Origin: Somniosus microcephalus | Taxonomy: Eukaryota | Assembly (NCBI GenBank): GCA_052327205.1 | Contig: CM126204.1 | Location: 266,290,001-266,354,000, forward strand | Reading direction: 5' to 3' | Length of the DNA stretch: 64,000 nt | In this document: positions 1 through 64,000 of the stretch, in pieces | Layout of the letters: every line of letters begins with the position of its first letter | How positions within the stretch are numbered: the stretch's first letter is position 1 | Made by a program: the position numbers and the translations under genes | The notes under the pieces: generated by a model | Told to the model about the DNA's origin: nothing | Database searches by the model: none | What the model saw: only the letters and a program-made list of their open reading frames with translations

Positions 1-44
1 GATTTTTCCTTTTCTGTTCTGCAGCTTCAACACACGACGGTGAC

Positions 45-131
45 ATTTTAGCATTTGGCGATAAGTGTAAACAGGGCGATATCGGATCAGCCGCCCATTA
101 TACACAGCTAAACAAAAGTTAAAATGATCCC
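45..131. mobile_element. Right part of a short palindromic MITE (same family as 42243-42390 and 44807-44993)
   Basis: Shares motifs GTGTAAA..GGCGAT..CAGCCGCCCATTATACAC and the terminal AAAGT(T/C)AAAAT(G/C)..CCC with the other copies. Confidence 0.5.
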
Positions 132-211
132 TGGTGTTTCTTACAGTACTGTCCACCCTGGTGAATGGCAATCCATCACCTGATTCTGTCAGTAGCAATC
201 TGTTTAGCATT

Positions 212-663
212 GGTGTCAGCCGTGGCTCGGTGGTAGCACTCTCACCTCTTAGTCAGAAGGTTGTAGGTTCAAGCTCCATTCCAAGACTTCAGCACATAAT
301 CTCGGTCAACACTCCAGTGCGGTACTGAGGGAGTGCTGCCCTGTCGTAGGTGCTGTCTTTCAGGTGAGACAATAAACTGAGGCTCCGTCTGCTCTCACAG
401 GTGTACATAAAAGATGCCGGAACACTATTCAAAGAAAAGCAGGGAGTTCTCCTGGTGCCCTGTCCAATATTTCTCCCTCAACCAACACCACTGAAACAAT
501 TTAATTGGTCATTTATCTCATTGTTATTGGTGGGATCTTGCTGTACACAAACTGCCGTGTTTCCCTACATTACAACAGTGACTACACTTTCAAAAGTAAT
601 GTGACGTGCTTTGGGATGTCCTGAAGTTCTGAAAGGTGCTATATAAATGCAAGTTCTTTCTTT
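212..663 (+). mobile_element. tRNA-derived SINE (SacSINE1/DeuSINE-like), near full length
   Basis: tRNA-like head (TGGCTCGGTGG A-box, GGTTCAAGC B-box), central GAGGGAGTGCTG..CTGTCG domain, L2-type tail GCTATATAAATGCAAGTTCTTTCTTT. Confidence 0.85.
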
Positions 664-669
664 TGGTTT

Positions 670-1260
670 CAAAGTTCTTTAATTTCCTTCTCAATATGTC
701 CTTATAACTGTTGAACAGTCCTGTATGGGAATACCTACCCTCTTTCAGCTGGATGTAGAAGACTGTATACTTTGGGTAGGATTTCCTGATCTCATGATAG
801 TTTTGCACATTCAAGAATTTCCACTTGCTGTTTGGTGGATAGTTTGAATCTCTGAGCATTCATCTGCAAACATGGTCAAACAGACACTGTCCACATTAAA
901 ACACAGCATACATGATAACCATCCATTAGCAGTAATCCTCAAGGTGGCCCCAACCACCTTAGCTGAGCCTTTAGCAGCATTGCCTTGGTCCCTGAAAAGC
1001 CACCATGATCCAGTACCACACTCTTTACAATATTATTCATGATGGTGTGGAGATTGCAGAGATGGAAGCTTTTGAGATGCTTGATATGACATTTTTGGAC
1101 AGTTCAAGTCTCAAGGCAAAATAAAAGAACTGCCAGACCCAATGCTTTAACCTTGGACTTGGATTATCAGGCAATGTGCTTCCTATACACATTTCCTCAG
1201 ACAGCCGACAGGCCTTCCTTGACAATTAAACCCTTCCTTGTCCAGAGATGCATCTGATGT
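670..1260 (-). mobile_element. Old degenerate RTE-like LINE 3' fragment
   Basis: Minus-strand translation FYIQLKEGRYSHTGLFNSYKDILRRKLK resembles the RTE ORF C-terminal motif (FYxxLxxGxRxxGxxxxRxKDxLK). Boundaries approximate. Confidence 0.45.
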
Positions 1261-1379
1261 CTGGGTAGGTAACAACAAACCAAAGTCACTGACTAAAGTA
1301 GTGCTAATTGGGCGATACTGGGTCTACTCACAGAGAGTGAATCAACCCGAAGCACTTTGGGCATGAATTTTTTCAAATA

Positions 1380-1740
1380 AGAACTAGCATTTATATAGCA
1401 TTTTGTCAAGTCCTCTGGACATCCCAAAGCACTTCACATCCAATGAACTATTTGTTGAAGTCTATTCACTGTAGTTATTTAGGCAAATATCTGGAATTCT
1501 CTCCCCCAAAAGGCTGTGGATGCTGGATCAATGGAAATTTTCAAGACTGAGAACAGCAATTTTTTTATTAGGTAAGGGTATCAAGGGAATGGACCTAAGC
1601 AGGTAAATAGATTTGAGGTACAAATCAGTCATGATCTATTTGATTGGCGGAATGGGCTTGAGGGGCTGAAGGGCCTACTCCTGTTCCTATGGAAATATAG
1701 TAGCCAATTTGTGTACAGCAAAGTCCCATGACAGCAACTC
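1380..1740 (-). mobile_element. SINE/L2 tail on the minus strand interrupted by a CR1 3' tail (+, ~1490-1691)
   Basis: ACTAGCATTTATATAGC..CATCCCAAAGCACTTCAC is the reverse complement of the SINE tail and resumes at 1692 (GGAAAT..AGCCAATTTGTGTACAGCAAAG). The insert ends GGCCTACTCCTGTTCCTATG, a CR1 tail. Confidence 0.7.
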
Positions 1741-3351
1741 ACGTGTGTCCTGCCTCATGGCTTTTGGTAGATGAGCAGCCACGGTCTAGGGCTGGAGTTA
1801 AAATGCAAACATAAAATAAAGCAGCATAGTCATCTAGTGGGAGGGGAAGGGGAGAGGAGGAGTTGTGTATGTATTTTCTGGTGGTCTGGTAAGGGAGGAT
1901 GCAGTCATATTCTATTGATAATCTAATCAAGGAAATTATGTTTGTATTCCATAGAGATCAATGAAGACAAAGTGCACGATAATTTCTATAGCAGTCTAGT
2001 GAAGGGTGGAGGAGGGCATATAATCCCTGGTGGCCACGTGGCACATACACTTCTGTTGGGCAGTTTAGTGGGGAGGGATTCTATTTTTTCTGTTGGTGGT
2101 ATTAGTTGAGTGATTGAGGAGGAGGGAGTGTGCATGATCTCTTGTGTTGCAGTGGTGTCATTTTCTCAGTACTGCCAGTGTAGAGCGGACATTTTTCATT
2201 TTTATCAGCAGTACAGTGTCGGGATCATTCGTGACTCTGGGGATGGGGAAAGGGACCTGTCAGCCTGCGGCATTGGTCTCCAAGTTTGACTTTCAGCATT
2301 AGAATTTTACAGACTCTAAAAAGGAAATGAACATCTCCATCCATACACACACCCACAAATCTGACATTCATTCCTGTAGCATTGGTTAAACAAGGTGATT
2401 AGTATATTACACTGTAGTGAGGAAGCTACTTCCCTTCGCACTTTGAACCCTGTGAGGCAGGCTGAGCAACTAAAGCAGTTTGGTGTACTGAGTGAAAATT
2501 GTCAAGCTGGTTGTGAAATACTCTCCTTACCTTTAAGTTGTGTGGGTTTTGGTGAACATCAATCCAGCCGCCTGGTATAATACTGCAGAAATGTCAATTC
2601 AGTTAAAGAACATTTTATTAAGCCATAGCAAAGAAAGCTTTTGTCTCAGTTTCCACCTGCAACTCCAAAGTGGGTGCTACAACAGAACCTTTTCTTCATC
2701 TCTTAACTTCTAGTTCCCAAAGATATGCACCTCTATAGGCAGTGGCGAGGATCTATATGTGTAGTTGATATTGTATATATGATTGCATCAGGCTGTAAAA
2801 ATAGTTTTATCTGAGGCAAGTTTTTTTTGCACAAGGGTTTTTACATATCGATTGCAAAGTTAATGTGATGGGTGAAAGCAGCAACATTGTAGAAAACAAT
2901 TAAGACTGATATTGTTAGAGTAGTGGTCTCTGGACCATTTAAATGAACCCAAGTTATTGTGAAACAATGCTGGCATTTCCCTTCAGTCATTAAACATGTT
3001 ACAAGTTCTGTCTCTAATAACTGGTTAAATATTAAAGCTCTATTTCCCAGTCAGTGGTTGCTGTGCAATTAAAGTATCCACACAGTCTATGACAAGAATA
3101 TATGGCGTTCTGGGGGAATTCACAACATGGGTGGGTCCAGACTTTTTTGTCATTTGTTTTATTTTCATTTCCAGGTCGCAGATCAACATACCCAGCCTGG
3201 CAGACACATGTTGCAGCATCTTGTAACCTCCTCCTTGTTAGCCTGATAATATTACCATATCTATCACACAGTTCATGTGCAACATACATAGGAAAGCCGT
3301 CGGCTACCTGTACAAGGGCAAAGGTACAAGCAGTGTTTATAGTGTAGCTGA

Positions 3352-3482
3352 GACAAAGGGTCACAGACCTGAAACGTTAACTCTGTTTTTCTCTCTCCAC
3401 GGATGCTGCCTGACCTGCTGAGTGTTTCCAGCATTTTCTGTTGTTATTTCAGATTTCCAGCATCCGCAATATTTTGCTATTG
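3352..3482 (+). mobile_element. Penelope-like pseudo-LTR fragment with the 3' half of a hammerhead motif
   Basis: GGGTCACAGACCTGAAACGTTAACTCTG..GATGCTGCCTGACCTGCTGAG..CCAGCATTTTCTG. Same family as the inserts at 22336, 34682 and 58783. Confidence 0.75.
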
Positions 3483-5396
3483 CTTCTTTTATATTTTATG
3501 CTATTGCGTCTCCAGATGATAAACCTCAGCAGAGTCACCGATCCACTGAGGGGGTTTTGTTCAAATCTCTTTGATTGCCATTGCTAATTGACCCTTTTCT
3601 CAGACTCCGCCTGTGGCGAAGAAAGATCATTTAGCCAGTTTTATTTTATTGACAGAGGCAGGGTTTACAATCCAAAGAGAGTTAAAATTTGTTGTTCGGG
3701 TCCTCCCTTAATGGCATATCGTCACCTGGTGACTGTTGAGTAACAGACAACAAATTCTGTTATTTCTAAAGCTGTAAATCGATGCAGTGTATGTGTTAAG
3801 GCTTATCAATTATTAATTTAGAGCAGTATCGTTGTATTATTTTAACTTAAAATAGTATTTGTAGTGAAGAATGTGTGCAATTGTCAGATCTTGTTGCTGT
3901 TTTAGTACCTGCCATTCCAGTGCAGACTTGGTGTAAACATGGCTGACAGGTTAATGGTTAAACATACTGTTTGCACTCCCATTAATTTGGCTGCAGCAGC
4001 ACAATAGCAACAGCTGATGAAAGTACAGGCTTATAAAGAAAGGGCGGTTAACAGTTCAAGACCTTGCTATAACATGCCCATCAAAAATATGCTGTACAAA
4101 AGGCTAGGCATACTTGATCAGTCAAAAAGTTTGAATCTGCAATCTTATTCTAAAAACGATTAAACATTATTAAAAGCAATACGGTATTTTACTTTCAAAC
4201 TAAATTACAAATTATTAATTCTCATTCCAAGTTTTTGGTTATCTTGTTGCTCTGCCCTTATTTTTAGCTATGTCTTCATCAGGTCATGTACATCATTAGT
4301 TTTCTCTTTTGTTTGCAAACAGCCAACATATCAATTATGCTGAACTGCATCATTACAACACTGGTGCAAAGTGCCATTATGATGAAAATGATTCGTAGAT
4401 ATTCTAACCCTATCCAAATGAAAAAAATGTTTACCAAGCAGCTTCTCCTGAAGATGGTACCCTGACGATGTTTTTTACTCCTTTAAACCTAGTTTTTATG
4501 AGCTTAGGACTTCAAATCAAAATCTTTTTTCTATGTCATGCCTATAGTATTGTGGTGTAGTGGGCATCATAAAAGCAACACACAATGTTTAGAAAGCATA
4601 TGGGTACTGCAGTAACAGCTTGTTGAGGGGCACAAATTCCTCCTCTGTCCCATGTTTGTTAAGGTCTCAACAGATTCTGTTATGGAGAAGGGGTGCGTAC
4701 AGCTGACCTGCATATCAACCTGATCCTTTTGTGATTCTCTATAGTTTATAATATGGTCAAATAATTATTAGTGTTCGTTGGGTTCAAGTTCCCACTTTCC
4801 AGAAAGTACATTTTTGTACTTTGAAGAAAGCCCTAAAAATTCTGAAGTGGCATGAAGTTAGTAAGTTTAAAAGGCAATGGGTCAGTAATTCCTCCCCAAA
4901 CGCGTGAGTACGGAAGGGGTACTCACGCGTCTGGCCGGAGGAAATGCCGGTTTTCAGCATGCACAGCGCATGCGCTGAAAACCGGCATTTCCTCTCCTCT
5001 AACCCAAGAGGTGAAGAGGCTAGCGCGTGCGCTGTAGGGGGCAGCGCGTGCGTCTTGGATTTCCTCTGTTTTGGGGGATTTGCGCATGTGTAAAGGCCTC
5101 CGGTCTTTACGCTTGTAAAAAGCACATGTATTTATTTTTACAGGTAAGTGGTGTTTTAGTGCAATTTAGAATTTTTTTTCCACAGGTTTATTATTTTAAA
5201 GAATCTACAATAAGGTAAGTTTAGTTTTAGACCCTTTTTATTAAAAATTTATTTTTTTCAAAAAAAAAAATTATTGTTTAAATTATTTTTTTTAGCTTAT
5301 TTATACTTAATTTAAGGATTGGGATGTTTTTTAAATTTTTATTTAAAGTTTAAATAGTGTTTTGGGCCCCCGTAGTTTTCATGAGTTTGACAGTTC

Positions 5397-8214
5397 TGTA
5401 AGAATTTGCAATAATTTACAGTTCTGAAGATCAATTTTTTGGACATGGGGGAGAAGGTTCCCAGCCAGCTGGGGCTGTGACCCAAGCTCAGGGTCCGCCA
5501 GCCAAAGTTTCCCCCATAGAGACACCCCTCAGGAGGTCTCAGCGGGTGCCCCAGCCTAAGAAAGCATGGTCACCCACTTTACAGTGGAGTAAGGCGGACT
5601 CCTGAACCAGGGAGAAGACAAAGAACAGAGGCCCCCACTCAACAGCCATAAGCTGCGAGGGACCAGAGACAGGAGGCAGTCCAGCTTCGCTGCAGCCAGC
5701 AGCAATCTGTGACACTGCCAGAGATCAGTCTGGCCGTCCGGAGACGGGCGGCATTTATATTATAGCTATGTGTGTGAATATAGCGTGCTTTTAAGGTGTA
5801 TTTTAAATTTTAGTTTTCATATAACCAGTTTTAAGTTTAAGTTTAAAGAGTTTAAGTTTACATGTGTGCCGAATGTTTGTATTTTGGTCCGAGGTCAAGG
5901 GACCCGACCATGTCTCCACCTAAGGCAGCAGGTCAGTGAGACCTGGCTGCATGTCCTTTTAAGTTTTGCAGGAGATGGGAAAATGAAGCAGCCATGTTCG
6001 CCCAGCCCGAGCTGGACATCGAATGAAGATACGGAATGTTGGGGATCACCTCACCACTGGACGAATCCAGGAGACCCCGCAGCGATTTTCGGGAAAAACC
6101 GGACAGAGTCCGGAGGAACTTGCCTACTCCTCCTACGGGGAGGAGATGGCCCCAGCTGGGTGGGGCACGGCCCCCAACCCAGCACTATCATGACCGAAGT
6201 TCACGTGCGGGAGACCTCGCTGTTGAGGAGTCACGATGGGGAAGCGCGGGTGCCTTGTGATAGGGACACGTTCCCCAGGGGTGGGTGGTGATGGCCCGGG
6301 AAGATTGTATAGAGGAGGGGGAGACCCAAGAGTCACGTGGGTGTGGTCGGGGGAGGGAGGAACTCACCCGGGGTCCACAGGCAAAGAGGATAAGTGTGGC
6401 TGGGAAGGATGAGTGGGTGGCTGGATCAGTGTGGGGCCAGGGAGACCCGCCACACAGGCACCCATCATTTTCTGCAGCCAGTCGAGGGAAGACGGGAGGG
6501 GGAGGGACTGGGAGTCATGAGATCCCATACTCCCCGGTCTCGGTCTGTGCCAAGGTCATTTTAAATGTGAGGGGTACCCCGCCTCCACAAAGGGACAAGG
6601 GAACGGTTCGGGGCTGGCGGAGCAAGCTGGTCGGTAAATCCATTCTGCCTGTTTTAAAGTTTAAGACGATCAAAGGGGGGTGGAAGGTACTTTTACTGCC
6701 CGAGTGGGAGGAGCAATGCCCACTCGAATTTCGCGACCCATCATCGGCACGTGATGATCGGGGTTCATTTAAGCATGTTGTTTAATGATTTTTTTGTATT
6801 TTGTGTTGCAGCCCCAAGTTGAGCAGAGGCGTAGGATCCTCTCCGTGCTTGCGACCAGTTTGTGACAACTCCAAGTTGAGCAGAGGCGTAGGACCCTCTC
6901 CATGCTTGGGATCATTTTGATTACATTGTGTAACTAAGATTGCAACATTTTGTAATAACTTATGATGTAAAAAAAAAGTGATTGTAAATTTGGTTTACAC
7001 TGTATAATTTTACAAGCGTGTAGGGGTATGAGACCCCTTGTTGAAAACTGAAGTATCTGTAAGATGCCTACCATACCATGGTTTTTTTTTCTTGAATTTA
7101 AGGGGAATAGACGGGACGGGGATCAGTGGCAGATAGCTATTAGGTAAATACAGGGGATGGTTGTTTGTGAGGGATCAGAAATTATTGCTCATTTCTTCAA
7201 GAGGATACTACAAGCAAGCTGGAAGTATCCAAGGGCGGACTGTAAGAATTCGCAATAATTTACAGTTCTGAAGATCAATTTTTTTGATTAAAGAATCCCT
7301 GGGTGTTGTGCTTTTAAATTTCCAGGGATAAAAATGGCTGTCGCACCACATGGCCGAAGACAAAAGAGGCTTGGAATGCAGCTTTCTGTGTCTGGAAGTA
7401 AGGTTCAATGAAGACAAAGGACAATGCTTTGTTTACAAAGCAACTGAATGCTATTAGCATTTGTTTGTATATCGAGTGGATACATCTAAACTGCAGAAGA
7501 GACTTTTGTACCTTGAATGGGAAACGTTTAAGAATTGAATGGGTCTAAATCACTTAGCATTCTGGACAATAGAGCAGTTGTATTTCTCTTTTGTTTCAGC
7601 CCAGGGAGCTCCGGAAGACGCATTAATCCAGTCCAACCACTCTGAGGTAGCCAATCACAGCTTTCTCTTGTGTATTGGACCCTTTTGGGCGGGGAATTTT
7701 GCACACAGCCCTTGCAAGGCAGAACGGCAGGGGCCTCACCAGGTATAAAGATAGTGACTGAGAAGCTATCTCGCTCTCTTACTTCGCTGGATCACAGGTG
7801 AGCAGAGTTTCTGACTCCTCAACAAGGCAACCTAGCAGGAGTTAAAGGGTGGTGATTTAAGGGTATTGCTAAGATTGTTTAAATAACATTGTAGCCATTG
7901 TATCCCTCGTTTTCGCCGTCTGCAACCCCCTGTTATATAGTTTTACTGTAATTACTGTGTTCGTGTGGTATAGTTTATTCTTTGGATTGTAGTTTATTTA
8001 GGTAATAAAACTTGATTTTTTTCTCTCATCCAAACTACGTGTCTGTTTTAATATCAATAATTATAAGTTCCTCCACTCAGAACTAAAGGAGGGGTAGCGA
8101 TTCGGAACCGCTGTTTTAAAATTGGTTTTATTGGAATTGGTCTGATTGCAGGCAAAGGCTGCAAGACCAGAAAAATTACTTTAAACCAGTTTCAAGAAGC
8201 CCCCAACCCTTACA
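5397..8214 (+). mobile_element. Internally deleted LTR retroelement (Gypsy/ERV-like): 45-bp remnant of 5' LTR, integrase tail, ~1.6-kb 3' internal region, complete 3' LTR
   Basis: TGTAAGAATT..TACAGTTCTGAAGATCAATTTTTT occurs at both 5397 and 7241. The element ends CCTTACA at 8214, with a GTTC 4-bp TSD on both sides. Purine-rich AAGGGCGGAC precedes the 3' LTR, and ETPLRRSQRVPQP* at ~5520-5605 resembles a Gypsy integrase C-terminus. Confidence 0.8.
7241..8214 (+). repeat. 3' LTR (~974 bp, TG...CA)
   Basis: TGTAAG start and CTTACA end form a terminal inverted repeat. CCAAT at ~7651, TATA-like GTATAAAG at ~7743, AATAAA at ~8004. Confidence 0.8.
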
Positions 8215-8907
8215 GTTCTTACACTCAAACTCATGAATGAACCTTCCCCACCCCTGATTGGTTGTACAGTGCTCACCTGATCCCAGCCGGCACATCGCAC
8301 TAACTACACCGCTGGATCAGGTAAGCACTGTGCGCTGACATCTGAACCGGGCCTGTGACAGGAAATGCAAGCAGGCCCGGGCTTCAGATGTCAGCGCGCA
8401 GGGTGAGTGCAGATCGGAGGCTTGCACGCGCGGCAAGCCCCCGACACCAAGTTCTGGGCCATTAACTTCAGAAAAAGGTTCTTTAGCAAAACTTTTGCTG
8501 TGGGGTGGTACAAGGGGGATCTGCAACTTTTGTCATAACATTGTCATCCATAATTGTTCCAGTAATGTATACTTAAATCATCACGCTGTGTAGTTGTAAA
8601 CAAAAAATACTTCCCAACACTTTATCATTGAAGATTGTCCCTTTTAAATCTTTTGAACAATCTATTGCAGTGCTCAAGCCCAGGGAATATGATTTCACAG
8701 AGCTCTCAAAATATTGGTTTCACTGCTGCAGTAGAATGTTTGTGGCCCACAAAAGTATGTCTGGCTGGAGTCTATGGCAAAACCATCATCTGTTTCATCT
8801 AATCTTGAAATTCCTTCAAGATTGTATTTAAGCTGTGATATGAATAAAAGAACATTGAGAAAAGATTTCCTTCTTATGGTGTAATTGTAAATGCTTCTAT
8901 GACTTTG

Positions 8908-9418
8908 CTTGAGTTTGGCTCAGTTGTAGCACTCTCAATTCTGGGTCCGAAGGTTGTGGGTTCAAGCCCAGCTGCAGGATTTTTGCACATAATCTAACAT
9001 GCATCAGTGCTGCATTGAGGGAGTGTTGTATTGAGGGAGTGTTGCATTGAGGGACTATTGCATTGAGGGAGTGCTGCATTGAGGGATTGTTGTATTGAGG
9101 GAGTGCTGCATTGAGGGATTGTTGTATTGAGGGAGTGTTGCATTGAGGGACTATTGCATTGAGGGAGTGCTGCACTGTTGAAAAAGATTCAATGGGGTTC
9201 TCTGGCCAACATTCTTCCTTCAAACAACGCTGCTAAAAACAAATTAAATGGTTACTCATCTCATTTGTTGTTTGTGGGAACTTGCTGTGCACAAATAGAC
9301 AGCCACATTTCTCCAAATAACAGCAGTGACTGTATTTCAATAAGTAATTAATTGGAGAAGTGCTTTGAGGCATCCTGAGAGACCATGATAAGCTGCTATA
9401 TAATCACAAGTTATTTCT
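8908..9418 (+). mobile_element. SacSINE1/DeuSINE-like SINE with internal 16-bp tandem expansion
   Basis: tRNA-like head and L2-type tail as in 212-663; (GTGCTGCATTGAGGGA)-like unit x ~10.5 at 9007-9177. Confidence 0.8.
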
Positions 9419-10722
9419 CATAAATTCTGTCATTTGGATTAAGGTTGATATTAAAATAGTTTAACCATTAGGTTCTCTTTCAACAATTAAACAGTAACAT
9501 CAAGATTTGTTTTTTTCTTACTCCATAGTTTTTTTGATGTTTATTGAAATAGTGAATATTAGTGATATCATTGGGGGAACTACCTTGGAGAGGATACTGA
9601 ATCTGATGGGACAGATGATCACTGTGTGAGTCCCAAGCAGACGTTTGTGCTCTCCATGCAAAAATATGAGTTTATGTAGGGCCATCAACCTGTGTCCAAG
9701 AGCACGCATGTTTTTCTGAACGTTCTGAAAGTTCACTAATGTATACGGTAATGTCTTGCGATGACTGTGTTGTGCAACAACACTTGCCTGAGCAGCCATT
9801 TTGTTATTTACCCAAGCCAGGAAATCGACCTTCCCTTCCATATTTGTAAAATTATTAATTATTTTCTTTTTAAATGAAAGTCTTCTCTCCATAGTAGCTG
9901 AATTCTCTTATAAATTACTTCCTTTAGATTGATGGCAAAAGGGACACTACACACAGATCAGACAGACCTGCTACAACTGGATCTGATCTGTGTGCAGAGC
10001 TGGAATCTCCTCTTGTGCTATACCAAGAAATCACAACCCTTGGCACAGGAACTCTCACATAACTGATTAAAGCTGGCACACCTACCATCTAAACACATGC
10101 ATAAGCTTCCATGAGCCTGCCCTTGTGGGTGGAGCAATTGTTGGTTATGAAACTGATTCGCAATCGACACAGGGAGTGCTGCGGCTGGCTCTGGGATTCA
10201 ACTGTTTATGGCCCAAAAAAAATGGATTGTCTCAGAATCATGGTTCCTATAAATACAGCAAATACTGAAAAAGCATTATACAACTTAAACCTGGACTCTC
10301 TACAAGTATATTGTATGGTTGCCTTTAAAACCATCGACAAAGTCATTTTTCAAACCTCTTTGCGGACTTTCTTTCTTAGTGATACTGAGAACTTCAGCAC
10401 CTGGTCGTGAAGATAATGTATTTTACAAAGTGCAATTAAAAGAAGGTAAATACACCAATGTTTTATGGCACTAATAATTAAACTGAATGGTGCTGGATCT
10501 CCTGGCAGTGAGTGTGTAGAACCAAGAAAACCTGTTATTGTTTCGTGCAACTCTTTGTCACCTCCCTGAAACAGCTGACATCCATTACTAGTAAATGTAA
10601 CCGCGACTGGGAGAAAGCCCTGATTTGCTGCAGTTTCCCAACCACGGAGCCTGGCATTGTGTGATTTGTGAATATCATACACCTCCACCAATTGGAACAT
10701 ATTTGAGCTGGATTTGTTTGTA

Positions 10723-10902
10723 TGGGGGTAACTCAACTCACCCAGTGGGAAACCAGGGATCAGGTGGCATGCTGGTTTTACGCCTCACCCAATATTGCTC
10801 TGCACTGACTTCAATGGAAAGTAAAATCCGGCGGGGTGTAAAACCAGCATTGCACCCGATCTCAGCAGTTTCCCAACAGATGGGTTAAATTAAAATGACT
10901 CC
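10723..10902. mobile_element. Palindromic MITE
   Basis: Arms ATGCTGGTTTTACGCC / GGTGTAAAACCAGCAT and TGGGAAAC / GTTTCCCA around a central GACTTCAATGG. Confidence 0.6.
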
Positions 10903-11299
10903 CTGTTTCTGTCAGAAGGATTTGTTGTTATTGCATGACTACCAACGCCACACTCCGCGTTCTACTTGGTTCCGTTTGGTTACAGGCTCTTAGCTGTCCA
11001 CTTTTATTACAGTGCTGTTAGCAACATCACGTGCCAATTGGGAGCTGCAGACATACAGGAACACAAGCATGCATGGAACAAATAATGGTCGTCTTAACCA
11101 ATCCTTTCCCAGACCATCTGCAGTCATGATGTTAACCCAACTCGTTTTATCTTCAGAGAAAAGGTGCAACAACATTTCTCTGAAAGATTAATGGAACAAA
11201 AACTCCAGAACATTTACCCAGCCTTCACTTCTGATGTGACTCACCCTTCATGTGATATTTCCATGGTGCCAGCAGCTCAGCAACGATCATATTCAAAAC

Positions 11300-11930
11300 A
11301 GCCTATCTGTACTTATTCTTTATGACTTGTAATCCCATTGCTAACCAAATATTCATCCAACTCTTTTTTTTGAAGATGTCAAACAGAGCATTAGCCACTT
11401 TAACTGCAAGTCTCTACTACACATCCAATACTCTGGGGGGCAAATCCTTCTAATCTGAAATCTTGCCAATTTTATATTCATGTCCTCTAATGCTGCATTT
11501 ATATTCTAAGTAAAAAAAAAATCAATTTTTCTCAGTATTTTAAAAACCTGATCCCATCCGTTCTTAACCCTTTTTTCTAATAGAAACATGCTCACTTATG
11601 AGCTTCACTTCATAATAGTTTAGAGTCTGAATCCCAAAATTTCCCTCTTCAGTACATCAATGTGTTTTTGAATATAAAACACCTAAAGTTGTGAATGATA
11701 TTTGAAATGTGGCTTCAATAATGATTTCAACAAGACTAAAACAACTTGTTTCAACTTCCAGTTAATTGCCTTTGTGATGTATTCCACTGTCTGATTAAGC
11801 TTGTTGACCAGGTTCACTCTAATCGGAAGCATTCAACATATGCTCAAAAATATCACATCAAATCCTTTCCATTTCTCTTTTACTCCTTTGGATAGCCCTT
11901 CATCATGTATATAGGTTTCATTTTCCCATT
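11300..11930 (-). mobile_element. Very old CR1 3' fragment
   Basis: Degenerate reverse-complement CR1 motifs (ATATTCATCCAACTC, TCATGTCCTCTAATGC, AGTATTTTAAAAACCTGATC). Confidence 0.4.
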
Positions 11931-12724
11931 GTCAGGTTTCTTTCTTCCCCTTTATAATGTCTTAAGATGTATATTGTATAGTAAAACATTAATTAAGAAA
12001 TAATAGAGGTCGGTTTCCATCCTTAATTCCATGCATCGGTAATTTGCATTCCCTTAATAACTAATTGAGCCTGCATTGAGGAAGGCGTTTCAAATGAAGT
12101 GAATCTTCAACAACAACAACATGCCGGACATGCAACTCTATTTATCTATTTTCAAACCAACGTTAAGTAAGATTTGTTTACCTTAGATCTCTTCAATTAA
12201 TTTTAAATGACACATCAGATCAGTTGACTTTAAAAGCTAGGAATTACTGCCAGCATTAAGCTTATCACTAGCTGGGTAATATCAGGAGGTGCCAGTTAGC
12301 GAGGACTTGTCATATGTCTCTTGCATTGTAAGAAAATCCTTGTGACTACAAGTTTATTCTGGGCACTCCCAATGTCCATAAAAGTAATTAAGGTAGTTGT
12401 TGCTGGTGGATGACCTTGTTAACTTGGGAACGCTCTATATTCCAAAAGCAATGATTTCCTAGCTCTCATAGAGAAGCTGCAGCCCAGCACCTGATTATTA
12501 AAGGTGAGTTGTCACATATTTTAATAGAAGCTTCAAGTATTTGGCATAGTATTGGGGTTGGATTCAGTGTTCCACTCGCATTGCATTGGGTGGAAAAGGA
12601 TCAACAACCACAGACAAGGGCTGCCCATGATGCCATCTGACACACACAGTGCAATGTCAAGCCCTGTCACTCCTGTACCAGCCACAGTTCCTTGGTAATG
12701 GCGAGCTGCTTCAAAAAGGTGTAA

Positions 12725-13360
12725 TCAGAAATAAATGGACGCCAAGCCAAAAGTGGAGAGATCAAGAGGGTGACCAAAGGCTTGGTCAAAGAGGATGGTT
12801 TTTAGAAGGATCTTAGTGGAGATTGGAAGTAGAAGAGGCGGAGGGGTTTAGGGATAGAATTCCACAATGTAGGGCCTAGACAGCTGAAGCTATGGCCACC
12901 AATGGTGGGGCAAAGGAGAGCAACACACAAAAGGCCAAATGAATCAGAGAATTCATAGGGCGAAGGTTACAGATAGGGAGGGGCAAGGCCCCAAAGTGAT
13001 TTAAACAAGAGGAGAAGAATTTTAAATTGGAGAGGTTGTGGGGCCTGGGTGATGAGTGAGTGGTATCTTGGTGTGGGATAGGATATGGGTAGCAGAATTT
13101 TGGAGGAGTTGAATTTTACAGACAGTGAATGAGAGGCCGGCTAGGAGAGTATTCGAGTAGTTGAGTCTGGAGGAGACAAAGGCATGGATGAGGGTTTCCT
13201 GCAGCAGATGAGCTGAGGCAGGGGCGGAGGCGGGTGATATTACAGAGGCAGTCTTTGCGATGTAGATGATATGGGGTATGAGGTTCAGCTCAGGGTCAAA
13301 TAGGATGCCGAGGTTTCAAACACTCTGGCTCAACCTGAGACAATGGCTGGGTTGCTTCTC
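12725..13360 (-). mobile_element. L2 LINE 3' fragment
   Basis: Reverse complement of L2 RT-tail motifs also seen at 49130-49430 (GAGGTTCAGCTCAGGGTCAAATAGGATGCCGAGG; GAGTAGTTGAGTCTGGAGG..AAAGGCATGGATGAGGG). Confidence 0.75.
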
Positions 13361-14409
13361 GCAACAAGGCAGCAATGGGTGCCTTGATGGACCCTTCAGA
13401 GAACGCCAGGAGAGACACAGAAGCCTGCAAAGGGTCCAATGCAGAGAAACGGTCTGTGATGGCGACTGGCGCTCCAGTACAGATATTACACATTGTGCAC
13501 AAATCTTCTGGAAGAAGATGACACAGCTCTGTGAAAGCCTCTCTTCTAAAACCTCAGCCTTCTTAGACATATTACTGGCATTAGCAGTTGGCTGTACCTT
13601 TTACAGCCCTTTCCTGCTCTTGCCAGTTCTTCCTATTCCAATTCCTTGCTGGTGTAGAACCGAAAGTGGGCTCCATAGTGTGCAAGAACCTAGAATGTGG
13701 ACCGAAAATTTGAAGCAGTTCACCTTTAAATGAAGATTCCAGCTTCTCATTGCAGCTTCTCCAGCAATGCCTGTTTCTGTTGTGAGAGATAAAAATTAAT
13801 TATGTGGCACTTTCAATTAAGGGCCTCATCTTCCCAGTTAATCTGTGTACTGCACAAATTGAGTGCAATAGTGCTCCAGGTAAAAAATATTCACTCAGCA
13901 ACTTTGTTACAGTCGCAAATGGGCAGTACAGTAGGACTGCACCATACTCTGGACATTGCTGCCCTCTATCACACCCGAGGTTATGGTGGCATCTTTGGCA
14001 AATATAATTTTAGGTGACCTGGTATGTTTCTTGCTTTCTAAAGACAATTGGGATGTCAGTTGTTGGATTGCGAAATACTGAAATCCAAGTGTGAAATGAA
14101 CTAGCGTAGTGTGAAATCTACCAGTTAAGTCATGTCAGTTACAGTGAAATTCTGTTCTATGCAATAAATTTGATGGGACATGAGAGTTGTTCGCTTATAA
14201 GCAGACTTGAATAACAGGAAAACTTGTGTCCCTAACCAGAATTTGCTTGAGATTGTGTCGTGTCACACTTACATATACTGTATGTCTACTTAACTGCACT
14301 ATACACTTATGTCTAGGATTATGGAAAGACATTAACAGTAGAACATTGGATTTTCAATCAGTCATAAGCTTGAATCCTACACTTAACATGGAACCTCATC
14401 TCCTTCATT

Positions 14410-17400
14410 GGAGAACTGGACAAACACATCTCACCGGTAAAACAGGGAAAATCACACGTATGGCTAAAACTAGATAAAAATATAGGAATAGCAAGAAAAG
14501 ATGTTTACTTATGTGCGATCTACATACCTCCAATAGAATCGCCATATTTCGAAGAGGAGTTATTTGATACTCTCCACATGGAAATCAGCCATTTCCAGGC
14601 CCAAGGAAGGGTGATAATATGTGGGGACCTAAATGCAAGGACCGGTTGTGAACCTGACTTCATAGACCCACAGGGAAACAACCATGTGTTTGGCCAGACC
14701 CCTTTAGATGTCACACCAGCCATCGCAAATCGGAACAACCTTGATCGTGAAATAAATAAAAGCGGTAGGGAGGTAGTGCAACTCTGCCGAGCCTTAGGCC
14801 TGTACATAGTTAACGGTAGGTTCAGAGGGGACTCCCTAGGGAGACTCACATACTCCTCAACTCTTGGGTCTAGTGTGGTGGACTATACAATCACTGACCT
14901 GGACCCCTGCGATATCAACTCATTCACTGTCAGGCAGCAATCCCCCCTCTCAGACCATAACCAAATAAATATGTACCTTAAACTTTCTGCCCAAACTACA
15001 GACACAAAAAAGGAACCCAGTAAGCTCCATAAAATAAACCAGACATACAGATGGGCCCCAGACAGTGGAGAAAAATTCATCACAGCACTAAAGTCACCTG
15101 ATCTCACAAGTAAAATATCAAAATTTAAAGAAAACCCATACGAGATCACCAGAGATGGTGTAAACATGGCCATAGAGGATATAAATATGATCTTCCATGA
15201 GGCAGCTGTAAAAGCCGACCTTGTGAAACAGAAGAGGAAGCGTCACAAAAGACAAAATAAAAATAAGAAATGGTTTGACCACGAATGCAAAAATGCCAGA
15301 AAAGACCTGAGAAAAATATCAAACCAAAAGCATCGCCAACCAAACAATCCGGACCTACGTACTAGATACAATGAAACCCTCAAAAGATATAAACACACCA
15401 TTAGGAACAAAACACAAAACTATACCCACAAAATACTCGAAGAAATTGAAAACTCCACCAATCCAAAACAATTCTGGGAAATGTGGAATAACCTGAGTAC
15501 AACACAATTGCAAGCATTACCAATCCAAGATGGCGACATCTGGAGAACACATTTTGAAAACCTCTACAAAGACATCCCAATAAACGAAACAAACCCAAGT
15601 CAACATCAGGTCACAGAAAAACTCCACACATTAGAAGCAACAATTAAAGACAACCAAAACCCTCTAGACTCCCCAATCACATGGAAAGAACTGGCCACAA
15701 AAACAAAATCTCTCCACCTAAAGAAAGCCTGTGGCCCAGACAACATCAAAAATGAAATGCTCAAGTTCAGCAATATGGAGATGCAGGGTGCGGTACTCAA
15801 ATTATTCAACATCATATTACGTTCAGGCTGTTTTCCCGATATCTGGTGCCAAGGACTAATCTCCCCCATATATAAAAGTGGAAACAAATCAGACCCAAAT
15901 AACTACCACGGCATCTGTGTCAACAGTTGTCTAGGGAAGTTATTCTGCAGTATTCTAAATAGTAGATTACTTGATTTTCTTAACAAACATAATATCCTCA
16001 GAAAAAACCAAATAGGCTTTCTTCCAAAACACCGCACCGCCGACCATATCTATACCCTTCACACCCTCATTGAAAAACATATACACCAAACAAAAAATGG
16101 GAAAATATTCGCCTGTTTCATCGACTTCAAGAAAGCCTTTGACTCTATATGGCACGAAGGGCTCTATTATAAACTTCTTCAGTGTGGAATAGGGGGCAAA
16201 GTCTATGACCTTATTAAATCAATGTATCTGAAAAACAAATGCGGGGTCAAAATTGGAGACAAACGCACCGATTTCTTCACCCAGAGAAGAGGCGTCCGGC
16301 AGGGCTACAATTTGAGCCCGACCCTGTTCAACATATACATAAATGAATTAGCAGACATGCTGGAGCAAAGCGAGTCACCAGGTCTCCGTCTCCTGGATGG
16401 AGAAGTGAAATCCCTGTTCTATGCGGACGACCTGGTTCTGCTGTCTCCCACAGAACAGGGATTACAGCAACAACTAGACCTACTCGACAAATACTGCCAA
16501 AATTGGGCTCTAACAGTAAATCTAAAGAAAACCAACATCATGATTTTTCAAAAAAGGCCCAGATGTCAGGAAAACAAATACCAGTTTACCCTCAGTGATA
16601 CCACTATAGGACACACTATGAGCTACACCTACCTTGGTCTAACTATTACAGCATCAGGGAGCTTCAGCATAGCAGTGAATGCACTAAAAGAAAAAGCCCG
16701 AAGAGCCCTATATGCAATAAAAAGAAAATTCTACAACATCCAAATCCCAATCAAAATCTGGCTCAAAATATTTGACAGCATAATCCTGCCCATTGCACTG
16801 TACGGTAGTGAAGTATGGGGCCCGCTAAATCACCAAAGCTACACTAAATGGGAAAAACACACAATAGAAGCCCTACATGCAGAATTCTGCCGAAGCATCC
16901 TTCGCACCCAAAGAAAAACGCCAACAAATGCATGCAGAGCCGAACTAGGCAGATACCCACTGATAATAAACATCCAAAAACGAGCACTAAACTTCCTAAA
17001 TCACCTCAAATCTAGCTCCCCAGACACCCTTCATTTCAAAGCCTTTCAGACCCAAGAGCTAAACCCAGAAAAGAGTCCCCTGAGTCAGCTGCTACGGAAA
17101 CTAAGTACTCAGCCGGACCCTGACCAGCCCCAGACCAACACAGCCGTCCAAACACCAATCCGAGTGAACCAAATCATTAAACAATGCAAAGAAACCTACC
17201 TGGAACATTGGAACAAAATAACCGAAAGCCAAAGCAGATTAGAATGTTACCGGGCCCTAAAAAGAGAATATAAACTGGCAGACTACCTCACGACCATCAG
17301 AGACACAAAACAGAGACAGACCCTCACCAGGTACAGACTAAGCGACCACCAACTGGAAATTGAAAAAGGCAGATACAAGAAATCCTGGCAGCCTAGAGAG

Positions 17401-17866
17401 AATAGAATATGCGATCAATGTCTGGCCGGCGAGGTTGAAACAGAAATGCATTTCCTCCTAAAATGCAAAAAATTCAACACATCAAGAAACATATTATTCA
17501 ACAAGCTAAGCCAAACAACCCCAGATTTCAAGGAATTGGATGACCTGTCAAAATTGAGATTAGTCCTAGGAGAAGGAGACAGACCATACCTTGGGGCCAA
17601 ATATGTAACAACATGTCACAACCTGAGGACTGTTTAAAATTAAGACTGTTTAAAATTAATATTGAACGTACCAAATGAAGTACAAAGACTGTTTAAAATT
17701 AATATTGTTTAAAAGTAATATTGTATGTACCCAACAAATGTCAAATCGATTGACACCTACAGAATGTTGGAAAACTGTACCTTTTTGCTATGTAAGCTTT
17801 GGCAATATGGTTCTCTGTAAACTTTCATGCCAATAAAGCATTTGAATTGGAAAATTGGAAATTGGG
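14410..17866 (+). mobile_element. Young 5'-truncated non-LTR retrotransposon, RTEX-like clade
   Basis: Open frame from ~14410 to 17637. The 3' UTR has AATAAA followed by a GAATTG/GAAATTG repeat tail. ATTGG microhomology at both junctions. Confidence 0.85.
14578..17637 (+). CDS. LINE ORF2: partial AP-endonuclease, reverse transcriptase and C-terminal CCHC zinc knuckle
   Basis: GDLNART, VDY, SDH (endonuclease); FIDFKKAFDS, GVRQG.LSP.LF, YADD, YLG (RT); CDQC..ETEMHFLLKC. The frame stays open upstream to ~14410 but the endonuclease N-terminus is missing. Confidence 0.9.
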   Translation: MEISHFQAQGRVIICGDLNARTGCEPDFIDPQGNNHVFGQTPLDVTPAIANRNNLDREINKSGREVVQLCRALGLYIVNGRFRGDSLGRLTYSSTLGSSVVDYTITDLDPCDINSFTVRQQSPLSDHNQINMYLKLSAQTTDTKKEPSKLHKINQTYRWAPDSGEKFITALKSPDLTSKISKFKENPYEITRDGVNMAIEDINMIFHEAAVKADLVKQKRKRHKRQNKNKKWFDHECKNARKDLRKISNQKHRQPNNPDLRTRYNETLKRYKHTIRNKTQNYTHKILEEIENSTNPKQFWEMWNNLSTTQLQALPIQDGDIWRTHFENLYKDIPINETNPSQHQVTEKLHTLEATIKDNQNPLDSPITWKELATKTKSLHLKKACGPDNIKNEMLKFSNMEMQGAVLKLFNIILRSGCFPDIWCQGLISPIYKSGNKSDPNNYHGICVNSCLGKLFCSILNSRLLDFLNKHNILRKNQIGFLPKHRTADHIYTLHTLIEKHIHQTKNGKIFACFIDFKKAFDSIWHEGLYYKLLQCGIGGKVYDLIKSMYLKNKCGVKIGDKRTDFFTQRRGVRQGYNLSPTLFNIYINELADMLEQSESPGLRLLDGEVKSLFYADDLVLLSPTEQGLQQQLDLLDKYCQNWALTVNLKKTNIMIFQKRPRCQENKYQFTLSDTTIGHTMSYTYLGLTITASGSFSIAVNALKEKARRALYAIKRKFYNIQIPIKIWLKIFDSIILPIALYGSEVWGPLNHQSYTKWEKHTIEALHAEFCRSILRTQRKTPTNACRAELGRYPLIINIQKRALNFLNHLKSSSPDTLHFKAFQTQELNPEKSPLSQLLRKLSTQPDPDQPQTNTAVQTPIRVNQIIKQCKETYLEHWNKITESQSRLECYRALKREYKLADYLTTIRDTKQRQTLTRYRLSDHQLEIEKGRYKKSWQPRENRICDQCLAGEVETEMHFLLKCKKFNTSRNILFNKLSQTTPDFKELDDLSKLRLVLGEGDRPYLGAKYVTTCHNLRTV

Positions 17867-18529
17867 ATGAGTTCTAGGCTGGGCCACTAGATGGAGCACT
17901 ACACATCTCAGTCCTCGACAACAGGTGGTAGGTGATTGGGAGGGAGCTAGAACAGGAAATCCCAAAAAGACCAGGTCTGCCCTGGAGAACACATCTGTAA
18001 ACCAGGGTACCATTAAATAAATTTATCTACTTGGATTCTTCCAGTTAAAGGCAACATATGGCAATGGGTGGACAATATAGGGGGAACCTCAAATTGAATT
18101 AAGGGCAATATAAAAGGAAATAAAAGATCATCCCAAAGACAGATGCATCACTGGTACCACCTTTTAAGAATTGCTTACAAAACATGACTGTTAATTTTAA
18201 CATGCTTTTGTCGGAGCTTTTATTTATCGTTTTTTTTTAATGCTGAATGTGAATGACATCATAAAGAGAAGTGATTTAGATGAGTTACTTAAGGCACTTT
18301 TATATTTAACATGCAGTGTGCAGTGCTCAAACAGAGACACATGTCTCCATAAGCTACGCTCCCAATTATGCTTAATGGTGTTGCCACTCCTCCAAAGAAT
18401 TCCTACCATTAAAAGGAACGTGGAGACTGACAACAGTAAACGCAACTCATGAAAAGGTGGGTCTCCAATGGCATTGGGCTCATCTCTCTTAGCATGAAAA
18501 TGCCTTTGGCCCAAAAGTTTTATGGAGTT

Positions 18530-19380
18530 GAATTAAACTATTTAGTGCTTTAGATTGTGAAGAAAGACTCACAGAACTTAACATGTTTTCATTAGAGAAA
18601 ATAAGATTGAGTGAAGATATCTTTCAGGTTTTTATTATGAACATAAGAAATTGACAGGCAGGAAAAGACGAGTTGGTCCATCAGGCCTGCCCCACACCAT
18701 GATGGCCGGGCCATGTTGATGCAAGTAGGCTATTTAAATTTGACTAAGAATGCAGAACTATAAGATATGAGTATAAAATTAACAAGGCTCAAACAAAGAT
18801 TCTTCTTTTCGCATAGATTGAGCAATAGACTTCCAGCTAAAGCAGTTCCTGCTGTTATAACATTGATAGGAAAGAGCTAAATGAAGATCTTCTTAGGAAT
18901 GAGACTGAGTGGCTACTAGTTGGGACAGTGATGGCAGACTGGGGAGATGTATTGAATGGACTGCCCCAAGGATCCATGCTGGAGTCCCTATTGTTTTTAA
19001 TCTATGTAAGTGGCCTGGATTCAGAAACACAATGCAAGGTGGTCAACTCTGGAGTAGATACTAAACTAGAAGTGATATTGTAATCTGAAGAAACAGCCAA
19101 GGAACTACAGAAGGAGCCAGATAATATTTGCAAGTGGGCAGAACAATGGCAAATGAAATTCAAGCACATAAGTTCAATGCATCACAAATTGGAAGGAGAA
19201 AATTGAATTCTTTCCTACTCAATGAAAAGTGTCAAACTGGCTAGAGGAAAGGCTGTAATAGTAGACTAAACACTGAGCAGGTCCACTCATTTTACAGCAG
19301 TAATCAACAAAATAAACAGAATGCTGAGCTATATTGCCTAATCAGTAGAGTGTAAGCCTAAGACCATTGCGCTGAAGCTC
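18530..19380 (+). mobile_element. Degenerate CR1 fragments (3' tail piece followed by RT piece)
   Basis: CCCCAAGGATCCATGCTGGAG (PQGS.LG), GTGGGCAGAACAATGGCAAATGAAATTCAA (WAE.WQMKFN), plus CR1 tail motifs at 18580-18900. Confidence 0.65.
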
Positions 19381-19399
19381 ATTTAAAGTTCCCTCCACC

Positions 19400-20284
19400 C
19401 TAGCCCGATTAAGGATCTTTCTCTAGTTTCTCTCCTATTTTGCATTATGTCCTCTCCAAGCTCATCTTTTCCATGAGACCCACCTCCTGCTCCCTCGACC
19501 CTATTCCAACCAAACTCCTGAAGAGCCAACTTCCCTTCCTGGCCCTCTTGTTAGCTGACATTGCTAACAGTTCCCTCTCCTCAGGTACTATCCCCCTCTC
19601 CCTCAAATCTGCCGTATTCACCCCTCTCCTCAAAAAACCCACCCTTGACCCCTCTGTCCTTGCAACCTACTGCCCCATCTCCATCTTCCCTTCCTCTCCA
19701 AAATTCTTGAGCATGTTGTCGCCTCCCAAATCTGTGCCCATCTTTCCTACAACTCCATTTTTGAACCCCTCCAATCAGGTTTCCACCCCTACCACAGCAC
19801 TGAAACAACCCTTATCAAAGTCACAAATGACATCCTTTGTGAATGTGACTGATGTAAACTATCCCTCCTCATTATTCTCAACCTGTCTGCAACCATCAAC
19901 ATGGTTGACCACACCATTCTCCTCCAACGCCTCTCCTGCATTGTCCAGCTGGGTGGGACTGTCCTCGCCTGGTTCCATTCTTATCTATTCATTAGTAGCC
20001 AGAGAATCACCTGCAATGGCTTCTCTTCCCGCTCCTGCACCATTACCTCTGGAGTCCCCCAAGGATCTATCCTTGACCTCCTACTATTTCTCATCTACAT
20101 GCCGCTCCTCGGCGATATCATCCAAGAAAAGTCAGATTCCACATGTATGCTGACATCACCCAGCTCCACTTCACTTCTCTCGACCCCCTCCACTGTCTCT
20201 GATTTGTCACACTGCTTGGCCGACATCGAGTACTGGATGAGCAGAAATTTCCACCAACTAAATATTGGGAAGACTGAAGCCATA
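19400..20284 (+). mobile_element. L2 LINE ORF2 fragment (frameshifted RT)
   Basis: PTSCSLDPIPTKLLK, TPLLKKPTLDP, VDHTILLQRL, SGVPQGSIL, LNIGKTEAI spread over several frames. Confidence 0.85.
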
Positions 20285-20630
20285 GGCCGCGATTTTCCCT
20301 ACCTCAGCGGGTCCGTAGCGGGTGATGTCGGTGGCGGGTCGCGGCCTCGCTGCTGGCTCCATCCCGGCTTCTGACATGACTTTCCCCTGAATGGGCTTGG
20401 TAAGCCCGCCCAGCGATTTTCCTGGCCAACTGAAGGAAGCAGGTCTGATGATGTAATTTGATGACATGTCATCAGCCGGTTTCTTAAAGGGACCATGGCC
20501 ACATTCATTTTGACATTTGTGCTGTCAGTGTTTAACAGCATTGAGATGCTGCAAACACTGACAAGCACAGCACAGAGGTGCACAGCTGCACCCAGGCTCT
20601 CTCATTACTCCCTCCATATGCTTATGTGTA
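20285..20630 (+). mobile_element. Left end of a GC-rich DNA-transposon-like element (PIF/Harbinger-like)
   Basis: Starts GGCCGCGATTTT and truncates the L2. It ends in a degenerate AAPR.S..SL..L segment that resembles the start of the Myb/SANT accessory ORF of Harbingers. Confidence 0.5.
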
Positions 20631-21202
20631 TGACAGCTAAGTATTTTTGCATCTGAATGTTAGTTAAGAAAATTAAAACATGGTGAACAGGTATATAGTG
20701 GAAGTTAGTTGAACCCATTGGAATCTTCACAGGAATGGATAAAGTATATTAGCATAGTTCTTGTAGTTGGTAAAAATTACAAGAAAGCAAAGGGCTACAT
20801 AAATCAACATTAGATATAGAATTGCTTAGCATTACATAACTCTTGTGTTCTTTTTTCACTTCAGGGGTCAGATAATAGACTTTCTACTGTATTGTATTAT
20901 ATATCACTGTTAGATTATTTGCTTGTTCATTGTTTGTTTGATAAGTTTACTTACTATTTTAAACTTAAGATGCGTTCTGATGTGATGCTCTACCACTTTC
21001 ATAAACTGGAGAGAGATCCTGTAGAGACATAAGATAAATTCCAGTAATTTAAAAATTATTATCAGACAGGATTTGCTATTCATTATCCCATGTGCATTAC
21101 TGAAACCTAACCTCAAGACCAGAACAGTCTTGATGGTGTGGGGAGTTGGGGCTCAATTATGAGCACAATCTTAGATATGAGAGCTGAAATAATCTAGAGT
21201 AA

Positions 21203-21730
21203 GAATCATAGAATCATACTGCACAGAAGGTGACCATTAGGCCCATTGTGCCTGTGCCGGCTCATTGAAAGAGCTATCTAATTCGTCCTACTCCTCTGCC
21301 CTTTCCCCATAAGCCCTGCAAATTTTTCCACTTCAAATATTTATCCAATTTCCTTTGAAAGTTATTATTGAATCTGCTTCCACCTCCCTCTCAGGCAGTG
21401 CACTCCAAATCATAACAACTCGTTGCGTAAAAAGAATTCACCTCATCTCACCTCTGGTTCTTTTGCCAAATACCTTAAATTTGTGTTCTTTGGTTACTGA
21501 TCCTTCTGCCACTGGAAACAGTTTCTCCTTATTCACTCTATCAAAACCCCTCATGATTTTGAGCACCTCTATCAAATCTCCCCTTAATCTTCTCTGCTCT
21601 AAGAACAACAACCCCAGCTTTTCCAGTCTCTCCATGTAACAGAAGTCCTGCGTCCCTGATACCATTCTATTTAATCTCCTCTGCACCTCCTCTAAGGCCT
21701 TGACATCCTTCCTAAAGTGTACTCCCACTG
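21203..21730 (-). mobile_element. CR1 LINE 3' end
   Basis: Minus ORF FRKDVKALEEVQRR..RLEKLGL..LEQRRLRGDLIEV.KIMRGFDRV; tail AGAATCATAGAATCAT. Confidence 0.9.
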
Positions 21731-21814
21731 GGGACTGACCAGAGGAGTAGTAAAGACTCAAAAACATAACAGAGGGATTAACCCATTTATGTAAACTAAT
21801 TAAGGATTCTTCTG

Positions 21815-21925
21815 AAAAGAAAGACTTGGATTTATATAGCGCCTTTCATTACCACCGGACATCTCAAAGCGCTTTACAACCAATGAAGTACTTTTGGAGT
21901 GTAGTCACTGTTGTAATGTGGGAAA
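21815..21925 (-). mobile_element. SINE/L2 3' tail
   Basis: AAAGAAAGACTTG.ATTTATATAGCGCCTTTCA..GTAGTCACTGTTGTAATGTGGGAAA is the reverse complement of the tail at 560-663. Confidence 0.75.
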
Positions 21926-22335
21926 AGTAGCATGAAGAATTCCAGACACACACATTAAACATTCTTGCAGGAGTACCCCAAGGTGTTATTCCAGAGAACC
22001 ATGTGTCAGAGGATTGAGTTATGAAAGAAAAACACATTCTCTTCAGCCAAGAAAGGAGGTAAATAAGCGAGGGCCTTACAGAGATACAGGAAACGGAATT
22101 GGAAAGCGAAATCCTGAAAGCTATTCCAAGTTAAACCATGACTGTAGGATAAAGGGATATGGGTATAAATGAGTAAAAAGCAAGTTCGGGGCTAAGGTCA
22201 GAAAGCACCTCTTTGTCCAGAGTGATCAATACCTGGAATAATCTTCTGGGTAGGAGAGTAGAGACAAAAAAAACTCTGGAATCATTCAAGAGCCAATTGG
22301 ATGTTATATTGGGGAGGCCATCACTTCCTATTTAA

Positions 22336-22583
22336 CATAAAAACAGAAAATGCTGGAAATACTCAGCAGGTCAGGCAGCATCTGCGGAGAGAGAAACAGA
22401 GTTAACATCGACCTGAAACGTTAACTCTGTTTCTCGATGACCTGAAACGTTAACTCTGTTTCTCGCTGACCTGAAACGTTTACTCTATTTCTCTCTCCAC
22501 AGATGCTGCCTGACCTGCTGAGTATTTCCAGCATTTTCTGTTTCTATTTCAGATTTCCAGCATCCGCAGTATTTTGCTTTTGT
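22336..22583. mobile_element. Penelope-derived fold-back insertion with 13-bp TSD
   Basis: ACTTCCTATTTAA at 22323-22335 and 22584-22596. Inverted pseudo-LTR arms with a triplicated GACCTGAAACGTTAACTCTGTTTCTC at the junction. Confidence 0.85.
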
Positions 22584-25500
22584 ACTTCCTATTTAAGGTT
22601 AGGCTGGGCAGGTTGAATTATCTCCCTCGTATATATTTATTTTTATGAAGGTAACCGGGACAAATACCGACAGAGCTAATTGAATATGCTATGCGTTGTC
22701 TCTGAGCTGCTGGGACCAGGGAAATGTCATGCCAAGGAGTCCTAACTGCCTCAGATATATAATATAGGATGTAAGAATAGTTGGGTGTTAAGGATGTGGG
22801 GCAGGGAAAAACATTGCAGAAGCATTTCTCAGGCAAGAATGGGTTGTATATGTCCTGTGGAAGATATGGGCTCGATAGGATGTTTTTCTTATGTGCTTAG
22901 GCAACCCAAAGTGTTTTAACCAATCTTAGCATTTGAATTGTGCGTACTCATGCAGCTCCCTTGCACTGTTGGGCTCAGCAACTCCCAAAGTCACTTTTCC
23001 TAATGTTGTCATCAACGCTCACCATTTCAACATACATATTCAGAAAGAAATACCCAATGGAAATAAGTACTGAAACAAAAATGTATGATTACGTTAATAA
23101 CTGTGTGTAGCTGTTTGAATGTAAACAATATTGAAACAAACAGAACAAAACAAAATGTATGGTAAAGTTAGCCGTGATTCTTTGTAACATGCTTGATTTT
23201 TAAAGGTTAGCAACATTTTCTCTTTGCAGAACAATAATGGAATTGTACTTGTCATTTAATGTATAACTAAGCCTTAGTGAATGAGTATGGGATGATCGAT
23301 TAGGCTGGAGCTGAGTCAATGCCTGGGAATATTTCCAGTCCACAGTACTTAGCATTTGAAATGAGCAATTCTTTTCTTTCCTCTTCCCCCTGCCCAATAT
23401 GTGCAGATAAATGCAAGTTGTTGTTATAATGTTCTCCCCTTTCTCAAATCTTCGAACAACATCAATAATTTCCCAAAGAGGGCAAGAGAATAACAACCTT
23501 CTCCCAGGGCTTTGCCAATACTAAGTACTAGGAGGCATCCTCGGGAACACTAGTTGGCTGCCTTGCTCTATCGCTCTCGTCCCTCCACTCAATAACTCCC
23601 CTGATGGCTGAAATTAGAAACAAGGGCGAATTGATGTACCACGCCATAGAACGCCAACATGCCGACCCGTCACACTGCGGATCCCCTTCATTTCTATGTA
23701 AGTGTTTTCTACAACCCTAGTTAGTTACCCCAGTGGAACCTATCTGTCTTATTTTATTATTGCCTTCCAGTTGAAAAAATGAACAGGTAATCATAAAAAT
23801 AACGTACCCAAAATGTCTAATCATTTTTTTGAAAACTGCATTATTGCAAGGTAAGTATTAAAGTGACCAGCACTGATCAGCAGAAGAGTGTTTAAACTAA
23901 TGAAAATATCTACAGCCTACAGTTCACTGGCTGAAGTGCTAGTGACACGAAAACATCGAGTCACAAGGCCTACATTTACAGATGCCCGACTGCGGTTAGG
24001 TCAGGTACTTGTCCACTGAATGTGATCTCTTGACCCTCTCTCAGCACCTAAAACTCTTCTATTGAGCCGGAGGCCTGCAACATCTCTCACTCCTGCTCTT
24101 CTAGTTAATCATTTTTCTGCCATTATCTGAACAGCGTTCTTATCTCTCTTGCTTGTCAGTTTATAACAGGCCCTTCTTATCAACCTGCGCCGCATCATGT
24201 GCCCATGCTGGGCCTGTAGCAGTGCTCCAATGTTCCACCCTTCTGGCTAAAGCCCAGCCTGTAATGGCGCGCACGGTTTACTGCAGGTCACTGATAGCAG
24301 AAGCAGATCAGAGTCCGGCCAGGCACATGCATTGCATCCTCCCCAAATCTTGAATGAGATTTTCAATTCAGTTTCTGCGAAGGTTACTACGGCACGTTCT
24401 CATCCAAGGTCGACAAAGTTTACAAGCCGCACCTGTGCCAGTTGATGTTGTATGCTGCACATTCAAGGGCGTCAGATTGGCAACCAATAATGTCCAGTGG
24501 CCCTTCCTCCGGCATCACACAGGCGTCCATAAACCAAAGAACTGTTGGTAAGTGGGACTTCATTTATTGCACGTTCCGATTCAGACTGAGAGGGATCTAG
24601 AAATCTGACAGGACTCGAGTATGTTACAGGTAAGGTGGACCTCACACACATCCGCTGTGTGCTGGGGAAACGGGGATAAATGGGTCACAATAATGGGAAA
24701 CTTCAACAGTCCGGTAGCAATCCGTGTGGGCATGCCTCCTCAGACTGGTAGTTACTTGGGACTTTAACTAAAGAAATCTGGCGCGCAAAGGGTAAAGGCA
24801 ATTTATTTCTGTCGGCGGCTTCTGGTTATTTAAATCCTCTGCTCTCTTGATATGTTTTACTGTGTTGTCTCATCTTCATTATTCTGCCACTGCACTCGAT
24901 TCATTTAGAAATGGACAGGTGCGTGTCCTTTAGTTCTACCGAGAGAAAACGCGTATTAAAATATTTGGAGCGTAGAGGCCGATAGGATTCAGTTGTAAGA
25001 TTTAATGTGAATGGAGAAATATTATATCCCTATATAAGGCTGAGTGAAGTGTTACCTCCCGTCTCCCGGAAACACTGAAGATGTTTCAAATGACCTGAGT
25101 AGACATGTCAACGGTCTTACTGTGTCCGATGATGAGACCAGACACGTTGTGAGGGGGGTTGTTTCGGTGCCAATGACGCGCGGTAATCGGGCGCCTCATT
25201 GCTTGAGATCTGCCCAGCTCCACCGGGGTTGCGCCAGTCGCTGCCTCTGCCAAGCGCTCCGTTACCTGACTCCAGCCCGGGGCGAAGGCTTTGCGGATCA
25301 GCAGCGACCGCTGTCTCGCTGTTGGCCGCTGATCCCGGGAAACTGCAGCGCACTCGCGATCGGATTACTTCTAACTGGTCCCGTAGAAGTGAATATTTAC
25401 ATGTTGGCGAAGGACAGCCCTGGCTTTTCGTGTTCGAGAACGCTTGGGCGGTGCCAGAAAGTTCACTCGGGGTAGACTACTTTAAAATTTTAATTCAAGA

Positions 25501-26243
25501 CTATACACCTTCCCGGGTTTAACTATGTGCAGTGCTCCGAGAATACAAAGTACACTGGAAGAGTTGGTAATAGGCAGGGAAGTACATAACTATTGATGTG
25601 TTACATTGCACATCTGCACCTTAAAGAGTATTAGTAAACATCAAACATTCAAACATAGGCGCCTTCCACTGAATGCCCCGTGTGTGTCTTTTACACACTT
25701 CCAACATGTTCCCTTTGAGTTGGGGATTTATTTTAATTTTATTTTCTTGTGCTAAAAACGAAATTAGTCACAAATCGTCCATCGCTTATTGGCAAGTGTG
25801 CCTGGCGATTTTACCCGGTGGGGTAGAGTGTTCAATGCCGGAACACATCTCAGGCCCGTGATCCCAGCAGTAGAACCGTTGTATCCCGCCACACCGTGCT
25901 CAGGGCAGGCTTGAAATTGGTTCGGCCTGTTTTCACTTTTTCAAAAGTAAAGGAGACAAATATCAATTGCAAAGGCGCCTGGGCGTTGTGTGTATGTGAG
26001 GGAAGTAAATACTAAATCAGCAAATGGTAGGAAAATCAAGAAAAAGGACATTCAGAAAACACAAATTAAAAATAAACCGAGATTGCTATCTGTTCCCGCA
26101 CGTGTCGTCCTGTCGATAGTGCCATAGCTCTATTAAAACAATGATTGAGCACTGCCAGGGAGCAAGGGTGATCACTGTATTATGCAACTATCTTTGTGGA
26201 AGTGTTGATGGTTTATTAATGGGTGCACGGATGGGCTGATCGA

Positions 26244-26325
26244 CAGGCAGATAGTCTGATAGACGGTTGACAGATAGTCTGATAGACGGTTGACAGATAG
26301 CCTGATAGACGAATAACAGATAACT
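26244..26325 (+). repeat. Short tandem repeat, ~23-bp unit (GACAGATAGTCTGATAGACGGTT) x ~3.5
   Basis: Read directly from the sequence. Confidence 0.8.
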
Positions 26326-28489
26326 GTAGAAGTTGCATGGCTTACCAGTGTCGTAATGACACAGACTTGTACTGCAATATATTTAAATACGGAAAATGTA
26401 GCATCTTGATCGAGTTAAGGCTGGGCTTTCTTTAAATAGCTGTTATCACCTAATTGCTGTCCAGTGCCTTGTATTGGTAATGTATTTTTATTATTTAGAT
26501 ATATTTATCAAGCCGAGAGAAAAGAGCTGATAAGCAAATAAAAAATATTGGCCGTGTCAGCCTAGGAGAGAGGCGAGCAGATAACAATAATTACATTTCG
26601 CCCTGTTTTATTCTTGGCTCTGCTAGATTTGTTGGCAGATTCCCGAGAGTTGGCCGGATAGATAGAGAGAGAGACCTTTCCAAGTATGTGAGCTGTCAGG
26701 AGCCGAGGAAAGAATAGCCCTGCAGTATTAATGACCGTCTCTTTTCAAAGGGACAATGCGAGCTTAATATGGGCCACCTCGCTCCGGCTAGTGTTACATT
26801 TGCAGCGGAGCTCGCAGACAGCGCATATGAGATTGTTTGGTCGGAACATATGTGAGAGTTTGTTGAACTCCCGTCAAATGACAGGAATCTCTCATAATCA
26901 ACAGATCAAAGATGAATATTACAGGTTGATTCTACAGCCAGGTGCAGTCTCCTAGAACTTTCAAACGGAGCTTTTGGCGAAAAATTGTTCCCCGCCTGTT
27001 TATTAATGTGCAGCCATGTTTAACTGGCGAGTGTTGTAACATTCAACGGATAAAGGTGGGATATGTGACTGCTTCTCACTGTAACTTTCACCTCGACTTG
27101 TCGCATCTCCACTCTCACCAATCAGCCGCCTCCGGTAAGAAGGGAAATCTGCCCTACTAAGTTAATTGAGCCAATGGGATTTTTTTTAATCTGCTGTATT
27201 CAACAATTAGTCGAAAATTTGAGGAACAACATGTGAACGTGTGAAAGTTGCAGCATCGAATACATTGTGCGGCGGGATGGTCTAATCAGAAACAGACAGT
27301 TTCTATAAACAGTTTCATATGACAGCGCTCAAATTGTACTGTACTTGAGGAAGTCAGGAACACGGTGCTAGGTGAAGACTTGCGTGTCCCCTGAGGTTGA
27401 TTGTATTAGGGTTACACAGAGCCGGGTTAGGATATTGAAACGGGCGGTACCAAACTGTCTCAATGGAATAGCAATTGGCTTTTTCGCAATTTTTCCCTCT
27501 CTGAAAATCCAACTCAAAAGTTTCTACGGATTGATTAAAACCGGCACCAGCAAAGCTGACGGAGACAGTTGACATTTGGGTTGTATTTATATGCGGAATC
27601 GGATTATAGAAATAAAAACACAATTATAACAGAACGTTATATTTATGCCCAACTTACACCAGAAATACTTCAAAAATATTCCGTTATTTCCCACCCTTTT
27701 ATGACTGGCATAACATTATGAAACTTACGCTTTATATTGAATTAGCGAAATTAATGTTTCTGCAAAAACAAACTCTTAGGACATAAAAACAATCTGTCAG
27801 ATTTAAGGTGTTGTACGGTCACACGTTTTATGGTCTATATTTGCAACTAACCCTGTTTTAACATCCATGTAACGAACTGTGTAGATGTCGTTTTAGAAAT
27901 ATCGGGATGCAGAGGCTGTCTTTTGGTTCATTAATGATATAATAACACGGCTAGGTGCTTTGGAAATAGCAGGTACAAATCTTTGAGCGGAAAAAAAAAC
28001 TGCTTATTGAGCCAACCGGTTTATGAAACGATTCCCTTTCCCTGCCCACCCACCGCCCCAACTTCATAAGGTGTTCTTCCACTGGAGTCGGTTTCACGCT
28101 GATGTCCCGCCAGGGTCTGGGATCACACATCTTGGAACGGTGCTGCCAACACGAATCTCTCAAATCCGCGCTTAACTATCCTGTGCTTGTGAACTGCGTG
28201 AATCCCACTTGATGTCAAGCGTCTTTCAGGACTGTACTTGCTGATGTGTATAGTTTCTTAAAACTTTCTGAATGAATTTATGTTGATTCATGTCATATAT
28301 GGAATAATTTTTTTAAATCTGTGAATTTTGTCAAGTCCCATATATACAAAAGGATGTCAAATTGGATTGTGATACTGTTTACAGTACAGGTACAGGAAGG
28401 GCCAATAAGGATATTATTGTGATTTGATTTTCTTACTCCTTATTCCTGGAGGAATGTTGATTTTCTCCAGGGGGGAGGGTAGAGGAGGT

Positions 28490-28620
28490 GCTCCCGGCTC
28501 CAAGTGTTTTCTCATTGGCTCACTTGACCTGATGCTGTGTCTGGCTGAAGACCCTATTGGGCGGCGGGCTCCGAGTCACTTGTAATCAAGGCCGGGAAAG
28601 CGCGGGTGAGGAGGAAGCGA
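28490..28620 (+). promoter_or_regulatory. Candidate nr5a2 internal/proximal promoter
   Basis: Two inverted CCAAT boxes (ATTGG at ~28514 and ~28556), CACTTG motifs, GC-box-like GGGCGG, and an NR5A-type site TCAAGGCCG at 28586-28594, ~340 bp upstream of the ATG. Confidence 0.5.
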
Positions 28621-28754
28621 AAGAGTCCAACTTCACAGAAGCCCTCAATGCATTAGATCCTCACACTAGAATTAGCCCGTGTCAGTCTGATCCGGGGGAG
28701 GGGGGACACGATGAGTCCCGACTGTTACTACAATACACGCTAACAACAACAAAA

Positions 28755-28778
28755 ACACACACACACACACACACACAC
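28755..28778 (+). repeat. (CA)n microsatellite
   Basis: Read directly from the sequence. Confidence 0.9.
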
Positions 28779-28927
28779 TCGCTCTCTGCTCGGTCAGTTG
28801 GGTTCGAGCTCATCCGCAAGTCAAGCCAAGCCAACCTCTTGTTCCTATCGCGCTGTGTGTCTCTCCCCGTTCAGGTCCTCGACTACTGGACGGAGCGTCG
28901 CCCCACAGCCAGCCCGGGAGTAGTGCC

Positions 28928-29003
28928 ATGCTACCCAAAGCCGAGGCAGAATCCATTGCTATTGCTAGGTCGCATGGGGATCGGATGCCGGAAACTATGC
29001 ACG
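28928..29003 (+). CDS. nr5a2: nr5a2 first visible coding exon (MLPKAEAESIAIARSHGDRMPETMH); in-frame splice acceptor at 28874/28875
   Basis: GCCATG Kozak context. The peptide matches the vertebrate NR5A2 MLPKVE.E.LGLARSHGE...MPENMQ segment. Phase-1 donor G|GTAAG joins in frame to 33818. Confidence 0.9.
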
Positions 29004-32000
29004 GTAAGAGAGCTGCGTTTTGTACTGGTCAATTGATCGATTTAACAAACCGGTAAATGCGTTCATCTGAGGACACGGTGGGGGGGGGGGGGGGTGCATC
29101 CAGTACTGTAACTAACCCATGCTAGGAGGAATATGCGGACAGTTCGCTCATGTGTTGAAGAATTAAAGTGGACAGTTGATGTTGTTTGCGTGCTCTCCTC
29201 TGCCTTGCGAATCTGAATGCTAATAAGATGTAGAAAGACTTGTTTCTGTAAAAGGTGCTCAGAAATCCAGCTCTGTTAAAAGAAGAGACTTAACTGGTGT
29301 GACATTGGAAACACACAGTCCGAAGTTGCTGACAGATAGTCGTTGCGCTGCTATGGATGTAATTTCACGTGAACCCGCAGCGCCCTTTACAAACTGTCAA
29401 TTTCACAGATTAAAAGTTAATTTCTCTTTTTTCTATGTGAGTGGAGTTGATTTGTGTTAAAACGGAACTACCGGGGGGAGACGCGTCGGGCTGATTTCAG
29501 TTTAAGACTCAGGTTTGGTTTATAAAAGAGAGATGCCGCCGCTTTCAATCAGGAGATGCAGAAGACTGAAGTCAGTTTCCAGTGTTTGGCGGCGAAATAC
29601 TTGAAACTTGGGGAGCTGGCTGATAGTTCAGTTTGCCGAGAAGGAATAACACTTGGATAACCAATTTCGCAACAAAAAAAAGCGGAAGTAACTCTGTGTA
29701 GTTACAAGGAGGCTCAAACGTCGCTTTGTCAAACGCGTCACTGTTCACGGTGAAATAAACCACACGAATGAATATAATCGCACCAAACATTGGCATCTGA
29801 AAGAATTGGCTTTCTGCTAGTAGTTTCGGCTTTAAAAATCCCCTCAACCGACCAGACCAATAGCACGTAGACCCACAAATCAGGGCACAAGTGTCCTCCT
29901 ATAGACACTCTTCCCCTGGTGCTTCTGAAAGAAAAAAATTGAGAATTCGATATTAATTTGACATGAAATGCGCTTTGACAAGACAGGGAGACTTGTTACT
30001 GCTTCTGGTTATTTTTTTGATATCTGGATAACTTAAAACTAAAAGACAAGGCGCGCTTCGTTTCCTTGTTCCCAGGGCTGAGATACCTGTGCGAAAATCA
30101 TTTGACTCTCTTAATCACAGCACAACATATAATTGGAAACAGCTCGGTTCGCTGGCTATCCAAGTTTACAGGCAATTGTCCCTGCGGGTCAGATCTTGCG
30201 TGTAGAAATGACTGGGATTGACGGGAAATGAATGGCCCCACTCGCCAAACAACCGAGTACTCGGTGAGGTGAACGGGACACTTGGAGTGGCTGCATTGTG
30301 AACCAAATTGGGCCTCCATATGAGAATACATAACTTCAACGAGCGTTCAGTTAGCAAAAGTAACGAGGAGAGGAGAAACGTGCGGGCTTGGTGCGTACGG
30401 TTACAAGTATGCGGCGACATCATTTATTTATTTATATTTTACCTTCCCCTCCCAAAACTTGCTTTCTCTTCACGCTCGCCAGTGATGTGTTGACATGTTT
30501 CAACACTGTGTGTTTGGATTATCTTGACTAGTAATAATAGCAACAGAACACCGTCATTCTTGTCACAACTTAAGGAAATCTTCACTTGTCCCTTTTACTA
30601 ATGTTTCCGTTTCATCTATTTCAAGGAGGGACCAGAGCAGTTTCGGGTATTTTATGTGTTCTTCAGCCCCATCACACAGATCATCAAATTGTTACTGACT
30701 TCCTCTTGCAGTCGCTGTATACTGGGTTTCAGTTGTACTTTAAACATTTGGAGTCGACGAATCCAACTCGTTGAATTCCATTGAATAGTGAAACTGCAAA
30801 GGTCAGGTGTCTGCTTTACAAAGCTCACCAGATGTTCAGCCTACTTTTACCCAGTGCTAAGTGTTTACAAAACACCTGTTTGGCGGGACGCTCGTGCGCA
30901 TGTGTGCTATTCCAACCACTTTAATTCAGAATATTACAATAAGCATATAAATAACGAGGCCCAGAAATAGGCCCGCTCACAAGCTTCTGGAAATAGCCGA
31001 GGCAACAACAGGAGGTTTATCTGCTTGTAAAACGGAGCGCCGCCGCGCTGAATTTCAACCAAGTCGGTCACTTGTACTTAAACATTAAATTGGAAGTCGG
31101 TGGGCAAGAAATTCGGGCGAAGCGCAAAACGGGCGGTCGATTCGCTATCGCCCTTTTTCTGCTACCTCGCAAGTCCAATTTATACAATCCCCCCACCCCC
31201 CTCACCAGAGGAAGAATTGCTCGGTGAGACTGAAGCGGCTTGGTGAACACTCATACATATATTATAATAATAATAGCTTAAATGGTCAGTCTAAGCAGAT
31301 GGGAGGTGCCATTTAATAAGACACACAATCCGTCGCTTTATTCATATTTCGACGTCCTCAGATCTCTCAAGTCCAGCGGCAGTTTTTTTGAAGTTACTCC
31401 CAGAAATGCGCGCGATGTTAACATTTCACCTTTCAAAAAACTTTTTAAAGAATGTGAACTTTTAAACCGTCAACACTGCCCGGAGCCGAAGGAAAGGATT
31501 AGACCGTTTGCCACCGAATATTTCAGTAATTACAGAGAGCATCGAAATACTTTCATCTGTATTAACGTTTCACACCTCAGACCCATGACACACGCATATA
31601 TGGGTGTACACACATATTTCCAACCATTATTCGGTAAAATGATTTGCAGATATATTTGGGGAAAGGTTACTGAAATGAGGGACGTCTCTCTCCCAATAGT
31701 CAGCTTCCCATCAATAACAAAATTCAGCATCAACCAGTTGCTCAGTTTAGGGGACTCGTGCTGATTATGAAGGAAGGCGTCAGTAAATAAAAAATCCAGC
31801 AAGGTTTAAATATATTTGGAAAGAAAATGTGTCTTGATGAAACCACGACAACTATTTTTATAATGGAGGCAGTGCCCTTTTTATTGCATGATGATCTGCG
31901 CATTGAATTAACGCTTATAAAATGCTTCAGATACGAGATACAATGGGAGATTTTAAATTTAATGTGAACAAGATCTATTTTATGGACCGTGACTTCTCTT

Positions 32001-32224
32001 TCGAATCCAGCGAGCTTCCTCTAGTTGTATTTATAAATTATCCAGTGCCCTGATCTGACAATGAACTAAATTCCAGACACTCTTTGGCACTGCAGCCAAG
32101 CAAGTAGACCCAGAGGACAGATAGCAGTATTTCCCCCGCCAGGACGCCTCTTTGAGAGATTTCTTGCTCTAGTTTTGTGGCCGATGTAATTCTGTTAGAC
32201 TTTTGGCTGCTTTTTTCTGGAGGG

Positions 32225-32612
32225 CCCGTAAAGGTGAGGTTCTGGCAGTTTATAATGACGAGCCTTAAAGGTGAGGTTCTGGCAGCTTGTGATGACGGCC
32301 TTAAAGGTGAGGTTCTGGCAGCTTATAATGATGGCCTTAAAGGTGAGGTTCTGGCAGCTTGTAATGATGGCCTTAAAGGTGAGGTTCTGGCAGTTTATAA
32401 CGACTGTACTTAAAGGTGAGGTTCTGGCAGCTTATAATGACGAGCCTTAAAGGTGAGGTTCTGGCAGTTTATAATGATGGCCTTAAAGGTGAGGTTCTGG
32501 CAGTTTATAATGATGGGCCTTAAAAGTGAGGTTCTGGCAGCTTATAATGACGGGCCTTAAAGGTGAGGTTCTGGCAGCTTATAATGACGGGCCTTAAAGG
32601 TGAGGTTCTGGC
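32225..32612 (+). repeat. Intronic minisatellite, 36-37-bp unit x ~10.5
   Basis: Unit CCTTAAAGGTGAGGTTCTGGCAG(C/T)TT(A/G)TAATGA(C/T)GG(G). Confidence 0.95.
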
Positions 32613-33753
32613 TAGTTTAAAGAAATTGTGCGCCAAAATCAGAGGTCAGTTACTAAATGTCATGTAATCCAATATGAGAATTACCACAGCGCTGCTCACA
32701 TTACTCCCAAGGCCAGTCGCATGGTGAAAAATGCACAGATTTCGCTGTTTGGGGTTTTCAACTTTCATTCTAAAAACAGGACTCCCGCTTGGCAAAACTG
32801 CCTGCTGAGTCTGTGAGTTACTTTTCAACACTAAAGAATTTGTGGGGATATAAAGTCGGACGCCCCGCAGGAATTAGTGAGAATTTATCTCCCGCATCAA
32901 GTGGTGTCGATTTCTGTACGTTGTGACCAATCAATCATTTTTTTTATAAAGTGTGGAGGATCGTTTCAAAGGTGCGAAGTCAAAATTGAAAATTCTCGTT
33001 TGCAATCAAGTGGGATCCGTTCGGTTTACTTTAGTCAAGCCGAGTCTCGGTTACCGAGCGCCACAGGTACAGAAAGCGCAGCTCTTCATTCTGGAACCCT
33101 TTTTTCTGAAAGTCGTAAAAAAAAGCCCTCCTTGTCCTGTACATGGTACAGGTCTGCAGTGAATTCTACAAGGAAAGGCAAAAACTCATTGAGCAGCTGT
33201 CTGAATTTCTATAATGATCTCGTCCCCATAAAGTTTTCTTTCAAAAGTTATTTACATTTTATTGCAGTCACCTATTCGCTGACGCCAAGCACCTAAGTCA
33301 GTCTGAGCGCAGAGAACCACACTGCTTGCCCGAATTTGAATTCTTGAAAGTGGCCTGAAATTGACGAGCTTAGTGTTGAAAAAAAGGACACAGCAGTTTT
33401 TATCAGTCAGTTTCACAAGGTGCGTTACCATTACATGCACGTTTTGTTTTTTCTACGCCTGCTTTCTATAACTAAAACTGTATTATGATTCCAGCTCTTG
33501 TTACGTGATGGTCATTAACCCTTTTTTTAATGGTCATGACACCCCCTCAGCTTGAGCAGAATAAAGTATCCCCCACCTCCCATCCTATCCCCCTTCCCCT
33601 TTACTCCCATCATTTTGGCTGTTATTAGATACTCCGAAGTTCTTAAGTGTCTTGAGGGAAAGGAATAAACCGCGTGTCCATCCCCCCCGATCGATGGATG
33701 GTGTATTCATGGCGGAACTGATTTACACCCCGGCGCGCTGTAATTACAATTGA

Positions 33754-34008
<255 letters not shown>

Positions 34009-34681
34009 TGATTTTTTAATCAATTTTAACACACTTTTAGCCCAAACTTCGTTCTCCCTTTTGCAAGTTTCAAGAATTTGCTCTCCCGCCCCCACTTTCA
34101 CAGGTGGAAAGGTTTGTGGTATTTTATTCCAGTATCCTTTCGGCCGCTTATGTCCTGATTTAGGAGCCGCGGGGGGGGGACATCTCGATAAGACAGGGGG
34201 GCTTCCCAGCACGGCCCATGCCACCCGCTCACACCATCCCCCGTAATATGTAGTCGATCCGACTCTGGTGGAAGTGCGGAAGCTCGGCAGATTTCAATCC
34301 GGTTGAACACGAGAGAGCGGAATTTAAAGAAATTATTCTCAGTTTCCCCCCGAAATAAAAGGGACGACATCTGCTTTGAGCGGACAGTTATGTTTATGCT
34401 TCTATTCGCAAACGGTGAGAGAAAGTCAGGGACAAACTTCTAGCCCGTTGCCAGAATATTTATCCATCGGTTTTATTGTTATTGCTGCTTTATTGGACAT
34501 CCTGACTACAACTTGGAATTAAAGAGCATCTTCCTGCTGACTTCCTCGGGCGCATTTTAACGCCCATCTAACGCCAGTCTATTACTCTGCACTCCCCGAG
34601 CTGAGCGTTCTTACCGTCTCACACTCAAACCTTGCTCAAATGAGTTCCGTTTGTTTTAGAAATCAGACAGAGTTCTTTGGT

Positions 34682-34782
34682 ATAACAACAGAAAACGCTG
34701 GAAAAACTCAGCAGGCCAGGCAACATCCGTGGAGAGGGAAATAGAGTCAACGTTTCAGGTCGAAACCCTTCTTCGGGTTTCG
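34682..34782 (-). mobile_element. Penelope-like pseudo-LTR fragment with near-intact hammerhead motif
   Basis: Reverse complement reads CCGAAGA-A-GGGT-TTCG-ACCT-GAAAC-GTTGAC..GGATGTTGCCTGGCCTGCTGAG. Confidence 0.75.
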
Positions 34783-34933
34783 ATTTGTTTAAATGACAGG
34801 GGTACCTCGGCGGGTGGGATTTTCGGGTTGGTGTGCGCTTTATTTAACAAGTCGTCGCAGTGAAAGAATGAAGTTTGTTTGTGCGGGTCCCACACAGAAA
34901 TGTGACCTTTCTCACTCCCTCTCTTAAAAAAAG

Positions 34934-35075
34934 GGTTTCTTCAAACGCACAGTTCAAAATAACAAAAGGTACACGTGTATAGAAAACCAGACCTGCCCGA
35001 TCGACAAGACCCAGAGGAAAAGGTGTCCCTACTGCCGCTTCCAGAAATGCCTGAACGTCGGGATGAAGTTGGAAG
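34934..35075 (+). CDS. nr5a2: nr5a2 exon: second zinc finger ([47 protein letters not shown])
   Basis: AAG| acceptor, G|GTAAG donor, 142 nt, in frame with both neighbouring exons. Not listed in the ORF track. Confidence 0.97.
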
Positions 35076-36419
35076 GTAAGGAGCAATTTCAGAAGCAACC
35101 AGACTGTGCTCTGCCCTTGGCTTCATGGGTTTAGGAAGGGTCGGAGTGCTTTAACCTACCGAGACATGGGAAGCTACCATATCGGTCACAGAATAAGGTT
35201 TCAAAAAGCAATCCGGGTAAAATGTATCTACTGAAATCCAATATGGAGACAGTTATCATTTAATTTCATTCTAAATTTTAATAATACGCGTTATTGCTCG
35301 AAAGCATGGAGTATCGTAGCCTCATCGCCGAAAACATAAGACTTTCGATTATATTTGAAAGAATCTATTGTGGAGTTAAATTGTTTGAGCAGACGTGTAC
35401 CATATGCAAGGGAGTTGGTTTGTCAGAATTACATATATATAGAGAGAGTTCGCTTATTTTACTTGTGCCAACATTGAAATCCGCAGTGAGCGGTTTAATA
35501 TCTCCCGCCTCCCTGAAAGGTCGAGGTGTTTGGTTTATGCTCATACAGTATAAATCAAATCTAGCAAGTCACTCATAGCAAGGAGCCCCTTTCATTAAAG
35601 CGAATTTAAAGGAACTCCAAGGGACTTTGTATTTTGTCTGATGTGTCGGTTGGATTTGACACGTTGACATTGAAGTTGCCCAGGAACCGAAAAGCAATTC
35701 AAAAAGCAACTAAAAGTGTTTTTAAAACACCAAATTAGCATATTATCCGATTTAAAGAAATCTAAACTAGATTTGCAAATTGCTTGTTCAATGTTCTCCT
35801 TGACACCACCAAATTAATGACTATATATATTGTATATATATATGGTGGTGTCAAGGAGAAAATTGAATGTACACACGCACGATCTTCACGATACACACCT
35901 ATTTTTATATATATATAATATATTATAGTGTGTACGTCAAAGATCATTAGTTGAAAATAATTGCTGTGAAGTATTGCTGATGTTAGGGCTATTGCGCAGT
36001 CGTTATCTATGCCATTCTAGGGCCTATCTTGCGATATTCTTTGCTTGGTCAGAATCCTTTATAAACTGTTAGATGGTGTGGAGGCTGACCATTTATCTAT
36101 TTGCATGCTGACTGTGAATGTCACAATCCAGTTCCTGAATTCTGGCTTGCTGACGATTGTGCACAAGTCAGCTCCTGGCCGAACTTAAGCAATTAAATTG
36201 TTCATTTCTGAATTTAGATCCTGCACCGTCCAATATTATCTAATGCCATAGCGACAATGGATTCAGGGGCATATATACTTAACAAATATTTCAACTGGTA
36301 CCGACCTCTGAAAACGTTATTTAATCCTTATATAATGGAATTGATAAAGTGTGCTTATGCATTTTACCTTTATAATTTGTAATTAATCCAATATCAATGA
36401 ATAATATCTCGGCTCCCAG

Positions 36420-36880
36420 CTTATCCCTGCTGCGTTTCCTCAGAATGTTCGAGTACTGGCAGTGTTGGGTCCTTTTAATTACCTTTTTTCTGCTGATTTT
36501 TAGCTGTTGATTTTTCTCCCTTCACCTCCCCTTCTCTCCTCAAGGACATGCCTCCTTGCTGGGGAACGGTTCCATGGCTGACAGTCACCTTCTGTCACCT
36601 TGCCCAAACGGCTATTATTCAAGCGTGTGCTTTTACGGCCAGAGCCAGTCAATTGCAGAGAACATCTCGGCTGAGCCTGATCCTACCCCACCTGATGTCC
36701 AGACTCGTGCACTTCCAGCAGGGGCTGCTGGATAGGGACCTAGAGCAGGAAGCCCAGCCCGTTTTCCCTTCCAAGGCTTCCCACTCCCTGATTGCTAAGC
36801 TAGGGGTGCTGAAGCCAATTGTATCGACCCCACCACTGGGTGCGATAAACCAGGGATCGAATCTGGGACCTGCCTGATCT
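36420..36880 (-). mobile_element. Second SINE-like family, minus strand
   Basis: Reverse complement near 36880 reads CAGGTCCCAGATTCGATCCCTGG, a tRNA T-arm/B-box-like sequence. The left boundary is uncertain. Confidence 0.5.
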
Positions 36881-37229
36881 GTTCAATAGAGGAGCTCTAG
36901 GCCATCGAGAGAGAGAGCTCTATTACTTTCCTTTGGAAACAGTACTTGGCGTGCTGAGAACTGTTTTTGAAGAGTGTAAAATGACTTACCAACACCCAAA
37001 GAACATGTGAGAATCTAAAGTTGCAAGGCCCACAGAACTGAAAGAGAATTGATTTTGACACAGTTGATTTTTGAATATTAATTAGAGCCAATAATTACTT
37101 AAATTATATTTCTAAACTGTAATTTGCCAATCAGAATCAGACTATGAATCATCCTTGCACCAAAAAACGAATAGAAACTGAATTCCATTCTAGTCAACTC
37201 TCCTAAATGGATTCTGAAAACAAATATGA

Positions 37230-37940
37230 GGACCCCTTATCAGGACTCACTCAAAATCATCCCACATCACTTACACATCACCTTTCATCACTATGTGAAG
37301 TCTTGGCACCCTACCTCATCCTTGGTCACTCTATGTCCCCATATCTTTCTATGTCTTGTCACATCACTGTATATCACTCCAGGCCATTCTATTCTGCTCC
37401 CTGCTATCCCCTTTCTTTCTGCATCAATTTAACATCACGCCCTCCCATACTATTCCATCCCATCCTACATTACACCATGTGGTGCCAATTCCTCAGGTCT
37501 CTATGTGTTCATGTACATTTTCTCTGTTCAGTAATTCTAGTGAAGCCATAAATACAGTCTTCCTAAGGTTTCTAATTTTGCTAGAAATTACAAAGTGAGA
37601 AAATTTTCACATACATTTATGTTGTCATTGCATATAATGGACTGAAGAATTTTTAACCCAGTGTACATCACTTTATGTCTCCTTATCTTTATACATCATT
37701 TTAATTTGATCATCATTCCTCATCACTCTGCATTACGTCTTTGCATTATACATCACTTGATTCTGCTATGTCACTCCTTATCCCTCTACAATTTTCTACA
37801 TCACTCCGTACAACTGCATGCTACTCTACCTCACTCACATGACTATGCCACGTTACAACTCTACTTCACTCCACAATCCTCCACTTCATTCCATATCAAC
37901 ATGCACCATTTGACATCAATCCATGTAACTTCACCTTAGT
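37230..37940 (+). repeat. Low-complexity, G-depleted region (cryptic CATCAC-type repeats)
   Basis: Recurrent ACATCAC/CATCAT motifs and strong C/T/A bias; the resulting His/Leu/Ser ORFs are spurious. Confidence 0.6.
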
Positions 37941-40125
37941 GCGTGTTACCCTTAAGGATTTAAGGAATCTGGAATGAGATTCAGGGACACATCTGGAGTC
38001 ATTTGTAGTTGCACTTCATCATCACCTTTAAATGGTCACTTGTACCTCAACCTTGTCAGGAAATTACCTGTAAATTTTCGGTTCCAATGTAACACATTTC
38101 TTGTGTAGTTTGATGGTTTGATCATAAGTAAATAAATGGGAAAGACTCTCAAAACCATTTTTCAAAATAATTCTTCTGTAAATGGTCAAAATTAATAGAT
38201 TTAAAGAAAAACAAAAAAAAACGTTAAGGACTATTCCTGAGAGGTTTTTGTTTTTCAGAATCTCATGCAATCTGAATTGTGTGAAGCTCATATTACGTTA
38301 CCATACTGTCATGTCCTGTTGCATGAATACATGTTCTGGATTTCAAGACAGCCTTTGAAATGGCTCTGAATCAGCATTTCCATGTCACAGTGCGTGGTGC
38401 TCCCAGGAGTAGCATGTCTATTACTCTGGAATGACGGCATTTTTAAACCGTTTTTCCATTGGTACTTGTGGTCTGGAGATGAATCAGTCCCATGCTCAGC
38501 CCTGAATGAAAAATTACTCCAATCTCTCCTTCAATAGTTGTAGTCAAATTTTACATTTAGACTTGACCGCTGCAAGATTCTGAGCTGTTTTTATGATAAA
38601 TATGTATTGATAGTCAATAACAAATGAACAAACTATTATCGGCACATAAATGCAAGCACTTGACCAGGTTTCGTGAAGCCAAGAATGTTTTCCCAAGAGA
38701 ACTCACAATTAGTTACTGGTCTGCATTCTACCATGTAGGTTCGAACCTCTAATTGTCAAAAGTTCTTATAATGGATATACATGGCCTGTAATAAATTTTT
38801 AATCTGGCACTAATCCCTAAGATAAAAAGCTCCAATTGTAACCTCAAGTGTAAGTCTCAGCAGTCTCAACATGTCATGTAGCTGTCAGTGGTTCCTGTTT
38901 TTCTTTAGTCACCAATAGATGAAACTGGCTCAGTGAGAATATCTCAGTAGCCGTTAGATCTGTTCAGTGGTGACAGACACTACTGTGACAGAGACCATTA
39001 AAATGACTCCCAAGGCATCTGTTGAATTGGATTTGTTTTAATTATTTTTTAATTCCAGAGATATTAGAAGACATAACAGTGACACCGGGGCTCTCAATGA
39101 GCTTGTTCTTTTTCACATGGGAAATATTATAATGGTGCTTTACTAATGCATGGCTACTGTATAACACCGTTCAGGCAAAAAGAAGGAGGAAAGGAGGAGG
39201 CAGAAATACAGATGCAATGCAGTGTAAAGAGCTGAAAATGGGCCTCTTTAATGACAAGAAGTCAAGCAGAGAATTAGAAAATGTGGTGCATTGAACCAGA
39301 GGCAACTTAGAAGGTTTGAAAGTAACGCCTGATTAAGGGAATTTCAGAAGAGTGCAATCACTGTAATAATACCTCTTTATTTAAAAGTAATTTTCTTTGC
39401 AAAAGCACCAATTAAATGCATGTAATGTAAGGATAATCCCTGTTTTCAGACATATACTGTAGTTTTTGTAATGTATGAAACAATACTCTGATAATTGAAT
39501 TGATTTCTAAAGAAGAGGCCTTTGACATTAGCAGGGCTTTTTACAGAACCTGGTCATACTACAGACTTGTTCTTCATTTACATGCACAGCATACGTCAAT
39601 GTTCTCTTGTGTCAATGTATCCCTTACTGCCATTATTGAACATAAAGGTTGTTTTCCTCAGTGAAGATTATTCAGTCAATATAGAGCAGAATTGTAGAGT
39701 AATATTTTAGTACCTGCAAACACGCTAATGTACAGTTACACGTGTGTGTCTGATCTGCTGGTTTGAAAGGCTTGCTTCTGTCAGATGAATGTAAACTGAC
39801 CTGAAGCATACTCTTGTGCACACATTTTCTGTGGAATAAAGATCTCTATTTCAACAAGAAATAACAATCAGCACATAAAGTATAATGGTATAAAGGTATT
39901 AACTTCACATGCTTTACATTTAAAATTTATGGGATGCACAAAACATAACCTTCTAACAAATGTTCTTGAACTAAGTAGGTTTTGCGTGCACAATATTTAT
40001 TTCCTTATTTCTTCAATATTTTAGGGAGATAATATTTGAGAAACAATTCAAAACAATTTGAATTTTTATACAATGAATATACATGTTCTTGTTTGTGCAT
40101 CACTTAATGTACTGATTTTTAATAA

Positions 40126-40791
<666 letters not shown>

Positions 40792-40976
40792 TGACTATAA
40801 TTTTGTATTGTAATTATATTTCAATGCGGTTGAGAGAAATACTTATCCATTCTGTGTCTTAATGGTTGAAGTTTGTTTCAGATATTTAAAAGAGCATTCC
40901 CAAAAATAATAGTCCCAATGTCCCATTAATTTGCTATCTATTTAACATTTTAAAATAGATAGCTACTTAATACAAT

Positions 40977-41227
40977 GGAGTAGACTTGCATCTGTACCAC
41001 TTGGGTGAGAATTGTCGCCCGGTTGGAGTGTAAGGGGGGAAAATCGGCACGGGGAGAATTGCACACAGGTTACAGAATCTGTCTGATTTTCCTTCCATTC
41101 CTTTAAATGGAGGGAAAATTGAGCAGGATCCATCATAGGTGTGTAGTTCTCCCCATCTGATTTCCTGTTCGGCACAGCGCCCAGGGCAATACTTTATACC
41201 CAGGTGGTACAGACGGAAATCTACCCC
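40977..41227. mobile_element. Palindromic MITE
   Basis: Imperfect TIRs GGAGTAGACTTGCATCTGTACCACTTGGG / CCCAGGTGGTACAGACGGAAATCTACCCC. Confidence 0.75.
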
Positions 41228-42241
41228 AGTGTGTTTCTGGGATTTAAAATCTTTCCTGATCAAAATCTGAACTGTGCATTGTTAATATATCACCCGCCTC
41301 AATCCTGTGGCACTAATTTCCCACTGTAGGATCCGTATCATTACATGCACTATCAGGTATATTTTGAACCCTAAGCTAATTTAGCAACAAATTGGGCATA
41401 AATTTCAATCAGTGTTCCTTGGTTTATAGTCGCATCTACCTTTTTCACTAAGTTCATCAAAGGGAGGAAAATGTATCCCTGTGCATTTTATATCTTATCC
41501 TCTATCAGATTCTGATCATATTAGAAGTGGATTTTGGTTAAGTTTACAAGTTAAATTCCATCCGTTCAAATTGCATAAGTGAAATTAGGAGCCAATGTAC
41601 CTTTGATAATCAGAAATCTGTGTTCGTTTTAAAAATAATGGATATGGCTTTTATGCACATATAAGAAAATGTTTTCAAATTAGGGCATGCATTTGAAAAA
41701 GACCTTCTCGAAATGGCTGCCAGTGTATTTTGTACGTAATTTATCATGATGGTTTCCAACTGCAGAACTCTGAAAAGTTTATAGTTCTGGCTATTTTAAG
41801 TTATTCATGTTATTCATGACTAGAGCAAGTTTTTTTGCAGCTCAGTGATTTTTTATCACTTAGCTGCACTTAAAAACTGGCATTTCACTGTCTTCACATT
41901 TTTAATACAAAATTGTAGTATGTGGGCAAGTCGCTCTGTGTGTGGGAAATGTTGAATTTAGCATGTCATGGAACTTATGATCATTCACTCAATTCATTGC
42001 CCATGACTCAAACCTAACTACAAAAGGAATATTATTCGGTTAGCAGCAAAAAGTCGACGTAGAGTTTTCAGATCAAGGTTGCAGCATTAAATAGCTGCCA
42101 CGAATGAGTGGAATTAGTGAAAAAATTGGTTGCAGATCCTTTTCAGACTAGAGTGTGCACAAGCAGTGTTCATAAGGAGTGTGTACATTTATAAGTTAAC
42201 GATTGAGACTTTCTAACGACCCTCTTAGTAGCAAACATAAT

Positions 42242-42400
42242 GGGGTCGATTTTGACTTTCTGCAATAGTGCAAAACAGATGATAGTGAGTCAGCGGCCCA
42301 TTTTACATCACTGCCGATTTTTATTTCTGTTGACTTCAAAGGAAATTGGACTGCCGACTCGCTATCACCCGTTTTACACTAGCGCGCAAAACCCAGATCT
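42242..42400. mobile_element. Palindromic MITE (family of 44807-44993)
   Basis: GGGGTCGATTTTGACTTT..GATAGTGAGTCAGC..CTGCCGACTCGCTATC..TTTTACACTA. Confidence 0.7.
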
Positions 42401-42595
42401 ATCCCTATGTGTATAACACAGTGCACATAAGGAACGTGTATCAGCAGCTATTGCGTGTATTCTGGTAATTGAGAGCAGGGCACCAGTAATTCCAGCCTGC
42501 AACAGATTTTTTTTTGTTTGTTTTTTTTGTTTGCTGGCATGGCGATGAGAGCAATTTTTCAAAGTTCTTTCCCATTAAACGTCCCTCCCCTAAAG

Positions 42596-42800
42596 AGGTC
42601 AGCCCTGGCTCGGTGGGTAGCATTCTCGCCTCTGAGCCAGCAGCTCGTGGGTTGAAGTCCCACTCCAGGGACTCGAGCACATAATGCTAGGCTGACATTT
42701 CAGTGCAGTACTGAGGAAGTGCTGCACTGTCGGAGGTTCCATCTTTCGGATGAGGTTAAACCGAGGTCCTATCGGTCCTCTCAGGTAGACGTAAATGATC
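42596..42800 (+). mobile_element. SacSINE1/DeuSINE-like SINE, 5' half
   Basis: TGGCTCGGTGGGTAGCA..GGGTTGAAGTCCCACTCC..CAGTGCAGTACTGAGGAAGTGCTGCACTGTCGGAGG. Confidence 0.85.
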
Positions 42801-43441
42801 CCTTCTCCTAATTGAGGCAGGACTCCAGCTATCTGAATTCAGGGGTAGTGTTAGTCTTCAGTGGAACTGTGGCCTCACCGCCCCCCACCCCCCCCACCGC
42901 TCCTCCCCCTCCGCTCACTAATTCCAGATTTAAATATAAATACAGCTCCCTTACCACCAGAAACAGGGAAATTGCAGCGGTGGAGAATATGACAATTGCT
43001 GGTGGGTGCTGGGCCTTTCTGTGAGCCCACCAGAGCATTGCCCCTCATTTATCTAACCCAATATATCGTCATTTTGTTGTGAAGGAAATTGTGCAGTGAA
43101 GAGCATTCGAACCAACTGGAACTTTCATTCCCTTTCCCAGCCAGAAATTAAAAAAATGGATGATAATCCACACCAAAGCCTGAAAAAAATCTGCAAATGG
43201 GGGAAAAACCTTCTTAGGGAGGACGGATGTCACTCCTTTCCCCTTCCCCCAACATGCACGCTATACTACCAGGGAATTTGGAGCAATTGGGATCCATTTT
43301 GGTATCTGGCTTACATCGGGTGGGTGGGGCAACTGTTCCACCTGCACGATGGCCTAATCAAGTTTCACAGTGGGCCCAGATTTAAGGGGAACAGGCAAGC
43401 TGCCAGCACTAATTGTGCTGTTTGTTCGTAGACAGCTGGGA

Positions 43442-43935
43442 GGGCAGGAAATTCAGCCGGGCATAGACTCACATGAGCCTGCAGCAGCACATTGAAGGGA
43501 ATGACTGAAAAAAAATCAAAAGGCTGGGTGGCAAGAGAGCAGCAGATTTAAGTGGCAAAACTTAAGGAAGCTTTTAAGATTTAAAAGTTCCAAAAACAAT
43601 GGAGAAAAGGTAATTTGCAAACCTGCTGCAGTTTTATCCAACTGAAGCTTAAGTAGTGCTGCAAATGGCTGCCTTCCAACCTGTACCGCCCATGGTTTGT
43701 GGGCAGGTTGAGGAAACAATGGTGGCAGCGCTGATTGACACCAAAATTGCTTCGGGGTCCTAACTGCATCATTTAACCCTGATTTAAATATGTTAACAAG
43801 GCTGTTTCTGGCAGGCGTGCTGATTGCCTAAATGGTTAAATCCAGCGGTAAGTTGGCGATTTGTTTTTAAATTTTTATCCTGCTTCTGCCCCTTTTACAC
43901 CTAAAAACAGGCAGTTGCAAGACAAAAATCAGCCT
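43442..43935. mobile_element. Degenerate GGGC..AATT-ended non-autonomous element
   Basis: Ends GGGCAGGAAATT and AAAATCAGCC match the terminal style of the other MITE-like elements here. Confidence 0.4.
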
Positions 43936-44379
43936 TGTTTCCTCCCCCTTCCTCACTTCTGGCTACTAGATCATTCTCTCGGATCATTAGATAAGTCTGA
44001 TGGATGGCCATTTAGCAAGCAATGTATAAAAACCATCTATCTATATATGTATATTTGAGATACCCTCAGTGCCAACATCTCTCTGCTGTCACCCATCCCT
44101 TCAAGTTTTGTCCAGTAACTAACTCCAGCCTGCCAAAGAAAGGAAATCACAGTTTACCAAGGGTGTTATATATGCACCGAATTTGGCGAGATTTTAGTCA
44201 TTGTGTGCTAAAGGATTTTTCCACATTGTCATGTTTCAACCTAATTGAGATTCAGGAGTTAATTCTGTTTAATAGATGTAAAATTAAAAAGATGATACCA
44301 TAGAATATATTTCTGAACACAACCAGAAACTTTTTTTCTGTCAGAGAGGGGAAAATACCAGGGTAGTCATGTCTCAGTG

Positions 44380-44556
44380 TTATTGTGAAACAAAGTCTAA
44401 GTTAATATTCCAGTATTCTTCTGAATTGCTTACCATGGAGACCGCTTAACAGAAACACCTCATTCTGGTCCCAATGGGTTGTTCCTGTTAAGAGGTCCCT
44501 ACTGTGACCAGTTCGAGGAATATTAGAATACTAACTCAGACTTTGTTTCACAATAA
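44380..44556. repeat. Old hairpin repeat, with a second half-copy at 45073-45172
   Basis: TTATTGTGAAACAAAGTCTAAGTTAATATTC pairs with GAATACTAACTCAGACTTTGTTTCACAATAA. Confidence 0.75.
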
Positions 44557-44806
44557 AAATGGGATTGTTTGTGTTCAGGATTGCTTGCTCAGTTTAAATC
44601 CCCATGCACCTTACAGAATGTGATTTAAAAGCTGGATAATGGATTGCTGTTTTATCCCATTCCTTCTACTCCAGCGTCGGAGGCCAATCTTTTAGCCACT
44701 GAAATCATTATTTCAGAATCAGTTTGCTTGGCTACTCCTCTCCCCATCTTAACAATGCTCCTACAAGCATATCTCTTCACCCTCAGTCTGCCACCTTAAA
44801 CTCCTT

Positions 44807-44993
44807 GGAGTAGATTTTGACTTTGCGTAATAATGTAAAATGGGCGATAGTGAGTCGGCAGTCCGTTTTACGTTACTCCCCATTTTTATTACTGTTGACT
44901 TTAACGGAAATAAAAATCGGGAGTGATGTAATACGGACTGCCGATTCGCTATCATCCGCCTTACCCTATCGCACAAAGTCAAAATCTACCTCC
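44807..44993. mobile_element. Palindromic MITE
   Basis: TIRs GTAGATTTTGACTTTG / CAAAGTCAAAATCTAC with inner arms GATAGTGAGTCGGCAGTCCGT / ACGGACTGCCGATTCGCTATC. Confidence 0.85.
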
Positions 44994-45692
44994 TTGTCTT
45001 TTGTAAGGTGCTCAGAGTCATCGTTCTACAGGGTAAGCATATGATAAATCTAAGTTGTTGTTGTAACGGGGACATTCTGGTCCCGGTGGCTTGTTCCTGT
45101 TCAGAGGTCTCCACGGTAACCAGTTCAGAAGAATACCAGAATACTAACTCAGACTTTGTTTCACCATAAAAATGTGCCACTAAAAATCCTGGCCCTTTCC
45201 TTTCTCCAGACCGAAAAAGTGTTCTTTGCCATGAAGACCGTTTTGCTTTAAGGAAGGACAGTTGTACTCTAGCTATTGTCACTTTCGAAGTGGCAGCCAA
45301 AACGGTGTCAATCAGCATGAAGTGACACAAAAGGCATTTATTCACTTTCTGCTCTCAGATGAACTATTTTGGAACAACTGTTGCTTTAATGTTGCTTCCT
45401 GTTTTGATGCGAGTCCGTGCTCCGAGGTCTCTGACTGGTGTTACCCCAGAATGATACAGTGTGCACACATTTTATGCAAAGGAGTATTAATAGATGGGAA
45501 TTGGCAATGAAAAATGTCATGTTTATTGAATTGTAGCAAGCCTTTGATACTTTGTTCATTGAACACCATCAGTGATATGAGGTTTGAAACTTTGTTACTG
45601 GCCCCAATTCCTGCTTCCCTGGTCCCTACCAGGCATCCCTAGCAAAGTTTCTCAACCTAGTTTAACTCCAAACAAGTAGATATACTCAACAC

Positions 45693-45857
45693 CAATGTGT
45701 CCTCTAATTTTTATTTTAGGTGCGCAGTCCCTTTAACTGGCTGCGTGGCTCATTCAAATTTCCGTGCATGCGCGGTTTCTTCCATGTAAAAGCCGGTGAG
45801 CGGCCTGCGCAGGACCTCCAGACCGCTGCGCAGCCGCCCAGTTTAGCGGGAACATTG
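45693..45857. mobile_element. hAT-type MITE (165 bp) with 8-bp TSD
   Basis: Imperfect TIRs CAATGTGTCCTCTAA / TTAGCGGGAACATTG; TSD CTCAACAC at 45685-45692 and 45858-45865. Confidence 0.85.
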
Positions 45858-46566
45858 CTCAACACTCCAGCAAATTGGTGCAGGATTAAGCCAAACCTCT
45901 GTTGCTCAGACCTAGTTTTCTAATCAAATATGGAGATCTATTGAAAATAACGAGCAAAGCAATACGAAACAACAATGCGTAGCACTGGAAAATCAAAGAA
46001 TTGGCCATAAATGGACTGTATTCTTAAAAGGCAGCTGGTCAATCCATTTGTTACCTTCCAGTGCTCAATTGGAAGGAACTGTTATTAGCTGCAGACCCAA
46101 TGAGTTTTGACTGACTTCTCTTTTACAGTGTAGTTTTGGTTAACGAATGGCTAAGTGGCATGCTGTCAAAGGGCAACTCTTTGCTGCAGTAACATGCTGT
46201 GTCTTGGAGTGATGGGATACAGCAAGTTCCTGACCTCTGCCAGTTTGTTAGCAGGAGAAGTGGGGGCTAGGTAATTGCACACAAGGCAGTGGGGAGTGGC
46301 GGGGGGTGGGGGGATGAATTACAATGGCAATTCTCACACACTTACTCATGGCCAAATTGAGCATGGCATTGGCAGAGGCTTGGGCACAAGCTGCTTGTCC
46401 ATCAGTTCATTCAAGGTACAGTGATTGACTTGCAGGTACCTGAAGAAGGGAGACAAAGTAACTCAGAATGCAACAAAGCAGCTGTAATAAAGATGGTTCT
46501 CTCCAGTACTGTTTTTAGTGATTTAGATCATTCAAGGCTGAAGGTTTGCAGTCCAGACTATTTCCC

Positions 46567-46905
46567 AGTGTAGCTCAGCTGGTAGCACACTCGCTTCTGA
46601 GTCAAAAATTTGTGGGTTGAAGGCCCATTCCAGATTTGAGCATACAAACTCGACTGACAATCCAGTGTAGGAGTGCTGTGTTGTTGGAGGTGCCATCCAT
46701 CAGGTCAGATGATAGGCCAAGGTCCTGTCTGCTTGTTCGGGTGGATGTTAAAGATCCAGTGGTACAACATGAGCAGAAGCAAGGAGTTGTCCAAGTGTAC
46801 TGGCCAATATTCCTCCCTTAACCAACACCATCAAAAACAGATTAACTGATCAGTCATCTCATGTTTGTGGGATCTTGCCGCACATAAATTGGCTGCTGTT
46901 TTTCT
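46567..46905 (+). mobile_element. SacSINE1/DeuSINE-like SINE, degenerate
   Basis: TAGCTCAGCTGGTAGCAC head; GGCCAATATTCCTCCCTTAACCAACACCA..TTTGTGGGATCTTGC core. Confidence 0.8.
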
Positions 46906-47736
46906 CAGTAAACTCTCTTCTTGCAGGCCATTTGTTCTATATGTTAATTAGAGTCTTACAATGAAATTACAGTTGTTGCCTTGATTACACCGTACAGGAT
47001 GCTGTTAACGTGAAATTGTTGAAATGTCCACCTTTGCCAAAAACCATGTTCAAAAAAGGGAGCTATGATTTCAGCCTTTCAGCTTTCTCTTCAGGTGTTT
47101 TAATTTATTTGACTTTTCAGCCTTTCAGCTTTCCCTTCAGGTGTTTTAATTTATTTGACTTTTGAGTCAAATGGCACAATGATGCAGCATGTTGAAGCAC
47201 CTCAACATGCACTACATTACTTAGTTCCCAATCTTGGCTGTGTTGGTGTGGGAAAGTGCTAGGTGAAAGCAAATGGTTTTCTTGCAGGCAAGGAATGGAG
47301 ATTGCAGACGCAACCATCCTGGCTACTCTGAAGCATCTACTAGTGGCCAGTTGCACAGTAGCAACAGGAAAGGTCTGCAAGCAAGGGACCAACGTGACTG
47401 CCACCTCAGCTACAGTCAATGCTTGGTATGGGTAGAACAAGATATAGAAAGAAAACATTTCCTACCATCAAATAAATAAATAGGCGGTTTGAGCCGAGGA
47501 CTATAAAGGGGTTGAAATAATAAATGTCTTGTTGTATGTTACTCGAGTTAGGAGCAGTTTGAACAATTTCATTGTTTGCATTTTTTTATAATGTAATTTT
47601 TTTTGATAAATTCCCAATTTCATTTTTAAAAGTTAAACATCTAAGTGAATATATCTAGTGTGTATTTACATGAAACATTGAGGGGAAAAAAAACATCAAT
47701 ATACGGATATGGATTTACAAATGGGATTAGTTGTAT

Positions 47737-49430
47737 CCCCGGCTTCTTTTCTCCACTACCAACCATCTGCTTAAAGCAGTCTCCCCTGCCCCATGCACCC
47801 TCATCTCCAACAACAAGAGTGAGCGGCTCATGGACTTCTTTGTCACTAAGATTGAGACCTTCCATTCAGCTGCCTCTACCACATTATTTCCTTCCCCTTG
47901 CCCACCAACCCAAGCGTCCCCCAATATCCCCCCCCCCACCTTAGCCCTGAACTCATATCTTTAGTTTCTCTCCTATCTCCCCTCATGCCCTCTCCAAGAT
48001 CATCTTGTCCACGAGACCCACCTCCTACTCCGCCGATGCTATTCAAACTAAACTGCATCCACTCAACTTCCCTTCCTGGCCCCCATGTTAGCTAATATTG
48101 TAAACGGTTCCCTCTCCTCAGGTACTGTCCCCCTCCCTTTCAAATCTGCCATCATCACCCTCTTCTCAAAAAACTTACCATTATCCTTGCAAGCTACCAC
48201 CCCATTTCCAACCTCCCTTTCCTCTCCAAAGACCTTGAATGTATTGTCGTCTCTCAAATCCATTTCCTGCTTTCCCGCAAATCCATGTTTGAACCTATCC
48301 AATCAGGTTTCAGCCCCTGCCACAGCACTGAAATGACCCTAATCAAAGTCACAAATGACATCCTATGTGACTGTGACCATGGTAAACTATCCCTCCTCAT
48401 CCTTTGTGACCTGTCTGCAGCCTTTGACATGGTTGACCACAGCATCCTCCTCCAACGCCTCTCCCCCGTCGTCCAGCTGGGTGGGACTGCACTTGCCTGG
48501 TTCCACTCTTGCCTATCCAGTAGCCAGAGAATCTCCAGCAATTACTTCTCTTCCCACCCCTGCACCTTTACCTCTGGAGCTCCCCAAGAATCTAACCTTG
48601 GCCCCCTCATATTTTTCATCTACATGCTGATCTCAGCAACATCATCTGAAAAGAATGATACAATTTTCCACATGTATGCTGATGACACCCAGCTGTGCCT
48701 CACCACCACCTCTCTCGACCCCTCTACTGTCTCTGTGTTGTCAGACTACTTGTTATTCCCTCCCTAAACCTCTCTTCCTCTTTACCTCTCCCTCCTCCTT
48801 TAGACGCTCATTAAACCTACCTCTTTGACCAAGTTTTGGTCACCTGTCCTAATATCTCCTATGTGGCACTGTGTCAAATTTTGCTTGATAACGCTCCAGT
48901 GAAACACCTTGGGATGTTTTACTATGTTAAATGTGCTATATAAATGCAAGTTGCTTTTGTTGTTGTTGTTGTCTGACATCCAGTTCTGGATTAGCCACAA
49001 TTTCCTCCAATTAAACATTGGGAAGACTGAAGCCATTGTCTTCAGCCCCACTTTAAACTCCATTCCCTCGCCACCGATTCTATCCCCCTCCCTGGCCACT
49101 GTCTCAGACAGTTCCCAACCTCGGCATCCTATTTGACCCTGAGCTTAGCTTCTGACCCCATATCCTCTCCATCACAAAGACCGTCTACTTCCACCTCTAT
49201 AACAGCACCCACCTCTGCCACTGCTTCAGCACATCCACTGCTGAAGCCCTCATCCATGCGTTTGTTACCTCCAGACTCAACTATTCCAGTGCCCTCCTAG
49301 CCGGTCTCCCACGTACCACCCTTCATAAACATGAACTCATCCAAAACTCTGCTGCCCGTATTCTAACCTGCACCAAGTCCCGTTCACCCATCACCCTGTG
49401 CTCACTGACCTACATTGGCTCCCAGTCCGG
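47737..49430 (+). mobile_element. L2 LINE ORF2 fragment, interrupted at ~48757-48970 by another L2/SINE 3' tail
   Basis: QSGF...HSTE.TLIKVTNDI, DLSAAFD.VDH, YADDTQL, LQLNIGKTEAIVF. The insert ends GCTATATAAATGCAAGTTG(TTG)n. Confidence 0.9.
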
Positions 49431-49995
49431 GAATGTTGTATAAGAGGGAACACGATGATAAATGCAGATGTGAAACTTCATTTGTTCTGAAAACAGTAGC
49501 ATTCAATAGAACCAGGAACATTTTCAGAAAGTGACCTCTGCCATTCCCTGTTCTTCAAGTTAAGAAGTAATTTTGTTGTTCAAGAAAATCCATTTAAACT
49601 CGGTTTGTGACACAGGAGTAGAGGCAACAAATTCAAAATTGTGCCCATTCCTTCCAGATGTTATAATTCCTCCAGTGTGTACAGGAAGTCAGGGGAATAC
49701 ATTTTATATTAAAATAGCACAGCATTTTGATTTATTTGACTTTTAAGTCAAGTGATGTTGAAGTGAGTTGATCCCTGACATTGTCACAGCACAGGTAAAA
49801 AGGCTTTTTTTTAACTTTGCAGTAGTCAATAGGTTCATTGCTGCTCAGAATCAGCGCTTGTTTCTCCTACTAAAAGTAATAAAAGTAACGGTTAACAAAA
49901 TCCTTCCAATATTTGGGTTATATGTTAAACTGCTTACTCAAATTATGTCTGTAGCATTTTCTACTTTGAAACATTTTTAATATCTATAACATAAT

Positions 49996-52507
49996 GGCCA
50001 TAATTTTCTGCAGGAGTGAATCTAACAACGTTTAAGTTTTTAAACATTTTGCACAGCAAGTTGCTGAAAGTGCAAGCTGATAACGTCGCATTGAGAGAAA
50101 CCGGGCATCTGAGATCTGAGTGAACAGAGCAAGCAACTGTCTATCTCCTTAACCAATCTGATTGAAGGATTGTGAAATTAACAGCACAAGGACTAAGAAA
50201 GTAATGTAAATTAGAGTAGGTGAATTCAATGCCAAATCAGGTACAGAAAGAGAAATAAAGAAAGGGAAAGAAATATGGGATTAAGAGAGAGAGAAAAAGA
50301 GGCAGAAAGGAAAATTAATTTTTTTTAAATCTCCAGCAACAATGAAAACCTGAGGGAATGAGACTCTACACTTGCAATAGTTAATTTTCAATGACAGAGA
50401 GGTTGACTGGCAGTAATTAACACTTATCATGTCATTAAAAGGGTACTTGGACTGAAATGAACAAGATTTAACTTCCTGTGGCAAGTTTCTACCGTGCAAA
50501 TACAGGAACTTCACACCGTTCAATGCATTTCAATGTTGAGACAGACAGCGAGACACCGTTTTCGCGAAGCTCATGGCTTCTCGGACAGCAACTTTTGGAT
50601 TTCTGTGACCAATCAGGCATCTGCCCTCACCTGAAGAGGACAAGACCGAGAAATTAGTAGTGGTGAACGTGGAGATGGCAAATACGCTGAACAAATATTT
50701 TGTATCAGTCTTTACAGTAGAGGACACTAAAAATATCCCAACACTGGACAAACAGGGGGCTATTGGGGGGGGGGAGGAGCCAAACACGATTAAAATCACC
50801 AAGAAGATGGTACTTGGTAAGATAATGGGACTTAAGGCGGATAAATCCCCTGGACCTGATGGCTTACATCCTAGGGTCTTGAGAGAAGTAGCGGTAGGGA
50901 TTGCGGATGCATTAGTGGTAATTTTCCAAAACTCCCTGGATTCAGGAAAGGTCCCAGCAGATTGGAAAACTGCTAATGTAACACCCTTATTTAAAAAGGG
51001 AGGTAGACAAAAGGCTGGAAACTATAGACCAGTTAGCCTAACATCTGTGGTTGGTAAAATGTTGGAGTCCATTATTAAGGAAGCAGTAACAGGACATTTG
51101 GATAAGCATAATTTAATCGGACAGAGTCAGCATGGTTTTATGAAGGGGAAATCATGCTTGACAAATTTGCTTGAATTCTTTGAGGATGTAACAAACAGGG
51201 TGGATAAAGGGGAACCAGTGGATGTGGTGTATTTGGACTTCCAAAAGGCATTTGACAAGGTGCCACACAAAAGATTACTGCACAAGATAAAAAAATCACG
51301 GGATTGGGGGTAATATACTGGCATGGGTGGAAGATTGGCTATCTAACAGAAAACAGAGAGTTGGGATAAATGGTTCATTCTCGGGTTGGCAATCAGTAAC
51401 TAGTGGTGTTCCGCAGGGGTCAGTGCTGGGACCCCAACTCTTTACAATCTATATTAACGATTTGGAGGAGGGGACCAAGTGCAACGTATCCAAGTTTGCT
51501 GACGATACAAAGATGGGAGGGAAAGCAGTGAGTGAGGATGACATAAAAAACCTGCAAAAGGACATAGACAGGCTAAGTGAGTGGGCAGAAATTTGGCAGA
51601 TGGAATATAATGTTGGAAAGTGTGAGGTTATGCACTTTGGCAGAAAAAATCAAAGAGCAAGTTATTATCTAAATGGAAAGAAACTGCAAAGTGCTACAGT
51701 ACAAAGGGATCTGGGGGTCCTGGTGCATGAAACACAGAAGGTTAGTATGCAGGTACAGCAAGTGATCAGGAAGGCCAATGGAATCTTGGCTTTTATTGCA
51801 AGGGAGATGGAGTATAAAAGCAGGGAAGTCTTGCTTCAGTTATACAGGGTACTGGTGAGGCCACACCTGGAATACTGCGTACAGTTTTGGTTTCCATATT
51901 TAAGAAAAGATATACTTGCTCTCGAGGCAGTTCAGAGAAGGTTCACTCCGTTGATTCCGGAGATGAGGTGGTTGACTTATGAGGAAAGGTTGAGTAGGTT
52001 GGGCCTCTACTCATTGGAATTCAGAAGAATGAGAGGCGATCTTATCAAAACATATAAGATTGTGAGGGGGCTTGATCGGGTGAATGTGGGGAGGATGTTT
52101 CCACTGATGGGTGAGACTAGAACTAGGGGGCATAATCTTAGAATAAGGGGCTGCCGTTTCAAAACTGAGATGAGGAGAAACTTCTTCACTCAGAGGGTAG
52201 TAAATCTATGGAATTTGCTACCTCAGAGAGCTGTGGAAGCTGCGACATTAAATAAATTTAAAACGGAGATAGACAGTTTCCTAGCTGATAAGGGAATTAA
52301 GGGTTATGGGGAGTGGGCAGGGAAGTGGACATGAGTCTAAGTTCGGATCAGCCATGATCCTATTGAATGGCGGAGCAGGCCCGAGGGGCCGTATGGCCTA
52401 CTCCTGCTCCTACTTCTTATGTTCTTATGAAGTTGCTGTAGCATTTGCGCATAAATAACACCAAGCGCCATTAGCCTCACCATTATTTTGAAAGCAACTT
52501 GTGGCCC
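49996..52507. mobile_element. GGCC..AATT-ended non-autonomous element split by a CR1 insertion
   Basis: Left end GGCCATAATTTT, right end AACTTGTGGCCC; TGAAG is repeated at both CR1 junctions. Confidence 0.5.
50635..52429 (+). mobile_element. Young 5'-truncated CR1 LINE (RT domain with one frameshift at the A-run near 51290)
   Basis: ORFs 50660-51313 and 51327-52334: KSPGPDG, NYRPVSLTS, LDFQKAFDKVPH, GVPQGSVLGP, FADD, RPHLEYCVQFW. Tail TTCTTATGTTCTTATG. Confidence 0.95.
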
Positions 52508-53009
52508 TTTAAATTTACTATGAATTTTGTGCACTCCTTATTTGGGCATAACACAGTCTTGCCTGCAACTGGACACTTCTACCACCAGGGAGAGCTTCAT
52601 AAGCTCCAGAAGTGGCAGATCCCCACACTACAGCATCACTAATGCCACTCTGAAGAACATTTGTTTTGTGCTAACCTTCCATTGGCAAAACCACAAGAGT
52701 TCCACAGGGTGTTAAAAGATGTTTTGCTATCTCTCCACCAATATTACACTGCGACAACTCCAGTGTTCATGTTATTCTTACACAACTCAATAGATTAGCC
52801 TCATAGCTATGTAACTTTACATATATTGCCATTGTAGGGGAGTTTTTTCTGGGTTTGAGCCCTGACAATCTCACCTTGTAAATGCTTCTATCAAGTTGAG
52901 AATCTAGGCCAGTGACTGTACACCTTGTCTCAACTAAGCCACGAATAAGCCACACATTCCTTCAGTTGAACATCAGGAAAAAAAACAGCCATTGTTAATG
53001 GCCTCACCA

Positions 53010-53236
53010 CTCCACTATTGGTGGGACAGCCTTCAGCCTCTCTGAAACTCACTTCCCAAACCTTTCCATGTTCTAACCCCCCTTCCTACCTTTAAAAGCC
53101 TTTCTAGAAGCCAGCATTTAGTCACCTTGAAACCCGTGCTCAAAAGGCTCAGCGTCTGTGCCCCTCCTTTCTATGTGAAACACAAAGGGACATTTTTCCG
53201 TATTGAGGGCACTATGTAAATGCAAGTTGTTGTTGC
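53010..53236 (+). mobile_element. L2 3' tail fragment
   Basis: CCACTATTGGTGGGACAGCCTTCAGC..GGCACTATGTAAATGCAAGTTGTTGTTG. Confidence 0.6.
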
Positions 53237-54065
53237 CTTATTTTTATTTGGCAATTTTAAACTGCAGGATTAGAACTTCCAACAAAAGTTGCCTTGGGTT
53301 TACAGGAAGGAGATATATCCTTCTTACTAAAAACATCTATGGATCTGGGCTAAATCTCGCAAAAAAAAATTACCTTTTCAAAGCAAGTCAAATCTTGAAT
53401 TGCTGAAACATCCTGGACATCGAATTAGTGTTCCTGCGAAACAAAACGCATTTTCTTCTTATAAATTCAGATGTAAAGAAGGAGCATGACATTTTTTTTA
53501 AAAGAGAAATGATGCTGGCAGGCTGGTTTTAGTATCCAGTAATTTGCCCAAAGCTCCCCTGCATGCTGATTGTTCCCTGAACTGTATGAGTTTGCGGGAG
53601 ACTGACTGAAAGTGTTCCATTCCTTGGATACAAAGTAACAAAGTAGAAATTGCTGTGCAGCCAAGCTTTGCCTGTTACGCCCAATTGCATTGGTTACACA
53701 TTATCCCCGGCAGCTCCCATTGGTTACTCATCAGTTCTTCTAACCGGAATTCCAAATACACCACATACCACAATCAGTGTAATACTATACAAACAAATAA
53801 AGAATTTATAACTCCCCTCCAACAGCAGCTCTGTTACTTTTTCAAAGTATCTATTTGTATGTAATTGCATACATTGTGCATGTTTCCCTACACCAGTTGC
53901 AATGTAACCTTGTCGTTGAGGTACCATGTTTGGTGGCGATTGATGTCATCAGAGTCACTGCCTTCCTGTAAAGCACTGGTGGTTCCTGCTGTCTTGTACC
54001 AACATTAAATAGATAGTCGGGGAAACCATGTTTAAAATTCAGCATTGAATCCTTCAAAGTGCAGA

Positions 54066-54420
54066 AGTTATGAGGGGTTTTGATATAGTAAATAGGGAGG
54101 AACTGTTTCCAGTGGCAGAAGGGTCGATAACCAGAGGACACAGATATAAGGTAATTGACAAAAGAACCAGAGGGGAAATGAGGAGACTTTGTTTTACACA
54201 GCGAGTTGTTGTGATCTGGAATGCACGGCCTGAAAGGGCAGTGGAAGCAGATTCAATAGTAACTTTCGAAAGGGAATTGGATAAATACTGGATGAGGAAA
54301 AGAATTGCAGTGCTATGAGGAAAGAGCAGGGGAGTGGGGCTAATTGGAGAGCTCTTTCAAAGAGCTGGCACAGGCACAATGGGCCGAATGGCCTCCTTCT
54401 GTGCTGTATGATTCTATGAA
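54066..54420 (+). mobile_element. CR1 3' end
   Basis: MRGFD.VN.E.LFPVAEGS.TRGH..K..F.QRVV..WN; tail GTATGATTCTATGA. Same subfamily as 21203-21730. Confidence 0.9.
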
Positions 54421-55945
54421 GTTGAAAATCCTGTGGGGCAGTTGCAGCCGATAATCTTCAGCATCACTGGGGCTAATTTAATCACAGAATTGTATTCCAT
54501 CCTATATCTAGACATTTCCACAGTTTTAAAAAAAATGAATTAAGTGCTTCGTTCAGAGTTTTCTCAACAACGTATTTTGTTTTCTTTTAATATATGTTAA
54601 ATGTTTACTATCAGTTGACTTTATTACTGCACAGGGAGGTCAGTCTCTTTCACTTACATTTCTTCTCACTGGACTACAGTAAAGGGGGAGTCCACAAGGA
54701 ACAGCTCCTTTTCCTCCCCTCCACAGTGACCACCTCTCCAGCTATCTACAACTGTGGCCTCGCACTAGAAAGAAGTGGAAAGAGATAAATTATTACAATC
54801 ACCTCCTGGCAAGAGCTGGACCATTTTCAGTTCATGGGCTGTTCTCGCCTGCAATCGATCCTTCTCATTTGAAAACAGCTGCTCTTCCCAGAACACCACA
54901 GTAACACTATATTCCCAGCACAGATGTTTCTGATTGAATTGTAGATGGTTTCGCTGGAGTTTGGAGTGATCTTTACCTTTGCTTTGCAGCCACTTGACTT
55001 GCAGGGCTGCTGGTTTTGATGCTTCCGTTCCTGTCCCCTGCAGTAGTTATAATGAAGTTTATGCATTTGTTGGCTGCCTTCAAGCTTGTAGATATTGATC
55101 TGAATTCATTTCAACTTTCAGCAGTAATTGGAATTTGCTGCTGTAGTTGAAAGGATAAAGCAGGGGGAAAAAGACATTTCCTCATCTGAAGTGTTTCTGA
55201 CTGAGCATGTGTGACTTTGACTATATGTTAATATAACAGAGAGATGGCATCTCCCCACTCTATGTGAATGCAACTTACCAGTCAATCTACTGATATTATT
55301 ACTAATCAGCATTCTTTTTAACTATTGTTTCTTTTCTTATTGTTCATCTCCAGACCTTTTTTTAAAATCATTATGTTGACATTTCCTTGACCTCCTGGAG
55401 GTAATTTCATTTGTCTTACAAATTGCAGACTCTGGCACTGTAATATTTGCTGTGAATCTTTTCTTAAAAATTCTTTCAATCTTATTATTTATATCATTGC
55501 CTCACCACATTTAATCCCCCCCCCCGTTTCCCCCCCCCCCCCCCAATCACCTGACGAAAACCTGTTGACCCTTTGGAGAAATCCACACCACAGGTAATTT
55601 GAGACTAGAATCTGAATTTGGATTCCCACTAAGGGTTCCTGATGCTCCGGTGGAACGACTTAGAAACTGCTCTAAAACCATTTTGGTTCTATACAACTAT
55701 CCACTTATATATTGGTGGTTTCATGATTGATGAGAGGAAGCTATAATGAGTGGGACATATTATAGATCAGCAGTACCTCAGTTTCTGGATGATAGGTACC
55801 TGAGCCCGCACCCTGGATGCCATTTGCCGCTGGACACTTGCAGGAGCCGTTATGACAATTGTCACTGTGCTGCCCTGGTTGATGTTCAATGCAGGGAGCT
55901 GTAATAATTACTTTCTGCTCTTGATTTTCTGGTTGTCAAATTGGA

Positions 55946-55973
55946 ACACACACACACACACACACACACACAC
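55946..55973 (+). repeat. (CA)n microsatellite
   Basis: Read directly from the sequence. Confidence 0.9.
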
Positions 55974-56574
55974 GTATATTACATATATGTATATTTAAAT
56001 ATTGCTCCAATAAATGGCTGGAGTCTATTACGTTGGGCTCGTCACTGTCTGCACGAGGACTCATTCATCAGGAATCAGTGGCCCCCAGTTCCCTACTAAT
56101 CCCAACGGAAAAGCAGCTTAACAAACCTGCAGCCAAAGAGCACAGAGTAACCCCATGTGGTTCCTTTTCAGTAAGACTGACGGGCAGATCATTTGAAAAG
56201 AGATACTTCCTTCTTTCAATGATCTGCATGTCGATTTGAAATCAATTACTTTTATATTGAAAATAACAAAAAACCATGGAAGAAGGTCCGAGAGCAGCAG
56301 TTTGTGCATTCTCTGGCTGATTAGAAACTAGTATTGTCAGGAAATAGATTGCAGTAAGAAAATGTTCACTAGGGAATGATGAGATGGGGGTTTAGCCTTT
56401 TACTGCCAAGAATTTCAGTGATTTCCAGTGATATGGAGCCAATAACCAAGACACTGTAGCTATCTTTCAAAGACATCAACCTTCAGAACACGATTGAGGA
56501 ATGTCTGTGGTTCTGATAGTTAATTTAAAATGATTCTAGACAGCTTTAATTTTTCTCAGGAGTTTTTCTGTTGG

Positions 56575-56860
56575 AGGAATGGCTAGCATAATCATTTGGA
56601 ACAGCGTCCCCTTCCCATTGGGACTGTAGCTCATATCCATCCCAAACTGTTCTCTCTATTGTGGCTGTAAGGGCCCTGCATGAAATGAGCTTCAGGCTGC
56701 CTCAATCCAGTTCCCAGTTGGGTACATGCCCACAATAGAAAACGACACTTGGTCCTAATTAGCTGTCCTACTCAGAAAGGTGTAAGGAAACAAATAGACT
56801 TGCAGCCAAAAAAACACAGGAAAAAAAATAGACTCAGGGTAAGATTCTGGGCGGAATAAG
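56575..56860 (+). mobile_element. LF-SINE-like ancient SINE remnant
   Basis: TGAAATGAGC..CTCAATCCAGTTCCCAGTTGG..ATGCCCACA resembles my recollection of the LF-SINE core TGAAATGAGTT..CTCAGTCCAGTTCCTAGTGG..TGTCCACA. Not verified by search. Confidence 0.5.
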
Positions 56861-57499
56861 TCTGCGAATTAGTTAACACTTTTGTCGGCTATTTTTTGTA
56901 TATTTAATTCTCCAACATTTGACGTGAAACTGGGTTTAACATTATTACTGTTCTCTAAAATGTTACAAATCTTAACTCAAAGTATAGAGTTAGAAAATGG
57001 TTTTTAAGCAGCAAAACTAGTTTACAATGTGGGTGGTTTTCAGAGGCAGTATTGTGTCAGCTTGATGACTGGACTGGGAAGTAGAGTTAACACAGCTGAT
57101 GAAAGGAATCGCTTCCTAGGCTGCTTCCATCAGCATGGAATGTCTTGACAGACTGGGAGGAGGATTGTACTGCTGTGTAACAGGCTACAACTGAAACCTG
57201 TTATGACATGTGTAGAGCAGAACCTCATTATTACAATCTCTCCGTTTAACACACTTTTCAATCTAGGCTAGCTGAAAGTTCCACTATTGACAGTACAATC
57301 AGTCCAGTCCTTAATAAGAACACATTTACCAGTCCCCATAAACTTGCAATAATGACATTGTTCCTTATTTAACAGAACACATTAATTATGTTGTTTAAGA
57401 TAGGTATGCATTAACATTTAGCTCAAATTAACTTGAAGAAACATTCATTTTTTCTGATTAAACTTATAATGGGTGTTTCCTTAAAGTAAAAACTCTGGG

Positions 57500-58390
57500 A
57501 GAAATGGACACAAATATATCTTAGGTGCCTGCAGCTCCCCAAGCTCTTCTTGGACTTCTAAATCTTAGATGTTACTATGGATAGCCCATCTTGGGGCAAT
57601 GTGCCCTGGAACACAGACTCAACATAAACCCAATGTCTGGGTATGGAGGCTAAAGCCTCTCAACAATCTCCCTGTCTAGTCTGTCCTTCATATATCCCAG
57701 AAGATCAGAAGGAGTGCAGCCTTGTACTACAAAGATGTCTCAGTTGCAATTACTACAAATAAATTCAGACCCTAACATGAGAAAGGCATCATTGGGCTGG
57801 ATCATGTCCTCCACGAACAGAGGATCTTGTTCTCACACTTTTCCAAAAGCCAGACTTGGTCTTTAATTTACGTGAGATAAAATCCAGCTAGAGCTAAACA
57901 TCCTGAGTCCCAAAGACATACATATGCATATCTCTGCCCTGGACACTGAACTCACTTCCACATTATCAGACTCCACAGCAAGCCTGAAGGAAGCCAGAGA
58001 GTGATACTTAAGCCACCAAATATTGAAGGTAGAATAGAGAAAAATTTGGGAACAATCACTTACAATCACCTCTTACAGTAAAATGCAAGAGGCCCAATTC
58101 AAACTCATACATTGAATGTGCTACACCCACATACGCTCCACAGGTATCAGCCTTTTGTGGCAGCTGAATGCTGTAGAGGATGGGACCTGACTGGAACACT
58201 CCTGTGCACCTTCTCCTCCTGTTCCCAAATCCAGCCACTCCATGCAAAGGATGCTACAAAGTCCATGACTAGGATTGAGACCCCCCCGTCCGACCCACAT
58301 TCTTATCTGCTAGTTCTGGCCACAAGGGTGCGATGGCTACCTGAGATATGCACACTAACACATGTCTCACTGCTAGCAGCAAGAAATTAA
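57500..58390 (+). mobile_element. Degenerate L1-clade LINE ORF2 C-terminal fragment
   Basis: Broken frames give KIWEQ..KMQEAQFKLIH..RLHR..C.R...GTL....CSQIQP, resembling the L1 zf-RVT region. Confidence 0.55.
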
Positions 58391-60010
58391 CAAGATCACA
58401 AAATAGATACAGAAGAGAAAGGGCATTTGATCCATCTCAGCTCATCCATCCAGAAAGACCCTCTCATTCTCCCCTGTTATAGCATCCAACTTAAATGCTT
58501 CTATGGTTTTCAAACCCATGACCCTACCCCAAAATCCATTCCATTTGTGAAAAATCTTCCCTTTTATTAGTTTTGAACCTGTCTCCCCTTGTCCTACTGT
58601 CATGGTTCAGTTTGAAGTGTGCTCTGAATGTATCTATTCTATCCCATTAATTATCTTATATGCCTGTATGAAATCATGTCTCAAGTACCTCCTCTGAAAA
58701 GCTGAAGCTTTTTTCATATGTCTGACAGCACGAGTCAGTTGCAAGCTAGTCTTTTAATTTTTGCCAAGGCACAAATGTCTCCGATAGCAAAATACTGCAG
58801 ATGCTGGAAATCCGAAATAACAACAGAAAATGCTGGAAAAACTCAGCAGGCCAGGCAACATCCGTGGAGAGAAATTAAAAGTCGACGTTTCGGGTTGAAA
58901 CCCTTTTTCAAAACTGGAAAGGAAATAAAATAGATCGAAGGCAGGGCTGCGATAGAACAAAAGAGAAGTAAAGAGACATTAAGAGGTATTCAAAACCAGA
59001 CGAGATGGTAATAGGACAGAGGAGACAAAGACGGCTCAGATTAGGTGTGACGTGTACTGGCAGGATGAGAAACAGCTGCCATGTGGGAAAGAGAAAAAAA
59101 AGGAAAGGGGGGGGGAAAGGGAAGACCCAAAACAAAGGGGTGGAAAAGAAATATATAAGTAAAAATATCGAGTTCAACAATTTCAGATCATAACCTCGGC
59201 CCCTATTACATTTTTACTTATATATTTCTTTTCCACCCCTTTGTTTTGGGTCTTCCCTTTCCCCCCCCCTTTCCTTTTTTTTCTCTTTCCCACATGGCAG
59301 CTGTTTCTCATCCTGCCAGTGCACTTCACACCTAATCTGAGCTGTCTTTGTCTCCTCTGTCCTATTACCATCTCGTCTGGTTTTGAATACCTCTTAATGT
59401 CTCGTCACTTCTCTTTTGTTCTATCGCAGCCCTGCCTTCAATCTATTTTATTTCCTTTCCAGTTTTGAAAAAGGGTTTCAACCCGAAACGTCGACTTTTA
59501 ATTTCTCTCCACGGATGTTGCCTGGCCTGCTGAGTTTTTCCAGCATTTTCTGTTGTTATTTCACAAATGTCTCCCTTGTGTCTGAGTGGCCAGAACTGGA
59601 CACAGTACTCGAGGTGGGAGCTGACCAGATCACTATACAGTTGCCACATGATTTCCTCTAACTTGCATTCGAATGTTTTGGCCATTTCCTTTGTTAATTG
59701 CTGCTCCACAGTGGTTATATATGTCCAGCATCAAATCCACTGAAACTCCTAGATCTCTTTTAACTTCATCCTTACCTATGTTGGCTCCCTTCATGGAACA
59801 CCTTTGTCATCTTTGTGTTGTTCCTAAGTGCAGCAGTTTAAACTGTTCATATTCTGGCCACTTACAAATTTTGTCTAAGTCACTTTATATTTCCTGAGCT
59901 GCCTCCTCAGAATCAAATGACCCTCTTAGTCTGGTATCGTCTTCCACCAATATCTATTGAGTTTCTGAACCCAGGTCATTGATGTAAATCAGAAACAGTA
60001 GGGTTTCCAA
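58390..60010 (-). mobile_element. Old CR1 3' fragment, interrupted by the Penelope fold-back
   Basis: Minus-strand LYSDLVSSHLEYCVQFWPLRHKGDI ends exactly at the insertion; CR1 tail motifs at 58400-58700. Confidence 0.8.
58783..59561. mobile_element. Penelope-derived long fold-back insertion with 13-bp TSD
   Basis: CACAAATGTCTCC at 58770-58782 and 59562-59574. Inverted arms 58814-59166 and 59210-59562. Confidence 0.9.
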
Positions 60011-61750
60011 CATCACTTTAAACTTAAATAGTTAAACTCTGTCATGATCTTTGGAAGTCAAGATTTACCCTCCTGTAATGACAAGCCCCTACTCCATGGA
60101 CCAGAAACATGTAGACTAAGCACCTGTGGATGTATCCTAGGAAGAGCACATGATATACAGCCTCTGCTTAGAACTGGCAAATTTCAAATTTCAAATATGA
60201 ACACCCTTCCTGGAGGCCCATGCAACAAGAGCCCTCTCACTAACTCCACCACCCACTCTCTGAGAGGAATGGGCAGGGTGATGTAAGGTAGAGAATTGGA
60301 GTGTACCAACAGCTGCACAACGCAGCTACACCTCCAGAGCTGGGATGATAGACCTGTGGCCAACCATTCCTCCTTTAGTCATCCTGTTCCACAAGTGTGT
60401 GTAAAACTATTGTACAAATATATTGTCAATGTACCTTCCTGTAAGTGGCATGTTATACAAGAACTACAGTGATATCGGAACCAGTGTATGATGTTCTTAT
60501 TCAATTTTTTTCCCAAAGAACTGCATGTACCGCAACTTTGTTGTTAAATCTCATTCAGATTTACAGTAGTTTATTTGTAATGATTAGCTCTTTAACAGCT
60601 GTATTGGCTACTGTCTTGCATTACTGTTAAACTCAGAAATTTGTATGGAAAATGGCTTATAAAAAAACAGTGGGAGAGTAAGGACCACTAACACAGGGTA
60701 GCATAGAAAAGTATTGCCCTCTCACGCTCCCATTGTTTTCAAAGGGAGTAAAGAAATACTGGCAAGAAGCCAGCATGATTGAATCACACAGTAGCAACAG
60801 CAGATTACCAGAGTGACACTTATAGAAGCAAAATTTAACCAAAAATAAACTGCTCTTTCTTACAGTGTATGACTCAATATATAAAACTATACTATAGTGC
60901 ACAGATTGGTTGTACACTGTATCTGAATAATGCCCCTTAAATACACTCCCTTCCTCCATCACATTCACCAATATGTTTAAACTCCAACGGATTGTGGAAG
61001 GAAGCCCACAATCAACTCTTGTTTCAGAAACTATGCAGCTATTGCTGGAGCTCCTTACCAACACTTTTATCAAGCCTTTTTTCCATTAACCAATGGCAGG
61101 AATTGATTTCTATTTTCTCGATAGCGGACAGAGCATTTATAGAAGATAAGTGTGACTGTGTCAAACTTGTTTACTCATCAGATTCTTGTTGAATACTGCA
61201 TTCCATTCTTAGAACACAATAAGAAATATTCTTGGCAGGAAATTGTATTTTATTGCCAAAGATTCATTGTGCTGCGTCTTTGTTGAGAACAAGAATTCCT
61301 CAAGCTGAAAAATGTTTCCACTGAATGAGTTTCTAAAATCAGATTGTTCAGATTTCTTCAGGATTCACCTGTGTGGTGTAGCCACTAACTCCAGATGGAC
61401 AGGAACTTATAATGCTCAATCCCTTTTTGTGCTTCCCCTTCAAAAACTACAAGGAGCGTACAGAAGGTTTTCAGTCAGTACTTCACAATACACATTCTGC
61501 AGGTGCCTCTCTCAAAATAGCCATAAGAGACAGCATAAATCTCTGTAGGGTGAGTTAGAAAATAACTCACAGGCCTCAGCTGTATGGTAGCTCCTCCACT
61601 TAGAACTAGAATGGGCTGTTGATCCCAAAGTACTGTAAGAGCCAGTGACCTTCTGATTATGAACTTGTGATAGTCGAAAAAGTCCTTTTTATTGAAGGTC
61701 AGCTTATCAAGATTGGAGCACCTTTACGTAATGGAGCTTCTATTGGATTA

Positions 61751-62126
61751 AGAACATAAGGGCATAAGAAATAGGAGCAGGAGTAGGCCAGACAGCGCCT
61801 TGAGCCTGCTCCGCCATTCAGTAAGATCATGGCTGAACTTGTATATCAACTCCACCTTCCTGCCCTATCCCCATATCCCTTGATTCCATTAGTGCCCAAA
61901 AAATCTATCGATCTCTGTCTTGAATATACTCATCGACTGAGTATCCACAGCCCTCTGGGGTAGAGAATTCCAAAGATTCACAACACTCTGAGTGAAGAAA
62001 TTTCTCCTCATCTCAGTCCTAAATGGCCAACCCCTTTACCCTGAGACTATGACCCCAGTTCTGAATTCTTTAGCCAGGGGAAACAGCCTCGCAGCATCTA
62101 CCCTGTCAAGCCCTGTAAGAATTTTA
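61751..62126 (-). mobile_element. CR1 3' end
   Basis: CATAAGAAATAGGAGCAGGAGTAGGCC..CCACAGCCCTCTGGGGTAGAGAATTCCAAAGATTCAC..GAAGAAATTTCTCCTCATCTC. Confidence 0.9.
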
Positions 62127-62200
62127 AGGGATTGGGGGAAAGACTTGTTAATAACAAGAAACTTGTAATATTAAAACTTGTTATGTATTGAAGGCATGTA

Positions 62201-63716
62201 GGGCCAGAAATTCCAGAACGGGGCTTGCAGCGCGTGCAAGCCCCGTATTTGCACTTACCCCGCGCTCCTGCCGATCAGTTTCTGGGACGCCTGAACTTGG
62301 AGAAATAGAAAGCACATTCCCGGGCAGCGTATGACGTCACGCCGCCCAGGAGTGCAGCCAGCGCGGACCCAGGAGCGTGCAGTGTAAGTGAGACACGCCC
62401 CTTGAGGTCTCAGTTTCACTGGACACGCCCCCAATGTTTCTGTCAAGCTGCTTTGCTTTTTTACATGCAAAGCAGCAGTTTAAATAGGTTTTTGGAAGTT
62501 TTTTGAAGATTTTGGTAACTTTTATAAACTTTTTTAAATGTTTACATTATTTTGAGTAATCTGAAGTAGTTTTAAAGAGAATTAAAGCAATTTAAAAACT
62601 TTTAAAAGCCCTAAAAGAATTTTTTAAATTCCATTTATTTATTTAGCAATGTCGTCGTCATACGTGTCTTCACACTGTTCCCTTTGGGGAACTGTATGAA
62701 GTGGTGGAAGGATTTATGGCCGTGATTAACGCTCATTCCGTGACCGTAACCATCTTTGAACCAGCCATTAGGGCGGTTAGTCCTATGGCGGGAGGGTTTT
62801 ACGGGCTCCCACAAGCTATACGAGGAGGGGGGGCCACCCACACCCACGGACGCAAATATCCCACTGGATGTCAACCCAGAATTTAGAGCCGGAGCTCCGA
62901 CTCCACTTGCCGGGACTGTCTGGAGCGGGGTTCGAAACCCTACCCTGATCTGGCCCAGCGGCGGGGATCCTACCGCTATGACAAAGGCCCAATCCGATTA
63001 GCAACGTGAAATGGCAGCATAGGGCTCCAGTCACGGGGAGGGAAAAGGCGCAGGAAACGTATGGGTGTCACCTTTTGTGCGGAGTGGGCCTTTTGCGTAG
63101 CAGTAAGCATCCCCGCCGCTGGGCCAGAAGGAGTAGGGTTTTGAACCCCACTCCAGACAGTCCCGGCAAGTGGAGTCGGAGCTCCAACTTTAAATTCTGG
63201 GTGGACATCCAGCGGGATACTTGTGTCCGTGGGTGTTGGTGGCCCCCCCCCCCCTCAGATGGGTTGTGGGAGCCCGTAAAACCCTCCCGCCATAGGACTA
63301 ACCACCCTAATGGCTGGTTCAAAGATGGTTACGGTCACGGAATGAGCGTTAATCACGGCCATAAATCCTTCCACCACTTCATACAGTTCCCCAAAGGGAA
63401 CAGTGTGAGGATACGTCCGATGATGACCTCTTGCGCAATGCACCTCCTTGGACCCTCAGTCGCAGATGCGAGGGGGCAAGTCGTGCAAGTGTTAAATTTT
63501 TTATTTTATTGACATGTAAAATGTTGGCCCAATAATTCCCTTCCAAATGCGCTAGTACGGTCGGGGTACTTACGCATCTGGCCGGATGAAATGCCGGTTT
63601 TCAGCATGCACAGTGCATGTGGGGAAAACCGGCATTTCCTGTCCTCTGAACGAAGGGGTTCAGAGGCAGAACGCGTGCGACTGCACATGCAGCGCGTGCG
63701 CAGTATAATTTGCCGC
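62201..63716. mobile_element. GC-rich multi-hairpin element(s) of the 4879-8460 family enclosing a long fold-back
   Basis: 62201-62270 matches the reverse complement of 8395-8460, and 63526-63700 matches 4879-5052. Inverted arms lie at ~62646-62968 and ~63109-63434. Confidence 0.7.
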
Positions 63717-64000
63717 TTTCATTAATGCTTTCAGTGAGGTCCAGTCATTACAACTTACACATGAAAAAAGCATGGGTACAGTTGCTACAGAGGCTGCGGA
63801 GGAAGATATTTCTTATCGTGGAGCTTCTGAAAGTATGTATGTCTGTATATATTCCTTTGCGTGTTATGTATATATTCCTTTACTTATGTGTATGAATGTA
63901 TTATTTAATTATGACTTTCAGAGAAAGTAACTTATTGGAAAATCATAATTAAAAACATACATTCATAGTAAAGGAATATAAAACATACATACATATACGT

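Follow-up and report, generated by a model that had tools for sequence, protein, structure and literature searches.

The window, by which we mean the entire 64,000-nucleotide stretch analyzed here, carries NR5A-type zinc-finger and hinge exons at ~33.9, 35.0, and 40.1 kb on the plus strand, and a ligand-binding-domain exon on the same strand was located ~216 kb past the window end. Because NR5A exons flank it on both sides and on one strand, the composite element described below is intronic. The earlier note on this DNA had placed the site in an intron of nr5a2; the exons bear out an NR5A intron, and the paralogue name is one that we presume from sequence likeness. The NR5A gene region also contains a 1,087-amino-acid open frame (14374 to 17634) that probably belongs to a young LINE.

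The feature of interest is a long inverted repeat, reported in the earlier note, with a predicted fold far above chance (minimum free energy of -688.7 kcal/mol; z = -49 versus 20 shuffles). Its arms are ~345 bp each and reach further inward than first described, to 62995 and 63081, leaving a spacer of 85 bp rather than ~140 bp. The counts made by eye in that note agree well with ours: the segment at 62671 to 62814, read as having about one difference, mismatches its partner at 1 of 144 positions (62774), and the inner part of the arm, read as having ~20, is mismatched at ~21 of 178 sites (mean over 30 near-identical copies). Since 783 bp of the fold-back recur at 99 to 100% identity in 40 of 40 scored loci, the window locus included, on many contigs, an assembly artifact is ruled out. 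Coordinates are collected in Table 1.

Table 1. Features of the composite element and its fold-back, in window positions
Feature	Position	Strand	Remark
Left copy of Harbinger 3-bp target site duplication, GTA	62198..62200	.	Right copy directly after 64464, outside the window
Nonautonomous PIF/Harbinger composite, 2,264 bp	62201..64000, on to window-equivalent 64464	+	16-bp terminal inverted repeats, left 62201-62216
Putative promoter and first exon of Harbinger Myb-like gene	62332..62389	+	Putative function, judged from sequence
CRE-like TGACGTCA	62332-62339	+	Part of putative Myb-like gene promoter
Donor-like GTAAGT	62384-62389	+	Putative Myb-like gene first exon; no spliced reads
Outer copy, left SINE 11-bp target duplication	62642..62652	.	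Duplicates putative splice acceptor of Myb gene
Left arm, complete SINE, second insertion	62653..62995	-	Head at 62995, B box 62928-62938, tail hairpin and (GAC)n outermost
Conversion donor	62686..62791 minimum, 62670-62814 maximum	.	Left arm
Inner copy, left SINE target duplication	62997..63007	.	
Remnant of Myb/SANT-like gene	63011..63069	+	Start ATG fused to basic C-terminal tail
5' copy, right SINE 11-bp target duplication	63070..63080	.	
Right arm, complete SINE, first insertion	63081..63425	+	At 3' end of Myb gene
Conversion recipient, left-arm alleles	63287..63392 minimum, 63264-63408 maximum	.	Right arm
3' copy, right SINE target duplication	63426..63436	.	
Inverted copy of Harbinger right end	63526..63832	-	72% like own right end; occupies place of parent's transposase
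AT-rich imperfect palindrome	63833..64000 (to 64026)	.	Parent right-side sequence, both orientations

Further fold-backs occur in the window at 22337 to 22547, 44372 to 44564, and 44810 to 44989. A second, tighter one at 58814 to 59562 has 353-bp arms that are 98% complementary and a 43-bp loop; it is built from a common dispersed repeat that is single-armed at other loci, and it yields spurious subthreshold miRNA matches. The ends of this second fold-back may be akin to shark Penelope-like elements.

The cassette lies within a mobile element, as had been claimed, and that element is a 2,264-bp nonautonomous PIF/Harbinger with terminal inverted repeats (TIRs) and a target site duplication (TSD). 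Its left boundary at 62201 is sharp, with flanking sequence common to 30 of 30 retrieved copies up to that point. Ten longer stretches gave element lengths of 2,263 to 2,270 bp; the 16-bp TIR is perfect in all 10 full elements, and the 3-bp TSD is perfect in 8 and has one mismatch in the other 2. The right 940 bp (63526 to window-equivalent 64464) is made up of two Harbinger right ends, head to head and 72% alike, resembling a separate palindromic MITE. A related Harbinger end was seen at 4883 to 5052.

Both arms are complete copies of a SINE that also exists free of the Harbinger. Varied sequence abuts the outer end of the arm at 62651 in RNA reads and DNA contigs alike, and 434 exact matches of the arm end have a nonhost flank. 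All 30 free loci that we retrieved stand alone between unrelated flanks, and most are ~343 bp with identical end points; TSDs of ~10 to 12 bp, nearly all beginning with AC, were found in 26 of the 30, the remaining 4 being truncated or unparsed and two locus pairs being mutual duplicates. The consensus of 23 full copies has an acceptor-stem-like pairing, a tail hairpin followed by (GAC)n, and A- and B-box motifs, as judged against the box consensus. The B-box-like word noted previously near 62929 proved to be the genuine B box of the SINE, read on the opposite strand. The A box of the left-arm SINE has two changes, and the A box (~63093 to 63103) and B box (~63137 to 63147) of the right-arm SINE are both changed. 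The 23 full-length free copies lie 1.7 to 5.1% from their own consensus, and 5'-truncated copies exist.

The TSDs of the free loci (L122 to L151) are narrow in length (~10 to 12 bp), nearly always start with AC(C/T), and fuse with the (GAC)n tail, a pattern that may reflect the target preference of a LINE endonuclease. Older, diverged relatives of the SINE (L091:400-753 at 77%, L174, L190, and L191) have a longer pretail segment and (GAA)-type or mixed tails. The SINE bears some resemblance to RTE types and may be kin to them. The SINE head had no tRNA match in Rfam, relaxed ARAGORN was uninformative, and a comparison with the heads of another abundant SINE at two loci gave weak homology (E ~0.009). 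The partner LINE was sought with three pattern searches and by scanning 189 sequences, all of which returned SINE variants only. Zenon, which has a poly-A tail according to the description in PMC13343379, is an unlikely partner.

Other identities for the arms were considered and set aside. They matched no RNA family at the gathering score in Rfam. A protein-coding origin was rejected, with no Pfam match at any curated cutoff in 10 frames and two empty protein searches; matches to Sel1 repeats, which run across the joint of the Myb deletion and the head of the SINE, were discounted as a chimera artifact. An origin of the arms from a duplicated part of the Myb gene was abandoned when free, TSD-flanked copies came to light.

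The earlier note took the arms for a duplication of an unrecognized sequence. Our data point instead to two separate insertions of one SINE family, each arm being flanked by its own 11-bp direct repeat and both empty sites being present in the genome. For the left SINE, the exact search pattern, which was one base off, had 0 matches, and at three or fewer mismatches there were 231, versus 1 for the control; the best 30 of the 231 were mostly Harbingers with one SINE, and among 20 one-SINE loci that were extended, the complete ones measured ~3.0 to 3.55 kb. For the right SINE, the empty site had 230 matches (control, 0) in SINE-free Harbingers with a full-domain Myb gene and a transposase. An empty site for insertion of the entire fold-back as a unit, with a GCAATG duplication, was absent, and that model was rejected. 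The left arm differs from the free-SINE consensus at 13 of 343 positions, from the older right arm at 30, and from the SINE of the one-SINE parent at 20, and it carries none of the eight diagnostic alleles of the parent's SINE. Because it is nearer to free SINEs and lacks those alleles, the left arm was not copied from its neighbor. With two independent insertions, the 9 to 10% divergence between the arms is simply the starting state of the pair. The SINEs stand head to head, such that Pol III would transcribe outward from each, and a hairpin RNA would therefore require read-through.

The one-SINE and SINE-free forms also reveal the genes of the parent. Open transposase frames of 383 to 398 amino acids were detected in 3 of 20 one-SINE copies, and the two frames scanned match DDE_Tnp_4 (PF13359; E values of 7e-42 and 8.5e-40). 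A full Myb/SANT-like domain is encoded in SINE-free copies (tblastn E ~1e-23 to the Myb-like proteins P0019 and P0058), whereas one-SINE copies have only half of the Myb domain (PF13873, E = 0.17) and lack ~1.36 kb of the Myb gene that the SINE-free form has. The Myb remnant in the spacer was shaped by this ~1.36-kb deletion and a further 164-bp deletion; in an older form of the composite, the spacer has an additional 164 bp that would encode the beginning of a Myb/SANT-like protein. Queried with the 171-bp older spacer, a DNA search gave 0 matches; a protein search gave 3,778 candidates. In the one-SINE Harbingers L101, L106, and L110, the transposase frames are open and the Myb gene is broken. 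Because one-SINE Harbingers keep transposase frames despite a broken Myb gene, it is likely that the family borrowed the Myb protein in trans.

The near-perfect core is likely due to conversion between the arms. The right arm of young copies carries the left-arm allele throughout an unbroken run of 11 diagnostic sites (62686 to 62791 in left-arm coordinates), and beyond 62670 to 62814 it retains right-arm alleles. Five of the 11 tract alleles are private to the left arm and are missing from the free-SINE and one-SINE-parent consensus sequences, which identifies the left arm as the donor. All 30 best matches had the tract and none of 28 older right arms did; the cores of those older arms are mismatched at 7 to 25 of 144 sites. 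Since those 30 copies were best matches, we drew a second sample of 40 copies from contig 1, chosen by the spacer junction alone. After exclusion of one rearranged copy, all 39 scorable copies of this short-spacer subfamily carried the tract, with 1 to 6 core mismatches per copy and a median divergence of 1.0% from the consensus.

None of 44 private changes at arm-identical sites was shared with the partner arm. Given this result and the contrast between the 39 converted young copies and the 28 older arms, the core likely derives from one founder conversion, left to right and 106 to 145 bp long, that has been decaying ever since. The earlier note had offered gene conversion between the arms or selection for a perfect double-stranded RNA (dsRNA), and had suggested examining whether the same 140-bp core is homogenized in all copies. 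The 11-site tract upholds conversion; maintenance is contradicted, with the core missing from older subfamilies and copies of the young one decaying independently. A lower substitution rate in the core than in the flanks was left out of the argument, the 30 copies having been picked for best match to the cassette. Conversion was not a unique type of event, since two older copies hold a four-site tract in the reverse (right-to-left) direction. One further copy, L205:601-1513, turns over to the opposite strand where the inner ends of the arms lie and is then truncated, a structure that would be expected from recombination between the arms.

The forms differ greatly in abundance. Exact junction matches numbered 2,954 for the short-spacer converted subfamily and 2,336 for long-spacer forms, the latter including some copies without the left arm; in a long-spacer sample of 30, the left arm was present in all 30 and a scorable right arm in 28. 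By exact 21- to 22-mers, two-SINE forms thus number ~5,000, as against ~230 each for forms with one SINE or none. The converted subfamily is the youngest, at a median distance of 1.0% from the consensus. Because two-SINE forms dominate and the converted subfamily is youngest, the hairpin may have benefited spread. One hypothesis is that it aided movement of the DNA element, through pairing during gap repair or by drawing the ends together, and so raised the copy number from ~230 to ~5,000 once the second SINE was in place. We consider this unlikely: the same lineage also became shorter, by ~1.3 kb or more, and acquired a doubled right end, both of them simpler causes with which any benefit of the hairpin is confounded, and the copy number comparison covers no one-SINE form with a doubled end.

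A second set of alternatives assigns a function to the RNA. We examined two RNA-seq runs of 101-nucleotide reads, too long for small RNAs, from a species carrying the repeat. Coverage of 62190 to 63105 was low: 881 of 16.7 million and 1,959 of 14.4 million reads matched, on both strands, pooled over thousands of copies. A plus-strand rise at 62314 to 62437 in one run may mark activity of the Harbinger promoter in certain copies. Neither run contained reads that splice the putative donor at 62384 to the left arm. An RNA peak at the SINE tail is due in part to a single expressed locus, where 109 reads of one run span the junction of a 75-bp, 5'-truncated SINE copy (L121:1429-1503). A diverged read end had no genomic match. 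A-to-I editing, which the earlier note had named as something to look for, showed no clear excess: the ratio of A>G plus T>C to G>A plus C>T sites was 40:27 and 52:43 in RNA versus 20:16 in DNA contigs, at a 90% filter that would drop hyperedited reads.

If the pair had the origin that we describe and now served as a source of hairpin RNA, the dsRNA from thousands of intronic copies would be diced or edited and would repress the free SINE family, perhaps together with its LINE, with the converted core being more potent. The extreme stability of the RNA fold, the presence of copies in transcribed introns with RNA on both strands, and the older appearance of free SINEs (n = 23) relative to the converted subfamily are all consistent with this proposal. 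We nevertheless judge it very unlikely. Neither a spliced nor a dominant transcript was found in the two runs, the editing excess is not clear (with hyperedited reads lost at the filter), the core is not maintained, and the age gap may come from mixed SINE subfamilies. The bolder version, in which a DNA transposon mass-produced a SINE killer, ~5,000 head-to-head pairs, the newest with a conversion-polished 140-bp duplex, whose read-through dsRNA silences free SINEs (perhaps the LINE as well) genome-wide, is distinctly improbable for us; were it true, one class of mobile element would have shut down another. The earlier note suggested, by analogy with Mu killer or the hpRNAs, that this could be a mobile hairpin-RNA cassette silencing a cognate autonomous element or virus. 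Such a cassette would be an inverted duplication of part of its target and would silence it in trans. Placement within a derived transposon, with a promoter-like region upstream, would suit this idea. However, the analogy fails because the arms hold no transposon-gene sequence: they match no transposase or Myb coding sequence, and the arm is absent from SINE-free copies of autonomous type. Each arm has a separate TSD, and the family went on expanding after the hairpin had formed, such that we regard this origin as extremely improbable. Overall, a silencing role for the hairpin appears unlikely.

We are therefore highly confident that the fold-back consists of two separately inserted, head-to-head SINEs within a nonautonomous PIF/Harbinger, with a core that likely stems from a single left-to-right conversion in the subfamily founder. 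At the start of its history would stand an autonomous Harbinger in which a Myb-like gene and a DDE transposase gene converge, both observed in surviving copies. The ~1.36-kb Myb deletion and the SINE insertion at the Myb 3' end, also observed, could have come in either order. The second SINE, in antisense orientation, went into the putative acceptor that precedes the Myb ATG, as its empty site and TSD show. The transposase region would then have been lost and a doubled right end put in its place, a structure seen directly and reached by a route that we can only surmise. The 164-bp spacer deletion and the 106- to 145-bp conversion would complete the converted form; the tract and its direction are observed, and template switching or fold-back repair is the likely means. 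Spread would have proceeded in trans, through the transposase and Myb protein of a related element. The SINE pair, with changes in the Pol III boxes of each arm, would be passive cargo, and dsRNA, if any, a by-product of read-through in host pre-mRNA.

The family offers a natural record of nesting. Each form, whether SINE-free, one-SINE, two-SINE, or converted, is still present, and a conversion between inverted repeats can thus be followed directly in its order, direction, and length. The record also carries a caution, in that the perfect duplex core of a young repeat need not imply selection. What is unusual is the persistence of thousands of inverted SINE pairs that are 85 bp apart and 90 to 99% identical, a layout underrepresented among human Alus, and the family could be used to examine how inverted-repeat instability and intronic dsRNA are dealt with in a genome that, judged by its repeat types, is cartilaginous-fish-like.

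Several known systems resemble parts of this structure. The TIRs, the 3-bp TSD, and a parent with a DDE transposase and a Myb/SANT-like gene are features of PIF/Harbinger elements as described in PMC9179366, although the perfect TIR of 16 bp is shorter than the usual 25 to 50 bp given there. The element departs from the usual nonautonomous PIF/Harbinger in its length of 2.26 kb, its nested SINEs, and the inverted right end in its interior. In its A and B boxes within a putatively tRNA-like head, its body, short-repeat tail, and TSDs, the SINE resembles the tRNA-headed SINE2 class, including bipartite RTE/Vingi types, as these are described in PMC5786205, PMC3747384, and PMC7245038; the comparison was made by described features. 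According to the account in 10.1101/2020.01.09.900282, the Muk transcript silences MuDR and has full identity with a portion of mudrA and its TIR. Mu killer shares with our element a long inverted repeat in a transposon derivative, but the arms here are foreign SINEs without transposon-gene sequence.

Inverted Alu pairs are likewise close, opposed SINEs of one family that can pair in read-through RNA or single-stranded DNA, and closely spaced pairs are reported in PMC3215922 to be underrepresented in human DNA. Each of those pairs arose by chance, whereas in the present family a DNA transposon multiplied one pair into thousands of copies. In our literature search, no account emerged of a DNA transposon amplifying an inverted SINE pair, and the family may already be catalogued in Repbase or Dfam. 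The closest parallel is MER6/MER6A, described in PMC6887750 as a Mariner MITE carrying a V-SINE: in both cases, a SINE within a DNA transposon was multiplied as cargo of a nonautonomous derivative. The present carrier differs in being a young PIF/Harbinger, in holding two complete inverted SINEs, and in having its intermediates still in the genome; it is a MER6-like composite that multiplies inverted SINE pairs.
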